Shown: positions 1-64,000 of the stretch, piece after piece | Layout of the letters: the number at the start of each line of letters is the position of its first letter | How positions within the stretch are numbered: the first letter of the stretch is position 1 | Source of the DNA: Clostridia bacterium | Lineage (GTDB): Bacteria; Bacillota; Clostridia; Christensenellales; CAG-138 | Length of the DNA stretch: 64,000 bases | NCBI GenBank assembly: GCA_017416425.1 | Contig: JAFQCL010000017.1 | Span: 36,393-100,392 of the forward strand | Direction: 5' to 3' | Notes under the pieces: model-generated | What the model was told of the DNA's origin: nothing | The model's input: only the letters and a program-made list of their open reading frames with translations | The model's database searches: none | Program-made: the position numbers and the translations under genes

Positions 1-4
1 AATA

Positions 5-37
5 GCGGTATTACGCCAAATGTCGTTGTAATACCGC
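5..37 (-). terminator. Stem-loop just downstream of the lepA stop (putative intrinsic terminator)
   Basis: GCGGTATTAC (5-14) pairs with GTAATACCGC (28-37), about 10 nt past the lepA stop on the minus strand. Any U-tract would fall off the window edge. Confidence 0.35.
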
Positions 38-46
38 ATGATTGAT

Positions 47-1849
47 CTAATTTATGCGAAGCACGCTCATAAAAGCTTCGCTGGGAAGCTGTACGGTGCC
101 TATCTGACGCATACGCTTCTTACCTTCCTTCTGCTTTTCAAGCAGCTTCTTCTTTCGGGTTATATCGCCGCCGTAGCATTTGGCGAGCACGTCCTTTCGC
201 ACCGCGCGAACGGTCTCACGCGCTATTATCTTGCCACCGATAGCAGCCTGGATGGGTATTTCAAACTGCTGCCTTGGTATTACCTCTTGAAGCTTTTCGG
301 CAACGGCGCGACCCTTGGCATACGCCCTGTCGGCATGTACTATGGTGGACAGTGCATCGCACATATCGCCGTTTAAAAGGAAGTCAAGCTTTACAAGGTT
401 TGAGCGAACATACTCCTTAAGCTCATAATCAAAGGAAGCATAGCCGCGGCTGCGGGATTTAAGCTGATCGAAAAAGTCATAGATTATCTCGTTGAGCGGC
501 ATGTCATATGTGAGGTTGACCCTTGTTGAGTCAAGATATGACATATCCCGGAATGTGGCGCGCCTTGATTGACATAGATCCATAATGGGGCCAACGTATT
601 CGGTGGGCGTGAGTACATGCGCCTCAACCATGGGCTCTTGCATGTATTCTATCTCGGTGGAGGGGGGAAGATTTGCCGGGTTATCGATATTAAGCTCGAT
701 CCCATCGGTTGTTTTTACCTTGTATATTACACTGGGAGCGGTGGTAACAAGGTCGAGGTCAAATTCACGCTCCAAACGCTCCTGTATTATCTCCATGTGC
801 AGCAATCCCAAAAATCCGCATCTGAAGCCAAAGCCAAGGGCCTGTGATGTTTCGGGTTCAAAAGAAAGCGCGGCATCGTTTAAAAGCAGCTTTTCCAGTG
901 CATCCCTAAGATCATTGTATTCAGCTCCATCGGCGGGATAGATTCCGCAGTATACCATGGGCTGAGCCTGCTTGTAACCGGGAAGAGGCTGCTTTGTGGG
1001 GTTCTGCGCAAGCGTAAGTGTATCTCCGACCTTAGTATCACGAACCGTCTTTATGGAAGCCGCGATATAGCCCACCTCACCTGCGCGCAATTCATCAACG
1101 GGAATGGGTTTTGGATTAAATATGCCTACCTCGGTGACATCAAATTCCTTGCCGCTTGCCATGGATTTTATACGCATGCCTGCACGCACACAGCCGTCAA
1201 ACATCCTCACATAGCTAAGGGCGCCCTTGTAATTATCATATATACTGTCAAATATGAGCGCCTTCATGGGAGCGCTTTCATCGCCGGTGGGTGGGGGGAT
1301 GAGCTTTGGTATCTTCTCAAGTACCTCAATCACATTTGTACCAAGCTTTGCGCTTATGCGCGGCGCATCCTCGGCAGGAAGCCCTATTACGTCCTCTATT
1401 TCCTGTATAACGGCCTCGGGTTGAGCGCTTATTAGGTCTATCTTATTAACAACGGGCATTATCTCAAGATCATTATCGATCGCAAGGTATACATTCGCAA
1501 GCGTTTGAGCCTCTATGCCTTGCGTTGCGTCAACTATCAGTATCGCGCCATCGCAGGCGGCAAGCGCGCGGCTCACCTCATATGTGAAGTCAACATGACC
1601 GGGAGTATCTATAAGATTATACATATATCTGTTGCCATCGGAATGGGTATAAAACATCCTTACGGCGGATGCTTTTATAGTGATGCCGCGTTCACGTTCG
1701 ATATCCATCATATCAAGCAATTGTGACTCCATATCACGCAGCGCAATGGTCTCGGTCATCTCGAGCATGCGGTCGGCAAGCGTAGACTTTCCGTGGTCAA
1801 TATGCGCTATTATGCAGAAGTTCCTTATGAGTTCTCTGTTGTATGACAT
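47..1849 (-). CDS. lepA: Elongation factor 4 (LepA), translational GTPase
   Basis: 600-aa ORF. It has the GTPase motifs AHIDHGKST (G1), DTPGHVDF (G3) and NKID (G4), and full LepA length with the LepA-type C-terminal region. Confidence 0.97.
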
Positions 1850-1891
1850 ACTGTACCTCTTTCTCTTTGTGTATCAGAATGCGAATGGCTG

Positions 1892-3250
1892 CTATTGCCT
1901 TATTTTGCCCCCAAATCGCTCGGTTATCAAATTTGCCATGCTGAGCGCCATCAGCTCTATTGCATACTGATCCCTACCCTCCAGCATGATCCTGATAAGA
2001 GGCTCTGTACCCGATTTTCTTATGAGTATGCGCCCGTCACCGTTAAGCTCCGCCTCAATTTCCCGGACCTTTTTGTGTACTTCGGGATCATCCATTATGC
2101 TTTGCATATCTTCGGGTTTTACAAGCACATTTACAAGCACCTGCGGATACTGAGGTATGCTTGAGACGAGCTTTGAAAGGCTAAGCCCTGACTTCTTTAT
2201 GACGTTGAGGGTCATTATGGCGGAGAGCATACCATCGCCTGTGGTGGTTTTATCAAGGAATATTATGTGACCGGACTGCTCACCGCCTATGCTGTGACCA
2301 TCCTTTAGCATAGCCTCAAGCACATATCTATCGCCTACTTTTGTTTCGATTACATTAATTCCCGCACTTTCCATTGCTTTTCTAAGACCAAGATTTGACA
2401 TGACCGTCAGCACGAGCGTATTATTCGAAAGCGTACCATTTTCCTTCATGAACAGAGCGCATATCCCCATGAGTCTGTCGCCGTCAACTATGTTGCCGTA
2501 TTCATCGCAAGCTATCACCCTGTCCGCGTCACCATCAAAAGCAAAGCCTATATCGGCACCCAGTTCAGCAACATGCATTGCAAGCTGCTCAGGATGAGTG
2601 GAGCCGCAGTGCTGATTTATATTGCACCCATCCGGCGTGTTTGAGACACAATAAACTGTAGCGCCAAGCTGCGAAAATAGCTCGGGGGCGATATCCGAGG
2701 CGGCGCCATTACTGCAATCGAGCACGATGCGCATGCCAGATAGATCTTTTTCACAGGCTTCCTTTAGAAAATCCATATAATCGATTGGAGCCTTCTTTGC
2801 GAATATCTGCCTACCTACCATTGTACCGGTGGGACGGCTGAACGCGAAATTATCGTTTATGAGCTTTTCAATGCGCTCTTCCGTTTCGTCTGAGAGCTTA
2901 AAGCCGTTTGAATCAAACCACTTTATGCCGTTGTATTCCATGGTATTATGCGAGGCGCTTACCATAACGGCAGCATCACAAGAATATAGGCGTACAAGAT
3001 AAGCTATGGCGGGGGTGGGTACAATGCCTGCGGTCAATACATCTCCTCCAACAGAGCATATCCCGGCAACAAGCGCGGCGCAAAGCATGTCGCCTGAGAG
3101 CCTTGTATCGCAGCCGAGGAGTATCTTTGGCCGCCCAACCCCGCTTGCTATAACGCTGGCGCCTGCTGCGCCTATCTTCATTGCAAGCTCGCATGTAAGT
3201 GTTTCATTAGCGATTCCTCTTACGCCATCGGTTCCAAACAGTTTGGACAT
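1892..3250 (-). CDS. glmM: Phosphoglucosamine mutase
   Basis: 452 aa. It has the phosphoserine loop SASHN, the Mg site FDGDADR and the sugar loop GEQSGH, in typical GlmM length and order. Confidence 0.95.
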   Translation of the reverse strand: MSKLFGTDGVRGIANETLTCELAMKIGAAGASVIASGVGRPKILLGCDTRLSGDMLCAALVAGICSVGGDVLTAGIVPTPAIAYLVRLYSCDAAVMVSASHNTMEYNGIKWFDSNGFKLSDETEERIEKLINDNFAFSRPTGTMVGRQIFAKKAPIDYMDFLKEACEKDLSGMRIVLDCSNGAASDIAPELFSQLGATVYCVSNTPDGCNINQHCGSTHPEQLAMHVAELGADIGFAFDGDADRVIACDEYGNIVDGDRLMGICALFMKENGTLSNNTLVLTVMSNLGLRKAMESAGINVIETKVGDRYVLEAMLKDGHSIGGEQSGHIIFLDKTTTGDGMLSAIMTLNVIKKSGLSLSKLVSSIPQYPQVLVNVLVKPEDMQSIMDDPEVHKKVREIEAELNGDGRILIRKSGTEPLIRIMLEGRDQYAIELMALSMANLITERFGGKIRQ

Positions 3251-3503
3251 ATAGTGGTATCCTCCGATAATATCAGCATTAGTTCATTACTATTGAGATA
3301 ACAGGGTGTGTATGACGCAATATAGCTTATTTTCAGGAGACTTGTAAATAAAATAGCCGCTAAACGTCAAAAATATTAAAGTTTGCATACCGTTTATAGC
3401 GATAGCATGCATGCACTTAACCCCATTCTACATATACTGGTAATTATACAGCATAGACCGTTTTTTTTCAATATCTACTCTGATATATGAATACTTGCAT
3501 CCC

Positions 3504-3533
3504 TTGACGAGCGTGCTTATAGGGGGGTATAAT
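3504..3533 (+). promoter_or_regulatory. Sigma-A type promoter for murC
   Basis: TTGACG (3504-3509), an 18-nt spacer, then TATAAT (3528-3533), 25 nt upstream of the murC start with GGAGG RBS. Confidence 0.5.
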
Positions 3534-3558
3534 CAACGCAAACAGGACTTGGAGGAGA

Positions 3559-4947
3559 ATGATGGGATTTGAAGGCATTAAACGTATACATCTTATCGGC
3601 ATAGGCGGCAGCTCCATGAATGGACTGGCACAGATGCTTTTATCGCAGGGCTATGAGGTTCAAGGCTCGGATAGAGGTGAGTCGCAGTTCACAAAAAGGC
3701 TTAAAGAGCTTGGGATAGATGTGAAGATCGGTCATAATGCGGATAATATTGAAAATGCGGATATGGTAATATATTCTGCGGCAATAAAACCGGACAATGT
3801 TGAGCGCGTGGCCGCCTTGGGCAAAGGTATTTTGCAGCTTGAACGCTCTGTTGCGCTTGGGATGCTGTCATCTGATTATGACGAGGTGGTCGGAATAGCC
3901 GGCTGCCATGGTAAGACCACTATAACCTCCATGCTTGCGCTGATATCTCGTATGCATCATGAAAAAGACCCCGAGCATACGACCGATGCAACGATACATG
4001 TCGGAGGGTATGTGGATTTTTTAAGCGGCGGAGTCCATGTAGGTGGGCATGAGCTTTTTATAACCGAGGCTTGCGAATATGTTGAAAGCTTTTTGACGTT
4101 GCATCCTACCATTGCACTGATAAGCAATATAGATAATGACCACCTTGACTACTATGGTGATATGGAGCACATAGTATTGGCATTTAAGAAATACGCCGCT
4201 TTGCTTTCTAAGGATGGTCTTATAATAGGCTGTGTGGATGATCATAGGGTGATGGATATACTTTCGGAGAGTCCGTGCGAAAAACTGACCTATGGACATA
4301 AAAATGCCGACTATGTACCGGATAATATAGCTGTAGACGAACTTGGAAATACCGCTTTTGACCTTGTTTTCAGGGGTAAAACGCTTGGAAGGATAGAGCT
4401 TTCGGTGCCGGGGGAGCACAATATGCTAAACAGCATAGCGGCGGCATCGGTCGCGCTGGCGCTTTGTATACCGTTTTGTGTCATAAAGGAGGCTTTGAAT
4501 AAGTATACGTTAACACGCAGAAGGTTTGAGCTTATGGGAGAAAAGAATGGAGCAAAGATATACCATGACTATGCTCATCATCCCTCAGAAATAGCTTCAA
4601 CGCTTCAGGCGGCGGCATCCATCAAGCACAACAGGATAATAGCGGTATTCCAATGCAACAGCTACACAAGGGCGAAAACGCTGTTTATTGGAGATATGAC
4701 CTGCATGGAAAAGGCTGATCTGGTGCTGGTTCCCGATATATATCCGGGGCGCGAGGTGGATACGGGCATCGTACACGCACGCGATATGGTAGAGGCGATA
4801 AACAGAAGCTGCGGTGAAGGGCGTGCTCTTTATATACCCACTTTTGAAGCTATAAACCATCATCTTGATCGCTATGCGAAGCCGGGCGATATCATAATCA
4901 CGCTCGGGAGCGGGGATGTGTATGAGAATACAAAGAAGCTGATATAA
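3559..4947 (+). CDS. murC: UDP-N-acetylmuramate--L-alanine ligase
   Basis: 462 aa. It has the N-terminal GIGGSSMNGLA nucleotide-binding motif, the Mur ligase P-loop GCHGKTT and a Mur ligase C-terminal domain. The start could be the second ATG at 3562. Confidence 0.93.
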   Translation: MMGFEGIKRIHLIGIGGSSMNGLAQMLLSQGYEVQGSDRGESQFTKRLKELGIDVKIGHNADNIENADMVIYSAAIKPDNVERVAALGKGILQLERSVALGMLSSDYDEVVGIAGCHGKTTITSMLALISRMHHEKDPEHTTDATIHVGGYVDFLSGGVHVGGHELFITEACEYVESFLTLHPTIALISNIDNDHLDYYGDMEHIVLAFKKYAALLSKDGLIIGCVDDHRVMDILSESPCEKLTYGHKNADYVPDNIAVDELGNTAFDLVFRGKTLGRIELSVPGEHNMLNSIAAASVALALCIPFCVIKEALNKYTLTRRRFELMGEKNGAKIYHDYAHHPSEIASTLQAAASIKHNRIIAVFQCNSYTRAKTLFIGDMTCMEKADLVLVPDIYPGREVDTGIVHARDMVEAINRSCGEGRALYIPTFEAINHHLDRYAKPGDIIITLGSGDVYENTKKLI

Positions 4948-4956
4948 AAAAGCACA

Positions 4957-4992
4957 AAAATGGCTATAACCTTGCGGGTATAGCCATTTTTT
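4957..4992. terminator. Bidirectional intrinsic terminator between convergent murC and the Mo-hydroxylase gene
   Basis: AATGGCTATA ... TATAGCCATT stem flanked by an A-run (5') and a T-run (3'). Confidence 0.6.
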
Positions 4993-4995
4993 CTT

Positions 4996-7314
4996 TTACT
5001 TTGAATCGCGAGCCTTAATAGCGGCGAGTATCTTTTCCGGTGTGATGGGCATCTTGTTCAGATTCATATCGGTGCCTATAGCATCGCGTATAGCGTTAAC
5101 GACTGCGGGCGCTATGGAATTATCCGAGGGTTCGCCAACACCCTTTGCGCCGTATGGTCCAAGGCCGCCTCCGCTCTCCATTATAATGGTCTCCACATCC
5201 GGCATATCGGCTGCGGTGGGAATATAGTAGGTGGAGAAGTTGTTGGCCTTTGTAATGCCGTTTCGCCACTGAAGATCCTCATGGGTTGGCCACCATGCAT
5301 TGTATAAGCAGCCGCCCTCCATTTGTCCTTCACAGGAGTTTTTGTTTATCATTTTGCCCGCGTCAACGGCGGCTATGAGCCTTAATATCTCATACATTCC
5401 CGTCTCTTCGTCAACGGCTACTTCAACGCCATGGCATGTATAAGTGAGGTCAGGATTGAGCTGTCCCTTTATATCTGAAAGGTCGGGAACCTCGGTAAAG
5501 GGGGCATTGAACTGCGCTATGGTTTCAAGTTCGCCGCCATCGTTACTGAGATGACCCACTACGGTAACGAATGGAATGCGGATCGCCGGATTATTTACAA
5601 GGTATATCGAATGATCACCAAACGCGAGATTTTCGGAAGGATAGCCTAAAAGCTTTGAGGCTACGGGAAGAAGACGCTCCTTCATTATAGCGGTGGCCTT
5701 GAGTGTTGCATTACCGGACATGTAAAGCTGGCGTGTTGCGGTCGTAGTGCCGCAGAGGGGAGTAAGGTGCGTGTCCATTATATAGGCATGTACATCCTCC
5801 ATATCAAGCCCAAGCTCCTCAGCCACTATCTGGCATATCACGCTGGCCTGGCCTCCGCCAAGATCGGGTACGCCCGCACGAACGGTCACGCTGCCATCAA
5901 GCTCTATCCTTATGGATACCCTTGAGGAATCGTGCATAAACGTTAGCCTGCCGTATACCATATGACCTACGGCAATAGCTCTTCCTATCTTTCGGCCATC
6001 GGGCAGGCGATCCGGCTTTTTGGTTTTATTAAGCTCAGCTTCGACCTTATCCATTATTTCGGAAACGCCTATGTGACCCTGGGGTATGAAGCCTGTGGGC
6101 AGACGATCTCCATTGTGCATGAGATTGCGCCTTCTAAGTTCAACACGGTCGATTCCCAAAGCGTCCGCTATTCTGTCCATCTGGCGCTCACACGCGAAAT
6201 TCACCTGAGGCCCTCCAAAGCCGCGGTTCGCGCTTGAGAATGTATTGTTGGTAAACGCGGAAACGCTTTGTACATGCACATTAGGTACATTGTAGGGTCC
6301 TACCGCGCCATAGGTAGAATACATTTGAACCCAGGGTGTAAGGTAGGTGTAGCTGCCGCCATCCATCACTATGGATATCTCCTGAGCAAGTATCTTTCCG
6401 TCCTTTGTGGCGCCCGTCTTGTAATGCAAATACTCGGGGTGACGCTTTGCGTGCGTTTCCATGGATTCCTCACGAGTCCATACCATTTTTACCGGGCGTC
6501 TTGTTGCGGCGATGAGCAGCGCAAGGTATGTTTCAACGGTTATATCCTCCTTGCCGCCAAAGCCGCCGCCCATGGGGACGCCTATATTTCGAACTTTGGT
6601 ATGAGGAAGCCCCATTATTTTTGCAACGGTACGGTAGTGCTCAAGCACCTGCACGCCAACGCGCAGCGTGATTACTCCGTTTTCATCCAGCCAGCCCATA
6701 CCGCCTTCGGTTTCGATGTATGCATGTTCATGAGGCGTGGTCTGATAGTCGTCTTCGATTATAACATCGCAGCGTTTAAAGGCTTCTTCAATATCGCCGC
6801 ATTGCACCTGTGTACGCATTATCTCGTTTGAGGAATCCTCACTTGATACGACATATGCGCCCGGAAGCAGCGCTTCTCTTGGGTCGAATACACCCTCCGT
6901 GACCTCATAATCGACCTCGATAAGCTTTAATGCCTCCTCGGCTATTTCCTCGGTCTCGGCCGCGACAAGGGCGATAGCTTCGCTTTTGGAGCGTATTTTA
7001 CCTCGCGCAAGCACCTTATAAAGCCCTTCAAAGCCTCCGCCTACATCGCGCATCTGGCCGAATTTGGTTATATCTTCATTGAGAGGTACATCATCCGCCG
7101 TAAGTACAGCATGTACTCCCGGCAGGGCCTTTGCCTTTTTTGTATTCACTCCGCGCAGTATCGCGGCGGGATACGCGCTTCTTAGAACCTTGGCATAGAG
7201 CATGTTTGGCATTGTCCAGTCATCGCTATAGAGCTGCTCGCCCTTTGCTTTTGCTGCGGCGTCATGACGCGGCACAGCGTTGCCTACAAGCTTTAAATTC
7301 CGTTTTTGCATCAT
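4996..7314 (-). CDS. Xanthine dehydrogenase/aldehyde oxidase family molybdopterin-binding large subunit
   Basis: 772 aa with the GGGFGGK motif, a C-terminal GAKGVGEP active-site loop and a/b-hammerhead plus MoCo-binding architecture. Overlaps the upstream 2Fe-2S subunit gene by 4 nt. Confidence 0.9.
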   Translation of the reverse strand: MMQKRNLKLVGNAVPRHDAAAKAKGEQLYSDDWTMPNMLYAKVLRSAYPAAILRGVNTKKAKALPGVHAVLTADDVPLNEDITKFGQMRDVGGGFEGLYKVLARGKIRSKSEAIALVAAETEEIAEEALKLIEVDYEVTEGVFDPREALLPGAYVVSSEDSSNEIMRTQVQCGDIEEAFKRCDVIIEDDYQTTPHEHAYIETEGGMGWLDENGVITLRVGVQVLEHYRTVAKIMGLPHTKVRNIGVPMGGGFGGKEDITVETYLALLIAATRRPVKMVWTREESMETHAKRHPEYLHYKTGATKDGKILAQEISIVMDGGSYTYLTPWVQMYSTYGAVGPYNVPNVHVQSVSAFTNNTFSSANRGFGGPQVNFACERQMDRIADALGIDRVELRRRNLMHNGDRLPTGFIPQGHIGVSEIMDKVEAELNKTKKPDRLPDGRKIGRAIAVGHMVYGRLTFMHDSSRVSIRIELDGSVTVRAGVPDLGGGQASVICQIVAEELGLDMEDVHAYIMDTHLTPLCGTTTATRQLYMSGNATLKATAIMKERLLPVASKLLGYPSENLAFGDHSIYLVNNPAIRIPFVTVVGHLSNDGGELETIAQFNAPFTEVPDLSDIKGQLNPDLTYTCHGVEVAVDEETGMYEILRLIAAVDAGKMINKNSCEGQMEGGCLYNAWWPTHEDLQWRNGITKANNFSTYYIPTAADMPDVETIIMESGGGLGPYGAKGVGEPSDNSIAPAVVNAIRDAIGTDMNLNKMPITPEKILAAIKARDSK

Positions 7315-7796
7315 AAAAGGCCCTCCTCGATATCCTTCGCGACCTTATAAATCGCGTCAACTATTTTTACATAGCCGGTACACCTGCAAAGATTGCCGGA
7401 TATAGCCTCCCTTATAGCAGTTCTGTCGGGCTTGCCGCCGTTTTTAAGATAATCGGTTGCTGCAACGACCATGCCGGGTGTGCAGAAGCCGCATTGTACC
7501 GAACCGCATTCAACAAAGGCGTCCTGAATGCGTGCGGTAAGCTTGGTTGAAAGTCCAAGTCCCTTATCGGTCCAAATTTCATGCCCATCACAGGCAGCGG
7601 CAAGCACAGTGCAGCTCTTTACGGCCTGTCCATCCAGCAATACGGTGCAGGTGCCGCATTCGCCGACTTCGCAACCGCATTTTACGTCCCAATAGTAATT
7701 ATCACGAAGAGCACGCAGCAGATTTTGATGCGCCAAAACCTCTAAAGTGACAAATACACCGTTAATTTTTAGCTTAATATTTATCTTCTCACTCAT
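7311..7796 (-). CDS. (2Fe-2S)-binding small subunit of the Mo-hydroxylase
   Basis: 161 aa. Plant-type cluster CGCEVGECGTCTV plus a second cluster, CGFCTPG ... CRCTGY. Confidence 0.92.
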   Translation of the reverse strand: MSEKINIKLKINGVFVTLEVLAHQNLLRALRDNYYWDVKCGCEVGECGTCTVLLDGQAVKSCTVLAAACDGHEIWTDKGLGLSTKLTARIQDAFVECGSVQCGFCTPGMVVAATDYLKNGGKPDRTAIREAISGNLCRCTGYVKIVDAIYKVAKDIEEGLL

Positions 7797-7808
7797 AATA
7801 CTCTCCGA

Positions 7809-8657
7809 TCAGCAATGTTCATAAAGTGCGAGCTTTATAGCGCGTTTTACCATAACGGGCGTTACTTCACGACGATAATCGGCCGAAGCTCTTATATCGT
7901 CTATTGGTGATATATCGAGGTTTGTAGCCTTAATAAGCGCCGAAAGCGTATCATCATCCGGCTTTTTTGACAGCAGGAACCTTTCGGTGTGGGCAGCTCT
8001 TATAGGCGTTGGAGCAACGGCTCCGAGCGCTATTTTACAGGAAGATATGATGCCAGCGTCATTTAGCGTAACAGAGGAGGCGGCGGTCACTATGGATATG
8101 GACATGGATTTTCGCATACCAAGTTTTATAAAGCCGCTGTTTTTCTGTTTTGATATCTCAATATGAGTGATAAGCTCATTTCTTTGAAGCACAGTAGTTC
8201 CGGGCGCCTTGAAAAACTCGGAAAGTGGAACGCTGCGGCTGGAGTTTAAACTTTTTATGAATACGATAGCGTCATGCACTAAAAGGGCAGGCGCCGTATC
8301 CGCAGCGGGGGAGGCGCTTGCGAGGTTTCCTCCGACAGTAGCGGTATTGCATATGGTGGGATCCGCAAAAACGCATGCCGCCTGATGGAGCGCGGGAACA
8401 AATTCTAAAATAAGCTTAGACTTTTTTAGCTGAGATATAGTGACGCAGGCTCCGATTGTGATCCGGTCAGAGTCCTCTTTTATAAAGTTTAGATCCTTAA
8501 TATCCCTAATATTTATAAGCCTACAATCCGTATACTTTCCGGAGCGTATATAGGGCAAAACATTGGTTCCGCCTGCGACTACACGAGCGTTTTGACCATC
8601 AAGAAGGGTGAGGGCTTCCGTGATGGTCGTTGCGTTTTTATATCCGAATTCCTTCAT
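7809..8657 (-). CDS. FAD-binding (CoxM/XdhB-like) medium subunit of the Mo-hydroxylase
   Basis: ORF 7809..8663. GGAGG abuts the first ATG, so the second ATG at 8657 is the preferred start. It has the AGGTNVLP FAD_binding_5 motif and a CO-dehydrogenase flavoprotein C-terminal region. Confidence 0.88.
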   Translation of the reverse strand: MKEFGYKNATTITEALTLLDGQNARVVAGGTNVLPYIRSGKYTDCRLINIRDIKDLNFIKEDSDRITIGACVTISQLKKSKLILEFVPALHQAACVFADPTICNTATVGGNLASASPAADTAPALLVHDAIVFIKSLNSSRSVPLSEFFKAPGTTVLQRNELITHIEISKQKNSGFIKLGMRKSMSISIVTAASSVTLNDAGIISSCKIALGAVAPTPIRAAHTERFLLSKKPDDDTLSALIKATNLDISPIDDIRASADYRREVTPVMVKRAIKLALYEHC

Positions 8658-8725
8658 GAACATCCTCCTGTATTTTATATCACAGACGAGCGCAAAAACG
8701 AACGCCAGTGGTACCTTTATCTTAA

Positions 8726-8754
8726 ATTGTATCAGTAAAATCTGTTTGTCGCAA
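8726..8754 (-). promoter_or_regulatory. Sigma-A type promoter for the Mo-hydroxylase operon
   Basis: On the minus strand: TTGCGA (8754-8749), a 17-nt spacer, then TACAAT (8731-8726), about 65 nt upstream of the start. Confidence 0.45.
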
Positions 8755-8779
8755 TATATAGATTTTGCTTTTGCTTAAT

Positions 8780-8819
8780 TTTAAAAATGACTGCCTGTCG
8801 CAAAAACTGCGGGCAGTCA
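8780..8819 (-). terminator. Putative intrinsic terminator after the amidohydrolase gene
   Basis: GACTGCC ... GGCAGTC stem with partial inner pairing, followed on the minus strand by ATTTTTAAAATT. Confidence 0.45.
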
Positions 8820-8826
8820 AAGTTTT

Positions 8827-10224
8827 TTACTTTGCTTTTATAAACTGACCGATGGGTTTACCCACTATCTCTCCGTTTAGTGCTATCGTATTGCCTCTTA
8901 GAATGGTTTTTTCCACTCTGCCATGCATCTGCATACCGTGATAAGGCGAAAGCTTAGTGCGTGAATGCAGTGAATTCTGATCGAATACGTATGATGCATC
9001 CGGATCGATTATTACAATATCAGCATCAGTTCCTATATGAAGTGAACCCTTGTTTGGATATGTTCCATAAAGCTTTGCGGGCTGCTCAGAGAGAACTTTT
9101 ACCATGGTGCTTATACTGATTTTATTTTTATAAACCGCGTCCAGCATAAGAGGCACCATTGTCTCTATAGCTACCATACCGGCAGGCGCCTCAAAAAGAG
9201 GAAGATTTTTCTCCTCAATGGTGTGTGGCGCGTGATCAGAGCATATGCAAGATATGGTGCCATCACGTACCCCCGTCCAAAGCAGCTCCCTATCGCGAGC
9301 AGTTCGTACAGGAGGATAGCCTTTCATCGTAGAACCAAGTTTAGCTCCATCCGAGTCAGTAAGCGTTAGGTAATGCGGGCAGGTTTCAGCTGTCACATGA
9401 ACGCCTTGGAGTTGAGCTCGTCTAATTATGTCAACAGCTTCGCCTGCAGCAAGGTGCAATATATGAAGATGTGCTCCTGTATGCTTGGCTATGGCAATGG
9501 CCGTCTCTATTATTGTGATCTCAGCAAGAGGGGGACGGCTTTTTAAGAAAGCTTGATATGATCTGTCAGTACCGCTTAAAATTTCGTCTGTAAAAAGCCT
9601 TATCAGATCAAAATTCTCGGCATGGATGGCCACCATTTTGCCGGTTCTTGCCGCTTCGCGAAATATTTTTAATACCTCGCTCTGATCTAACGGAGGTATT
9701 ACGTTTTCCATTCCGGGCTTATAATTATATATAAGCTGATATGTGGAGGCGTCTATTGCATAGCCCCAGAAGAATTTGAAGCCTACTACGCCTGCTTTTG
9801 CGAGAGCGGGTAATTCGCTGTTATTAGCATTGCCAAGGCAAAGACCCCATACACCGAAGTCAATATGCGCCTTGGGAGTTATACACTCAATAAGCTGATA
9901 CAGCTTTTCAGTGTTATATATGGCGGGATTACAGTTAGGCATTTCGTAAATAGTGGTAATGCCTCCGCATGCACCTGCCATTGAGGAATGGAAGAAGTCC
10001 TCTTTATAATGGGCTCCATTGAAGCCGTCCCTTGAGTGGACATGGGTATCTATAAAGCCGGGAACAACTACCTTGCCCTCAGCGTTGGTGATCTCATCTG
10101 CTTCACCGGGCAAATCTTCACTTGTTATAGCAGCGATCTTTCCGCCATGAATATAGATGTTATTTTTAAAGCTGTCACTAGGCGTTACTACGGTGCCATT
10201 TTTAATAACATGCTGCCAATGCAT
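8827..10224 (-). CDS. Cyclic amidohydrolase, dihydroorotase/allantoinase/hydantoinase family (possible PyrC)
   Basis: 465 aa. It has the metal motif GFIDTHVHSRD, GFKFF at the carboxylated-lysine position, CPHYL and SDHAPH. It starts 4 nt after the pyrB stop. Confidence 0.75.
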   Translation of the reverse strand: MHWQHVIKNGTVVTPSDSFKNNIYIHGGKIAAITSEDLPGEADEITNAEGKVVVPGFIDTHVHSRDGFNGAHYKEDFFHSSMAGACGGITTIYEMPNCNPAIYNTEKLYQLIECITPKAHIDFGVWGLCLGNANNSELPALAKAGVVGFKFFWGYAIDASTYQLIYNYKPGMENVIPPLDQSEVLKIFREAARTGKMVAIHAENFDLIRLFTDEILSGTDRSYQAFLKSRPPLAEITIIETAIAIAKHTGAHLHILHLAAGEAVDIIRRAQLQGVHVTAETCPHYLTLTDSDGAKLGSTMKGYPPVRTARDRELLWTGVRDGTISCICSDHAPHTIEEKNLPLFEAPAGMVAIETMVPLMLDAVYKNKISISTMVKVLSEQPAKLYGTYPNKGSLHIGTDADIVIIDPDASYVFDQNSLHSRTKLSPYHGMQMHGRVEKTILRGNTIALNGEIVGKPIGQFIKAK

Positions 10225-10228
10225 AGGA

Positions 10229-11155
10229 TCACGCCCTTCCTGTTACAAGACCAAGCAGCGCCATCCTAAGATACATTCCGTTATGTGCTTGACGGAAATA
10301 TGCCGCTCCCTTGTAATCGTCGACTTCGGTAGCTATTTCATCTACTCGGGGCAGGGGATGAAGTATTGTAATATCTTTTTTAGCGTATTTTAAAAGTTCA
10401 TTGTTTACAATGTAGCTGCCCTTGCAGCGCTCATACGCCTCTATGCTTGGGAAACGCTCGCGCTGAACTCTTGTTACATATACAAAATCGGATTCAGAAA
10501 GCGCTGCCTTTACATCGGTAGTCTCGGTTATATCTGCGCCTTTTGATCGAAGATCTGCTGTGATATTCTCCGGCATTTTAAGTTCTTCAGGTGAAGCAAA
10601 TATCATTTTATTCCCGAATTGCTGCATAAAATATCCAAGACTATGTACTGTACGACCGTATTTCAGGTCGCCAAGGAAAGTAATGGTCTGACCCCCGATA
10701 TGACCTTTTTCTTTACGCATAGTGTATATGTCAAGGAGCGCCTGCGTGGGATGCTGACCCGCGCCATCTCCACCGTTTATAACGGGATGTACTGCGGCAT
10801 CAGCCGCTTCTTTTGCCGATCCTTTCACTGGATGGCGCATTACTATTACGTCTACGTAGCCGTCTACTGTCTTAATCGTATCGAGCATGGTTTCGCCCTT
10901 TGCTGCAGAGCTTGCGGAAGCATCTGCCATAGATATACATTTCGCGCCGATTCGATTTATCGCGGCCTCAAAGCTTAATCGTGTTCTGGTGGAGGGCTCA
11001 AAAAAAAGGCTGGCAACGACCATACCTTCAAGATCATGAATAACTTCACCGGATTTGACTCGTGTCTCATATTGAGCAGCAGTATTCATAATATGATTGA
11101 GCTCCTGATTTGTAAACTGATATCCATTAAGAATGTCTACTCCACGAAAGTTCAT
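10229..11155 (-). CDS. pyrB: Aspartate carbamoyltransferase catalytic subunit
   Basis: It has STRTR, HPTQ, LKYGRTVHS and HPLPR motifs. The ORF track extends to 11257, but AGGAG lies 9 nt before the ATG at 11155 (MNFRGV...), and the extension is a hydrophobic artefact. Confidence 0.93.
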   Translation of the reverse strand: MNFRGVDILNGYQFTNQELNHIMNTAAQYETRVKSGEVIHDLEGMVVASLFFEPSTRTRLSFEAAINRIGAKCISMADASASSAAKGETMLDTIKTVDGYVDVIVMRHPVKGSAKEAADAAVHPVINGGDGAGQHPTQALLDIYTMRKEKGHIGGQTITFLGDLKYGRTVHSLGYFMQQFGNKMIFASPEELKMPENITADLRSKGADITETTDVKAALSESDFVYVTRVQRERFPSIEAYERCKGSYIVNNELLKYAKKDITILHPLPRVDEIATEVDDYKGAAYFRQAHNGMYLRMALLGLVTGRA

Positions 11156-11228
11156 GTAATTAATCTCCTTAAATAGTACTGTATCAAGAGCATATGAAAT
11201 TAAATTCAAATACACCCAAATTAATAAT

Positions 11229-11257
11229 AATATAATGCAAAAAGCTATAGATGTCAA
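11229..11257 (-). promoter_or_regulatory. Sigma-A type promoter for pyrB
   Basis: On the minus strand: TTGACA (11257-11252), a 17-nt spacer, then TATATT (11234-11229). Confidence 0.45.
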
Positions 11258-11367
11258 TAGGAAAACATAAAAAACACAAATATATTATCATATTTGACAA
11301 TACTCACATAAAATGAATGCCAAATTTCGTTTCACTGTAATATAGCACGGAGGAAAGGCATATATCT

Positions 11368-12237
11368 ATGGAGAATAAAAGTATTGCCGCCAGGGTGTAT
11401 TTTAAATTTTGGCGGGGAAATGAGGATAAAATGCGTGTAATGGTCATCACAAAGAAAAACCTGATAATTAGCGGAATATTACTTGCATGCATACTACTTT
11501 CTGTAGTGCTCTCCACTGCAATGTGTGATAGACATGTAAATGCGCTCTCTGAGCCGGATCAGTACACCGTGGACTGTCTTGCCGGAAAGCATAAGGAGCT
11601 TCCTGTGTACAGCGTGCAAAGAGAGGATAAGAAGATTGCGCTTACGATAGATGCGGCTTGGGAGGACGATAAGACCGATTTTATACTTGAGCAGCTTAAT
11701 AAGTACAACATAAAAGCAACATTTTTCTTATGCGGTTTTTGGGTAGAGAAATACCCTGAGCATGTAAAAGCCATAGCAGCAAATGGTCATGAGATCGGAA
11801 ACCATAGCTTAACGCATCCACATATGAACAATCAGACGGCGGAGCAAATATTGGACGAGATAAAGCAGCTTGATGACCGCATAGAGGCGCTTTGCGGTAA
11901 GCGTTCTACAATATTTAGAGCACCATATGGTGAGTATAATGACAACGTTGTAACGACGGTGCGCTCGGCCGGATATGAGATAGTGCAGTGGGATATTGAC
12001 ACGATCGACTGGAAAGAGTCAAGAAGCGCACAGACCATACTGGATTCAGTGCTTCCAAAGCTTCATCCGGGATGCATAATACTTTGTCATAATAATGGCT
12101 TTAAGATAAAGGAATATCTGCCAATGCTTATAGAAACGGCAATATCACAGGGCTATGAGTTTGTGACAGTATCGGAGCTGCTGCTCGGAGGAAATACATT
12201 GGTCGATGTAAATGGCGTACAGAAACCCGCGGCCTAG
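11368..12237 (+). CDS. Polysaccharide deacetylase (PdaB-like, NodB homology domain), membrane anchored
   Basis: 289 aa with an N-terminal TM helix. NodB motifs present: IALTIDAAWEDD, GNHSLTHP, RAPYGE, DTIDW and ILCHN. Confidence 0.85.
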   Translation: MENKSIAARVYFKFWRGNEDKMRVMVITKKNLIISGILLACILLSVVLSTAMCDRHVNALSEPDQYTVDCLAGKHKELPVYSVQREDKKIALTIDAAWEDDKTDFILEQLNKYNIKATFFLCGFWVEKYPEHVKAIAANGHEIGNHSLTHPHMNNQTAEQILDEIKQLDDRIEALCGKRSTIFRAPYGEYNDNVVTTVRSAGYEIVQWDIDTIDWKESRSAQTILDSVLPKLHPGCIILCHNNGFKIKEYLPMLIETAISQGYEFVTVSELLLGGNTLVDVNGVQKPAA

Positions 12238-12395
12238 TAAAAAAGGCAGTGAAACAGTAAGGCTTTGTTTTTGCCAAAGCCCCGCAAGTTTATGGGTGCA
12301 GGGCAGTGTCCTGCCGCAGGGGTTTGGGGACGAGCAGATCCCAAAGGGGTCATAGGGCAAAGCCTCTATATTATGGATCAAGTGCAGCGCCCTTG

Positions 12396-12426
12396 AAAAA
12401 GGCGGTGAAATAAATCACCGCTTTTT
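12396..12426. terminator. Bidirectional intrinsic terminator (pda / recR convergent)
   Basis: AAAAA GGCGGTGA aataaa TCACCGC TTTTT. Confidence 0.6.
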
Positions 12427-13027
12427 ATATATCTCTTCGACCCTCGATTGCCTTATATAGGGTCATTTCATCGATGTATTCAAGATTTCCGCCCATCGGA
12501 ATTCCATGTGCTATGCGCGTTATCCGTATGCCTTTTGGCTTTAGCAGCCTTACTATATATGATGAGGTCGCTTCGCCTTCAACATCGGGATTGGTTGCGA
12601 TCACCACCTCCAAGATGTGCTCGTCATCAACTCGCTGTGAAAGCTCCTTTATTCGTAGGTCATTAGGCCCAACTCCATCTATTGGGGAGATAGTACCTCC
12701 CAAAACATGATATACGCCTTTATATTCACGCATGCGCTCCATGGAAAGCACATCCTTTGGTTCCGCGACAACGCATACAAGCGAATGATCCCTTGTTTTA
12801 TCGCTGCACACGCTGCAAAGCTCGGAATCGGTATAGGCGCCGCACCGCTTGCAGAGGTGTATCTTCTCCTTCGCATTAATTATGGCCTCAGCTAGCCCTC
12901 TTGCGCTTTCTTCGGACATCTCAAGTACATGGTACGCCAAACGAAGGGCAGTTTTCATGCCGATACCGGGAAATCCGGAAAGCCGCATCGCAAGCGTTTT
13001 AATAGGTTCAACACCGGTAGGTTCCAT
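12425..13027 (-). CDS. recR: Recombination protein RecR
   Basis: 200 aa. It has a helix-hairpin-helix N-terminus, the C4 zinc finger CKRCGAYTDSELCSVC, and Toprim domain. Confidence 0.96.
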   Translation of the reverse strand: MEPTGVEPIKTLAMRLSGFPGIGMKTALRLAYHVLEMSEESARGLAEAIINAKEKIHLCKRCGAYTDSELCSVCSDKTRDHSLVCVVAEPKDVLSMERMREYKGVYHVLGGTISPIDGVGPNDLRIKELSQRVDDEHILEVVIATNPDVEGEATSSYIVRLLKPKGIRITRIAHGIPMGGNLEYIDEMTLYKAIEGRRDI

Positions 13028-13035
13028 AACGTAAA

Positions 13036-13383
13036 TTAAAATCCTATGGGCATTCCTCTTGTGACCTTCTCAAGCTCAGTATTCATAGTGGTATCAGCTA
13101 TGCGAAGCGCCTCATTAACAGCGCTCACCACCATATCGCCGAGCATTTCGGCGTCATCGGGATCGATGCATTCGGGATTGATGGTTATGGATTTTACTTC
13201 TTTGCGTCCATATACGGTCGCAGTCACCATGCCTCCGCCTGTGGTCGCCGAAAACTCCATCGCGCCTATTTCGGATTGCACCCTTTCGGCATCCGCCTGC
13301 ATCTGCTGCGCCTGAAGAACCAGCTTTTGCATATTGCCTCCGCCCATTCCGCCAAAGTTAAAGCCACCATTACGTTTTGCCAT
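13036..13383 (-). CDS. ybaB: YbaB/EbfC family nucleoid-associated protein
   Basis: GGAGG lies 6 nt before the ATG at 13383 (MAKRNGGFNFGG...). It has the typical YbaB length, a Gly/Met-rich N-terminus and the ybaB-recR pairing. Confidence 0.9.
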   Translation of the reverse strand: MAKRNGGFNFGGMGGGNMQKLVLQAQQMQADAERVQSEIGAMEFSATTGGGMVTATVYGRKEVKSITINPECIDPDDAEMLGDMVVSAVNEALRIADTTMNTELEKVTRGMPIGF

Positions 13384-13457
13384 TGATCGTTCCTCCAAAA
13401 CTATCAGATTTATGAATTAAATGTTAGCACAGATCAGGGCTTTTGGCAAGATGTTTA

Positions 13458-14273
13458 CTATGCAATAGGCTGTACGGCATTATCGATGATCGTAATTTCT
13501 ACGGATCCAGTGTCAAATTCGCCTGTTTGGTCATTAAGCTTCAGGGTGATCACGGCATCCGCGAATATGATGGTGCTCTCGCCGTATGTAAGTCTTGCCG
13601 TGACTACAAGGCTGCCGCCTGATGCTATGCCGTCCGCTACATCAGGCTCCCCAATAAACAGCTCTTTAATCTCGAATTTTGAAGCTTCTTTATCAAATTC
13701 CGAAAAATAGTGAGGCATAACGGATGAGTAATGCTCCTTGTTTACCTGATAGCTGTTTGTACTGCCGTCAAGATTGCATTTTAAGGTAAATGTCTCATCG
13801 TCCGTCCAGGAAAGCTCGAACATGGACTGTGCTTGGCTCGGGAACATGATGTCGCTAAATGGATACTTGACGGGGATGAGCTTTTCACCGTCAAAAATCA
13901 CCATCAAAGCACCCTCATATTCTCCGTGACCTATGCTGCATACAGCAGAGATGACGTGGACATCCGAGATTTGCGTGACGCTGATCTCACCTGCGTTTTC
14001 AAGGTCTTGCCAAACATTTGAAAAGCTCGCCGTAAATGCTTTGCCATCATTTAAAGTGACGGTGAAGAAGGCGTCTACGCTAGGTTCGCCATCCTCGGAA
14101 GGCGCTAACGCCAACGCTACGGCGGCATCAAGAGCTTCGATCGATCCTTCGGCGACCGTCACGGCCGATTCGGGAATGCCTGATTGCTGCGTGTCCGCCG
14201 GCTGCGTACAGCCAAAAAGGGTGCAAAGCAGCGTCAATACGAGCAGCACACATATAGTCGATTTGAGTTTCAT
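13458..14273 (-). CDS. Hypothetical lipoprotein
   Basis: 271 aa with signal peptide and lipobox LFGC. AGGAGG RBS. Its ATG overlaps the stop of the upstream gene (ATGA). No recognisable domain. Confidence 0.7.
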   Translation of the reverse strand: MKLKSTICVLLVLTLLCTLFGCTQPADTQQSGIPESAVTVAEGSIEALDAAVALALAPSEDGEPSVDAFFTVTLNDGKAFTASFSNVWQDLENAGEISVTQISDVHVISAVCSIGHGEYEGALMVIFDGEKLIPVKYPFSDIMFPSQAQSMFELSWTDDETFTLKCNLDGSTNSYQVNKEHYSSVMPHYFSEFDKEASKFEIKELFIGEPDVADGIASGGSLVVTARLTYGESTIIFADAVITLKLNDQTGEFDTGSVEITIIDNAVQPIA

Positions 14274-15307
14274 TTTGAGTTCCTCCTAAAATTGATGATA
14301 TTACCAAACAGAGTATCGGGCTCTATTATAGTCGAAGTTGTGTATCCGCATACGCTGCAAACATATAGTCCTGATGATTGAATTACAAAAGTATGGGTGC
14401 TTGATTGCCTGTACCCGCAGGTATTGCAAAGCCTATAATGCTGAGTGGGCGATTTTACCCAAGTACTGGGGTAAGCATGCGAGCTACATACTATAATATC
14501 GCCTGTAGACCGTTTTGTGGCATAACTGTAGTACCATTTTAAAATATATGAGTAGCTTCTACCTTCATCCGCATGCCTTTTTGCACCGTAATGTGTCAAT
14601 ATTCCGCCGTATTGAGTTCCATATTGACTGGATGTTCCAGTTCGGTATTCGCTGAGGAATAGCTTTCTATCTGAATTAACCATAATCGTATTCCAAATAC
14701 TTGACATAGCGTTTATTACATTTGGATACTGGCTGTTTTGTCTAGGACCGCCCGGGTTATATATTTGAGCACCAAGTGTACCGTGGTCGGCTAAATGATA
14801 ATTTGCTGAAGTACCATAAGTGACTATTTTATGCCAAGCGAAGTTCCTGATTGCGAGCGCTCCGGCTTTTAACGCATCTGCGTCCCAGCTATTATAACCA
14901 ATTTCGTATAATGTAACGTTATTGCAATATGTACTAAAATTGACAGAAACTACTTCGCCATTACCATAGTAGCTGCGCTTTACTTTTATAGTGCTTGGTA
15001 AAACCACATTGAATGATATAGGGTCGTCGGAATCTTTTGTATTAATTAGGTTATAATTGATGCCCTCAAATCTATGCAAAAGGTAAGCGTTACCAAGAGC
15101 AACATCGGGTTCATACTCATTGATTAGATGGGGAAGCGGAGCACGCGAATCACATATAACTCGACTTTCGTTTTCTGTACCACAAATGATAACGTGATAA
15201 TTTGTTCCGTTAAAATTGAAGCCATCTTCCACAGCAACTTTTTGATCCACGCGAACAAGATATAGAGCTGGATCGATAATGTCGGTGCAGTAATTATCAT
15301 AGTACAT
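14270..15307 (-). CDS. SpoIID/LytB-like domain protein with C-terminal Cys-pair (zinc-ribbon-like) region; no signal peptide in this ORF
   Basis: 345 aa. The blocks ADALKAGALAIRNFAWH and LTHYGAKRHADEGRSYSYILKWYY resemble SpoIID conserved blocks. CNTCGY ... CSVCGY lies at the C-terminus. The gene looks AT-rich relative to its neighbours by eye. Confidence 0.55.
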   Translation of the reverse strand: MYYDNYCTDIIDPALYLVRVDQKVAVEDGFNFNGTNYHVIICGTENESRVICDSRAPLPHLINEYEPDVALGNAYLLHRFEGINYNLINTKDSDDPISFNVVLPSTIKVKRSYYGNGEVVSVNFSTYCNNVTLYEIGYNSWDADALKAGALAIRNFAWHKIVTYGTSANYHLADHGTLGAQIYNPGGPRQNSQYPNVINAMSSIWNTIMVNSDRKLFLSEYRTGTSSQYGTQYGGILTHYGAKRHADEGRSYSYILKWYYSYATKRSTGDIIVCSSHAYPSTWVKSPTQHYRLCNTCGYRQSSTHTFVIQSSGLYVCSVCGYTTSTIIEPDTLFGNIINFRRNSK

Positions 15308-15327
15308 AATAGGAATTTGAGCAAGAA

Positions 15328-15639
15328 TTACGAATTATACATTTCTTGTACATTGTTAATCCCTCCTGAGGTACTAAGAGCTTTTGTGTCGGTTGTGATG
15401 CTCGTAAGAAAACTTTTATATGTGTCAGATACAAGGTTACTGCTTTTTATCCAAGCTTTATTGCGTTGCCAATTTGAATCAAAGCAGCGGTAATATGCCA
15501 TAATGGTGTCGGCGTCACAAGAACAATCGCTGAAACAATTGTGTGACTCATGTTATTCAGCTACTACAGGTATGCTTCCTATGGCAAGCAACATAGCTAA
15601 AGCCAATATAAGCATGGTCTTAATGTAGGATTGTTTCAT
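15328..15639 (-). pseudogene. Orphan signal-peptide ORF (28 codons) plus an in-frame 74-codon Cys-rich continuation; likely the severed 5' part of the SpoIID-like gene
   Basis: AAGGAGG RBS (15653-15647), then ATG at 15639 giving MKQSYIKTMLILALAMLLAIGSIPVVAE, then TAA (15555-15553). The same frame stays open to a second TAA at 15330-15328. The downstream 345-aa ORF is in another frame. Confidence 0.4.
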
Positions 15640-15815
15640 AAAAATACCTCCTTGTTTTTAGAATACAATAATGATAACACAGAAGCAGAGAAAATATAAT
15701 ACACATTTTTAATATATTTATATTTTTTGCAAGAATTCAATATGCGTACGTATCTTCGCAAAGTTCGTGGTTTCAGGTCAAAAAAAGGATATAAAAGCTA
15801 TAGTCATATTAGTGG

Positions 15816-15844
15816 TTGAAATCCATGTCAAGGTGGATTATAAT
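15816..15844 (+). promoter_or_regulatory. Sigma-A type promoter for glyA
   Basis: TTGAAA (15816-15821), a 17-nt spacer, then TATAAT (15839-15844), 44 nt before the glyA ATG. Confidence 0.55.
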
Positions 15845-15888
15845 AAGCCAAATGGGCGCACAGCCCGGTTGAAGCTGGAGGAAAAGAA

Positions 15889-17127
15889 ATGATACAGTTC
15901 GATTTAATCAAAGCGGCAGACCCTGAACTTGCTGTAGCCATGGAGCAGGAGCTTTGCCGCCAGCGGGATCATCTTGAAATGATAGCATCGGAAAATTTTG
16001 TAAGCCCTGCTGTCATGGCGGCGATGGGAAGCCATCTCACCAATAAATATGCAGAGGGTTATCCCAAAAAGCGCTACTATGGCGGCTGCGAGTATGTAGA
16101 TGTTGTTGAGAATCTGGCTCGTGCTCGTGCGTGTGAGCTTTTTGGCGCGGATCACGCTAATGTTCAGCCCCATTCAGGCGCATCCGCAAATATCGCGGTC
16201 TACTTTGCGCTTGCAAATCCCGGTGATACTATAATGGGTATGGATCTGTCACACGGCGGTCATCTGACCCATGGAAGCCCCGTAAATATTTCGGGCAAAT
16301 ACTTCAAGTTTGTACCCTATGGTGTATCTACAGACACGGAGATGCTTGATTATGACCATGTCCGCGAGATAGCGCTTGAGTGCAAGCCGAAGATAATCGT
16401 TGCCGGCGCCAGTGCTTACTGCCGTGCTATCGATTTTGAAAAGATGGCTGAAATAGCCCATGAAGTGGGTGCGTATCTCATGGTAGATATGGCTCATATA
16501 GCGGGTCTTGTCGCGGCAGGCCTTCATATGAATCCCGTTCCCTATGCCGATGTAGTGACCAGCACCACTCATAAGACCCTGCGCGGTCCCAGAGGCGGAC
16601 TTATACTCTGCAAGAAGGAGCTTGCAAAGGACATCGACAAGGCTATATTCCCCGGACTTCAGGGAGGCCCTCTTATGCATGTTATTGCCGCAAAGGCAGT
16701 GTGCTTTTTTGAGGCGCTTCAGCCTGAATTTAAGGCATATCAGCAGCAGGTGCTTAAAAACGCAAGAGCGCTCGCCGATGCATTGGTTGCGAATGGTATG
16801 CGCATAGTAAGCGGCGGTACGGATAATCACCTTATGCTGGTGGATCTTACCTCGACCGGAAGAACCGGTAAGGAAATGGAAGCACTCCTTGACCAGGCGC
16901 ATATAACCGTAAACAAGAATACTATACCGTTTGAAACAAGAAGCCCTTTTATAACCAGCGGTATAAGAATAGGTACTCCCGCGCTTACTTCACGCGGCCT
17001 TAACGAAAGCGATATGATACTCATCGCATCGCTTATCGCGCGCATCGCGACCGATGGTGAGGCTGCCGTTGAGGATGTCAAGCAGTCTGTGCTTGCACTC
17101 TGCGAGAAGTATCCCCTGTATGATTGA
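15889..17127 (+). CDS. glyA: Serine hydroxymethyltransferase
   Basis: 412 aa. The PLP-lysine motif [12 protein letters not shown] and overall SHMT sequence are unmistakable. Confidence 0.97.
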
Positions 17128-17151
17128 TAACATATAAGAGCATTGATAAAG

Positions 17152-17183
17152 AGGGTGGGCTTATTCGGCCTACCCTTTAATAA
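17152..17183 (+). terminator. Intrinsic terminator after glyA
   Basis: AGGGTGGGC (17152-17160) pairs with GCCTACCCT (17068-side 17168-17176), with one G:U pair, and is followed by a T-rich run. Confidence 0.5.
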
Positions 17184-17210
17184 ACCTTTTTGCAGTGATG
17201 AGGTATATAT

Positions 17211-18350
17211 ATGCGGATAGGAATACTTGGCGGAACCTTTGATCCGATACATCGTGCGCATATGGCGGTAGCCTTGGGGGTGAAGCGTGAATTTGCGCTT
17301 GATAAGGTGCTTTTGATGGTTGCCGCGCTGCCGCCCCATAAAACCGCTGAAAAGACAAGAGCAAAACTGCGCTTTATGATGGCAAAAGAGGCCGCTTTAG
17401 GTATCGATGGCATAGAAGCATGCGATATGGAGCTTAAGCGTGAAGGTAAAAGCTATACCGTTGATACGCTGCGCCAATTAAGCGATATATATGCCGGTGC
17501 GGAGCTTTTTTTTGTGGTTGGCGCGGATATGCTCAAGGATTTTATGTCCTGGTATATGCCGGGCGAGATTTTAAAATTTGCTTCACTTATAGGTGTAGAG
17601 CGAGGTGGCGAGGATGAGGCAGCGCCTTTTGCCGCGCAAATTATGGGGCAGCTTGGAGGAAATGTATACATATCAAAGCAGGATGAGATAGCGCTTTCAT
17701 CCACTGACATAAGAAGGCGTGTGTTTGAGGCAAAGCCGCTTTTGGGTGATGTAGCAAAAGGGGTAGGCTGCCTTATATATGAGCATGGACTATACATGCC
17801 GGAGCAAATTTTGAATATCATCCGGCGATTATCAAGGGAGCTCAGCCCCGAGCGCTTTAAGCATAGTACGAGCTGTGCATATGAGGCTGTGGAGCTTGCG
17901 GGCAGATATGGCGTTGATCCTGAAAAGGCGAGGATCGCTGCCCTTTTGCATGACTGTGTTCGCTTTGATTATGAAAAGCAAGTAGCGCTTGCGAATAAGT
18001 ATGGTATTTTAATACCGGGATCGCATGCGCTTTTACACGCGGCACTTGGAAGTTTATATGCAAAGCATGAGTATGGTATAGAGGATGAGGAAATACTAAA
18101 CGCTATAGCAAGGCATACCACGGGCGCTGAGAATATGACGGATCTGGACAAGGTAGTTTATCTTGCCGATAAGATCGAGCCTCAAAGAAGCTACAGTGGG
18201 ATTGACGAACTGCGCATTATGGCATATAATAGCCTAAATGGGGGCGTTCTTCTTGCCATGCAGAACACGATCGATCATATGAAGCGTAAAGGGCATAAGG
18301 TCGATGCGGAAACTGAGCGCATCAGAAGAGCCATACAAAATAAAATATAG
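17211..18350 (+). CDS. nadD: Fusion protein: nicotinate-nucleotide adenylyltransferase (NadD) plus YqeK-type HD phosphohydrolase
   Basis: 379 aa. The N-terminal half has GGTFDPIHRAH (the nucleotidyltransferase H-x-x-H motif). The C-terminal half has HD-domain features (LLHDCV, ARHTTG, YLADKIEP) as in YqeK. Confidence 0.9.
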   Translation: MRIGILGGTFDPIHRAHMAVALGVKREFALDKVLLMVAALPPHKTAEKTRAKLRFMMAKEAALGIDGIEACDMELKREGKSYTVDTLRQLSDIYAGAELFFVVGADMLKDFMSWYMPGEILKFASLIGVERGGEDEAAPFAAQIMGQLGGNVYISKQDEIALSSTDIRRRVFEAKPLLGDVAKGVGCLIYEHGLYMPEQILNIIRRLSRELSPERFKHSTSCAYEAVELAGRYGVDPEKARIAALLHDCVRFDYEKQVALANKYGILIPGSHALLHAALGSLYAKHEYGIEDEEILNAIARHTTGAENMTDLDKVVYLADKIEPQRSYSGIDELRIMAYNSLNGGVLLAMQNTIDHMKRKGHKVDAETERIRRAIQNKI

Positions 18351-18368
18351 GAAGAGGAAGTTAACGAA

Positions 18369-18752
18369 TTGGATATCGCTATCAAGGAAAATGTTTTGAA
18401 AATATGCAAGCTTTTAGACGAAAAAAAGGCAGAGGAAATAATTGCCGTGTACGTTGCGGATAAGACCATCATAGCGGATTGGTTCATAATATGCAGCGGC
18501 CGGTCAAATGCCCATGTAAAGGCGCTTTGCGATGAGCTTTCTGAAAAGTTTCCCGAGGGAATGGAGCTTAGAAGAACTGAAGGCTATCAAGAGAGTAGGT
18601 GGGTAGTGCTTGATTTTGCAACTGTGCTTGTACATGTGTTCCATCCCGAGGAGAGGAAGTACTATAACCTTGAAAGGCTTTGGACAGGAACTTTGGATGA
18701 GGTTATCGATTATTCCCGCATGATAAGTGGTGAAAGCCTTGTCTTGAGCTGA
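18369..18752 (+). CDS. rsfS: Ribosome silencing factor RsfS
   Basis: 127 aa, TTG start after a purine-rich RBS. It has a typical RsfS core (ADWFIICSGRSNAHVKA ... WVVLDFATVLVHVF) and the conserved position after nadD/yqeK. Confidence 0.9.
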   Translation: MDIAIKENVLKICKLLDEKKAEEIIAVYVADKTIIADWFIICSGRSNAHVKALCDELSEKFPEGMELRRTEGYQESRWVVLDFATVLVHVFHPEERKYYNLERLWTGTLDEVIDYSRMISGESLVLS

Positions 18753-18999
18753 GGGCTTTGCTTTTATAAGGTAAGTTTTTGGTGCTGAGATTTATGTATC
18801 GATGCTTATTTGCGGCTTGATTCCCCAAAAACACCTGCGGGGCGCTATATGTCTCAAGCCGTGTACAAGAGTATTGCCATTGACCCATAGTGCAGTGGTG
18901 TTATATCTGTACATCTTTAGAAGTAGGGTTTTACTTTGAATTTGGCTTTTTTAAGAGAGCTGCACCCTATTAAGAGCTATGCGTAAATACTTATTTGAC

Positions 19000-19033
19000 A
19001 GCTCTGCCCCAAACGCCTATTGGGGGCAGAGCT
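19000..19033. other. 11-bp GC-rich stem-loop between convergent rsfS and a lipoprotein gene (possible terminator)
   Basis: AGCTCTGCCCC ... GGGGCAGAGCT. The flanking A/T runs sit on the wrong side for a classical terminator in either direction. Confidence 0.35.
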
Positions 19034-19108
19034 CCTGCAAAAAAATATAGCAGATACTTTTTACCATTTGGATCGCCTGTTTTCCCACCATTTTGTTTTA
19101 GGCATGTA

Positions 19109-19831
19109 TTATGGGTAGTAAATTACATAATTATCGAAATTCATAAAGTCGTCTTGGTTGACGCCGAAAGAGCCTTCTACTTCCCCGACCTGGATAACCA
19201 GGGATTTTTGCTCTTTATAGCCCAGATTGGGAAGCAAATCCCTTATCATTTGTACAATGATCTCGCCGTATTCGTGGACGTAGGCAATATAATCCTCATC
19301 GCTCGTTGAGTTGAAATCAGCATGCTCATATTTTGCCCAAAAGTCATTGAGAGGGGCATACTCATTACTGTTATAGAGGTCAAAAGCCTGCTCCATTATA
19401 TCGATAGGCTCCACCAGAACCTTAACAGTATAACTGCCGTCTCTCTGCGCGACCGCGTTTTGAACTTCATATTTAGAGTGGCTGTATATCTCTCTGTAAA
19501 GCTCTATAATATCATTTTTCATGTTTTCATTTAAATCAGCATAGCTTTCACCATAGGCGGCATCTACGATACCCCAGTAATTGGCAAAAAACTCCGCTTC
19601 GATCTCCAGACCATAAATATAATCCCGCTCGGCTTCTTTCTCCGTGATATCTACCATATCGAGATATTCCGGGTCATACTTGCCCTGATAGACCGCATCG
19701 ATATTGCCGCGTACAAGATTTGTAACAAACTCTCGGTTCAAGGCAAGCTCCAAGATACCGCAGGCGGACAGGGTCAAAGCGGCGCACAGTATCAAAATAA
19801 AAACAGCTATGCGCTTTGGGGTGTTTTTCAT
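19109..19831 (-). CDS. Hypothetical lipoprotein
   Basis: GAGGAGG RBS before the ATG at 19831 (MKNTPKRIAVFILILCAALTLSACG, lipobox). The ORF track start at 19873 lacks an RBS. No recognised domain. Confidence 0.7.
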   Translation of the reverse strand: MKNTPKRIAVFILILCAALTLSACGILELALNREFVTNLVRGNIDAVYQGKYDPEYLDMVDITEKEAERDYIYGLEIEAEFFANYWGIVDAAYGESYADLNENMKNDIIELYREIYSHSKYEVQNAVAQRDGSYTVKVLVEPIDIMEQAFDLYNSNEYAPLNDFWAKYEHADFNSTSDEDYIAYVHEYGEIIVQMIRDLLPNLGYKEQKSLVIQVGEVEGSFGVNQDDFMNFDNYVIYYP

Positions 19832-20003
19832 TGTATTTTCCTCCTCATCTTCCCTCATGGTAATAAGCAACATTAAGTTATTATATCATACATTCGATTC
19901 CATTGCAATTGCATATGGCGAAAGAGCAGGAATTTTGATGATAGATATATAATGAAGCCTGGCAGAGTCTCAAAAGGGGAAAATAAAAGCTTTTTAATCT
20001 TGC

Positions 20004-20495
20004 TTACCTGACGATCTCCCCGCAGGCCATTTTAATTCCGGCATTGCCGGACGGCTGTGTTGTAAAGTCATCGGGAGAGGCGTGAACTATGATTGTTCTG
20101 CCAATGATCTCATCAACGGTAAATCGATCGGTGAGAAATGAGAGAAAGGCATAGCCGTTGGCTCCGAATAAGGGCGGCAAGTCGCCTGAGTGATATGGGT
20201 GTGGGCAATCGTTGGGATTATAATGCGTCCGAACATCCGCGAAGGGGTCGCTTGCATCTCCAGTGCAATGCTCGCCTTCATGAATGTGGAAGCCAAAGAT
20301 CGGGCTTTCGCAATCGCCGCTTGGGTTTGGAAGGCCTTTTAGTTCGGCCAGGACGATAACGCCGTAGGGCGTCTGATAAAAACGCACCAAGCCTAAAATA
20401 TCGGGATATTGCTCACTTCCTCGTATTCTTGCCATTGCCAGCGCAGGGCGGCCAAGCAGTCCTTTAAAATTCGGATAACTGTTATTATTAAACAT
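20004..20495 (-). CDS. Cu/Zn superoxide dismutase family protein without signal peptide
   Basis: It has FHIHEGEHC, HYNP, HPYHSGDLP, IIVHA and a C-terminal GNAGIKMACGEI as in SodC-like proteins. GAGG lies 7 nt before the ATG at 20495. Confidence 0.8.
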   Translation of the reverse strand: MFNNNSYPNFKGLLGRPALAMARIRGSEQYPDILGLVRFYQTPYGVIVLAELKGLPNPSGDCESPIFGFHIHEGEHCTGDASDPFADVRTHYNPNDCPHPYHSGDLPPLFGANGYAFLSFLTDRFTVDEIIGRTIIVHASPDDFTTQPSGNAGIKMACGEIVR

Positions 20496-20654
20496 AGGCG
20501 TACCTCGCATATTCTTTTTTGACAGTATATGCGGATATTAGCAATAGAGTGAAAAGTGAAACGCAGCAACGCTTACAGAGATGATCAAATCACATTAAAA
20601 GTGTTTTTAGAAAATAAAATAGCCGTAGTAAAATAGACCTACAGCTAATAAAAA

Positions 20655-20727
20655 TACACCTTCAGGGACTCGAACCCTGGACACCCTGATTAAGAGTCAG
20701 GTGCTCTACCAACTGAGCTAAAGGTGC
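20655..20727 (-). tRNA. tRNA-Lys (anticodon CTT)
   Basis: Hand-folded 73-nt cloverleaf: acceptor GCACCTT/AAGGTGT, anticodon stem CCTGA/TCAGG with loop CTCTTAA, and T-arm CAGGG-TTCGAGT-CCCTG. No encoded CCA. Confidence 0.9.
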
Positions 20728-20729
20728 AT

Positions 20730-20805
20730 TGGAGCGGGAGACGGGGCTCGAACCCGCCACCTCCGCCTTGGCAAGGCGGCGCTCTACCAAATGAGCTACT
20801 CCCGC
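20730..20805 (-). tRNA. tRNA-Gly (anticodon GCC), CCA encoded
   Basis: Hand-folded 76-nt cloverleaf: acceptor GCGGGAG/CTCCCGC, anticodon stem CCGCC/GGCGG with loop TTGCCAA, T-loop TTCGAGC, and 3' TCCA. Confidence 0.9.
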
Positions 20806-20819
20806 GCTTTTGTGAGTAA

Positions 20820-20848
20820 AGGATACTGCAATGTTTACCATTTGTCAA
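20820..20848 (-). promoter_or_regulatory. Sigma-A type promoter for the tRNA-Gly/tRNA-Lys pair
   Basis: On the minus strand: TTGACA (20848-20843), a 17-nt spacer, then TATCCT (20825-20820), about 15 nt before the tRNA-Gly 5' end. Confidence 0.5.
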
Positions 20849-20982
20849 GTCATATGACTAATATATTTAACAGATCACACCTTTTTTATACATTTAAAGT
20901 CCAATTACTGCATGTATTAAGGGTTTATCTGCCATCAAAAAGGTAATAATCTCCATATGCAAATAAAGTTGCGGAGGATATA

Positions 20983-21082
20983 GTTTGAAGATAAATTTTC
21001 AAACCGTGTTTTGTGACTTTCGAAGGCTTTCGGCTGCGATTTTATGCAAGCACAAAACCAGTCCCAATTCCACAAGAAAGGA
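20983..21082 (+). repeat. Intergenic repeat family, copy A (full length), ending 8 nt before the spoIIR start
   Basis: Hand alignment to copy B gives 83 identical of 100 columns. It has the 5' palindrome GTTTGAA-N8-TTCAAAC and the 3' end AATTCCACAAGAAAGGA. Confidence 0.8.
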
Positions 21083-21090
21083 TTATAATT

Positions 21091-21648
21091 ATGAAAAAGC
21101 TGATGATACTGGTAGCCATTATGATCGCCATTTCAGCAACATTTAAAGGCGATGGAGGGGTTGATAAAACAGAAGACATACTGAGACTGCACATAATCGC
21201 AAGCAGCAACAATAATGAGGATCAGGCGGTAAAGCTGCTGGTGCGGGATGCGGTGCTTGAGCTGGAAAGAGAGATATTTTCGCCAAGCAGCTATGAGGAT
21301 GCGCGGGAGCTTTTGATAAAACATGGCAATGAGCTGCTCGATACGGTAAATGAGGTACTAGCTGAAAATGGGTTTGATTATGGCTGCATGCTAAGCCTTG
21401 GAAAGTACGATTTTCCGGACAGAACCTATGGGGATGTAACATATCCTGCTGATGAATATAATGCGCTGAGGATCGTGTTGGGAGAGGGCGCGGGTGAAAA
21501 TTGGTGGTGTGTGCTTTTTCCACCGCTCTGCATAGTGGAAACGCCTGAGGCTGATTTAAATTCAGAAGAGCATAGCGAAGATGAAACGATCGAATTTGAC
21601 AGTATCATTCTTAAATTTCTAAGAAAGCTGTTTAAGATAGAAAAGTAA
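21091..21648 (+). CDS. spoIIR: Stage II sporulation protein R
   Basis: Start at MKKLMILVAIMIA (signal/TM). ILRLHIIASSNNNEDQAVKLLVRDAVL and WWCVLFPPLC are hallmark SpoIIR blocks. The ORF track N-extension runs through repeat copy A. Confidence 0.9.
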   Translation: MKKLMILVAIMIAISATFKGDGGVDKTEDILRLHIIASSNNNEDQAVKLLVRDAVLELEREIFSPSSYEDARELLIKHGNELLDTVNEVLAENGFDYGCMLSLGKYDFPDRTYGDVTYPADEYNALRIVLGEGAGENWWCVLFPPLCIVETPEADLNSEEHSEDETIEFDSIILKFLRKLFKIEK

Positions 21649-21805
21649 AATGCGAAGCTTACGGGTGAAACTTTTGATTTTCGCCCTCAAGGCCTTCTCA
21701 GGAATATGTGACCTTAGAAGGCTTTGGTGACGCAAAACTCCAATAGGAGCTTTAGGAGAGCGCTTCGGAGTAAATAAAACCCTGATCTGATCCAAAAACT
21801 ACATT

Positions 21806-21832
21806 AAAAAAGCACCCGCAGGTGCTTTTTTA
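21806..21832. terminator. Bidirectional intrinsic terminator (spoIIR / citF convergent)
   Basis: AAAAA AGCACC cgca GGTGCT TTTTT. Confidence 0.65.
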
Positions 21833-21845
21833 ATATCTTGCTTTG

Positions 21846-23390
21846 TTAGTCTATTTCCTTTACCTGACGGATTACATCGATCACGCTGTTATCGCGGTAC
21901 ATTACTACACCAACGACACGATCCTCATACTGAATGGGCTCGGGTACGCCGACAATGCGTTCGGCTCTGGCTCTTAGCTGATCGATAGTAAATACAGGAA
22001 TTCCGGCTGCCTCAAGACGCTCTTTTATCTCGGGTCTTCTGGGGTTTACAGCAACGCCCTGATCGGTTACAACAACATCAACGGTGCAGCCGGGAGTAAC
22101 AACGGTGTTGACTTTGCCAACGATGGTCGGTATTCTTCCGCGAAGCAAAGGAGCCACTACAACGGACAGGCTGGCGCCTGCTGCGGTATCGGGATGTCCG
22201 CCGATCGCGCCGCGGATCACACCATCAGAGCCGGTGAGTACGTTTATGTTGAAGTCGGTATCTATTTCAAGCGCCGAAAGTATTACAAAGTCAAGCTGAT
22301 TTACGGCAGCGCCTCTATTTACATAGCTTGCGTAATACGATGCATCGATCTGCTGGTGGAAACGGTTATTCTTGAGGGAATTGGCCGCGACAAGGTCGAA
22401 GGACTGAACGTCAAGTATCTTTTGTACAAGACCTTCCTCATGCATTTCAACTATCTGGCCGGTAATACCGCCAAGAGCAAATCTTGCTTTGATGTTTTTG
22501 TTTATCATCTTTTCACGCAGGAAACGAGCGGTCGCGAGGCTTGCGCCGCCGGAGCCCATCTGCATAGAGAATCCATCGTTGAAGTACCCGCTTGCTTCGA
22601 TCACATCAGCAGCGGTCTTTGCTATGAGCAGCTCTTTGGGATTCTTTGTGTATCTTGTTGCACCGCTCATGATGCCCTTGGGATCACCTACGCTTTCGAC
22701 CTTTACAACGCAGTCAACATGCGATTCGGGTATGCCAAAGGGTGCGTTGGGGAAGCTTACAAGGTGGTCGGTTATTATGACGCATTTGTCGGCCTTTACA
22801 GCATCAAGCTTAGCATAGCCAAGGCTTCCGCAGCAGGAACCGTTCTCATCGTCCCTGTTATAGCCGTTTGCGTTGCCATAGGGGTCACAGGAGGGTGCGC
22901 CTAAAAACGCTATGTCGATATGAAGCTCGCCCGTTTCGATAGCAGCGGCTCTTCCGCCGTGTGAACGGAATATGATGGGGAAGTCCATCAGGCCATGGGA
23001 TACAGCCTCCGCGAGCTTGCCGCGCAGACCGCTTGTTTCGATATGCTTTATGACGCCATTTTTTATATGCTCAATAAGCGGCTCATGTATATCGGTAAGG
23101 GAGCTTGCGGCAAGTGTGAGACCCTTAAAGCCCATTTTAGCAATTACATCCATTACCATGTTTATAACATAATCGCCATTTCTAAAATGATGGTGGAAGG
23201 AGATGGTCATTCCATCCTTAAGACCAACGTACTTTATGGCCTCTTCAATGCTTGACAGCAGCTTTTTGCTGTTGCGCTGACGCTCGGCAAGCGATTCATG
23301 TGCCTTGGCTGGTATGGCCAGCTCATTAAAGGCGCCGTGTATTGCGGTTATCTCACTTAAATGAGGTATTTTATTAAGTTCAAATTCCAT
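21846..23390 (-). CDS. citF: Citrate lyase alpha subunit (citrate CoA-transferase)
   Basis: GAGGAGG RBS inside the citE 3' end, with the ATG at 23390 (MEFELNK...). About 515 aa with CitF-like sequence throughout. The ORF track start at 23456 overlaps citE and is rejected. Confidence 0.9.
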   Translation of the reverse strand: MEFELNKIPHLSEITAIHGAFNELAIPAKAHESLAERQRNSKKLLSSIEEAIKYVGLKDGMTISFHHHFRNGDYVINMVMDVIAKMGFKGLTLAASSLTDIHEPLIEHIKNGVIKHIETSGLRGKLAEAVSHGLMDFPIIFRSHGGRAAAIETGELHIDIAFLGAPSCDPYGNANGYNRDDENGSCCGSLGYAKLDAVKADKCVIITDHLVSFPNAPFGIPESHVDCVVKVESVGDPKGIMSGATRYTKNPKELLIAKTAADVIEASGYFNDGFSMQMGSGGASLATARFLREKMINKNIKARFALGGITGQIVEMHEEGLVQKILDVQSFDLVAANSLKNNRFHQQIDASYYASYVNRGAAVNQLDFVILSALEIDTDFNINVLTGSDGVIRGAIGGHPDTAAGASLSVVVAPLLRGRIPTIVGKVNTVVTPGCTVDVVVTDQGVAVNPRRPEIKERLEAAGIPVFTIDQLRARAERIVGVPEPIQYEDRVVGVVMYRDNSVIDVIRQVKEID

Positions 23391-23391
23391 G

Positions 23392-24279
23392 TTAGACCTC
23401 CTCGATCGGAATGCTGGTTGCGGCGGCACGTTCAAGCATGTATTTTGCGCGCTCAACGATAGGCTTATCTATCATCTTGCCGTTAAGACTTGCAACGCCT
23501 GATCCCCTTGCTTCCGCTTCGGCTATGGCGGCCATTATCGCCTTTGCCTTTGCGATATCCTTTTCGGTGGGGTTGAAAATGTCATGCAGAGGCTGTATCT
23601 GCCTGGGGTTTATGACGCTCTTACCGTCAAAGCCAAGCTTCTTTATGAGCTCAGCTTCAGCGCGGAAGCCGGCTTCATTGTTAACATCAGAATAAACTGT
23701 GTCAAGCGCTGCAATGCCCGCTGCTCTTGCGGCGTTTACTATCATGGAACGAGCGAATAAAAGCTCAACGCCCTCGGGGGAACGAGTTGTTTTAAGATCG
23801 GTAACATAATCCTCAGCGCCGAGCGCTATACCGATAAGCCTGCTTGAGCTCTTTGCTATTTCGTATGCATTTAATACGCCCTGCGCGCTTTCGATAGCTG
23901 CCATCATTTTGGTAGTACCTACGGGCAGACCGATCTCCGCTTCAATGCGTGCGATCTCACGCTCACAATCGATAACATCCTTAGCCGTTTCGGTCTTTGG
24001 AAGCCTTATGACGTGCGGCTGCGCCCTTACCATGGCCTCAAGGTCATCGATACCAAGCCTTGTATCAAGGGCATTTATTCTGACGACCAATTCCTTTTTA
24101 CCATACTTTAAGCTGGTGAGCGCCTTATATACGAGATAACGCGCGGCGTCCTTTTCGTTGATGGATACGCTGTCCTCAAGGTCGAACATTATGCTATCTG
24201 AACCGTATATGTGCGCGTCTCTTATCATACCGGGATTGTTGCCCGGTACGAAGAGCATACTTCTTCTAAGTCTCGGCAT
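23392..24279 (-). CDS. citE: Citrate lyase beta subunit (citryl-CoA lyase)
   Basis: The start ATG overlaps the citD TGA (TGATG) after GGAGGAG. It has RRSMLFVPGNN and the HpcH/HpaI aldolase/citrate lyase family signature. Confidence 0.9.
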   Translation of the reverse strand: MPRLRRSMLFVPGNNPGMIRDAHIYGSDSIMFDLEDSVSINEKDAARYLVYKALTSLKYGKKELVVRINALDTRLGIDDLEAMVRAQPHVIRLPKTETAKDVIDCEREIARIEAEIGLPVGTTKMMAAIESAQGVLNAYEIAKSSSRLIGIALGAEDYVTDLKTTRSPEGVELLFARSMIVNAARAAGIAALDTVYSDVNNEAGFRAEAELIKKLGFDGKSVINPRQIQPLHDIFNPTEKDIAKAKAIMAAIAEAEARGSGVASLNGKMIDKPIVERAKYMLERAAATSIPIEEV

Positions 24280-24578
24280 CAGTTTACTCCTCCATTCCAA
24301 ACATAGTCGGTTCTTTCAGAGGCACGATACGCTGCCGTGCTTACTCTTGCCGCTATTGTACAATCCAATGCGCCTTTGTCAACCGCAGACACCACAGCGC
24401 TTGTTACGCCGAGGTCAAATAGGGTCTTTCTTATAACCTTTTCAATTTGCTTACCAAACTGCTGCATTACAGAGCTGTCAATGGAAAGCTCGATACCTTC
24501 CTGATCATTTGGCTCGATGCGGATTATTATATCCGATGATTCCATCGTGCCGGCTACACCCGTTGTAACGATCTGCAT
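24279..24578 (-). CDS. citD: Citrate lyase acyl carrier protein (gamma subunit)
   Basis: 99 aa. AGTMESSDIII contains the prosthetic-group serine, and the gene order is citD-citE-citF. Confidence 0.9.
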   Translation of the reverse strand: MQIVTTGVAGTMESSDIIIRIEPNDQEGIELSIDSSVMQQFGKQIEKVIRKTLFDLGVTSAVVSAVDKGALDCTIAARVSTAAYRASERTDYVWNGGVN

Positions 24579-24755
24579 ATTTCTTCCTCCAATATTCTTG
24601 GAAAATATTTGGTGGTTTTATCTAAAATACATAATAAAGCCAGCCACCAATATAGTACCCTCTTTTACTGCCTTTTGCAATAGAAAAGCTAAAAATTTTT
24701 GCTGATTTTTGTAGAGCTTTTACTATATGAACGCTAGGTTTCCGATATAAAATCA

Positions 24756-25496
24756 TTATATGTCCGAGCCCAAGGGGGTACGCCTTTTTCTTAGAAAAAC
24801 GATATCAACGACTAAGAATACGCATGCGCCTATAAAATTAACAAGCATATCGGACATGGTATCAAGGAGACCTATGTCAAGATAACCCTCAAAATTAAGC
24901 GCTGTTCCATTGATTATGGTTTCGGTGATGCCGTTAATAGAACCTGTTTGGCCAAGGCCGCCGCCTAGATAATAGGAGTATATGTCGTATACTATGGAAT
25001 CGTTTTGCATATCGGTTTTAAAAAATACGTCCATGCCGTGTTCAAAAAACTCCCAGAGTACGCCTATCGTCATGGAAAAGCAAAATGCGGAGGCAAGCGC
25101 AACCGCATATATAGAGGAATAATTTTTCTTTTTATTGAATTCGTATAACAGATTTAAGCCAATGTGGGCAAATAAAAAGCCATTTAGGGTATGAAGCAGA
25201 AGATCCCAAAAAGGTATGATCTGATATAAATGATAAACGGCGCCAAGTATGGGACCCGCTATGCAGAATATGAGAAGGACTATCTTTAAAAAGTTTGAAA
25301 GTGTAATGGCAAATATACGTTCAAATATCCATGGAAGCCATAGAAGTACAAGGATTTCAACCGCACATAATAAGATGCTTTGAACATTATTTTGTATGGC
25401 CGAGTAAACAAGTGTAAACAGGCAGAATGCCTGTATGATCACAAACATTACGGCAACACAGCGCTCACTTCTGAATTTTTCCATTAAAAACTTCAT
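24756..25496 (-). CDS. Multi-pass membrane protein, function unknown (possibly YjdF/DUF2238-like)
   Basis: 246 aa with several hydrophobic helices and a WDLLLH motif. AAGGAGG RBS. The family assignment is tentative. Confidence 0.55.
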   Translation of the reverse strand: MKFLMEKFRSERCVAVMFVIIQAFCLFTLVYSAIQNNVQSILLCAVEILVLLWLPWIFERIFAITLSNFLKIVLLIFCIAGPILGAVYHLYQIIPFWDLLLHTLNGFLFAHIGLNLLYEFNKKKNYSSIYAVALASAFCFSMTIGVLWEFFEHGMDVFFKTDMQNDSIVYDIYSYYLGGGLGQTGSINGITETIINGTALNFEGYLDIGLLDTMSDMLVNFIGACVFLVVDIVFLRKRRTPLGSDI

Positions 25497-25638
25497 TGAC
25501 TATCCTCCTTGCGGTTAACTGGTAGTTTATCACATATTTAACTTTGCTATAACAATTTATGAGGCGCGTTTGCAAACAAATAACAAACAAAAAGTAGAAT
25601 TATGCTATAATGCCTGTATCTTGGGAATATGAAGAGGA

Positions 25639-26436
25639 ATGTTTATGGAAGTAAAGACAATGAAAGCTTATGCTAAGGTAAATCTTGCGCTGCATATCTC
25701 AAAAAAGCGCGAGGACGGTTATCATGAGATATATACGCTCATGCATATGCTGCCCGATCTTTGGGATGATGTTATCATTGAGCCATGGGATAATATAGAG
25801 GTGAGCTTTGATATTCCCATGGAAAAGGATAATACCGTATGGAAAGCGGCTAAGCTTTATTATGAGCATACCGGCTTTAAGGGACGTATCCATGTAAAAA
25901 AGCGTATTCCAATGCAGGCAGGGCTCGGCGGAGGCTCGTCTGATGCGGTAGCGGCGCTTTTGGGCTTAAACAGCATATTTGGGGCGCTTTCTTCTGAAAA
26001 TCTATCCTTAATATCTGCCGAGATCGGCTCGGATGTACCCTTCTTCTTTTCGGGCGGAGCCGCCGTATGTAGAGGCAGGGGCGAAATAGTCGAGCCTTTA
26101 CCATGGCAGCCGCTTAATATAAGGTGGGATAAGCCAAAGTGCGGGATAAGTACGAAAGAATTATTTAAGCGTTTACAGCTTCCCGCACCTTATGTGGATG
26201 TTGAGTCCGCAGTGCGTGCCTATGTTAACCCGGATAGAAAAGCCCTTGGCGAATTTATGAAAAATTCACTTGAAGACGCCGCTTTTAAGCTTTGCAAGGA
26301 AAGTCTTGCCATTAAAGAACGATTTTTATCGGAGGGGGCTTTAGGCGCGGTGCTTACAGGTTCAGGCTCGGCGGTCATAGCGCTTTTTGAAGGCCAGCCC
26401 TTACTTGGACAAAAAGACGGATTTATGCTACAATAA
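25639..26436 (+). CDS. ispE: 4-diphosphocytidyl-2-C-methyl-D-erythritol kinase
   Basis: It has AYAKVNLALHI and the GHMP kinase motif PMQAGLGGGSSDAVA. The start is uncertain among ATGs at 25639, 25645 and 25660. Confidence 0.88.
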   Translation: MFMEVKTMKAYAKVNLALHISKKREDGYHEIYTLMHMLPDLWDDVIIEPWDNIEVSFDIPMEKDNTVWKAAKLYYEHTGFKGRIHVKKRIPMQAGLGGGSSDAVAALLGLNSIFGALSSENLSLISAEIGSDVPFFFSGGAAVCRGRGEIVEPLPWQPLNIRWDKPKCGISTKELFKRLQLPAPYVDVESAVRAYVNPDRKALGEFMKNSLEDAAFKLCKESLAIKERFLSEGALGAVLTGSGSAVIALFEGQPLLGQKDGFMLQ

Positions 26437-26479
26437 GCCCGCTAAAAAATAAAATTTGAACTTTAACTTGGAGAAAACA

Positions 26480-27505
26480 GTGAAAACAAGTGATTTTTAT
26501 TATGAACTGCCAAAAGAGCTTATAGCGCAGTCGCCTGCCAAGGTAAGGTCGCAGTCGAGGCTCTTGGTGTATGATAGAGACAGCAGGAAAATAGAGCATA
26601 GACATTTTTATGATATAGCCGGGTATTTAAATAAGGGCGATGTGCTTGTTTTAAATACCACCAGGGTCATACCCGCAAGGCTGCATGGCATTCGTCCCGA
26701 AACGGGGGGCGCTATGGAATTTTTGCTTTTAAAAAGGCTTGATGAAAATCGCTATGAAGCGCTTGCAAGGCCTGCTAAACGCGCGAAGCCCGGCAGCCGG
26801 TATTTTATTTCTGACGAGCTCTCCGTTATCGTGGAATCGGACACTGAGACGGAAGGGGGCAAGAGGATATGCCTGGAATATAAAGGGATACTTGAGGAAG
26901 TGCTGGATAGAGTTGGTGAAATGCCGCTTCCGCCTTATATAACGGAGAGGGCAAGCGATAAGGAACGCTATCAGACCGTTTATTCAAGGCAAAGCGGCTC
27001 TGCGGCGGCGCCGACGGCAGGGCTTCATTTTACACCCGAGCTATTATCCGAGCTCAGATCAAAGGGCGTTATAGTAGCCGAGGTGCTGCTTCATGTGGGT
27101 CTTGGAACATTCAGACCGGTATCGGTGGAAAACGTTGAAGAGCATCATATGCATTCCGAATACTATGAGGTATCCGAGTCTTCCGCGAGCGCTATAAATT
27201 CGGCAAGAGCTTTGGGGGGAAGGATAATTGCTGTTGGCACTACATCATGCAGAACGCTTGAGAGCGTTACCGATGATAATGGTATAGTCCATCCGGGCTC
27301 GGGCGATACGAGTATATTTATTACCCCGGGCTATAGATTTAAGGCCGTTGACGCGCTGATAACGAATTTTCACCTGCCTGAGTCAACGCTGCTTATGCTC
27401 ATCTCCGCTTTTGCCACAAGGGAGGATATACTTTCCATGTATGAGGTAGCGGTAAAAGAGCGCTATAGCTTCTTTTCGTTTGGGGACGCATGCCTTATAT
27501 TATGA
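26480..27505 (+). CDS. queA: S-adenosylmethionine:tRNA ribosyltransferase-isomerase
   Basis: FYYELPKELIAQ N-terminus, PLPPYI and GTTSCRTLES. A GTG start at 26480 after GGAGAA is preferred over the ORF track ATG at 26456. Confidence 0.92.
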   Translation: MKTSDFYYELPKELIAQSPAKVRSQSRLLVYDRDSRKIEHRHFYDIAGYLNKGDVLVLNTTRVIPARLHGIRPETGGAMEFLLLKRLDENRYEALARPAKRAKPGSRYFISDELSVIVESDTETEGGKRICLEYKGILEEVLDRVGEMPLPPYITERASDKERYQTVYSRQSGSAAAPTAGLHFTPELLSELRSKGVIVAEVLLHVGLGTFRPVSVENVEEHHMHSEYYEVSESSASAINSARALGGRIIAVGTTSCRTLESVTDDNGIVHPGSGDTSIFITPGYRFKAVDALITNFHLPESTLLMLISAFATREDILSMYEVAVKERYSFFSFGDACLIL

Positions 27506-27525
27506 TCGAATCATTCAACTTACAT

Positions 27526-27567
27526 AAAAACACGCAAGCATTTTATATTTGCCTGCGTGCTTTTTTA
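27526..27567. terminator. Bidirectional intrinsic terminator (queA / ABC permease convergent)
   Basis: AAAAA CACGCAAGC ... GCCTGCGTG CTTTTTT. Confidence 0.55.
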
Positions 27568-27574
27568 TTAAATA

Positions 27575-29155
27575 TTACATCGAGAGCATTTTTTTATTTG
27601 CAGTTATGAGGATATGCCTGTAAAGCATAGCTCCAACTATAAGGGTGATACCATCGACTACAGCAAGGCTTATAGTGGACGATGAAAATATTGAAAGTAC
27701 GATACAAGCAGGTATTGCAATGAACGATATAAGCATAGCTACAAGAGTAAATATCATGACGCTTCCGCCCTGCTTTACTATTTCCTGCTCAGATTTCCAG
27801 TCAAAACGCGGACGCCGCATATCGAGTATAAGCCCGAAGCAGGCGGCAACAACAGAAGACCCCACATATAGAAGTAAAAGCAGAGGCGTGTAGGTCAGTA
27901 TGTTCAGATTTAATCCTATTGGAATGAGCACTGCACCCAATACGTTCGCGGGAGCGCACAGTAAAATATGCAGCAACACTTTTGAATTTACTATGTATCT
28001 CGCGGGCAGCGGCAGGGTTTTTAACTGCCATATGGTGGAGGCTTCGCTCGATATGCTGCATGTCGTTATTCCGGTGATATAGTTTATAAATATACCTGCA
28101 AGAGGGATTACATCAATAAATATAGGCACTTGAGACAAAGCTTCACTGATCGTCGTGCCAAATATTACAACGGCGATGCTCATTACAAGCAAAAGCACAG
28201 GGCCTATGATGGTGTTTGAAACATATACAGGCATACTGAAATATTTTTTAAGCTCACGCGTGATAAGCGCAGCCATTGCACCCGATGAACCTAACTTTAA
28301 TATGCCTTTATTTCGTGAAGACTTGCCCGTCCGCATGAGTTTTTCTCTAAGGCTTGAAAACAGTAGCGTCATCAAAAGCAAGGTGACGCCTAAAGCCAGT
28401 ATTCCAAGAAGCACAAAGAGAAGGAGGCTTATGATATCCCCGTGAACAGCCTTCGACAGCCATACGGCAGGGGGATATATGTTTAACATGGCGTCAGTGA
28501 GCCCGCTGAAAGCGGTAAACGCTCCGCCTGTGGCATCATTTTGAGAGCTGAATATGAAAAACATTAAAATAATGGGAAACAGCAGTGATACTATCGTCTG
28601 AAATACGCTTTTGGCATTGAAACGCGACGATATGTATGTCAGTATTATGCCAAGCATGGTGCTTATAGCCGTGGGTACGGCAGGAATGAATAAGCTAAGC
28701 AATAAAAGCCTTAAAAGCAGCCCGAAGCTAAAGCCATACGAGAGCGTGCAGGCGATAACGGCGCCGGGCAGAAACATCATAAGATACACAAGGTTTGAAA
28801 TGTACATTATGAATACTCGGCTTGCTACTATGCTGCTTTTTTTTAGCGGCATGGACATAAGCATATCATGATCTTTGAATAAAAGCATATCGGAAGTGCC
28901 TGCGCCTATGCCTGAGGCTATGGTCATGATAAATGACATGGCAAGCGCAAAAAGCATGGGCAAAGAGGCGTTCTCACGACCTATTATAATGCCGGAGAAT
29001 CCGTATGTAAAAGTCATGATGCACGATGAAACTATTATAGCTGTTACTGTGGAGCGTGCTCTGCTCTTTTCCTTGGGGTCTTTTGAGTATTTGGCTACAT
29101 TTAGGTTTAAAAAGCCCTTCATATAGAGCTTTACCGCAAGTATGAAATCTCTCAT
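27575..29155 (-). CDS. Putative ABC exporter permease (large multi-pass membrane protein)
   Basis: 526 aa and hydrophobic throughout, with roughly a dozen predicted helices by eye. Overlaps the upstream ATPase gene by 4 nt. Confidence 0.7.
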   Translation of the reverse strand: MRDFILAVKLYMKGFLNLNVAKYSKDPKEKSRARSTVTAIIVSSCIMTFTYGFSGIIIGRENASLPMLFALAMSFIMTIASGIGAGTSDMLLFKDHDMLMSMPLKKSSIVASRVFIMYISNLVYLMMFLPGAVIACTLSYGFSFGLLLRLLLLSLFIPAVPTAISTMLGIILTYISSRFNAKSVFQTIVSLLFPIILMFFIFSSQNDATGGAFTAFSGLTDAMLNIYPPAVWLSKAVHGDIISLLLFVLLGILALGVTLLLMTLLFSSLREKLMRTGKSSRNKGILKLGSSGAMAALITRELKKYFSMPVYVSNTIIGPVLLLVMSIAVVIFGTTISEALSQVPIFIDVIPLAGIFINYITGITTCSISSEASTIWQLKTLPLPARYIVNSKVLLHILLCAPANVLGAVLIPIGLNLNILTYTPLLLLLYVGSSVVAACFGLILDMRRPRFDWKSEQEIVKQGGSVMIFTLVAMLISFIAIPACIVLSIFSSSTISLAVVDGITLIVGAMLYRHILITANKKMLSM

Positions 29156-29862
29156 TCGTCTATCAACTCCAAAAATACGTTTTCAAGCGAGGTATTGCCG
29201 CGAACCTCATCCATAGTGCCGCAGAGAACTAATTTGCCGTCCTTAATTATGCCTACACGGTTGCAAAGCGTCTCCGCTACGGGGAGCACATGCGTGGAAA
29301 AAAATATAGCTCCGCCGTTTGAGCATAGCTCCCGCATATGCAGCTTAAGCTTATGACTTGCCTTTGGGTCAAGCCCAACAAAGGGTTCATCGAGTACCAA
29401 AAGCTTTGGATCTCGTATAAGAGCGCCAATTATGCAGAGCTTTTGCTTCATACCGTGTGAATATGAGCTGATAAGCTTTGATAGCTCCGATTTGATCTCA
29501 AAATCCTCTGCGTATCTGTTTATGCGATGAGAACGCTCACCCTCGGGTATTTTATAAACATCGCATATGAATTTTAGATACTGTATGCCTGTAAGATAAT
29601 CATATATGGCGGGATTATCGGGTATATAAGCTGTGATCTGTTTGCAAGCAAGCGGGTCTGTGCGTTGATCGAAGGAGCCGATCTGTATACGTCCTTCGTC
29701 ATAGGGCAATACACCTACCATGCAGCGTATGGTGGTAGTCTTGCCCGCGCCATTGTGACCTATAAAGCCAAATATTTCACCGGGTGATATGCTAAGCGAC
29801 AGATCTGATACTGCTACTTTGCCGCCTGCATAGACCTTTGTCAGATGCTCGATTTTTAACAT
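29152..29862 (-). CDS. ABC transporter ATP-binding protein
   Basis: It has Walker A GHNGAGKTT, the signature YSHGMKQK, and Walker B LLVLDEP. AAGGGG RBS before the ATG at 29862. Confidence 0.92.
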   Translation of the reverse strand: MLKIEHLTKVYAGGKVAVSDLSLSISPGEIFGFIGHNGAGKTTTIRCMVGVLPYDEGRIQIGSFDQRTDPLACKQITAYIPDNPAIYDYLTGIQYLKFICDVYKIPEGERSHRINRYAEDFEIKSELSKLISSYSHGMKQKLCIIGALIRDPKLLVLDEPFVGLDPKASHKLKLHMRELCSNGGAIFFSTHVLPVAETLCNRVGIIKDGKLVLCGTMDEVRGNTSLENVFLELIDE

Positions 29863-30037
29863 AATTATCCCCTTTATAAAATTATTTCCCGGGAAATTCA
29901 CGGTTCCCGATTTTGTTATATTATAGCATTTCATTCTTGCTTATACAATAGCACGGAATTAATTTATAAACTATTCGCTGTCGGGCTTGAATAGATGGTA
30001 GAAACTTGTTATAATATACTTATGGAGCAGGAAATGT

Positions 30038-31957
30038 ATGAAAATAGCAGAGCATTTGTATAAAAGCAGGGACTTTAGATATCCGGCCGGCGCGGTAACA
30101 AGAGGCAGCCGGGTCGTTTTGATGCTGCGGATATATGTACCGTTTTCATATGCCGCTTTGAGGATATGGCATATGGATCGCGAATATCTCTTTCAGCCGT
30201 TTCAGCAAAAAATGGGCGAAGGTTTCATAGATATTTATTTTAAACTTGACACAACGGACTTTATTGGGGCTGTATGGTATTATTTTATCATGGATACCGT
30301 TTCGGGCAGGCGCTATGTCGGCTATGAAGGTGTGCTTTTTTATGAGCCACGCTCGTTTTTATTGACGGTATATGATGAAAATTTTGAAACGCCAAAGTGG
30401 TTCTGTGAGGGGCTGGTCTATCAGATATTTCCGGACAGGTTTTTCAAAGGAGACACAAATAGCTTTCAAAACGGAATAGCGTATCACAAAGCGCTCGGTC
30501 GCAATGTGTATGTTCATGAGGATTGGTACGAAGAGCCCAACTATATGCCTCTTCCCGGGCAGAAGCATTATGAACCCTGTGACTATTTTGGCGGTACGCT
30601 TTTGGGCATAAAGGAAAAGCTGCCTTATTTGCACGCGCTTGGCGTTACCTGCATATACATGAACCCCATATTTGAAGCCGCCAGCAACCACAGATATAAT
30701 ACATCCGACTATATGCGCATCGACCCCATGCTCGGAGATGAAGCTGACTTTTTGGCGCTTTCCAAAGAAGCGGATAGATACGGTATACGCCTTATGCTGG
30801 ATGGCGTATTTTCGCATACGGGCGATGACAGCGTTTATTTTGACAGATACGGCAGATATGGCGGTATCGGAGCCTTTTCAGACCCATATTCCGCGTATAG
30901 GAGCTGGTATAAATTTTCCAAATACCCCGATGAATATAAATGCTGGTGGGGATTTAAGTCTTTGCCCGAGGTCGAAGAGCTTACACCCTCATACATGTCA
31001 TTTATAGGGCGGGTCATAAAAAAATGGTCGAGCTTAGGTATTGGCGGCATAAGGCTGGATGTGGCAGATGAGCTTCCCGATGAATTTATAGCGTATCTGA
31101 GGTGTGCTATTAAAAGCTGTAACCCCGATTCTGTTCTTTTGGGCGAAGTCTGGGAGAATGCGGCAACCAAGTGTGACGGTAGAGGCATAAGAAGGCGATA
31201 CGTTGATGGAAACGAGCTTGATAGTGTTATGAATTATGTGTTCAGAGATGCCGTTGTGGCATTTTTGCGCGGTGAGATAACAGCCTATAGCTGCGAGGCT
31301 GAACTTTCCGAACTTATTTCCGATTATCCAAAGCCTTTTCTTAGGGCGCAGCTAAACATACTCGGAAGTCACGATACCCAGCGAATAATCACGGTGCTTG
31401 GCGGAGCTCCGGGAAGAGACGCACTTTCGCGAAGCAGGCAGGCAGAATTTAAGCTTACCGAGGAAGCGCGGAATATTGGAAAGAAACGCTACAAGCTTGC
31501 ACTGATGATACAGCTTACATATATAGGTGTGCCATGTATATATTATGGCGATGAGGTTGGCCTTATGGGGATGGCGGATCCATTCTGCCGTGGTACTTAC
31601 CCTTGGGGAAGAGAGGATGAGGAGCTTTTAAAAACAGTTATGCTGCTTTGTAACGCAAGGAAGGATAATGAAGCTTTGCTGAAAGGAGACTGCTTCGTAT
31701 ATGCTGCGGAACGAAATGCACTCGTTATAATACGCGCCTTTGAAAGCAGAGTTGCTGTTTGCGCTGTCAATAGGGGCGATAATATTGCAGAAGTAATACT
31801 AAAGCCGGAGCATCTAAAAGCTGCCGGATACCAAGGTGAATGGCATGCTATTAAGCTTGTTGGGGTTTTACATGGAAAGACTCTATCGCCTGAACGCGAT
31901 GAGATCGGGTTGCGGCTTATGCCTTGTGATGGGGATATATTTTTGGAGGCACTATGA
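30038..31957 (+). CDS. GH13 alpha-amylase family enzyme (neopullulanase/cyclomaltodextrinase-like), cytoplasmic
   Basis: 639 aa with the four GH13 regions: DGVFSHT, GIRLDVADEL, LLGEVWE and LGSHDTQR. No signal peptide. Confidence 0.88.
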   Translation: MKIAEHLYKSRDFRYPAGAVTRGSRVVLMLRIYVPFSYAALRIWHMDREYLFQPFQQKMGEGFIDIYFKLDTTDFIGAVWYYFIMDTVSGRRYVGYEGVLFYEPRSFLLTVYDENFETPKWFCEGLVYQIFPDRFFKGDTNSFQNGIAYHKALGRNVYVHEDWYEEPNYMPLPGQKHYEPCDYFGGTLLGIKEKLPYLHALGVTCIYMNPIFEAASNHRYNTSDYMRIDPMLGDEADFLALSKEADRYGIRLMLDGVFSHTGDDSVYFDRYGRYGGIGAFSDPYSAYRSWYKFSKYPDEYKCWWGFKSLPEVEELTPSYMSFIGRVIKKWSSLGIGGIRLDVADELPDEFIAYLRCAIKSCNPDSVLLGEVWENAATKCDGRGIRRRYVDGNELDSVMNYVFRDAVVAFLRGEITAYSCEAELSELISDYPKPFLRAQLNILGSHDTQRIITVLGGAPGRDALSRSRQAEFKLTEEARNIGKKRYKLALMIQLTYIGVPCIYYGDEVGLMGMADPFCRGTYPWGREDEELLKTVMLLCNARKDNEALLKGDCFVYAAERNALVIIRAFESRVAVCAVNRGDNIAEVILKPEHLKAAGYQGEWHAIKLVGVLHGKTLSPERDEIGLRLMPCDGDIFLEAL

Positions 31958-32349
31958 AACGTTTCTATGGAATGGACGCTCTGAACAGGTTTTTGCTGTT
32001 TATTGCCGGTTGTTTTTCAATAGCCGCCATGCTGCTTGCAATAGGGCATGTTGCGGTCTGGTATTGGGTAGCCTTTGCTTTTGCGGCTATTTCGATCTTA
32101 TGGTTTATCTTTAGAATGTTTTCAAAAAAGCGCAGCAAGCGCAGAAGACGTGAGCTTTACATATATAAAAGACTGCTTTACAATATAGGCAGCGCCGTTT
32201 TACCTGACAGGGAGTACCTAAATGACCTGAAAGAGTATAAGTATTATGCGTGCCCGCAATGTGCCCAAAGGCTTAGAGTGCCAAGGGGCAAAGGGCGCAT
32301 ACGGATAACCTGTATACGCTGCGGGAATAGATTTGTCAAAAAAACATGA
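31954..32349 (+). CDS. Small membrane protein with C-terminal zinc ribbon
   Basis: 131 aa with two TM helices, then CPQC ... CIRCG. Its start overlaps the GH13 stop (ATGA). Confidence 0.6.
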   Translation: MKRFYGMDALNRFLLFIAGCFSIAAMLLAIGHVAVWYWVAFAFAAISILWFIFRMFSKKRSKRRRRELYIYKRLLYNIGSAVLPDREYLNDLKEYKYYACPQCAQRLRVPRGKGRIRITCIRCGNRFVKKT

Positions 32350-32363
32350 TAAGGAGGTAATTT

Positions 32364-32621
32364 ATGACACCGGAAGAAAGAATCGAAAAGGCAAGGCTTG
32401 ATATAAACGCGATAGATGCCGAGCTTATATGCTTGCTCAATAAAAGGATGGATAGCGTACTATTGATAGGCGAGGCTAAGCGCGAACTGGGACAGGAAGT
32501 ATATGTTCCGGCAAGAGAACAGGCTGTAAAGGATAGACTTAAAAAGGATGAACGCTACGAGGGACTTGTAGATGCAATTTGGCCTGAGATAATGGCCTTT
32601 GCGAGGTCTTTGCAGAAATAA
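32364..32621 (+). CDS. Chorismate mutase (AroQ class, stand-alone)
   Basis: 85 aa. IEKARLDINAIDAELICLLNKRMDSVLLIGEAKRELGQEVYVPAREQAV matches the AroQ helical-bundle pattern. AAGGAGG RBS. Confidence 0.8.
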   Translation: MTPEERIEKARLDINAIDAELICLLNKRMDSVLLIGEAKRELGQEVYVPAREQAVKDRLKKDERYEGLVDAIWPEIMAFARSLQK

Positions 32622-32696
32622 AATAAAAAGCACATTGCATATATAGCATGATTATAGTATAATAAAATATAATTTGTCGATAGGAGGCATTGACTT

Positions 32697-33134
32697 ATGA
32701 CATTTTGTCCGAATTGCGGAAATGATCTTGGAGATACACAAGGCAGCTTTTGTAGTGCATGCGGTAAACCCATAGAGGAGCTTAAAACGCAGGATAATGT
32801 TGAGCATCAGCCTGAACCCGAAACGCGCCAGGATGATGAGCTTTTAAAGCCGCAGGTTCAGTATGTTGAAAAGAAAACGAATGGTCTTGCTATTGCGGGC
32901 TTTGTAGTTTCTTTTTTTGCAGCGCTGGTAGGCTTGATACTTAGCTGGATAGCGCTTTCCCAAATAAAGGATAATCCAAATCAAGAAGGCAAGGGGCTGG
33001 CCATCGCGGGCGTCATTATAAGCGCCGCTACCATTGTTATTACTATTTTGATAGTTGTTCTTTTAATAGTCTTTGCGGAAAACATCGCTGACTCGCCATA
33101 CTTCTACTATTCTTACGGAGAATTCTTTTCGTGA
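32697..33134 (+). CDS. Zinc-ribbon plus DUF4190-like membrane protein
   Basis: 145 aa. N-terminal CPNCG ... CSACG, then KKTNGLAIAGFVVS ... ALSQIK ... GKGLAIAGVIIS (DUF4190-type two-helix module). Confidence 0.7.
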   Translation: MTFCPNCGNDLGDTQGSFCSACGKPIEELKTQDNVEHQPEPETRQDDELLKPQVQYVEKKTNGLAIAGFVVSFFAALVGLILSWIALSQIKDNPNQEGKGLAIAGVIISAATIVITILIVVLLIVFAENIADSPYFYYSYGEFFS

Positions 33135-33167
33135 TCCATAGTTAAACCTTATTAAGGAGATAAAACC

Positions 33168-33479
33168 ATGACATCTTATCCAAACGAAGCGCCTTTACAG
33201 CCGCAAATACAATATGTCGAGAAAAAAACAAACGGACTTGCCATAGCGGGTTTTATATGCTCACTCCTTGCGCCTGTATTGGGTCTTATATTCAGCTCGA
33301 TAGCGCTTTCTCAAATCAAAAATGATGAGAGCCAGGGTGGTAAGAGCTTCGCAAAGGCGGGTCTTATAATAAGTATAATATTTGTTGCTCTCATTGCCAT
33401 AATGATCGTTTTGTTTATAATACTTTATGCGTTAATTATCGAAGCGATTTTAAACGGAAATTTTAACGCAACATTTTAA
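33168..33479 (+). CDS. DUF4190-like membrane protein (tandem paralogue of 32697..33134)
   Basis: 103 aa. QPQIQYVEKKTNGLAIAGF ... IALSQIK is nearly identical to the neighbour but lacks the zinc ribbon. AAGGAG RBS. Confidence 0.7.
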   Translation: MTSYPNEAPLQPQIQYVEKKTNGLAIAGFICSLLAPVLGLIFSSIALSQIKNDESQGGKSFAKAGLIISIIFVALIAIMIVLFIILYALIIEAILNGNFNATF

Positions 33480-33494
33480 TTATTAATGCTTATA

Positions 33495-33522
33495 CGGCGG
33501 TAAATACCCGCCGTTTTTAATT
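33495..33522 (+). terminator. Intrinsic terminator after the DUF4190 pair
   Basis: ACGGCGG taaatac CCGCCGT TTTTT. Confidence 0.65.
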
Positions 33523-33635
33523 TGTACATGCAACCTATTAATATTTGCAAAAGAGCTTGAAAAATGACGGCAATTCTGTTATTATACCTTTAACTGTGTT
33601 AAAAGTCTGTTTTCGTGAAAGGAAGTATCTTGAAA

Positions 33636-34997
33636 GTGAAAAAGCTGCTCTCGATGATAATGCTTATCTGCGCCTTATTCATGTTTATACCAAGTGTGAT
33701 GGCTGATGGATTTACACCCGAGGATGTAACAACCCCATATTTTATTCTTATGGATGCGGATACTAAAGAGGTATACTACGAAAATGGCTCAACTGATAAG
33801 TTTTATCCCGCCAGCACAACAAAGATACTTACCTGTATACTTGCTATAGAAAACACCGAAGACCTTGATGCCATTATAACAGTGCCTTCGGTGACGGATC
33901 GCGGCTCCGTTATGGGCATTCGTGAAGGCGAGCAGATATCCATGAGAGACCTTTTATATGGACTTATGCTGGTCTCGGGAAACGATGCTGCTGAAGCTAT
34001 TGCAAAGACCGTATCAGGAACTGTGGATAGCTTTGCGGTGCTTATGAATGCGAAGGCCATAGAGCTTGGCATGGTGAACAGCCATTTTGTGAACCCAAAT
34101 GGACTTCATAATGAAGAGCATTATTCGACTGCGTATGACATGGGTCTGCTTGCTGCGTATGCCATGCAGAATGAGATTTTCCGTGAGATAGTTGCCACTA
34201 AAGAATATACTACAAGCCCTACGAACTATGCACCTGACGGCCACGAGCTTGTAAACACTAATCGCCTTGTGAATACGCCTGAAGGTAAGAAGAATCTTGA
34301 ATACGCTTATGCTACTGGAATAAAGACCGGCAACACCATACCGGCCGGATACTGTCTTGTTGCTTCCGCCACAAAGGATGATACCGATCTGATAGTTGTT
34401 ATACTTGGAGATCCCGAAGGATATGTACCGTCGGAGCTTAGGTTTGAAAACGCTGCAAAGCTGTTTGACTGGGGTTTTGTAAATATAACCACGATCGATG
34501 CTTCTTCATTGTCGATACAAAGTGAATTTGTTGTAGATGTAAACAATGCGAGCTTTGATGATCCCGAATATGGCAAACTCACATTGCGCGCGGATATGAG
34601 CGGTTTTTCGATGAAGGGTCTTAAGACCGATCTGGATGCGATAATATCAAATCCAACCCTTATTGAGTATGAAATGGATGTACCTACCCTTGTTGCGCCT
34701 ATACGCACCGGTATGGTAGTGGGCACTGTTACATATAAATATGAAGGAAACGTAATTTATACCGCAGATCTTGTTGCATTGCGCGATGTTGCGGAGATGC
34801 AGGAGCCTGTGCCCTCAATAAATGACATTGAAATAAGTGCTCCTGAACCTGCCGATGAGCCTGCAAGTTACTTGTTTTTGTGGATACTCCTTGCGGTTCT
34901 TGTGATTGCGCTACTTATAGTGGTTTATATGCTTCTCACGGGAAGGGGGCTTGTACGTCGCCGCAAAAAGTATGGAAATAAGCGCAGATATCGCTGA
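33636..34997 (+). CDS. D-alanyl-D-alanine carboxypeptidase (S11 family PBP5-like) with C-terminal membrane anchor
   Basis: It has ASTTK (SxxK), SGND (SxN) and KTGNT (KTG), with a C-terminal TM helix plus a basic tail. A GTG start at 33636 after AAAGGAAG is preferred; the ORF track start is 33615. Confidence 0.88.
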   Translation: MKKLLSMIMLICALFMFIPSVMADGFTPEDVTTPYFILMDADTKEVYYENGSTDKFYPASTTKILTCILAIENTEDLDAIITVPSVTDRGSVMGIREGEQISMRDLLYGLMLVSGNDAAEAIAKTVSGTVDSFAVLMNAKAIELGMVNSHFVNPNGLHNEEHYSTAYDMGLLAAYAMQNEIFREIVATKEYTTSPTNYAPDGHELVNTNRLVNTPEGKKNLEYAYATGIKTGNTIPAGYCLVASATKDDTDLIVVILGDPEGYVPSELRFENAAKLFDWGFVNITTIDASSLSIQSEFVVDVNNASFDDPEYGKLTLRADMSGFSMKGLKTDLDAIISNPTLIEYEMDVPTLVAPIRTGMVVGTVTYKYEGNVIYTADLVALRDVAEMQEPVPSINDIEISAPEPADEPASYLFLWILLAVLVIALLIVVYMLLTGRGLVRRRKKYGNKRRYR

Positions 34998-35198
34998 TAT
35001 TACAGACAGCAGAGGATAAATGACACGTTATTGGTATGATGAATGATTAACGTAATACGCGCTTTGTTTTTTATAAAAGTCTTAATGAATTTTAACCTAC
35101 CTGCGGATGTGCTTGCATGTCCGCTTTTAGTTTAAAGATCGCTTGGTCTTAATTTTGGCTTAATGATGGCTGTGTATAATATTTTAGGAGGTGTTAAA

Positions 35199-35873
35199 AT
35201 GCGCATACTTGTTGTTGAAGACGAGCGTAAGCTCAATGAGCTCATTGCAGCTAAATTAAGAAAAGAACACTATAGTGTTGATACATGTATGGATGGAAAC
35301 GATGCCCTGGACTATATGCGCTTTGCGGATTACGATGCTATCGTGCTGGATATAATGTTACCGGGTATGAGCGGTCTTGAGGTGCTGAAAAGCATGCGAG
35401 CCGGAGATGATAAAACTCCTGTGCTGCTGCTTACGGCACGGGATACGATAGAGGACAGAGTCGCAGGGCTTGATGCCGGCGCGGATGATTACCTTATAAA
35501 GCCATTTGCTTTTGATGAACTGGCCGCAAGACTTCGTGTGCTTATAAGGCGCAGATTTAATGAGATAAGCGATATATTTACAGTAGCTGATTTGGTGGTG
35601 GACTGTACTGCCAGAACCGTAAAAAGGGCAGGAGTAACCATAACGCTGGCAAGTAAGGAATTTTCGGTACTTGAATACCTAATAAGAAACAGAGGCATTG
35701 TACTTTCGAGGGAACAGATCAGCAGGCATATTTGGAACTATGACTACGAAGGGGAATCAAATGTAGTGGATGTATATATACGCTATTTAAGGAAAAAGCT
35801 TGATGACGGTCATGAACAAAAGCTTATACATACGGTGCGCGGATGCGGCTATGTACTAAGGGAGGAAATTTGA
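35199..35873 (+). CDS. OmpR-family response regulator
   Basis: AGGAGG RBS before the ATG at 35199 (MRILVVEDE). Receiver domain (DAIVLDIMLPGMSG, phospho-Asp) plus a winged-helix trans_reg_C domain (TVRGCGYVL). Confidence 0.93.
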   Translation: MRILVVEDERKLNELIAAKLRKEHYSVDTCMDGNDALDYMRFADYDAIVLDIMLPGMSGLEVLKSMRAGDDKTPVLLLTARDTIEDRVAGLDAGADDYLIKPFAFDELAARLRVLIRRRFNEISDIFTVADLVVDCTARTVKRAGVTITLASKEFSVLEYLIRNRGIVLSREQISRHIWNYDYEGESNVVDVYIRYLRKKLDDGHEQKLIHTVRGCGYVLREEI

Positions 35874-35986
35874 AAATAAATCTTCAAACCGTGTTTTGCG
35901 ACTTTCAAAATCTTTAGACTTCGATTTTATTCAAGCAAAAACCGCTTCTAATTCCACAAGGAAGGAAACTTTCGCCCGGCGAAAGC
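35868..35986 (+). repeat. Intergenic repeat family, copy B (full length) plus trailing hairpin, between the response regulator and kinase genes
   Basis: It starts at the response-regulator stop codon (TGA, 35871-35873, inside the TTTGAA palindrome arm) and ends with AATTCCACAAGGAAGGAAA. This is followed by CTTTCG-cccgg-CGAAAG and a T-run. Confidence 0.8.
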
Positions 35987-36029
35987 CTTGTTTTTAAGCT
36001 TTGGCTGTATGAAAGTCATGGTAATAAAG

Positions 36030-37388
36030 ATGAAAAAGCTTTCCATAAAGCTTCGGGTAACGCTTTGGTTTGCTGCGCTTATGGTGCTTCTTGTTATAGT
36101 TGCGCTGGCTTTTTTGCTGCTTGTAGGAAGGAGAACCATAGCGGATCATTCGCAGGAAAAGCTTATTACGGCTGTATTATCAGCAGAGGACGATATAAGT
36201 TATGATGAGTATGAGGGCTATAGGGTAAATAAAGTAAATTCATTCAGTGATGGCGTGTATTTAAGCATATACAGCAGCGCTGGAAAAGTACTCTTTGGCA
36301 GGATCCCAAGGGGATTTGATACTCAGATACCGTTTTTGGAAAGCCAAATACAGGAGATATCGACGGATATGGGCTCATGGTATGTCTGCGATTCGATGTA
36401 TATTGGCGATGGAGAGGATGGCGTTTGGGTTCGGGGGATAATGGCGGTTGATGACAGCGGTTTTGTGATAGATGAATTTGTAAAGATCGCGCTCATTGCT
36501 CTCCCCTTGATTGTAGTGTTGGCGATAATAAACGGATACGCGCTGATCAACAGAGCTTTTTTGCCCATAAGACAGATAACGCAGGCCGCTGAACGAATAA
36601 ATGACGGAAACGATCTGAGCAAGCGCATAAACCTTGCTGAAGGCAGAGATGAGATATACACGCTAGGCGCTACATTTGACAGCATGTTTGACAGATTGCA
36701 AAGATCATTTGAACGTGAGAAGCAATTTACGTCCGACGCTTCACATGAGCTTAGAACGCCAACCGCCGTCATAATAGCGCAGTGTGAGTATGCGCTTGAA
36801 AATATGGCTTTGGACGATAACGCAAAAGAAGCCTTTACTACTATTTTGGGTCAGGCGCAGGGTATGTCGGCGCTTGTGTCGCAGCTGCTTATGCTGTCGC
36901 GCGCGGATCGAGGGAATGTGAAGCTTCAAAGGGAGCCTGTGAATTTAAGCGAGCTTTCGGGGATCATACTTGACCAGCTTAATGAAAAAGCCGGGGAGTA
37001 CTCCATATCGATCAGCATGGACATAGAACCTTTGCTGATTATAGATGGAGATGAAACGCTGCTTGTAAGGTTTCTATTGAATCTGATCGAGAACGGAATT
37101 AAATACGGAAAACGTGGCGGCAAGCTTCATATGAAGCTACATGGCGATGATGAATCTATAGTGGGTGAGATAGCGGATGACGGTATCGGTATAGCTGCGG
37201 AGCATATCGAGAAGATATGGGAGCGCTTTTATCAGGTAGAGCCTTCTAAAAATTCAGCCGGAGGTGTGGGGCTTGGACTCCCCATGGTGCGCTTTATAGC
37301 GGAGGCTCATGGAGGAACTGTTGAAGTTAAAAGCAAGCTCAATGAGGGTACGGTATTTACATTCAAATTGCCAAGGCTCAAAGAATAG
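36030..37388 (+). CDS. Sensor histidine kinase (HAMP, HisKA, HATPase_c)
   Basis: It has two TM helices flanking an extracytoplasmic loop, the H-box SDASHELRTP, the N-box LIENGIKYG, and the G-boxes DDGIGI and GGVGLGL. The start is uncertain (36030 preferred; 35988 and 36009 possible). Confidence 0.9.
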   Translation: MKKLSIKLRVTLWFAALMVLLVIVALAFLLLVGRRTIADHSQEKLITAVLSAEDDISYDEYEGYRVNKVNSFSDGVYLSIYSSAGKVLFGRIPRGFDTQIPFLESQIQEISTDMGSWYVCDSMYIGDGEDGVWVRGIMAVDDSGFVIDEFVKIALIALPLIVVLAIINGYALINRAFLPIRQITQAAERINDGNDLSKRINLAEGRDEIYTLGATFDSMFDRLQRSFEREKQFTSDASHELRTPTAVIIAQCEYALENMALDDNAKEAFTTILGQAQGMSALVSQLLMLSRADRGNVKLQREPVNLSELSGIILDQLNEKAGEYSISISMDIEPLLIIDGDETLLVRFLLNLIENGIKYGKRGGKLHMKLHGDDESIVGEIADDGIGIAAEHIEKIWERFYQVEPSKNSAGGVGLGLPMVRFIAEAHGGTVEVKSKLNEGTVFTFKLPRLKE

Positions 37389-37721
37389 GCTTGATAAAAA
37401 TTTTTCGGGGCTTTGTCTCCGAGCCCTCATTAAAGATGGGGGGCTTTTTTATTTGGGGGCTATGCGCTCCCAAAAAACGCCGCGCAAGGGCATCTGCTTC
37501 TGGCCCGATCCCCAGGGGGGATGCATTCGCTTCCGATAGAGAAAATCTTAAAAATTATTAAACGAATTTTGGGACGATCATGCGATATTTATAGATAATG
37601 CCTAAAACATACCAAAAAATAGCGATAATAAAAATTTGAAATTTAAGCTGATTCTTAATCAAGCCTTAATAACTCATTGCTATACTATAATCACCGAAAG
37701 GAAAGAAAAAGGAGAAAGAAA

Positions 37722-39440
37722 ATGAGACTGAGAAATGTATTATTGATCATAGTATTAACGGTGTTTTTTTCTACGTTTGCAGGCTGTGTGAACCCTTTAA
37801 ATGATGATCCGCTTGATTATGATAAGATCAATGCAAATGACCCGGTGAATAATGGGGAAAATGTTGATCCTTCACAGTTTATAACAGAGGAGGCGGCCAT
37901 CGAAGCGGCGCTTGCTCATTTTGGCATGAGCGAAGCGGACATTATGATCACAAGGGTCGATCTTGACATGGAAGACGGTCGCTATGAGTATGATGTTGAG
38001 TTTTTGGCAAATGGATTTGAGTACGATTATGAGATAGACGCGCTGACGGGAAATGTACTTTCATATGATGTAGAGCGTGAAGTCATGCCATCGCCTGTAG
38101 AAGGCAGTGAGTATATAACTCCTGAGGAAGCGCTTGCCATAGCGCTTGAGCACGCGGGTGTTTCGGAGAGTGATGCCAGGGAAATAGATGTCGATCTTAA
38201 TGAAGATGATGCTATCGTAGAATATGAGGTAGATTTTAAGACCGCGAATGAGGAATATAACTATGATATCTCTGCTGTGACCGGTGAAATACTCTCCTAT
38301 CATGTAGAGCTTGACGACGGACGTCCAAATCCTAAGCCCACGCCCGGTCAGGAATATATCACCAGAGAAGCTGCGCTTGAAATAGCCCTTGAGCATGCGC
38401 AGATCACAATGTCTGAAGCAAGCAACATAAGGGTTGAGTTTGGTATGGATGATGGCAGAGCCGAGTATGAAGTTGACTTTAACGCCAATGGACTTGAGTA
38501 TGACTATGAGATAGATGCTGTTACCGGAGTTATAATTTCAGTGGACATAGATGATGAGCGTCCCAGGTCTACTGATGCCCCGATAGCTTCGCCCGGACCT
38601 GACCCCACTGCGGGCTCTGAATACATCACAAGGGACGAAGCCCTTACGATAGCCCTTGATCACGCGAATGTCTCAAGAGAAGATGCTACAAGGATAAAGG
38701 TGCAGTTTGGTTATGATGATGGCAGAGCTGAATATGAGGTAGATTTTAAGGCAGGCGGCAGGGAATACGATTATGAGATAGACGCTATAACCGGTGCTGT
38801 TTTATCTGTGGATGTTGATGACGATGCTCCGCGTCCTACTCAGAACCCAACAACATCTCCAGCTCCCGATCCTACCCAAGGAACAGAGTACATTACCGAG
38901 GAAGAGGCGCTTACCATTGCACTGAACCATGCCGGAGTAAGCAGGGATGATGCGACAAATGTCAGAGTAAGATTCGGCTATGACGATAGAAGAGCTGAAT
39001 ACGATGTTGAATTTAGAGCAAATGGCTATGAGTACGAATACGAAATCGATGCGATAACAGGTGCGATCATATCGTTTGATAGGGATGACGGACCCAGACC
39101 GACGCAGTCTCCTGTGATTTCGCCGACTCCCAATCCCACACCAAAGCCCACACCCACGCCCGGAAACAATGGCTATATCACAAGGGATGAAGCTCTTGCA
39201 ATAGCGCTGGATCATGCGGATGTTTTACGGAGTGAGGCATATGATATCGAAGTTGAATTCGATTACGATGACGGAAGAGCGGAATATGAGGTCGAATTTA
39301 AGGCTAACCGTCTTGAGTACAACTACGAGATAGATGCGGTAACCGGAGCAATAATTTCATTCGACGTGGATGACGATGATTATGAAGAAGCTCCCGGACC
39401 CAAAGCGTGCATCTTAAGGAAAAACGCAGTAAAAATATAA
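37722..39440 (+). CDS. Lipoprotein with six tandem PepSY domains
   Basis: AAGGAG RBS, MRLRNVLLIIVLTVFFSTFAGC lipobox. There are six repeats of YIT.EEAL.IAL.HAGV...DA..I.V.F..DDGRAEYEV.F...G.EY.YEIDA.TG.I.S.D, separated by Pro/Thr-rich linkers. Confidence 0.85.
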   Translation: MRLRNVLLIIVLTVFFSTFAGCVNPLNDDPLDYDKINANDPVNNGENVDPSQFITEEAAIEAALAHFGMSEADIMITRVDLDMEDGRYEYDVEFLANGFEYDYEIDALTGNVLSYDVEREVMPSPVEGSEYITPEEALAIALEHAGVSESDAREIDVDLNEDDAIVEYEVDFKTANEEYNYDISAVTGEILSYHVELDDGRPNPKPTPGQEYITREAALEIALEHAQITMSEASNIRVEFGMDDGRAEYEVDFNANGLEYDYEIDAVTGVIISVDIDDERPRSTDAPIASPGPDPTAGSEYITRDEALTIALDHANVSREDATRIKVQFGYDDGRAEYEVDFKAGGREYDYEIDAITGAVLSVDVDDDAPRPTQNPTTSPAPDPTQGTEYITEEEALTIALNHAGVSRDDATNVRVRFGYDDRRAEYDVEFRANGYEYEYEIDAITGAIISFDRDDGPRPTQSPVISPTPNPTPKPTPTPGNNGYITRDEALAIALDHADVLRSEAYDIEVEFDYDDGRAEYEVEFKANRLEYNYEIDAVTGAIISFDVDDDDYEEAPGPKACILRKNAVKI

Positions 39441-39558
39441 CTTTAGATGCAGTGATAGATACAGTCGATGCACAAAAGAAAGAGAAAGCTTTGATGAAGA
39501 TGACGAAAGAATGATGCCTTGAATAAACGACTGACAGATCCCGTATAAGTAAGAAGGG

Positions 39559-39596
39559 GAGCTATGGTAAAACAGCGCCATAGTTCCTTTATTTTG
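39559..39596 (+). terminator. Intrinsic terminator after the PepSY gene
   Basis: GAGCTATGG (39559-39567) pairs with CCATAGTTC (39578-39586), followed by CTTTATTTT. Confidence 0.55.
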
Positions 39597-39629
39597 GTTT
39601 TAATAAGGATAATATAAACGAGCAGCGTA

Positions 39630-39659
39630 TTGACGAAGCTGACCATTGGGGTGTATAAT
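39630..39659 (+). promoter_or_regulatory. Sigma-A type promoter for the hyd maturation operon
   Basis: TTGACG (39630-39635), an 18-nt spacer, then TATAAT (39654-39659). It leaves a leader of about 140 nt before the first ORF. Confidence 0.5.
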
Positions 39660-39807
39660 TAATTTAAACCTGAGCACAAAGTTTTGGCATATGTCGATTC
39701 TGAGTGTAAGGCGGAAGCTGCATACTAATAATGATAATCGGTAGCGTACTGCCTTTTTGGGGGTTATGTCGCTGCTTTTTTGTTTAACATAAAATTTTGG
39801 GAGGCTT

Positions 39808-40074
39808 ATGACTATGACGACAAGAGTTGCTGTTATGGGCATAATAGTTGAAAATAAAGACTCGGTAGCGGCGCTTAACGCGCTTTTGCATGAATACGGA
39901 GACTATATAATAGGCAGGATGGGTATGCCGTATCGCGAACGCAAAATATCAATAATTTCTATCGCGATAGACGCGCCGCAGGATGCTATATCCGCGCTTG
40001 CGGGTAAGATCGGAAATATAGATGGTATAAGCGTAAAAACGGCTTATTCAGGGGTGGTGAGCGATGAATCATGA
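39808..40074 (+). CDS. TM1266-family putative iron-only hydrogenase system regulator (ACT/NikR-C-like small protein)
   Basis: 88 aa. RVAVMGIIVENKDSVAALNALLHEYGDYIIGRMGMPYRE..ISIISIAIDAP.D.ISALAGKIG is the pattern seen in the small protein that precedes hydE/hydG in Thermotoga-type clusters. Overlaps hydE by 11 nt. Confidence 0.75.
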   Translation: MTMTTRVAVMGIIVENKDSVAALNALLHEYGDYIIGRMGMPYRERKISIISIAIDAPQDAISALAGKIGNIDGISVKTAYSGVVSDES

Positions 40075-41113
40075 AGTAAACACTCTTATTGACAGGCTTG
40101 AACAAAGCGGAAGTCTGGATATTTCAGAATATGAGTACCTTCTTTCAAAAAGGAGCGGGGAGGCGCTTGAATATGTTGCGAAAAAGGCCGTTATTGCCAG
40201 AAAAAAGGTGTATGGCAATACGATCTATATAAGGGGGCTTATCGAAGTCGGAAATATATGCCGAAACGACTGCATGTATTGCGGGATAAGGCGCTCCAAT
40301 TCAAACTGTGACAGATATCGACTTACAAAGGAGCAGATACTTGAGTGCTGTCATGAGGGGTATGAGCATGGTTTTCGCACGTTCGTCATGCAGGGCGGTG
40401 AGGATGGCGCGTTTTCCGCAGGCAGAGTCTGCGAGATTGTATCTGAGATTAAAAAACTCTACCCGGACTGCGCGGTAACGCTTTCTTTGGGGGAATATAA
40501 AAGAGCAGAATATAAGGCGATGTTCAATGCAGGAGCGGATAGATATCTTCTTAGGCATGAAACGGCGGATAAGCAGCACTATGAGAAGCTTCACCCGAGT
40601 GAAATGAGCTTTGAAAATAGGATGCGCTGTCTTTATGATCTAAAGGACATAGGCTTTCAAACAGGCTGCGGCTTCATGGTGGGTTCGCCCTATCAAACAC
40701 TTGGCACGCTGGCTAAGGATCTGAAATTTATTGAGGAATTTTCGCCTCAAATGTGCGGGATAGGTCCCTTTATACCGCATAGGGATACCCCGTTTGGGAA
40801 TATGGCGGCAGGTACGCTTGAGCTTACTTTGTATCTGCTATCCATAGTAAGGCTTATAAAGCCAACACTGCTGCTTCCTTCTACAACAGCTCTTGGCACT
40901 CTTAATGAGACCGGACGGGAGAGGGGGATATTAGCGGGAGCAAATGTTATAATGCCTAATTTATCTCCTTTATCCGTGAGGAAAAAGTATGAGCTATATA
41001 ATAATAAGCTTTGCAGCGGCGCGGAGACGGCGGAATATTTAAATGAGCTTCGAGCACGTATGGAGCGCATAGGATATGAGATAGTTATCGCAAGAGGCGA
41101 TATAAAAGAATAG
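40064..41113 (+). CDS. hydE: [FeFe]-hydrogenase H-cluster radical SAM maturase HydE
   Basis: 349 aa. Radical SAM CRNDCMYCGIR, biotin-synthase-like fold, in hyd operon context. Confidence 0.9.
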   Translation: MNHEVNTLIDRLEQSGSLDISEYEYLLSKRSGEALEYVAKKAVIARKKVYGNTIYIRGLIEVGNICRNDCMYCGIRRSNSNCDRYRLTKEQILECCHEGYEHGFRTFVMQGGEDGAFSAGRVCEIVSEIKKLYPDCAVTLSLGEYKRAEYKAMFNAGADRYLLRHETADKQHYEKLHPSEMSFENRMRCLYDLKDIGFQTGCGFMVGSPYQTLGTLAKDLKFIEEFSPQMCGIGPFIPHRDTPFGNMAAGTLELTLYLLSIVRLIKPTLLLPSTTALGTLNETGRERGILAGANVIMPNLSPLSVRKKYELYNNKLCSGAETAEYLNELRARMERIGYEIVIARGDIKE

Positions 41114-41140
41114 ATAATTATGAAAAAGGAGAAAAACAAA

Positions 41141-42589
41141 ATGGCGATCTATAATCCACAGTCGCTTAAGGCGGAGGAATTCATAAATGACGGTGAAATA
41201 CTGGAAACTTTAAAGTATGCGGAGGAGAATAAGCGTAACATCCCACTCATAGATAGTATACTTGAAAAGGCACGCCCTAAAAAAAACGAACACGGCATTA
41301 GTTGCTCGGGTCTTTCCCACAGAGAGGCGTCGGTGCTTCTTGCCTGCGATATACCTGAAAAGGTGGAAGAGATGTATAAGCTTGCAAGGGAGATAAAGCT
41401 TGCTTTTTATGGCAACAGGATAGTCATGTTCGCTCCGCTTTATCTTTCAAACTACTGTGTAAATGGCTGCGTTTATTGCCCATATCACTTTAAAAACAAG
41501 CATATAGCCAGGATCAAGCTCACACAGGAGCAGGTTAAAAACGAGGTTATCGCTCTGCAGGATATGGGTCATAAGCGCCTTGCCATAGAGTCCGGCGAAG
41601 ATCCTGTAAACAGCCCGATAGAGTACATACTCGAATGTATAAACACCATTTATAGCATAAAGCATAAAAATGGCGCTATAAGAAGGGTAAATGTAAACAT
41701 AGCCGCCACCACCGTTGAAAACTATCGGAAGCTGAAGGAGGCAGGGATAGGAACTTATATACTATTCCAGGAGACATATCACAAAAAGAGCTACCTTGAG
41801 CTTCACCCAACAGGCCCCAAACACAATTATGATTACCATACAGAGGCTATGGACAGAGCCATGGAGGGCGGCATCGATGATGTTGGGCTTGGAGTACTAT
41901 TCGGTCTTGAGATGTATAAATACGAATTCGCGGGGCTTCTTATGCATGCCGAACATCTTGAGGCTGTACACGGTGTAGGTCCGCACACCATAAGCGTACC
42001 CAGGATAAAGCGGGCGGATGATATCGATCCTACCGTATTTGATAACAGCCTAAGCGATGAGATGTTCGCGAAGATAATCGCCTGCATAAGGATAGCCGTC
42101 CCCTATACCGGCATGATAATATCGACCCGTGAGAGCGAGAGCGTTCGCAAGATGGCGCTTGAGCTGGGTGTTTCTCAGATAAGCGGAGCTTCACGCACAT
42201 CGGTAGGCGGTTATACGGAGAAAGAGCGTCCCCACGATTCGGAGCAGTTTGATGTTTCCGATCAGCGCACCCTTGATGAGGTAGTAAACTGGCTCATGAG
42301 GCTTGGCCACATACCATCCTTCTGTACCGCCTGTTATCGTGAGGGAAGAACAGGGGATCGATTCATGAGTTTGTGTAAAAACGGTCAGATAATAAATTGC
42401 TGTCATCCTAACGCGCTTATGACGCTTGCGGAGTATCTTGTTGACTACGGCTCGGAGGACACCAGGGAAGTAGGCTTCAAAATGATAGAAGAAGAGCTTA
42501 AAAAGATACCGAACGAAAAGGTGAGGGATATCGCGAAGAACAATATTGAGGCGATAAAGGCATCTAACAGGCGTGACTTCAGGTTTTAA
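41141..42589 (+). CDS. hydG: [FeFe]-hydrogenase H-cluster radical SAM maturase HydG
   Basis: Radical SAM CVNGCVYCPY plus the C-terminal auxiliary cluster motif CTACYREGRTGDRFMSLC. AAGGAG RBS before the ATG at 41141; the ORF track start at 41120 is possible. Confidence 0.9.
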   Translation: MAIYNPQSLKAEEFINDGEILETLKYAEENKRNIPLIDSILEKARPKKNEHGISCSGLSHREASVLLACDIPEKVEEMYKLAREIKLAFYGNRIVMFAPLYLSNYCVNGCVYCPYHFKNKHIARIKLTQEQVKNEVIALQDMGHKRLAIESGEDPVNSPIEYILECINTIYSIKHKNGAIRRVNVNIAATTVENYRKLKEAGIGTYILFQETYHKKSYLELHPTGPKHNYDYHTEAMDRAMEGGIDDVGLGVLFGLEMYKYEFAGLLMHAEHLEAVHGVGPHTISVPRIKRADDIDPTVFDNSLSDEMFAKIIACIRIAVPYTGMIISTRESESVRKMALELGVSQISGASRTSVGGYTEKERPHDSEQFDVSDQRTLDEVVNWLMRLGHIPSFCTACYREGRTGDRFMSLCKNGQIINCCHPNALMTLAEYLVDYGSEDTREVGFKMIEEELKKIPNEKVRDIAKNNIEAIKASNRRDFRF

Positions 42590-42614
42590 AGGAATAAACT
42601 CGGGAGGAGCTTTT

Positions 42615-43817
42615 ATGGGATTAAATGAGACCGCATCCGCGGAAAGAGTACATATCGGCTTTTTTGGCATGAGAAATGCCGGAAAATCAAGCGTTGTAAA
42701 CGCGGTTACAGGGCAGAATGTATCGCTTGTGTCGGATTTTAAGGGTACCACAACGGATCCTGTGAAAAAGGCCATGGAGATACTTCCGCTAGGCCCGGTG
42801 GTTATAATCGATACCCCGGGTATGGATGATGAAGGGGAGCTTGGAGCTTTGCGTGTTTTACGGGCAAAGCGTGTGCTAAGTTATGCTGATCTGGCAGTTT
42901 TGGTGGTAGACGCGACCAAGGGTCTAATGCCGCCGGATAAAGAGCTTATTTCCGCCTTTAAAGAAAAGGAGATACGCTATGTCGTGGCTTACAATAAGTC
43001 CGATCTGCTGGAAGAGGTGCCAAAAGCAGGTGAAAATGAAATATACGTAAGCGCTGCCACAAAGGACGGCATAGATGAGCTTCGCCAAATGCTCGGAAAG
43101 CTCATAAAACGTGAAAGTGGTGAAAGGCGCCTTGTTTCAGACCTTATTTCACCTGGAGATACGGTAGTGCTGGTGACCCCCATAGATGCTTCCGCGCCTA
43201 AGGGAAGGTTAATTTTGCCGCAGCAGCAGACTATACGCGACATATTGGATGTAAATGCCATGGCTATAGTAACTCAGGAAACGGAGCTTAAAGCTGCTTT
43301 ATCGGGACTTTCCAGACCGCCTAAAATGGTCATAACCGACTCTCAGGCGTTTGGCAGAGTAAGCCCTTGTGTGCCAAAAAACATTCCTCTTACATCTTTT
43401 TCAATACTTTTCGCGCGCTATAAAGGCGATCTCTGTGCGCTGGTGCATGGGGCGGCCGCCTTGGATAAGCTTAATGACGGCGATACCTTGCTTATATCCG
43501 AGGGCTGCACCCATCATAGGCAATGCGGCGATATAGGCAGCGTGAAGCTTCCCGCCTGGATAAAAAAGCATACGGGAAAAGAGCTGAAATTTGAATTTAC
43601 TTCCGGGATGGATTTTTCCGAGGATATTTCAAAGTACGCGCTTATCATCCACTGCGGAGGCTGCATGCTGAATGAGCGTGAGATGAAATCCAGGATACGC
43701 TATGCTGCTGATCAAAAGGTCCCGATAACCAATTACGGTATTGTTATCGCTCATATACATGGGATTTTAAGGCGCTCTTTGGAACTCTTCCCGGATGTAC
43801 TTAGAATTCTTGGCTGA
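42615..43817 (+). CDS. hydF: [FeFe]-hydrogenase maturation GTPase HydF
   Basis: GGGAGGAG RBS before the ATG at 42615. It has GMRNAGKSS (G1), DTPG (G3), NKSD (G4) and the C-terminal cluster ligands EGCTHH ... HCGGC. Confidence 0.92.
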   Translation: MGLNETASAERVHIGFFGMRNAGKSSVVNAVTGQNVSLVSDFKGTTTDPVKKAMEILPLGPVVIIDTPGMDDEGELGALRVLRAKRVLSYADLAVLVVDATKGLMPPDKELISAFKEKEIRYVVAYNKSDLLEEVPKAGENEIYVSAATKDGIDELRQMLGKLIKRESGERRLVSDLISPGDTVVLVTPIDASAPKGRLILPQQQTIRDILDVNAMAIVTQETELKAALSGLSRPPKMVITDSQAFGRVSPCVPKNIPLTSFSILFARYKGDLCALVHGAAALDKLNDGDTLLISEGCTHHRQCGDIGSVKLPAWIKKHTGKELKFEFTSGMDFSEDISKYALIIHCGGCMLNEREMKSRIRYAADQKVPITNYGIVIAHIHGILRRSLELFPDVLRILG

Positions 43818-43832
43818 ATTCGTGAAAAACTC

Positions 43833-43861
43833 TTGAGAAAAGCTGTATTGTAATGTATAAT
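43833..43861 (+). promoter_or_regulatory. Sigma-A type promoter upstream of the SPFH gene
   Basis: TTGAGA (43833-43838), a 17-nt spacer, then TATAAT (43856-43861). The leader is about 110 nt. Confidence 0.5.
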
Positions 43862-43976
43862 ATAAAAGACATCTGATGATGCGGTATTATTGGCATCTTA
43901 GTGAGGTTAATCGTATATATTGGGTCTGCCCGGACTAAGTATTCTATAATACCACCAAATTTAAGGAGGAAAGAAC

Positions 43977-45395
43977 ATGGGACTTTTAAAAGCCGGAATA
44001 GGCGCTCTTGGCGGTGTGCTTGCCGATCAGTGGAGAGAGTATTTTTATTGCGAGTCTATGGCTGCAAATGTACTTGCTGCAAAGGGAGTAAAACGTACCA
44101 GTGGCCGCAGCAGCAATACAAAGGGAGAGGATAACATCATATCGAACGGCTCGATCATAGCCGTAAACGAAGGCCAGTGCATGATGATAGTAGAGCAGGG
44201 CGCTGTTGTGGAGTTTTGCGCTGAAGCGGGCGAATTCGTTTGGGATAGCTCAACAGAGCCTACTATGCTTTATGGAGGTTTTGGCAAGGGTATCAAAAAA
44301 TCCTGGGAAACGTTTAAAAAGCGCTTTACAATGGGTGGAGATACCGGTAAAGATCAAAGGGTGTATTTCTTTAATACAAAGGAAATAATCGGCAACAAAT
44401 ACGGAACGGCAAATCCTGTACCCTTTAGGGTGGTGGATAATAATATAGGCCTTGATATGGATATAGGCATTAAGTGCTTTGGAGAATATTCATACAAGCT
44501 TAGCGATCCCATGCTTTTCTATAAGAACGTATGCGGAAATATAGAAGGCTTTTTTACTCGTGACAAAATAGACAGCCAGCTTAAAAGCGAACTGCTTACA
44601 GCACTTCAGCCTGCTTTCGCAAAGATATCTGGAATGGGTATCCGATATAGCGCTCTTCCGGGTCATACCGTAGAGATGGCGGATGCTTTGAATGAGGTGC
44701 TTTCTCAGAAGTGGAGCGAGCTTCGTGGCGTGCAGGTGGTTTCGTTTGGCGTAAGTTCGGTAACTGCCAATCCCGAGGATGAGGAGACTATTAAAGAGCT
44801 GCAAAAGAGCGCTGTGTTCCGCAACCCCAATATGGCTGCTGCGCATTTGGTTGGCGCACAGGCAGAGGCCATGAAAGCGGCTGCGGCAAATGAAGGCGGC
44901 ATGGGAAGCATGATGGGCTTTATGGGCATGAATATGGCGCAAAACGCCGGGGGCATGAATGCGCAAAGCCTTTACCAGATGGGACAGCAGCCGCAATATC
45001 AGCAGCAAGCGCCCGCCCAGCAGCAACCTGCCGCGGCCGGGTGGAGCTGTTCATGCGGAAATAGCGGAAATACCGGAAAATTCTGCAATGAATGTGGAAA
45101 ACCACAGCCTGTCCCCAAAAAGGACGGTTGGGATTGCGCTTGCGGCGCTACAGGAAATACCGGAAAATTCTGCGCTGAATGCGGAAAACAGCAGCCTGCT
45201 GCTAATGGTTGGACATGTTCATGCGGCGCCGTAAACAAAGGTAAATTCTGCCCGGAGTGCGGATCAAAGAAACCGGCAGGCATACCGCAATATCGCTGTG
45301 ATAAGTGCGGCTGGGAGCCGGGCGACCCGACAAAGCCCCCGAAATTCTGTCCGGAATGTGGGGATCCGTTTGATGATGGAGATGTGAAAGCTTGA
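43977..45395 (+). CDS. SPFH/band-7 (YdjI, COG4260-like) protein with a Gln-rich linker and four C-terminal zinc ribbons
   Basis: 472 aa. The N-terminus MGLLKAGIGALGGVLADQWREYF ... and the body resemble the virion-core-like SPFH family. The C-terminus has WSCSCG..GKFCNECG, WDCACG..GKFCAECG, WTCSCG..GKFCPECG and YRCDKCG..KFCPECG. AAGGAGG RBS. Confidence 0.75.
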   Translation: MGLLKAGIGALGGVLADQWREYFYCESMAANVLAAKGVKRTSGRSSNTKGEDNIISNGSIIAVNEGQCMMIVEQGAVVEFCAEAGEFVWDSSTEPTMLYGGFGKGIKKSWETFKKRFTMGGDTGKDQRVYFFNTKEIIGNKYGTANPVPFRVVDNNIGLDMDIGIKCFGEYSYKLSDPMLFYKNVCGNIEGFFTRDKIDSQLKSELLTALQPAFAKISGMGIRYSALPGHTVEMADALNEVLSQKWSELRGVQVVSFGVSSVTANPEDEETIKELQKSAVFRNPNMAAAHLVGAQAEAMKAAAANEGGMGSMMGFMGMNMAQNAGGMNAQSLYQMGQQPQYQQQAPAQQQPAAAGWSCSCGNSGNTGKFCNECGKPQPVPKKDGWDCACGATGNTGKFCAECGKQQPAANGWTCSCGAVNKGKFCPECGSKKPAGIPQYRCDKCGWEPGDPTKPPKFCPECGDPFDDGDVKA

Positions 45396-45529
45396 TAATA
45401 AAATGTCGCTGCCAAGACGATGGCGGCGGCATTTTTTATGCGGGTATTTCTCTGTACATTAGAAAATGGTTGCCTTTTGGGGAAAATAAAGGTATATTAT
45501 TACATGATAAAGTATACGGAGATGTTGAA

Positions 45530-47191
45530 ATGCTCCTAAATAAAACTACACGTTTTATGTCCGTTATTATGGCTTTTGTCCTGATAATGGCATGCGTTGT
45601 GCCCACGGGCGCGGAAATAGCCGAAAAGCTGCCGGAGAAAAACGCTTCTTTGGCTGACCTTAACGAGGCGCTGAATGTAGAAGGCGGAACGCTTGAGTTC
45701 ACCACGGAGGAATACCCCTTTGCTGCTGTTCATGATGGCGAAATGTACTATGCGCTATCCACAAATGCGGGCGTAGAAAATTCAAGCTCCCTGTTGAAAC
45801 CTACGGTCACCGTTTCTGCAGGTGATATTCTTTTGTTTGACTATCTTTATTATGGGGATCCTGTTTTAAATTTCCTGTCTTTGTATGTTGTAAATGAGGC
45901 CGGTGAGGAAGTGCGGCCGTTCGTTACTGAAGAATCCGATGGAACATGGCAAACCGCTAGTTATACCTTCTCTGCTGCCGGTGAATATGACCTTACATGG
46001 CAGTATTATAATGAGCATGACGGGGCTGGCTATGCTTGTTTAGACAATATCGAGATCATATCGACTTCCGATCCCGACCCGACGCCGACTCCCGCCCCTC
46101 CTGCCCCAGACTTAAACGAGGCTCTAAACGTTGAAGGCGGAACGCTTGAGTTTGTATCACCCGATGGTGATGATTATTCCTTCGTTGCTGTTAATAATGG
46201 CGAAAGATACTTTGCTGAATCGACCAATAGCGGCGTAGGCATGCACAATACCAGGTCTACGATGAGCACTACTGTCAGTGTTTCTGTGGGTGATGTTCTT
46301 TCTTTCGACTATTTTGTCAGCTCGGAACGCTACTGTGACTTCCTGTATTTATACATTGATGGTTTAAATGAAGGCGCCCCTATAGCTGAATTCAGCGGTA
46401 CTGATATGACTGACTGGGACACCTGTACTTACACTTTTACCGAGGGTGGTGAGTATAAGATTGTTTGGATGTATAAACAGGATGGCTCGATTAGTTATGG
46501 TGAAGACCTTGCCCGTATAGACAATGTTGAGCTTATAGATAATCCCGATCCTGATCCAACACCGACGACCGATCCCGTTGCAGATTTAAACGAAGCGCTG
46601 AATGTTGAAGGCGGCAGTTTTGAGTTTACCTCAGACGGAGAATATCCCTTCATTGCTGTGGATGATGGCGAAAGGTATTATGCGGAGTCTACAAATATGG
46701 GCTATGATGAAACAAGCTCCATTGTAAGGACTACTGTGACAGCAACTGCGGGAGAAATACTGTCCTTTGACTACTTTGTAAGCTCTGAGTATGACTACGA
46801 TATTTTTAACGTATATATCGAAGGCGTAGAAGGGTCGATATTTGAGATAAGCGGCGTGATGGGCGGCTGGGCGACCTTTACTTATACCATTCCTGCGGAT
46901 GGCGAGTACACCTTTGTTTGGGAATATAGTAAGGACATGTCTGATAACGGCGGTGAAGACTTTGCCCGCCTTGATAATATTCAGATACTGCCGACTGAGG
47001 TTGTTTTACCTGGCGATGTAGATGGTGATGGTATTGTTGATTCGATAGATGCGCTGCTGATACTGAGGTATGCCATGGGTATCATTGAAGAAGAAGATAT
47101 CGACATTGAAAACGCCGATGTAAATGAAGATGGCGTTATCGATGCTCTTGATGCTCTTTTCGTGCTCCGAATGTCATTGGGTATTGAATGA
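45530..47191 (+). CDS. Secreted dockerin-containing protein with three copies of an unassigned ~155-aa domain
   Basis: The signal peptide begins at MLLNKTTRFMSVIMAFVLIMACVVPTGAEI. Three repeats each open with DLNEALNVEGG(T/S)(L/F)EF and close with LDNI(E/Q). Pro/Thr/Asp linkers (DPDPTPTP). C-terminal type I dockerin duplicated segment DVDGDGIVDSIDAL ... DVNEDGVIDALDAL. Confidence 0.8.
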   Translation: MLLNKTTRFMSVIMAFVLIMACVVPTGAEIAEKLPEKNASLADLNEALNVEGGTLEFTTEEYPFAAVHDGEMYYALSTNAGVENSSSLLKPTVTVSAGDILLFDYLYYGDPVLNFLSLYVVNEAGEEVRPFVTEESDGTWQTASYTFSAAGEYDLTWQYYNEHDGAGYACLDNIEIISTSDPDPTPTPAPPAPDLNEALNVEGGTLEFVSPDGDDYSFVAVNNGERYFAESTNSGVGMHNTRSTMSTTVSVSVGDVLSFDYFVSSERYCDFLYLYIDGLNEGAPIAEFSGTDMTDWDTCTYTFTEGGEYKIVWMYKQDGSISYGEDLARIDNVELIDNPDPDPTPTTDPVADLNEALNVEGGSFEFTSDGEYPFIAVDDGERYYAESTNMGYDETSSIVRTTVTATAGEILSFDYFVSSEYDYDIFNVYIEGVEGSIFEISGVMGGWATFTYTIPADGEYTFVWEYSKDMSDNGGEDFARLDNIQILPTEVVLPGDVDGDGIVDSIDALLILRYAMGIIEEEDIDIENADVNEDGVIDALDALFVLRMSLGIE

Positions 47192-47240
47192 TCGAAAGAT
47201 GAGTAAATATCGATAGCCGTATGCCAAGCTAAATGAAATG

Positions 47241-47288
47241 GGACTGCCGGGAAGCGATGGAATGATCGCCGGAGCAGTCCTTATTTTG
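47241..47288 (+). terminator. Intrinsic terminator after the dockerin protein gene
   Basis: GGACTGCCGG ... CCGGAGCAGTCC, followed by TTATTTT. Confidence 0.5.
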
Positions 47289-47353
47289 CTTATTATAGAG
47301 TGAATCGGGTGCATAGCATCAGAATCATGCATTATAGCCGGATAAACACCATA

Positions 47354-48154
47354 TTATGGGCGAAGCCCCAGACCGCCCTCCAACGTTAATGTCTCACCTG
47401 TCATATATTTGAAATCCGGTAGCGCTAATTGAACACAGACACGGCCGATATGCTTCTCCGGGTCTGCGAAATAACCCATAGGCGGGGTGTGAACATTCTT
47501 CTCAAAGGCTTCCGGGTAGGCATTTTTAAACTGCTCAAGCTTAGAAGTAAAGGCCAGAGGACAAATGACATTGACATTTATTCCATCCTTGCTCCATTCT
47601 GTCGCAGCCACACGAGTTAGACCGCGAATGCCCTCCTTTGCTGCCGCATATGAGCTTTGCCCATAATTGCCGAATAGTCCGGCGCCCGAAGCAAAGTTTA
47701 TAACGCTGCCATGGCTTTTTGCCAAATAGGGATAGCAGGCCTGCATATAGTGAAAAGTAGAATAAAGACCTGAGTATATAGCAAGGTCAAACTGTTCAGT
47801 GGTATGCTCAGATAATGTTACACCCGATGCTGATGACTGGGCAACATTGATAAGTACGTTTATACCACCAAAAGTTGAGATTGTCTGTTCCACTACGCTT
47901 GAAACAATAGCTGCATTATCAGCACCGGAAGAAATATCCGCCTGTATCGGCAGCACTTTTATACCATATAGCTGTTCAAGCTCTTTTTTTGCATCAGCTA
48001 GTTTATTTACGTTGCGTCCGGTGATGACGAGGTTAGAGCCTTCCTTGGCATAAGCTATCGCGATACCATAGCCGATTGAGCCAGCTTCACCATTTGCTAA
48101 TACGGCTCTCCCTCCGCCGGTAATTAAAGTCGTTTTACCGGTTAAAAAACCCAT
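47354..48154 (-). CDS. SDR family oxidoreductase
   Basis: AAGGAGG RBS before the ATG at 48154. It has a TGGG..(insert)..GSIGYGIA cofactor loop, an NxxxQ-type segment, and the catalytic SSYAAAK (YxxxK). Confidence 0.85.
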   Translation of the reverse strand: MGFLTGKTTLITGGGRAVLANGEAGSIGYGIAIAYAKEGSNLVITGRNVNKLADAKKELEQLYGIKVLPIQADISSGADNAAIVSSVVEQTISTFGGINVLINVAQSSASGVTLSEHTTEQFDLAIYSGLYSTFHYMQACYPYLAKSHGSVINFASGAGLFGNYGQSSYAAAKEGIRGLTRVAATEWSKDGINVNVICPLAFTSKLEQFKNAYPEAFEKNVHTPPMGYFADPEKHIGRVCVQLALPDFKYMTGETLTLEGGLGLRP

Positions 48155-48355
48155 ATTACTTCCTCCTTGTGTCATAAAAATCATTATAAGCCTTTTATGC
48201 TTTACAGGTCAATCTTACTTTCTGCAGCAAATCCCAAAAAGTTGCAAATTTAAAAGATATATTAACAGCGAAGGCTCTTTAGCCAAAAATGGTAGCATAT
48301 GGAATGGGAAAAGCCTGGCACTGACTATGCATATTGGGGAAAAATTTTTAGCAGA

Positions 48356-49666
48356 TCATTGCTTTAGGGGCTTTACTCGCCTTGCACGATATATCAAGAC
48401 TGTCCCTAAAAGCTCCAAACAATATAGTACAATAAAGCCGATATTGATGATATTCAGATTTTGTTGGGCAATACGAAGATCATCGTGTGTGAAAACGGTG
48501 ATGGGAAGTCCATCCTCGCTGTTTGAGGGCTGTACGCTGTATACGGTTTTATTTCGATAAATATATTCGCAGACAACCTTTCCTTCTTCTGTGCCGTCCT
48601 CTATCCTAACTTCTGTTCGCAAATCTTCGTCTACGGTGATCTCATTTTCAAACTGATCATAATAGAAATTGCTGTAGTTGGGCGCGGCCTGTACAATGCT
48701 GTTACCGTCTCCATACTGGTAGTAATAATCAGGAATATCCTGCTCCATGTAGGCTATGAAGCTATCGAAATCGCTAAACTGTTTTCCCTCGGCTAAAGAC
48801 CAAGGGCTCACTGCTCCATTTACAGAGCTTTGGATGAGGAAAGTTACCGCAAGAATAACGACAGAAGCGATGGCGCAGAGGCGTTTTAGCTTATGATTAT
48901 GCCAATAGACGCGCTCTTCTTTTTCACTCATCGAGTATATACCGATTTTGAGCAAATGAGCGTTTAAAAAATAGAATATGACACCGAATACCAAAAAAGC
49001 AAGGATACCAAAAAGCGATCCGTAGCGGAGCCAAGAATTCGCAGCAAGTCCCACATAGGTATCATAGGGAAAAATGATCAATGGGAGGGTAATACCAAAT
49101 AGGGTCAGTGTCACGCAGGCAGTTCGTTTTGCGATGTTAACTACCGAAGCCTTAAATCGGTTGATCTCCACACCTGTAAGACTCTCATCGGAAACGCTAA
49201 GAAACGCACTGTTTACGAAGATAGCCTGAAAAAGCAGAGCACCCGTATAAAATACTGTACCTACAAAAAAACCTATATATGCTCTTAGAAAACCTAAATT
49301 ACAGATCATGGCCGCGATCAGACCCAGCACAGAGATGCCCATAGCAATAAAGCTGTGGGCACGATACTTAGAAAGATTCATCGTAAGTATTCGCTTTCGC
49401 TGTTTCTCGCTCTTTGCGGATGTTTCATCGGGTTCTGCTGTTCGTTTGGATTCAGGTTTTCTTTCACCACGAAGCAGCTCATCACATGTAACACCAAATA
49501 TCTCAGCGATCACCGGAATCAATGCTAGATCAGGCGCGCCATCGTCCCGTTCCCAGCGACTTACCGTCTTATCAGACACATTTAGTTTTTCGGCCAGATC
49601 TTTTTGTGTCATACCGTTAGCTTTTCTTAATGCTGATATGAATCCGCCGATCGTTTTTCTTTCCAT
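48356..49666 (-). CDS. XRE-family HTH protein fused to a multi-pass membrane domain
   Basis: 436 aa. N-terminal HTH_3 (LRKANGMTQKDLAEKLNVSDKTVSRWERD), then a charged linker, about five hydrophobic helices, a roughly 110-aa soluble segment and a final TM helix. Confidence 0.8.
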   Translation of the reverse strand: MERKTIGGFISALRKANGMTQKDLAEKLNVSDKTVSRWERDDGAPDLALIPVIAEIFGVTCDELLRGERKPESKRTAEPDETSAKSEKQRKRILTMNLSKYRAHSFIAMGISVLGLIAAMICNLGFLRAYIGFFVGTVFYTGALLFQAIFVNSAFLSVSDESLTGVEINRFKASVVNIAKRTACVTLTLFGITLPLIIFPYDTYVGLAANSWLRYGSLFGILAFLVFGVIFYFLNAHLLKIGIYSMSEKEERVYWHNHKLKRLCAIASVVILAVTFLIQSSVNGAVSPWSLAEGKQFSDFDSFIAYMEQDIPDYYYQYGDGNSIVQAAPNYSNFYYDQFENEITVDEDLRTEVRIEDGTEEGKVVCEYIYRNKTVYSVQPSNSEDGLPITVFTHDDLRIAQQNLNIINIGFIVLYCLELLGTVLIYRARRVKPLKQ

Positions 49667-50090
49667 AAAATTCGCTCCTTTCGTGCTATACGATGTCGTT
49701 TATGGTTTGATTATACGATTTTGTCATTGAGAATTACACCTGCAAAAGCAAGAATCACTCTCAAAACACGAGAATTTCGCTAAGCTACCTTCCTTATGAA
49801 TATCACTGTTTATTATAGCGCTCAAATTAGCGTATTATATCCATCCCAGGGCGAATGCTTTGGGCGAAGTAAATATGAAAATATTTTAAATAAGCTTTGG
49901 CTTTCGTTTGATGATTTTAATCGCAAAATCCATTGATAAACCTGCAAGTTTGTTCTCTTTTTTCGTTATTTCCTCTGCGGATATTATAGCATATTCAATG
50001 AAACATAGCTGCGCATTATGAAATATTTTGTCTTGGCTGCAAAATGTGCAATAAAATAAATCCCTCATACGCGAGCCGCGTATTTCATTG

Positions 50091-50135
50091 AAAAGAAACA
50101 CCTTTTGTCTACTAAGACAAAAGGTGTTTCTTTTC
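50091..50135. terminator. Perfect 16-bp bidirectional intrinsic terminator downstream of tRNA-Ala
   Basis: AAAA GAAACACCTTTTGTCT acta AGACAAAAGGTGTTTC TTTT. Confidence 0.8.
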
Positions 50136-50139
50136 TGGA

Positions 50140-50212
50140 TGGAGACGAGGGGATTCGAACCCCTGGCCTATGCGTTGCGAACGCATCGCTCTACCAACTG
50201 AGCCACGCCCCC
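50140..50212 (-). tRNA. tRNA-Ala (anticodon CGC)
   Basis: Hand-folded 73 nt: acceptor GGGGGCG/CGTCTCC including the G3:U70 alanine identity pair, anticodon stem ATGCG/CGCAT with loop TTCGCAA, and T-loop TTCGAAT. Confidence 0.88.
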
Positions 50213-50235
50213 AAGCGCTACCTTTAGCGAAAGCC

Positions 50236-50264
50236 AGTATACTCCAAATCGGTGAAAAATGCAA
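50236..50264 (-). promoter_or_regulatory. Sigma-A type promoter for tRNA-Ala
   Basis: On the minus strand: TTGCAT (50264-50259), a 17-nt spacer, then TATACT (50241-50236). Confidence 0.45.
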
Positions 50265-50432
50265 CATTTATTTTGATTTTATATAAATATTTATGATTTT
50301 TGCCTGTTTTAATATAGATTCTTTGAACCTCCGAGTCAGTTTGGTGTTTTCAGCACATAAAAAACAAGTTTTTTTAAAAATAAAAACCCCAATCGATATG
50401 ATCGGAGCCTTTACTTGCCTAAAAGCAATTAA

Positions 50433-50505
50433 CGCGCCTGGCAGGATTCGAACCTGCGACCTACCGGTTCGTAGCCGGGCACTCTATCCACTGAGCTACA
50501 AGCGC
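50433..50505 (-). tRNA. tRNA-Arg (anticodon ACG)
   Basis: Hand-folded 73 nt: acceptor GCGCTTG/CAGGCGC, D-arm GCTCAGTGGATAGAGT, anticodon loop CTACGAA, and T-arm GCAGG-TTCGAAT-CCTGC. Confidence 0.88.
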
Positions 50506-50526
50506 AAGCGCTATACAAGCTTTATT

Positions 50527-50555
50527 ATTCTAAAGCATTCGGGTGAAATTGTCAA
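50527..50555 (-). promoter_or_regulatory. Sigma-A type promoter for tRNA-Arg
   Basis: On the minus strand: TTGACA (50555-50550), a 17-nt spacer, then TAGAAT (50532-50527). Confidence 0.5.
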
Positions 50556-50646
50556 CCTTTTTCTAAAAGTATATTGTATTAGTTTTTTATGGGTATCAGG
50601 TGTAAATTTAACTGCAATTTTTATGAAAAAGCATGGCTTTATAGGG

Positions 50647-50674
50647 TTGACTGGTTTTTTCTTAATCCTATAAT
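50647..50674 (+). promoter_or_regulatory. Sigma-A type promoter upstream of the terminase gene
   Basis: TTGACT (50647-50652), a 16-nt spacer, then TATAAT (50669-50674), about 95 nt before the TerL ORF. Confidence 0.5.
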
Positions 50675-50769
50675 CATACTTTTACGCTTTTGCAACCTAT
50701 TTGCACCCACTATGCTATACCTTCTTTAATAAAATAAGATGATGGGAATTATGCAAGAAAAAAATCATT

Positions 50770-52122
50770 GTGGAGGTGATGTGTCTGAGGCTGGTGATAA
50801 AAGGAAACTGTAATAAAAAGCAGGAGGAGTTTTTAAGGTCAGAAGCAAGGCATACGGCCTATGGTGGAGCACGCGGCGGGGGTAAGAGTTGGGCTATGCG
50901 TCGAAAGCTGGTACTACTTTCTTTAAAGTATCCCAAGCTAAATTCGTTACTTATGAGAAGAACTCTGCCTGAGTTATATGAAAACCATGTTGTACCGCTG
51001 CTCTCAGAGCTGGCAGGAGTTGCAGAATACACTTCGAGCAAGCGAGAATTCATGTTTCCAAACGGCTCAAGGATAAAGCTTGGATACTGTGATAATAGCA
51101 ACGATATTTATCGTTATCAGGGGCAGGAATATGATGTCATAGGGCTTGAAGAGGCTACTCATTTTACGGAGGAGCAAATGCGTTTTATTACGACATGCAA
51201 CCGCTCTGTAAGACTGGATTTTTCACCCAAAATGCTTTATACCTGTAATCCCGGAAATGTAGGACATGCTTGGGTAAAGCGCCTGTTTATAGATCGTGAC
51301 TTCAGAAGTGGCGAGCGGCCGGAGGATTACGCTTTTATACCTGCCAGGATATATGACAATAAAGTGCTTTTAGAGTCGGATCCCGGTTACCTTATACAGC
51401 TTGAGTCTTTACCTGAGGAGCTTAGAAGGGCTCATCTTAATGGGGATTGGGATGTATTCGCAGGACAGTTTTTTAAGGAATTTGATCGAGTAAAGCATGT
51501 GTGCGAGCCTTTTCAAATTCCGGGTGAGTGGAAGCGTTTTAGATCAATGGACTGGGGCTTTAATGACCCCTGCTGTGTACTTTGGCATGCTGTTAATAAT
51601 GATGGCGCCATATACACATATCGCGAACTTTATGTGAGGCAGCAAAGGGCCGATCAGATAGCAAGGGATATTTTAAAGGAAAGTGGGGATGAACATATTT
51701 CATATACCGTTGCATCACCGGATATGTGGCAAAAGAGAGGCGCAGTGCTTTCATCTCAGGGTGGATACCTTGGGGAATGCATTGCGGAGCTGTTTTTAAA
51801 GCTTGGCGTGCCTCTGATACCTGCGGACAACTCACGAGTGCTTGGTTGGCAGCGTGTTAGGGAATATTTGGCAGAGGATACCTCCGGTAGACCGCGATGG
51901 CAGGCATTTCCCTGCTGCAACAACTTGATCCGAACGCTGCCCATGCTGGTATACGACTCGCATAATCGTGAGGATGCCGCTGACGGCGAGGATCATGCTC
52001 CCGAAGCGCTAAGATATGCTCTTATGTCAAGACCCGGAAAGGCAAAGGTTTATGAGCAAAAAAAAAGCATCTTTGACCCATTTGGTACGGAAGGCGGAAA
52101 AAATACATTTTTTAATTCATAG
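50770..52122 (+). CDS. Phage terminase large subunit
   Basis: 450 aa. It has Walker A GGARGGGKS, a Walker-B-like DVIGLEEATHF, and the nuclease-domain acidic motifs MDWGFNDP and EDHAPEALRY. The start is ambiguous (GTG 50770, GTG 50776 or ATG 50779). Confidence 0.88.
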   Translation: MEVMCLRLVIKGNCNKKQEEFLRSEARHTAYGGARGGGKSWAMRRKLVLLSLKYPKLNSLLMRRTLPELYENHVVPLLSELAGVAEYTSSKREFMFPNGSRIKLGYCDNSNDIYRYQGQEYDVIGLEEATHFTEEQMRFITTCNRSVRLDFSPKMLYTCNPGNVGHAWVKRLFIDRDFRSGERPEDYAFIPARIYDNKVLLESDPGYLIQLESLPEELRRAHLNGDWDVFAGQFFKEFDRVKHVCEPFQIPGEWKRFRSMDWGFNDPCCVLWHAVNNDGAIYTYRELYVRQQRADQIARDILKESGDEHISYTVASPDMWQKRGAVLSSQGGYLGECIAELFLKLGVPLIPADNSRVLGWQRVREYLAEDTSGRPRWQAFPCCNNLIRTLPMLVYDSHNREDAADGEDHAPEALRYALMSRPGKAKVYEQKKSIFDPFGTEGGKNTFFNS

Positions 52123-52133
52123 GAAAGGATAAA

Positions 52134-53648
52134 GTGATGAGAAGAAAAAAACAAAAGCAGGATCAAAAGCGCATAGAGGAGATATATGCGCTTTTTAATG
52201 AGTACATGGATCTGTACGCACAGGAATGGATGCGTCTTGAACGTTGTGAGAAACTCTATCATGGGCAGCATTGGGAGGAGATGCAAGGTGTTGATGAAAG
52301 AGAGCCAAAGCCGGTAACGCCCGTGATCTTTTCAACGGTCGAAAGTATAAGAGCGGATCTATCTGAGATGATACCGGAGGCAGTTATCACCGCTGATGAC
52401 CCGCGTTATGTAGAGGTGGCTGCCACGCTCACGGAGGTTGTACGGGAAAACCATAAGCGAAGCCATTTTGACAGGGAATACCACCGTATGCTTCACGATC
52501 TTTTGGTAGGGGGCATGATGGTACTGGAAGTTGGTTTTGATCCTTATGCTGCAGGCGGAGTCGGAGGTGCATTTTTAAAGCATGTCGATTCAAGAAGCAT
52601 AATGTTCGACCCATACTGTACCGATATACAGGACTCAAGAGCCATATTTAAATTTAAGCCCCATCGCAGGGAATGGTACTTTAAGTATTATCCTGATTAT
52701 GCCGATATGATGATTTCAGATGGATATACCCATGATAAAACAAGGGATGCCTTTGCTTCGCTTGATCAGAGCGATACCATAATGCTCATAGAGTGCTGGG
52801 AGCGAAAATTTAACGCAAAGACAGGAAAACATGAGGTTCATATGTGTAAACTGGCTGGAAGCGTAATGCTTGAGGACAGCAGCGTATCTAAGTCATATGG
52901 CTATTTTGAACATGGATTTTATCCCTTTGTAGCAAGCGCCCTCTATGAACGCAAGGGAACCTATCTTGGCTACGGAATAGCGGATATGTTTGAAAACAGG
53001 CAGCTCGTTGCGGATAAGCTGGATCAGATAGTGCTAAAAAACGCGCTGATGGCATCACATAATAAGCTTTTGATCACGGGCGCTTCGGGATTTGATGCAA
53101 ACGATCTTCGTGATTGGTCCAAAGAGGTACATGAGGGTGACAGCTTAAGCGGAATAAGCTGGTTTTCAACAGCTCCGCTGCCGGCATATGTGTTTGAATA
53201 CATGGAATCAGTAAGAAGCAGCATAAAGGAGGAATCCGGTTCCAACGATATATCGCGAGGAAGTGTTGCGGCAGGAGTTACGGCCGCAAGCGCCATTGCA
53301 GCGCTGCAGGAGATGGCAAGCAAAAGGTCGCGCCTTGCACAGAGGAGCATATATGCGGCATTTTGCGAAGCTGTACAGCTTGAGATCAATATAGAACGTG
53401 AATTTTCAATACTTCCAAAGCTGAGTGAGCTTAAGCTTAGCAGGATTCCAACTGAAATGCAGGTAAGTGTAAAGGTACAGCATGCAAACGCATTCAGTAC
53501 CATTTCACATAATGAATTGATTTTAAGTCTTGTGCAGCACGGAATAATAAAGCAGGATGTTGCGCTTGATCTTATGATTTTCGAAGGAAAGGAGCATGCA
53601 ATATCGCTTATGAAAGAGTATACCAATAAAAGCGCTGCGGCAAACTAG
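52134..53648 (+). CDS. Phage portal protein (SPP1 gp6-like)
   Basis: 504 aa. It has typical portal size and position directly after TerL, with a conserved N-terminal W-rich region (YHGQHWEEM ... PVTPVIFSTVESI). Confidence 0.8.
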   Translation: MMRRKKQKQDQKRIEEIYALFNEYMDLYAQEWMRLERCEKLYHGQHWEEMQGVDEREPKPVTPVIFSTVESIRADLSEMIPEAVITADDPRYVEVAATLTEVVRENHKRSHFDREYHRMLHDLLVGGMMVLEVGFDPYAAGGVGGAFLKHVDSRSIMFDPYCTDIQDSRAIFKFKPHRREWYFKYYPDYADMMISDGYTHDKTRDAFASLDQSDTIMLIECWERKFNAKTGKHEVHMCKLAGSVMLEDSSVSKSYGYFEHGFYPFVASALYERKGTYLGYGIADMFENRQLVADKLDQIVLKNALMASHNKLLITGASGFDANDLRDWSKEVHEGDSLSGISWFSTAPLPAYVFEYMESVRSSIKEESGSNDISRGSVAAGVTAASAIAALQEMASKRSRLAQRSIYAAFCEAVQLEINIEREFSILPKLSELKLSRIPTEMQVSVKVQHANAFSTISHNELILSLVQHGIIKQDVALDLMIFEGKEHAISLMKEYTNKSAAAN

Positions 53649-53666
53649 ATAAAAAGGAGGTGTGCT

Positions 53667-53807
53667 ATGAAGAAAAAAAGACGCCAAAGGCTTACTCGGG
53701 CGCTGGTAGATACAGGCAAGGGCTTTATTAGATCCGATGTGCTTGGAAGCTTTACAGGCATGGGCGAAGATGGCGATAGGCCGGTACAGGATGCAGAGGA
53801 TCTTTAA
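53667..53807 (+). CDS. Small basic/acidic hypothetical protein (46 aa) after the portal gene
   Basis: AAGGAGG RBS 7 nt before the ATG. Sequence: MKKKRRQRLTRALVDTGKGFIRSDVLGSFTGMGEDGDRPVQDAEDL. Below the ORF-track length cut-off. Confidence 0.5.
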   Translation: MKKKRRQRLTRALVDTGKGFIRSDVLGSFTGMGEDGDRPVQDAEDL

Positions 53808-53825
53808 GGGAAGCGGTAAAAAGAG

Positions 53826-53863
53826 TTTTTTTGGGGCTCGGGGCTTTGCCCCGAGCCCCAAAA
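53826..53863. other. 16-bp GC-rich perfect hairpin at the distal edge of the phage remnant
   Basis: TTTTGGGGCTCGGGGC ttt GCCCCGAGCCCCAAAA. There is no trailing U-tract beyond the paired A/T ends. Confidence 0.6.
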
Positions 53864-54074
53864 GGAGCTTCTGCCCTTGACACGGTTGCGCCACAAACCA
53901 TGAGAAGCCTTTACTTTTCATTTCAAGCCTTATTTTCCGCTTAAGATTCGCAAGCTATTGGGCGTAGGGCATTCGCCCTGAAGAAGGGGATACATCTTTT
54001 GACAAAGGCGCTGGGGCGGCAAGCTTTGGGCAGGAAGTCGGGGACGGAGTCTTTGAGAAAAGCCCTGCGAAAAA

Positions 54075-55340
54075 CTAAACTATCGCAATTGATGAGATGT
54101 TATATCCAAACAAAGAGGTTTCATCGGGGATAAGGCATATCTCGACCCTGGTTGATACACAGGATACGGAACCGCCGGGATGGCCGGACATAAGCCTTCC
54201 CACCAGGGTTATAGCACCTAAGTCGTCCGAAAAGGCATCTTGATAATCCATGCCGTAAAACAGGTTGATACCAGTGTCGGTAATGGCATATGTATCCTCA
54301 TTAAGCGTGACAAAATCGGCGTTTGCAGGCAGGCTTTGCAATATGTCTGTATCAAAAATACCAAAATAAGCAGCGTCATAGTCCGCTTTATCTATAAGGA
54401 TAGCGCCTTCGGTGCGCTGATAATCACCGTTTAAAAAGTAATTTGCCATGGTATAAGCGGCAGAATATGGGTCAGGCGTACCGTTGAAGCTTGTTTGTCC
54501 CTGCATAGTGATCGCTGTTAAAAGGTCATCGATAATGAGCCTTATACCCGAAAAAGCGTTTGTACTTATGATATCCCCTACAAAGCCTGGCTGCAGAACT
54601 CGTGAGGGTATTTCAAAGCTGTGACTGCCGTATGCGCTTACTACACCCGCATCAATATAGATGATAAATCCGTCAGAGGTCACCTCATAGCCGTTAAAAA
54701 GATCGATAGCCGCTGAAATGTTGCTAAGCTCTATATCGTGGTAGTAAACGGAACCAGAATCATCCGATCCACGGATAATTTGAAGTATCTGCTGGCCTAC
54801 AATATCATTTGGATCGTAAAGTCCCACAACATAGCCAAGCGAGCGCTCGATACCCTGCTCATCCGCAACGATCACATGAGTATTTGTAACGACATCAGAA
54901 CCAAAACTGCTTTCATCGGTAAACACTATATTGGTATAACCTCGTGCAAAGCGAACGCTGCATGTAACGTCGGTATATGGGAGGATAAGCTCCGTAGAAT
55001 CCGCATAGGGCACCCTTTCCTGACTGACACCGATCAAAAGCGTATCAAGGTAGTGTGAAACTGCCGAATTGAGCTCATCGGCATGGATATGGCTTTCACT
55101 GCTGAATTTGGGTATGGTATAGGTCAGTCGATAGTTTGCACTATCCTCTGTGCTGTTTGCGGGATAGTAGATCGTAGTGGTTTCAAGCTCAATAACGCTA
55201 TTTTCAGGCGAATCATCTGGGGTATATTCCGGATACGAAGGCGGGGTTATTAGGGTCGGCAGTTCAGTGGGAACTTTGCAAGCGCTAAAACAAAATATTA
55301 AGAAAAATGCTAAAAAAAGCGAAAAATTAATTTTTTTCAA
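54075..55340 (-). CDS. Hypothetical lipoprotein (possibly DUF4163/DUF3298-like)
   Basis: 421 aa with signal peptide and lipobox FSAC. The domain guess rests only on general resemblance to RsiV/PdaC-type extracellular domains. Confidence 0.6.
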   Translation of the reverse strand: MKKINFSLFLAFFLIFCFSACKVPTELPTLITPPSYPEYTPDDSPENSVIELETTTIYYPANSTEDSANYRLTYTIPKFSSESHIHADELNSAVSHYLDTLLIGVSQERVPYADSTELILPYTDVTCSVRFARGYTNIVFTDESSFGSDVVTNTHVIVADEQGIERSLGYVVGLYDPNDIVGQQILQIIRGSDDSGSVYYHDIELSNISAAIDLFNGYEVTSDGFIIYIDAGVVSAYGSHSFEIPSRVLQPGFVGDIISTNAFSGIRLIIDDLLTAITMQGQTSFNGTPDPYSAAYTMANYFLNGDYQRTEGAILIDKADYDAAYFGIFDTDILQSLPANADFVTLNEDTYAITDTGINLFYGMDYQDAFSDDLGAITLVGRLMSGHPGGSVSCVSTRVEICLIPDETSLFGYNISSIAIV

Positions 55341-55440
55341 AATAGTTACACTCCTAAATCAGTAGTATTCACGCCAAAAGGCAACAATATGTGTTATTTT
55401 ACAACAAAATGATACCGTGTGACAAATAAAAGGTGAATAA

Positions 55441-55556
55441 GTTTGAAAATGAATTTTCAAAACGTATTTTTAACTTTCCAAGTCAACAGACTTTTATTTT
55501 GTAAAAGCATAAATCACTTTCAAATCCATAAAAAAGGAAGCTTTCGTTGTGAGAAA
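55441..55556 (+). repeat. Intergenic repeat family, copy C (diverged full length) plus trailing hairpin
   Basis: GTTTGAAAATGAATTTTCAAAACGTATTTTTAACTTTCCAAG ... AAATCCATAAAAAAGGAAG, then CTTTC-gttgtga-GAAAG. It is colinear with copies A and B apart from several indels. Confidence 0.6.
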
Positions 55557-55572
55557 GTTAGCATGAAATATA

Positions 55573-55806
55573 ATGAAAAAAATATGTAAAAATGGTGTTT
55601 TGACCAAGAAGGAAAAAACAGAGATAGCGAAGGTATTGATGCGGCTCTGTACGGATGAATCTCAAAAGCCGACCGACAGAATTTCTGCGGCAAAGCTATT
55701 GATAGATATGGATATAAAGGCATCGGAGAAGGAGCCAGATGGTGATGATGCGCTACATGTCGTATTTGAAGGGGCTGTGCCCGGGTATGTGAGTAAGCTC
55801 AAATGA
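55573..55806 (+). CDS. Short ORF resembling the C-terminal part of a phage small terminase subunit (possible gene fragment)
   Basis: 77 aa. PTDRISAAKLLIDMDIK is like the conserved (D/E)R(I/L)KAAELLGK helix of TerS proteins. No N-terminal HTH region and a weak RBS. Confidence 0.35.
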   Translation: MKKICKNGVLTKKEKTEIAKVLMRLCTDESQKPTDRISAAKLLIDMDIKASEKEPDGDDALHVVFEGAVPGYVSKLK

Positions 55807-56658
55807 TCAGTATTTATCCAGTATAAACGAAAGCGTTGGATCCGTAAGTTCGTTTATCGAGGAAAAGCCTGTTCCTAAAAGAAACGCTTGCTTTGACAGA
55901 ACCTTTATCATATTGAATACTTCGAGCGATGGAGCGCCGGGCTTATATGGAAAAGGCGCGGTCAGCATGCCATATTTTAGGGCTAAATGGGAAAGAAGCC
56001 TATTTTTGCAGCTCAAAGAGCCGGCAAGCTCCTGCACATAGCTGCCGTAGCCGAGCGCATAGGCATCCCCACACCTTAGCGCATAGCCAAACGTAGAAAA
56101 TTCCTCTATGAGTTTTGAGCAATATTCAGGAGTTCTCCTAACGGCTATCGGGAACTTTTCGACGACATGGCTTGAATATAGTGAAAAGAGCTCACCGGGG
56201 GAAAGGGGGCATGGTGAGGAGATTGGAGCAACTGCTTTCGATGAAAAGGATACCCTTTGATGCCTTACAAAGGGCTCAAAGCCGAATTGCCTGTAAAAAT
56301 CAACATTAAAGGGCTGAAGCAGTAAAGCAGTATAGCCCTTTTTGTAAAGCTCGCTAAATATATGGGAAAACAGCTCTCTACATACGCCTTTTCGCCTGAA
56401 TTCAGGCAGAGTACCAATGCCTGCGATCAGCGCAACGGGCTTTGTTTCGCAATTTAGCTTTAAAAGCTGCGGTATGATATGCATCATACATAGCATTTTT
56501 GAACCCCCAAAAGCCCCATATATATGGCTGGGATCCGTCCTTTTGGCATAGTAGTAGTCGATAAAAGCATCTCCGTCCTCAGGAAAGCAGATGGCCCACA
56601 GCCTTTTTGCCTCAGCATATTCTTCGTGTTTTATAAGCCTACATTCGAGCCGCATCAT
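55807..56658 (-). CDS. GNAT family N-acetyltransferase (Eis-like, with C-terminal extension)
   Basis: 283 aa. Acetyl-CoA loop LPEFRRKGVCRELF, then a roughly 130-aa C-terminal domain. The start overlaps the upstream gene stop by 4 nt. Confidence 0.75.
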   Translation of the reverse strand: MMRLECRLIKHEEYAEAKRLWAICFPEDGDAFIDYYYAKRTDPSHIYGAFGGSKMLCMMHIIPQLLKLNCETKPVALIAGIGTLPEFRRKGVCRELFSHIFSELYKKGYTALLLQPFNVDFYRQFGFEPFVRHQRVSFSSKAVAPISSPCPLSPGELFSLYSSHVVEKFPIAVRRTPEYCSKLIEEFSTFGYALRCGDAYALGYGSYVQELAGSLSCKNRLLSHLALKYGMLTAPFPYKPGAPSLEVFNMIKVLSKQAFLLGTGFSSINELTDPTLSFILDKY

Positions 56659-57551
56659 ATTTCCTCAAAGCTTACTGTATATTTCTCTATGAGCATTTTT
56701 GGGTGATATGAAAGCTTGGATTTTCGAAGCCCCTCGATATCCATGTCCTCTTCACGGTTTATAAGCTCTGTGTGGCCAAAAAAAGCGTTTGAAAAGCTTT
56801 GATTTATCATGGGATATATGCCGCTGTAGAGGTCGTTGGCTTTTTCAATGTGCACAAGCCCGATCTTAGGCGTTATTAATTCGCCGAAGGATGCCGCGAT
56901 AAGCCTGCCCCTAACTTTAATGCCGCCTCCAAATACAGAAAGCGTATCCATGTTGCGTATAAGCCTTGTTATAGCGGGACCTTCGCCCTCCATGCCGGGG
57001 AGTAAAACGTTTTTATTATGCAGCCATTCGCTGAATACCGATGCGCACTCAGCCTCCATATCAGGGGTGATGCGCACAAAGCTATAGTCCGGATAGATGC
57101 TATGGAAACGATTTATAAAGTTCCGCTTTGCATGAAAGTGCTTGCCGGACAGTGTGATAAGGTCGGCGGAATTATATATGTAATCGCAGTTTCCTCTGTC
57201 AAGCTCAAAATGAGCTCCGTGGCATTGTGTGGAAAAAGCTTCATAGATACTTTCGCTTGCGTAAGCAAATCGCACCGGCTTACCGATGGATTTAAGATAA
57301 TCAGCTCCGATGTTTACTGCCTTTTCATAATCATACTGCGTGCTCTCGGGTATGGGAGCCAGGAGATTTATTCTTCCTCCAAAGCAAAACATGATATAAA
57401 GCACGTTTTGCTCCTCGGCAATAAGTATATTATCTGAGTGCCCCCATATAAAGAGGTTGGTAAAGGTGTAAGATGAGTTTATAAGACCCCATGCCCTTAC
57501 ATAATGCTCAATAAGGGATTTATCCTCAAGGCGTATCGGTCTGAAATCCAT
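56655..57551 (-). CDS. DUF2156 domain protein (homologue of the MprF/LysPG-synthase C-terminal aminoacyl-transfer domain), soluble
   Basis: 298 aa. It has FTNLFIW, KHFHAKRNFINRF and a tandem GNAT-like fold pattern characteristic of DUF2156. No TM segments. Confidence 0.7.
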   Translation of the reverse strand: MDFRPIRLEDKSLIEHYVRAWGLINSSYTFTNLFIWGHSDNILIAEEQNVLYIMFCFGGRINLLAPIPESTQYDYEKAVNIGADYLKSIGKPVRFAYASESIYEAFSTQCHGAHFELDRGNCDYIYNSADLITLSGKHFHAKRNFINRFHSIYPDYSFVRITPDMEAECASVFSEWLHNKNVLLPGMEGEGPAITRLIRNMDTLSVFGGGIKVRGRLIAASFGELITPKIGLVHIEKANDLYSGIYPMINQSFSNAFFGHTELINREEDMDIEGLRKSKLSYHPKMLIEKYTVSFEEI

Positions 57552-57640
57552 TTGTAAGTACTTCCTTGTAATCGTTATCCATATTTTAGCACAAGTGGGC
57601 GGATCGTTTCAAGGTGATATTAAGCCTTGCGCCAACTGGA

Positions 57641-57678
57641 GAACGAGTGAAGATCAGGCGCCTGTTCTTCACTCGTTC
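57641..57678. other. 38-nt near-perfect inverted repeat downstream of sigE
   Basis: GAACGAGTGAAGA t CAGG cg CCTG t TCTTCACTCGTTC. A T-run follows on the plus strand only, although the nearest gene end (sigE) is on the minus strand. Confidence 0.6.
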
Positions 57679-57714
57679 TTTTGAACTCTTTTTAGTTTAC
57701 CAGTGGCATTGGCA

Positions 57715-58425
57715 TCATTGCTCAAGCAGGAGTATTTCTCGCTTTAGCTGTCGCATTATACGCTTTTCAAGACGAGAAATATAACTCTGGGATATACCGA
57801 GCATATCTGCGACCTGCTTTTGCGTGTATTCCGAATTGCCAAACAGCCCAAAGCGTAGCTCGACTATACGCTGCTCTCTTGCGCTAAGCTTTTTCATAGC
57901 CGCAAATAGCAGCTCCTTATCCACCTCATCCTCCATAGGTCTTGAAAGCTCATCAGGATCGGTACCGAGTATATCCGAAAGCAGCAGTTCATTACCGTCC
58001 CAGTCGACATTCAAAGGCTCATCCAGGGAGACTTCAAGCTTATATTTACTAGACTTTCTAAGATGCATAAGTATCTCGTTTTCTATGCAGCGCGATGCAT
58101 ATGTAGCAAGCTTTATCTGCTTTGAGGGGTCAAATGTATTTACAGCTTTTATAAGGCCTATAGTACCTATCGATACCAGATCCTCCACACATGTGCCCGT
58201 GTTTTCGAATTTTCTTGCTATATACACTACCAGTCTGAGATTACGCTCAATGAGGATATGACGAACACTGGTATCGCCGATGGAAAGTCTGGATAACACA
58301 GCCTCCTCTTCACTCTTTGTAAGAGGAGGTGGAAGGGATTCGCCGCTTGTTATGTATCCAATACTTGTTTTAAGTCCTAAGACTTTGTATAACCATTTTA
58401 TAAAGTACCAAAATGCAAGTTTCAT
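57715..58425 (-). CDS. sigE: Sporulation sigma factor E (pro-sigma-E)
   Basis: AAGGAG RBS before the ATG at 58425. It has an N-terminal pro-sequence ([18 protein letters not shown]), region 2 ([12 protein letters not shown] ... [14 protein letters not shown]) and region 4 ([19 protein letters not shown]). It lies directly after spoIIGA. Confidence 0.93.
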
Positions 58426-58467
58426 AAAATATGTTCTCCTTTTTACTAAAGCGTAGTGCAAGCATCT

Positions 58468-59286
58468 TCAGGGGATGTTTATGTTTTTACCGGAATCTTT
58501 TACTAAATGTCCATCGAAAAACGCCTCCTTTGGTTCCGGATTTAGAATAAGCCCGGGTGGGAACAGGGCTTGCTTTAGGGGCTCATCCGATAACGCTATA
58601 ATACATTTCAGTGGTATGTTTTCACTGCCCACGATTAAATTTTCGGGTATAAATCCATATATAACACTACTGCCGGATGCGGTGCTGATAGGTATTGGTA
58701 TGCTGGCAAAAGCTTTAAGCTCAGGCGAAAACATCACCGCCACGGGAAGCCCGCTGAGCGGATCCACAAGTGAGTTGCCCGTGTCTATGATACCTGTGCC
58801 TACTATGCTTATATCCTTGTGCCTGAGCGTAAATAATACACCTGGAGTGGAACTTCTTCTTCGCAATAAACTGCATATCAGCCTGGGAAGCAAGGCTGAT
58901 ATAAGCATTATTAGTAGTATAAATCTCATAGGCGATGTTGTATAAAGTATGCCTCCTTCTATATGGCCTCCAAGCAAAAACGCTATTCCAATGGCTGTCC
59001 CGCCGGATAAAAAAGCTGATGCAAGCGTTGCTGCCGCGTTTATTGCAAAGACTTTGATACTATGGCAGGGGAGCGTTAGCGACATTAGGATGCAAAGCAA
59101 TATTTTAAATATAGGAAGAAGCAAAAAAGGCGCTATTGTTACCGAAAAACATGCGTAGATCGCTCCTGTGAGCGAAAAAAGGAGCATCTTTAAAAACTTT
59201 ACATGCATGGATCTAAAGGCAGCGGCCAAGCGCAGCAAGAGCATATTCATTATGAGATTGTCAAGAAAATATAGCTCAATGTACAT
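58468..59286 (-). CDS. spoIIGA: Sigma-E processing peptidase SpoIIGA
   Basis: AAGGAGGG RBS before the ATG at 59286 (MYIELYFLDNLIMN...). Five TM helices, then the aspartic protease motif GIIDTGNSLVDPLSG. Confidence 0.92.
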   Translation of the reverse strand: MYIELYFLDNLIMNMLLLRLAAAFRSMHVKFLKMLLFSLTGAIYACFSVTIAPFLLLPIFKILLCILMSLTLPCHSIKVFAINAAATLASAFLSGGTAIGIAFLLGGHIEGGILYTTSPMRFILLIMLISALLPRLICSLLRRRSSTPGVLFTLRHKDISIVGTGIIDTGNSLVDPLSGLPVAVMFSPELKAFASIPIPISTASGSSVIYGFIPENLIVGSENIPLKCIIALSDEPLKQALFPPGLILNPEPKEAFFDGHLVKDSGKNINIP

Positions 59287-59475
59287 GATCTTCTCACCCT
59301 CCTTTGATCCGTTTATACCATTTATGACGGAAATAATGTTTCCCTGATAGTATAGAATACAGCTTAAAGTATGCATGTAGAACTATGAACCAAAATACAT
59401 AAAAAAGGAGGCGAAATGTTCCTAATCATGGCCATGCCGGCATAATTATTAGTTACACGGCAAAGGAGGTATCAT

Positions 59476-60606
59476 ATGTCAAAAACTCGTATAATAGTCG
59501 CAGCGCTAATGAGCCTGTTTATTGTGGTATATCTTTTGGTGGTGCCAAATATGATCAGGGATCAAATAGGGAGAGATCCGTACAGTGAATGGATGCAGCC
59601 TGATGAGTCGGAATATAAGGGCGTTATAACGGTTTGGCATATAGTGGAATTTAAGCCTTATCTTGGAAGCATAACAACATGGCTGAAGGAACGCGCCAAG
59701 AAGATAGAAGACGCGGATTTTGGCGTTTATATCGATGTTTTGGGTATGACAACCGATGAATATGCTGAGCGTGTACAAAATGGTGAAAGAGCAGATGTTT
59801 ATTCATTTCCTGCGGGATTATTTTCCTCGGAAATATTAATGCCAATGACTGAGCATCCAAATGTGGATTTTGTAAGCGCTTCTCTATATCGCTCTGGAGT
59901 GTATAACAATGAGCTTCTTGCGCTGCCGTATCTTTACAGCGGGTATGGGCTTATGATAAATATGGATATACTCTCAAGGCTTGGAGAATCGATACCAAAA
60001 GAGGGCGTTGATGTGAGCTTTATAGCCGAGGGAGCAAATCGTTTTGATCACTATACGGGTAAGAATAAAAAAAACCATGTGTATGGACTTGTTGGGAAAA
60101 ACACGCTTGCTGCTATGCTCAATATCACATGTGATCTGGGTGAAGCGGAACGCTTTTCTTCAGGAAATGCCGCGATGCACATCTGCGATCTTAGGGCGAT
60201 TGGTGATATGGAACGAAAAAATAGCGCGGGTAAAGGTATAAATATGAACTATTATCCAATAAGCGGCTATACCGATCTTGTGCAGTATATAGGGATCGCG
60301 GCGGACATATCAGATCAAAAGGTGCCTTATGTATTGTCGTATATATCCGAGCTTTTTACCGAAAGATCACAGCTATCATTGACAGAGCTTGGTATATTTC
60401 CCGCCGTTGTTCTAAGTGAAGCGCTAACATTTGAGATGGAGGCGGCGCAGCGAGTATATGATGGCAATAAAAGCCCCGATGTGATGAATACGTTTCTTTT
60501 TAACGCCGCCAGGCATAGAGTAAACGACTACGCGGAGGCGGTGCTTTTAGGTGAGGTCGGCGCGTATGAGAGCTATATCAGACTTATCGAGTCGCTCAGA
60601 GCATGA
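59476..60606 (+). CDS. Membrane-anchored hypothetical protein (solute-binding-protein-like fold suspected)
   Basis: 376 aa. AAGGAGG RBS and a single N-terminal TM helix. The rest is soluble. The resemblance to family-1 extracellular solute-binding proteins is an impression only. Confidence 0.6.
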   Translation: MSKTRIIVAALMSLFIVVYLLVVPNMIRDQIGRDPYSEWMQPDESEYKGVITVWHIVEFKPYLGSITTWLKERAKKIEDADFGVYIDVLGMTTDEYAERVQNGERADVYSFPAGLFSSEILMPMTEHPNVDFVSASLYRSGVYNNELLALPYLYSGYGLMINMDILSRLGESIPKEGVDVSFIAEGANRFDHYTGKNKKNHVYGLVGKNTLAAMLNITCDLGEAERFSSGNAAMHICDLRAIGDMERKNSAGKGINMNYYPISGYTDLVQYIGIAADISDQKVPYVLSYISELFTERSQLSLTELGIFPAVVLSEALTFEMEAAQRVYDGNKSPDVMNTFLFNAARHRVNDYAEAVLLGEVGAYESYIRLIESLRA

Positions 60607-60703
60607 TAATGATACTTTTTGTATTGTCTCTCGGTGTTGTAATTGAGTTCGTTTTGGTTTAAAATAAATATGAGTAATTTTGCGTAATGGGAGATTATTG
60701 CCG

Positions 60704-61594
60704 ATGCCCGATTATAGATCCATATTTGGAGAGATTTTCTTTAGAGAAAATATGCCCATGTCGGAGTATACGAGCTTTCGCATTGGCGGAAATGCCGAGG
60801 TGTTGGTCGAACCGGCTTCTGTGGGGGAGCTTTTGCGGTGCCTTTCTATCGCAAAGGAGCTTGATAAAAAGGTGATTATAATCGGAAATGGCACTAACAT
60901 GCTTGTGAGCGATGAAGGTATAGAAGGCATTTGCATCAGGATAGCCGAGCGGATGAGCGCTGCTGAGATCAACGGAACAAGGATTAACGTACAAGCCGGA
61001 GCCCGTATAGCAAGTATAGCAAAAAAGAGCGTTTTAAACGGTCTTATGGGGCTTGAATGGGCAGCGGGTATTCCCGGAACTGTGGGAGGCGCTATTGCCA
61101 TGAATGCGGGCGCGTATTATGGCGAGATGTCGATGGTGCTGAAGAAGGTATCCGGTATAATGGATGGAGAATTTTGCTCATTTGACGTTAAAGACGATGA
61201 TATGGGCTATAGGAAAAGCCGATTTATTGCTCCTGATTTTTTAACATGTGAAGCGGAAATTGAGCTTATACCGGATGATGGGAGCGCGCTTTCTAGGATG
61301 AATGATTATAACGCCAGGCGAAGAGAAAAACAGCCGCTTTCATATCCCAGCGCGGGCAGTACTTTTAAACGCCCGGAGGGGTATTTTGCAGGCGCACTCA
61401 TAGAACAGGCAGGCTTAAAGGGCACGAGTATCGGCGGCGCTATGGTAAGCACAAAACACGCTGGATTTATAATAAATACAGGCAATGCTACATGCAGCGA
61501 TGTTTTAGCGCTTATAGAGCTTGTGCAAAAAAGGGTGTACGACATGTCCGGCGTAATGCTTGAAACAGAAGTAAAATATATAGGAAAGAGGTAG
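60704..61594 (+). CDS. murB: UDP-N-acetylenolpyruvoylglucosamine reductase
   Basis: It has FRIGG, GNGTNMLV, the FAD-binding PCMH domain, and the C-terminal SAGSTFKRP and KHAGFIIN. An ATG at 60704 after GGGAG is preferred to the TTG at 60680. Confidence 0.93.
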   Translation: MPDYRSIFGEIFFRENMPMSEYTSFRIGGNAEVLVEPASVGELLRCLSIAKELDKKVIIIGNGTNMLVSDEGIEGICIRIAERMSAAEINGTRINVQAGARIASIAKKSVLNGLMGLEWAAGIPGTVGGAIAMNAGAYYGEMSMVLKKVSGIMDGEFCSFDVKDDDMGYRKSRFIAPDFLTCEAEIELIPDDGSALSRMNDYNARRREKQPLSYPSAGSTFKRPEGYFAGALIEQAGLKGTSIGGAMVSTKHAGFIINTGNATCSDVLALIELVQKRVYDMSGVMLETEVKYIGKR

Positions 61595-61599
61595 CGACC

Positions 61600-62472
61600 A
61601 TGTATTTGCTGATAGTCACGGGTTTTTCCGGCGCGGGTAAGTCTTGTGCTCTTAAATCCCTTGAGGATATGGGCTTTTTTTGCGTTGACAATATGCCGAC
61701 AGAGCTTGTATCATCATTTATCACTTTGTGCAAGGGCAATATGATAGAGAATGTCGCGCTTGCTATTGATAGCAGAGCCAGCGTCATATCCAAAAAAGAT
61801 ATTACAGATGTGCTTAGCTCCATTGATGCGGATCATGACATACTATTTCTTGATTGCAAGGATGACATACTTATAAGACGTTATTCGGAGACACGCCGTA
61901 GACATCCTATGAGCGTGAGGGTTGAAGAGGGAATTCGTCTTGAAAGGGCGCTTTTGCAGCCGCTTAAAGAATGCGCTACATTTGTTATAGATACAAGCGA
62001 ACTAAAGCCAAAGGAGCTTAGGCTATGCATAGAGCACATGCATATGGGAGAAAGTGTAAAGAACACATTCACACTTGTAGTAACAAGCTTCGGTTTTAAA
62101 CGAGGGGTGCCTTCGGATGCCGATATGGTATTTGACATGCGCTTTTTAAAGAATCCCTTTTATGAGCCGGAACTTCGGCCGCTTTCGGGCATGAACCAGC
62201 CTGTTGTGGACTATATTATCGCAGATCCGGCGGCTTTGAACTTTATCAACTCCGTTGAGCAGCTTTTAAGGCTTACTATACCCAAATTCAAACAAAATGA
62301 TAAGCATAGGCTTATGGTAGCGTTTGGCTGTACCGGAGGAAGACACAGATCTGTATTTGCTGCATGCACCATAAGTGAAAGGCTTAAGGATATGGCTGAT
62401 GTTACATTGGTGCATAGGGATCTTTCAACGGAAGCAAAGGATATTGAATCAAGATTTAAAAGCGATGAATGA
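61600..62472 (+). CDS. rapZ: RNase adapter protein RapZ (YvcJ family P-loop NTPase)
   Basis: 290 aa. Walker A GFSGAGKS, with CTGGRHRSV near the C-terminus. Confidence 0.93.
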   Translation: MYLLIVTGFSGAGKSCALKSLEDMGFFCVDNMPTELVSSFITLCKGNMIENVALAIDSRASVISKKDITDVLSSIDADHDILFLDCKDDILIRRYSETRRRHPMSVRVEEGIRLERALLQPLKECATFVIDTSELKPKELRLCIEHMHMGESVKNTFTLVVTSFGFKRGVPSDADMVFDMRFLKNPFYEPELRPLSGMNQPVVDYIIADPAALNFINSVEQLLRLTIPKFKQNDKHRLMVAFGCTGGRHRSVFAACTISERLKDMADVTLVHRDLSTEAKDIESRFKSDE

Positions 62473-62504
62473 TCTCTGTTTTATGCTTCATAAGAGGAAT
62501 TAGT

Positions 62505-63410
62505 ATGTCTTTTTCATTGGAAACCAAATATGAACTTACAAATCAAAAATTTAAAAATGACCGTGCAAAGCTATTAGTATTGACCGGAATCACGCTTACA
62601 GCCGGAAATATTTCCATTGGCACCGGAAAAATAGCGCTAAGATACGTTACGGAGAGCTATCCAACGGCAAAGCTGATAATAAAGCTTGCGACCAAGCTCT
62701 ATAGCGTTTCGGGCTCCATATCCGTAAGCGATAAGCTTGGGATCAATTCAAGAAGCACCATCGTGACCATCGAGGGTGAGGATGTGAGCCGTCTTATATC
62801 AGATACCGGGCTTATGGACATCGGAAACGAGCGCGAATACGATTATCCGGATGATGCGCAAAAGAAAATGCTGCTTACAGGCGCATTTCTTGGGGCAGGA
62901 TCGATCACCGATCCTAAAAAATCATATCATATGGAGATCGTTTGCAGGACTGAGCGCTTTGCGGAAGTATTATGCAAAATTTTTACCGACTTTGATATAA
63001 CCGCAAAGTACTTTGAACGCAAAGAGAGCTATGTTTTATATATAAAAGATGCGGAGAATATTTTTAGTTTTTTGGCGCTTATCGGCGCTTCCAAAGCTGC
63101 TGTTGAGCTTACGGAGGTGCGCGTTATAAAGGATGTTAAGAACAATATAAACCGTAAAAACAATTGTGAAAGCGCCAATATGCAAAAGACGGCTCAGGCA
63201 GCGGCAAGGCAGGCGATGGCGATAGAGATAATAAGGGATACGGTTGGCCTTGAAACTCTCCCCGCGCCCTTAAGGGCTGCGGCCGAGGTGAGGATCAATA
63301 ATATGGAGGCTACGCTTTCTGAGCTGGCGGATATGCTTGGAATAGGAAAATCGGGAATGAGCCATCGCTTAAATCGCATAGTTGAGATCGCGCAGGAGCT
63401 TATTGTATAG
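62505..63410 (+). CDS. whiA: Sporulation/cell-division regulator WhiA
   Basis: The start MSFSLETKYEL follows AAGAGGA. It has LAGLIDADG-like degenerate homing-endonuclease domains plus a C-terminal HTH (LSELADMLGIGKSGMSHRLNRI). Confidence 0.92.
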   Translation: MSFSLETKYELTNQKFKNDRAKLLVLTGITLTAGNISIGTGKIALRYVTESYPTAKLIIKLATKLYSVSGSISVSDKLGINSRSTIVTIEGEDVSRLISDTGLMDIGNEREYDYPDDAQKKMLLTGAFLGAGSITDPKKSYHMEIVCRTERFAEVLCKIFTDFDITAKYFERKESYVLYIKDAENIFSFLALIGASKAAVELTEVRVIKDVKNNINRKNNCESANMQKTAQAAARQAMAIEIIRDTVGLETLPAPLRAAAEVRINNMEATLSELADMLGIGKSGMSHRLNRIVEIAQELIV

Positions 63411-63414
63411 CTAA

Positions 63415-63480
63415 GTTTATTTTACACAGGAGAAAACCTCTCCCAATTCCACGAGAAAGGAAACTTTCACTTCATGAAGG
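63415..63480 (+). repeat. Intergenic repeat family, copy D (3' half only) plus trailing hairpin, immediately 5' of dnaE
   Basis: CCCAATTCCACGAGAAAGGAAACTTTC matches copies A and B at 27 of 30 positions over the 3' block. CTTCA/TGAAG hairpin follows. Confidence 0.6.
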
Positions 63481-63494
63481 TTATGGATATAAAT

Positions 63495-64000
63495 ATGTCG
63501 GATTTTGTGCACCTTCACGTTCATACACAGTATAGCCTGCTTGATGGAGCGGCAAGGATAAGCGACCTTGTATCGCGCGCAAAGGAGCTTAAAATGAGCG
63601 CGCTTGCGATAACAGACCACGGCGCGATGTATGGCGTTATCGACTTCTATAAGGAGTGTAAAAAGCAGGGTATAAAACCGATAATCGGCATGGAAGCATA
63701 TGTTGCTCCAAAGAGTATGACCGATAAAGAAGGGGTTCGCGAATACTCACATCTTATTTTGCTGGCTAAAAATAATCAGGGATACCGAAATTTAATGCAG
63801 CTATCAACGCTTGCTTTTACTGAGGGCTTTTACTATAAACCAAGAATAGATTACGATACGCTTGAACGCTATAAGGAAGGGCTCATATGTCTTTCGGCCT
63901 GTATCGCAGGCGATATTCCAAGCTTGCTTTTAGAAAATGAGGATGAAGCTGCTTATGCGCTTGCAAGAAGGCTTAAGGATGCGTTTGGCGATGATTTTTA
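63495..64000 (+). CDS. dnaE: DNA polymerase III alpha subunit DnaE, 5' partial (runs off the window)
   Basis: MSDFVHLHVHTQYSLLDGA is the PHP-domain N-terminus. The frame is open to the window end. An upstream in-frame ATG at 63474 is also possible. Confidence 0.9.
   Translation, partial: MSDFVHLHVHTQYSLLDGAARISDLVSRAKELKMSALAITDHGAMYGVIDFYKECKKQGIKPIIGMEAYVAPKSMTDKEGVREYSHLILLAKNNQGYRNLMQLSTLAFTEGFYYKPRIDYDTLERYKEGLICLSACIAGDIPSLLLENEDEAAYALARRLKDAFGDDF

Follow-up and report, generated by a model that had tools for sequence, protein, structure and literature searches.

To our knowledge, GTAs were known almost only from Alphaproteobacteria before 2026. RcGTA and the other alphaproteobacterial GTAs consist of domesticated phage genes that are inherited vertically across a large clade and lie at several loci, with a small terminase (TerS) that has no DNA-binding specificity and a head that is too small for the element's own genes. 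RcGTA, of siphovirus origin and with a head-tail cluster of HK97 type, is regulated by CtrA and by quorum sensing. PBSX of Bacillus subtilis is myovirus-like, contiguous and equipped with a contractile tail; it forms a killing particle and packages host DNA. Borodovich et al. (Nat Commun 2026; PMC12946183) have since described FpGTA of Faecalibacterium prausnitzii, in which the ten ORFs of operon I include a TerS without a DNA-binding domain, the large terminase (TerL), and portal, scaffold, capsid and short-tail genes, and the particles measure about 40 nm. The same study describes GTA-like packaging of fragments of roughly 4 to 7 kb in two Christensenellaceae-labelled MAGs, HGM11616 and QANA01, and assigns no genes to it. 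This paper (PMC12946183) was the only relevant one that we found in the literature on a Christensenellales GTA gene cluster.

We analyzed a 64,000-nucleotide stretch of a Clostridia bacterium genome (contig JAFQCL010000017.1 of assembly GCA_017416425.1), hereafter called the window, which contains two phage morphogenesis genes on its plus strand. TerL (450 aa, an ATPase and nuclease; positions 50770..52122) matched Terminase_3 (1.5e-10) and Terminase_6N (3.2e-9) in Pfam and phrog_979 (2.2e-49) in PHROG, and a portal of the P22/SU10 type (504 aa; 52134..53648) matched P22_portal (6.6e-22), SU10_portal (9.6e-10) and phrog_156 (3.6e-41). The TerL stop and the portal start are 12 nt apart, and an ATG at 50779 may be the true start of TerL in place of the GTG at 50770. 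Each gene is present in a single copy in the window's genome, where we found no second TerL and no HK97-type capsid family.

Open reading frames, Pfam and PHROG matches, and catalytic motifs agreed that both genes are full-length and intact, as the original prediction had stated. The TerL motifs it listed (Walker A GGARGGGKS, the VIGLEE segment, MDWGFNDP and EDHAPEALRY) were all present, and these segments align with the corresponding segments of the solved terminase 5oe8. Comparison with homologues, which had been proposed as a check of catalytic integrity, showed that D261, E286, D396, D402 and H409 are invariant across 15 aligned TerLs, as are Walker A and the catalytic Glu128. The VIGLEE Walker B, which reads LEE, reflects an Asp-to-Glu change found across the whole lineage. 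Since prophage-like relatives (the G013 copies) carry the same Glu, we do not regard it as a sign of decay, and the comparison suggests that the change is probably harmless. Hidden frameshifts had been raised as a possible refutation; four further metagenome assemblies from three studies contained no indels or stops in TerL, in the portal, or in the two small genes described below (p46 and c3), and differed from the window's genes by just three synonymous and two conservative changes.

Behind the portal lies p46 (53667..53807, plus strand), which encodes a 46-aa protein whose N-terminus is basic and whose C-terminus carries an acidic motif of the GSYTG...PVQDADDL type. The original prediction had noted this 46-codon ORF as standing beside the pair; it is present, and a strong ribosome-binding site (AAAGGAGGTG, 7 nt upstream of the ATG) together with tblastn homologues (E<1e-3) directly after the portal in 12 other loci, all in the window's half of the family, indicates that it is more than mere filler. 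A word-index search with p46 retrieved only p46 itself, and the Atlas returned only unnamed clusters of 46-48 aa proteins (scores 0.90-0.91), which serve as a lead only. A GC-rich hairpin of 16 bp (53829..53863) between the convergent p46 and lipoprotein genes scans as a minus-strand terminator and likely also acts on the plus strand to end the TerL-portal-p46 transcript.

Upstream of the pair, the near-consensus promoter that had been predicted about 95 nt before TerL was found as a sigma-70-type promoter-like site (TTGACT-16-TATAAT; 50647..50674, plus strand) that matches 11 of 12 consensus positions and lies 96 nt before the GTG. Its spacer is 17 nt in all four of the other metagenome assemblies, which carry an extra T behind position 50654. 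A housekeeping-type, near-consensus promoter would be unexpected if GTA expression were rare or tightly controlled, and it counts against a GTA-like reading. In the regions before TerL at 23 distinct related loci, and in those before the other G000 loci, neither a common operator nor a sporulation-type promoter was convincing. TTGCA-type repeats recur upstream in the window and in loci L004, L046, L009 and L075, and enrichment over shuffles was limited to 6-mers that are T-rich words or TTTTGC, for which terminators could account. Further upstream are a tRNA-Arg(acg) gene (50432-50506, minus strand) and a tRNA-Ala gene (50136-50213) that the original prediction did not include. We considered a tRNA as the integration site and rejected it: because none of 14 relatives' TerL loci has a tRNA nearby, the proximity of tRNA-Arg to the pair is incidental.

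No integrase, capsid or tail genes lie within about 8 kb on either side of the pair, in keeping with the original prediction, which had also reported no TerS. That part did not hold, as we identified at 55573..55806 (plus strand) a gene, c3, for a 77-aa small-terminase derivative that comprises an oligomerization core and a C-terminal tail and has no N-terminal DNA-binding domain; its open frame spans just 79 aa. Homologues occurred in 11 of 36 family genomes, all within the window's clade, and nine of these 11 lie at most 7 kb from TerL or the portal. A profile search returned 137 relatives, and the c3 profile matched the region of TerS just behind the N-terminal Terminase_2/HTH domain. Among 24 longer relatives that we scanned, four had a Pfam Terminase_2 or Sf6_terminase domain (one of them, P0115, under the Pfam cut-off), which in the clearest cases sits N-terminal to the c3-like part, and 10 matched PHROG small-terminase families. 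An hhalign comparison with the gp3-like TerS of the sister clade gave modest values (E=3e-4, probability 40%). Judged mainly on the profile search, c3 is derived from TerS, and it would presumably work as one; a complex prediction for TerL and c3 (score 0.07) weighed neither way. A small terminase without a DNA-recognition domain is a feature looked for in GTAs, and Sherlock and colleagues are said to have described it, in 2019, as a hallmark of GTA terminases.

The original prediction had called the pair an orphan and had suggested searching the genome for a matching capsid cluster in a split, GTA-like arrangement. The pair is an orphan within the window only, since matching capsid, neck and nozzle genes stand at a second site of the same genome, formed by contig C40 in reverse joined to the start of contig C2. 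In order, this site encodes a scaffold, the major capsid protein (C40:393-1589; phrog_1357, 2.5e-67), the repeat-bearing protein c2, a BppU_N-like protein, p79, an SU10-type adaptor (SU10_adaptor, 1.9e-7) and the c4 protein. A structure model of c4 (pLDDT 76) matches a tail nozzle of the P22-gp10/T7-gp12 type, with Pa223 among the podovirus tail hubs giving E=6.6e-22 and a TM score of 0.68 and with further matches to P22 gp10, SU10 and T7 gp12. The SU10_adaptor match and the nozzle model thus point to podovirus-type neck and tail proteins, as in FpGTA. The 307-aa BppU_N-like protein, whose BppU_N match is weak (E=0.0049, under the Pfam cut-off) and whose nearest Atlas cluster is named BppU_N (score 0.91), is a candidate receptor-binding protein. 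A transporter gene is located inside this second locus, and a non-systematic look recognized no holin or endolysin.

TerL and the portal lie on contig C13, whose end is at least 16 kb away, and in this assembly of 41 contigs (95% complete) that figure is a lower bound on the distance between the two loci. The corresponding loci are at least 32 kb apart in genome G002. With head capacity taken by analogy, genes spread over loci this distant would not be packaged together, as is expected of a GTA. The window's genome also has four tyrosine recombinases, all on other contigs.

We next turn to the family as a whole. A close TerL (61-71% identity; E<=1e-150) was present in 115 of 129 other family genomes and in 37 of 41 genera. 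TerL was nearly always single-copy, with two copies in two genomes, and two of the matches contain TGA; since 14 of the 129 genomes are without a close TerL, the system is dispensable. Among 36 sampled genomes, 33 had the portal (at least 41% identical in 31) and 32 the capsid protein. The trees of TerL and RpoB (26 taxa) had 12 of 23 splits in common, including an identical basal split, whereas 2000 label shuffles shared 0.2 splits on average and never more than 3, and the distances were correlated (Mantel r 0.63, p=1e-4). Identity to the window's proteins across the family was 59-74% for TerL, compared with only 66-75% for RpoB. The least saturated pair gave a dN/dS of 0.065 for TerL and 0.060 for the portal and other pairs gave 0.05-0.22, all of these pairs leaving out the window's own genes, at which synonymous sites are saturated (pS 0.79-0.89). 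TerL is vertically inherited within the family, and TerL and the portal are under purifying selection; this combination within a host clade, seen in prevalence, RpoB congruence and dN/dS alike, is what a GTA is expected to display. A strictly host-tracking temperate phage lineage could likewise give congruent trees, and the one argument against it is that the genes are scattered.

The arrangement of the genes differs between the two halves of the family. One half has a contiguous ten-gene operon of TerS, TerL, portal, scaffold, capsid, p79, adaptor, nozzle and two unknowns, and all 12 cases of contiguous TerL, portal and capsid fall in it. In the window's half, the capsid gene is elsewhere or rearranged, and in one subclade TerL is split from portal and capsid. 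The genes flanking TerL and the portal vary between genera. No integrase, replication or lysogeny genes adjoin any locus examined, and packaging and structural genes standing without such genes are a further GTA trait. TerL relatives outside the family are at most 53% identical, and their neighbouring portals and capsids were not matched by the queries used.

We consider it probable that TerL, the portal, p46 and c3 make up the DNA-packaging half of a particle system that is GTA-like and was domesticated from a podovirus. As part of this reading as a whole, the best account of its history is that the ancestor of this Christensenellales-like family already carried the system, which has passed down vertically from then on. 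Under such a system, the capsid protein and scaffold would assemble procapsids on the portal ring, and TerL, aided by a TerS stripped of its DNA-recognition domain, would dock onto the portal. TerL would then cut host DNA and pump it in by a headful mechanism with no sequence preference, and the adaptor and nozzle would seal the particle. With at least 16 kb between the two loci, such a particle would be unable to carry its own genes.

The original prediction had left the choice between a very recent prophage deletion and retention for a host function, and family-wide conservation, co-divergence with RpoB and purifying selection support the latter. A prophage near tRNA-Arg that was freshly deleted except for TerL and the portal, whose ORFs have not yet decayed, could explain why the pair stands nearly alone in the window beside two tRNA genes, and also why flanking genes vary between genera. 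We give this explanation almost no credence, however, as it is at odds with the presence of TerL in 115 of 129 genomes, with its agreement with RpoB, and with a dN/dS of about 0.06-0.2, which shows no relaxed selection. Nor did any of the relatives examined carry a full prophage at the site; no tRNA is near the loci of 14 relatives, the pair sits on the 5' side of the tRNA in a contig region without an integrase, and the genome has kept the matching capsid and neck genes intact at another site. Cryptic prophages are typified by sporadic, strain-specific presence at an integration site and by ORF decay, and we saw neither; because synonymous sites are saturated, the family-wide copies are also not independent recent insertions. 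The 14 genomes without a close TerL and the two copies with an in-frame TGA would fit a slowly decaying, functionless relic conserved by chance or linkage, yet all six or more partner genes remain open in lineages whose RpoB identity is no more than 66-75%, dN/dS stays at 0.06-0.2 while synonymous sites are saturated, and catalytic residues are invariant, which makes a relic very improbable.

The set could also belong to a helper-dependent, capsid-forming, PICI-like satellite that has its own capsid and packaging genes, borrows tails from a helper phage and spreads horizontally, and its content of head and packaging genes, with no long-tail genes among them, bears a superficial resemblance to such islands. 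We regard such a satellite as highly unlikely: capsid-forming PICIs keep an integrase, a replication module and a regulator in one excisable island, whereas here the loci examined have no integrase, no replication or primase gene and no regulator module beside them, many genomes have the genes spread over two or three loci, single copies track the host phylogeny, and the set has its own podovirus adaptor and nozzle. A domesticated particle with a role other than transfer is an unlikely explanation that still deserves weight. It might be a bacteriocin-like or killing particle, as has been proposed for PBSX, serve DNA disposal or DNA release in biofilms, or act as an anti-phage decoy that titrates or senses the packaging of incoming phage, although no precedent is known to us for a host that encodes TerL and portal as a decoy defence. 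The conservation evidence fits such a role equally well, and no lysis module or clear receptor-binding module was recognized. Intact ATPase and nuclease motifs in TerL and the TerS derivative nevertheless argue that DNA may be packaged, and the nozzle, adaptor and BppU_N-like protein point towards a delivery apparatus. For FpGTA, too, the published study (PMC12946183) leaves undecided whether the particle delivers DNA or behaves like PBSX, which also favours a role of this kind.

Returning to the GTA-like reading, we can also advance a bolder version of it, to which we give slightly less than an even chance, in which the gene set is an ancient, family-old GTA, its packaging enzyme conserved about as well as RpoB, and the genetic basis of the 4-7 kb GTA-like packaging observed for Christensenellaceae MAGs in virus-like particles from human faeces, with the window's lineage displaying domestication in progress. 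If so, this lineage would have broken the operon into separately transcribed pieces, cut the small terminase to a 77-aa core without a DNA-binding domain, and gained a new 46-aa partner gene behind the portal. The only gut example known to us, FpGTA, is tied to a single genus, and the same study saw GTA-like packaging in several other Clostridia, Christensenellaceae among them, without genes being named (PMC12946183). A family-wide, vertically inherited, podovirus-type set would offer concrete candidate genes for the Christensenellaceae packaging activity, and such systems could be as old as a bacterial family. Running from an intact operon to dispersed loci and from a complete TerS to its mini form, these genomes would provide a natural series in which to study the conversion of a phage into an organ of its host. 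For annotation, isolated terminase and portal genes in these genomes should not be taken for prophage debris.

Among known systems, PBSX is alike, by description only, as a phage-like particle retained by a Gram-positive host. The gene order of P22/Sf6/SU10-like podophages and of prophage relatives (locus L036 of genome G042), namely TerS, TerL, portal, scaffold, capsid, adaptor and nozzle, is also that of the element, whose portal matches both P22_portal and SU10_portal, whose adaptor matches SU10_adaptor, and whose nozzle is predicted to share the fold of P22 gp10 and SU10. L036, the nearest prophage-like locus, is only 34-38% identical to the family element and has retained a complete TerS of the Terminase_2 type, a Cro/CI-type regulator gene as a neighbour and a tail protein of 678 aa, all of which the family element lacks; unlike these prophage relatives, the family element is chromosomal and vertically inherited. 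With RcGTA it shares domestication, vertical descent, dispersal and a TerS without a DNA-binding domain, as well as, presumably, a head too small for its own genes, and it differs in being of the P22/SU10 podovirus type and in residing in a spore-forming Firmicute.

The closest parallel is with FpGTA, which we compared by architecture; Faecalibacterium did not appear among the best 80 loci listed in our scan of genome contigs. The host orders are not the same, and FpGTA is described as a demonstrated particle, whereas the element here is known from genes alone. In the window's genome the core operon is broken between portal and scaffold, behind portal and p46, and its 77-aa TerS is displaced downstream of the portal; the second FpGTA locus is reported to hold tail, receptor-binding and lysis genes, and here no holin/endolysin locus was recognized. 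Both are podovirus-type sets of head, packaging and short-tail genes in gut Clostridia, both combine a TerS without a DNA-binding domain with TerL, portal, scaffold and capsid, and both occupy more than one locus, have no replication or lysogeny genes, and are nearly ubiquitous in their host group. The contiguous ten-ORF core operon, too, is found in relatives of the window's genome (L054-L057, L089 and L091), with L057 and L091 showing the likeness to that of FpGTA.

The original prediction placed the terminase (TerL) and portal genes and their motifs correctly: the ORFs, promoter-like site, tRNA-Arg and TerL alignment all agree with it. TerL (50770-52122, + strand; 450 aa) matches Pfam Terminase_3 and Terminase_6N and phrog_979 (2.2e-49), and the portal gene (52134-53648, + strand; 504 aa) matches P22_portal (6.6e-22), SU10_portal and phrog_156 (3.6e-41). 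Across 15 aligned TerLs, the Walker A motif, catalytic Glu128 and nuclease residues D261, E286, D396, D402 and H409 are invariant, and Walker B reads LEE instead of IDE throughout the lineage, prophage-like copies included. A TerL profile aligned with the solved terminase 5oe8 over 389 positions, with the motif segments falling opposite its Walker A, FDE and nuclease motifs. A promoter-like TTGACT-16-TATAAT (50647-50674) lies upstream of TerL, and tRNA-Arg (50432-50506) and tRNA-Ala (50136-50213) are both on the minus strand; no tRNA was found near TerL in any of the 14 relatives' loci examined.

The pair is surrounded by ordinary host genes, encoding an XRE-type membrane protein, a short-chain dehydrogenase, a dockerin protein, a lipoprotein and a GNAT protein, with sigE and spoIIGA farther along. 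The XRE-type HTH protein, which has a large membrane domain, is encoded divergently upstream of TerL (48356-49666, - strand) and is a possible local regulator; in G001, a genome of the same genus, the position directly 5' of TerL is likewise taken by an HTH protein related to it (37% identical across the HTH). All four further metagenome assemblies compared have an additional T in the T-run of the promoter spacer (50653-50668; 17 versus 16 nt), reflecting either a length polymorphism or a homopolymer assembly error. Just 3' of the -10 box are two TTTGCA(A/C)CC repeats, 11 nt apart (50690-50720); TGCA-type repeats also occur 5' of TerL at some relatives' loci (L004, L046, L009 and L075), with unconvincing enrichment. 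Farther upstream, an SPFH/Band-7 protein (43977-45395, + strand) carries a C-terminal string of repeated CxxC zinc-ribbon-like units, and beside it is a 599-aa protein (45392-47191, + strand) with three internal repeats of ~150 aa and a C-terminal dockerin.

In relatives, the pair occurs with genes for a gp3-like small terminase (TerS), scaffold, major capsid protein (phrog_1357) and SU10-type adaptor, along with other virion genes. We searched the window's own genome (G000; 1.63 Mb, 41 contigs, 95% complete; window at C13:36393-100392) with the relatives' particle proteins and found a second locus holding scaffold, capsid, adaptor and c4 genes, so that the pair is not the orphan it had been taken for. 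The scaffold and capsid genes lie on the 2.6-kb contig C40 (capsid, C40:393-1589), the 495-aa c4 protein is encoded at the start of contig C2, and the c2 gene spans the break between these contigs; the locus also encodes the small protein p79 and a protein of 307 aa that matches BppU_N weakly. This virion-associated gene contains at least five tandem copies of a 78-bp (26-aa) repeat, the break falls within that array, and the contig ends (L042:1-320 on C40 and L044:1-340 on C2) overlap at 97-99% identity. Because the contigs abut in the c2 repeat with the frame continuing across it, they form one locus. The c4 model (pLDDT 76) matches podovirus tail hubs and nozzles, with Pa223 best (E=6.6e-22), followed by P22 gp10, SU10 and T7 gp12. 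The genome yielded no further TerL, portal, HK97-type capsid or TerL_ATPase-family gene, and its four tyrosine recombinases are on other contigs. A transporter gene interrupts the second locus; it is of the DMT family (L044:2083 onward), and a 33%-identical one lies directly 5' of TerL in the relative G007 (L027:7016-8005), possibly as a relic of a shared ancestral context or by coincidence. Most capsid proteins of the family carry an insertion of ~80 aa (residues ~240-320 in G000) that may be an added surface domain; it is missing, with matches split in two, in the prophage-like relatives G042, G050, G053 and G047 and in family members G003, G012 and G015.

Nor is the pair accompanied by a mere 46-codon ORF. 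That ORF, p46, is preceded by a strong ribosome-binding site and is conserved, immediately after portal, at 12 further loci, and the window also holds c3 (55573-55806, + strand; 77 aa), past a genus-specific lipoprotein gene. Of 36 family genomes sampled, 11 have a c3 homologue, all of them belonging to the window's half, and in nine it lies no more than 7 kb from TerL or portal; genomes of the other half instead carry a gp3-like TerS immediately 5' of TerL. A profile search of 1.84 billion representatives returned 137 relatives of c3, mostly of 60-110 aa. Among 24 longer ones scanned, four have a Terminase_2 or Sf6_terminase domain, in the clearest cases N-terminal and just before the c3-like part, and ten match PHROG small-terminase families. 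By hhalign, c3 matches the sister clade's TerS over its C-terminal 34 columns (E=3e-4). On these sequence comparisons, c3 is read as a putative small terminase in which only core and tail remain and the DNA-binding domain is missing. The 421-aa lipoprotein between p46 and c3 (54075-55340, - strand) belongs to no known family; the three genomes of the genus all have it at this place (33-36% identity) and other genera do not, and it is an insertion into the module that is specific to the genus.

A close TerL (E<=1e-150; 61-71% identity) is present in 115 of the 129 other family genomes with a completeness of 90% or more, and with the window's genome these cover 37 of 41 genera. Two of the 129 carry two TerL copies, and two matches contain an internal TGA. 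The doubled copies, in G035 (C61 and C24, both adjoined by portal and capsid) and G148 (two C1 sites ~26 kb apart), could reflect duplication, strain mixture or transfer. Of the 36 sampled genomes, 33 have portal and 32 the capsid protein; G013 and G026 have only prophage-like, more distant copies, G019 has capsid protein and c3 with TerL and portal absent, and no copies were found in G011 or G034. Among the matches listed, the public sequences closest to the window's TerL come from records titled Christensenella sp., Christensenellaceae bacterium and Candidatus Pelethousia.

The original prediction had offered two explanations for an intact pair, a fresh prophage deletion or retention for a host function, perhaps in a split GTA-like arrangement. 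One half of the family has a contiguous ten-gene operon (TerS, TerL, portal, scaffold, capsid, p79, adaptor, nozzle, c24 and c2; for example L057 and L091, from Christensenellaceae bacterium), and by gene positions all 12 genomes with contiguous TerL-portal-capsid belong to it; a subclade within it has TerL separated from portal-capsid. Genomes of the window's half have capsid either on a different contig or 5-8 kb upstream. Flanking genes are not syntenic between genera, and the break points follow clades, as expected for rearrangement of a resident host gene set. Within the family, identity to the window's protein is 66-75% for RpoB and 59-74% for TerL. Quick-search trees of TerL (42 rows) and RpoB (38 rows), leaving out G014 and four genomes whose RpoB was partial or absent, had 26 taxa in common and shared 12 of 23 splits (2,000 label shuffles: mean 0.2, maximum 3; Mantel r 0.63, p=1e-4), with an identical basal split and one strongly supported local conflict. 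The least saturated pair gave dN/dS of 0.065 (TerL) and 0.060 (portal) and other pairs 0.05-0.22, comparisons involving the window's own genes being saturated. TerL, portal, p46 and c3 are free of indels and stops in four further metagenome assemblies, which come from three studies; one of these studies may be the source of the window's DNA. We reject a fresh deletion; retention in a split GTA-like arrangement is supported, the search for capsid, neck and nozzle genes having found the second locus. Particle production by the G000 system, like the content and release of any such particles, is inferred.

Our literature search found no paper besides PMC12946183 that deals with a gene set of this kind in Christensenellales. 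That paper also reports GTA-like packaging for MAGs labelled Christensenellaceae, where read lengths peak at ~4-7 kb and no genes are assigned. The Faecalibacterium prausnitzii gene transfer agent, FpGTA, is described there as a ten-ORF operon of a TerS without DNA-binding domain, TerL, portal, scaffold, capsid and short-tail genes, with tail, receptor-binding and lysis genes at a second locus, and its particles are ~40 nm with 8.4-8.9 kb of DNA inside (PMC12946183).
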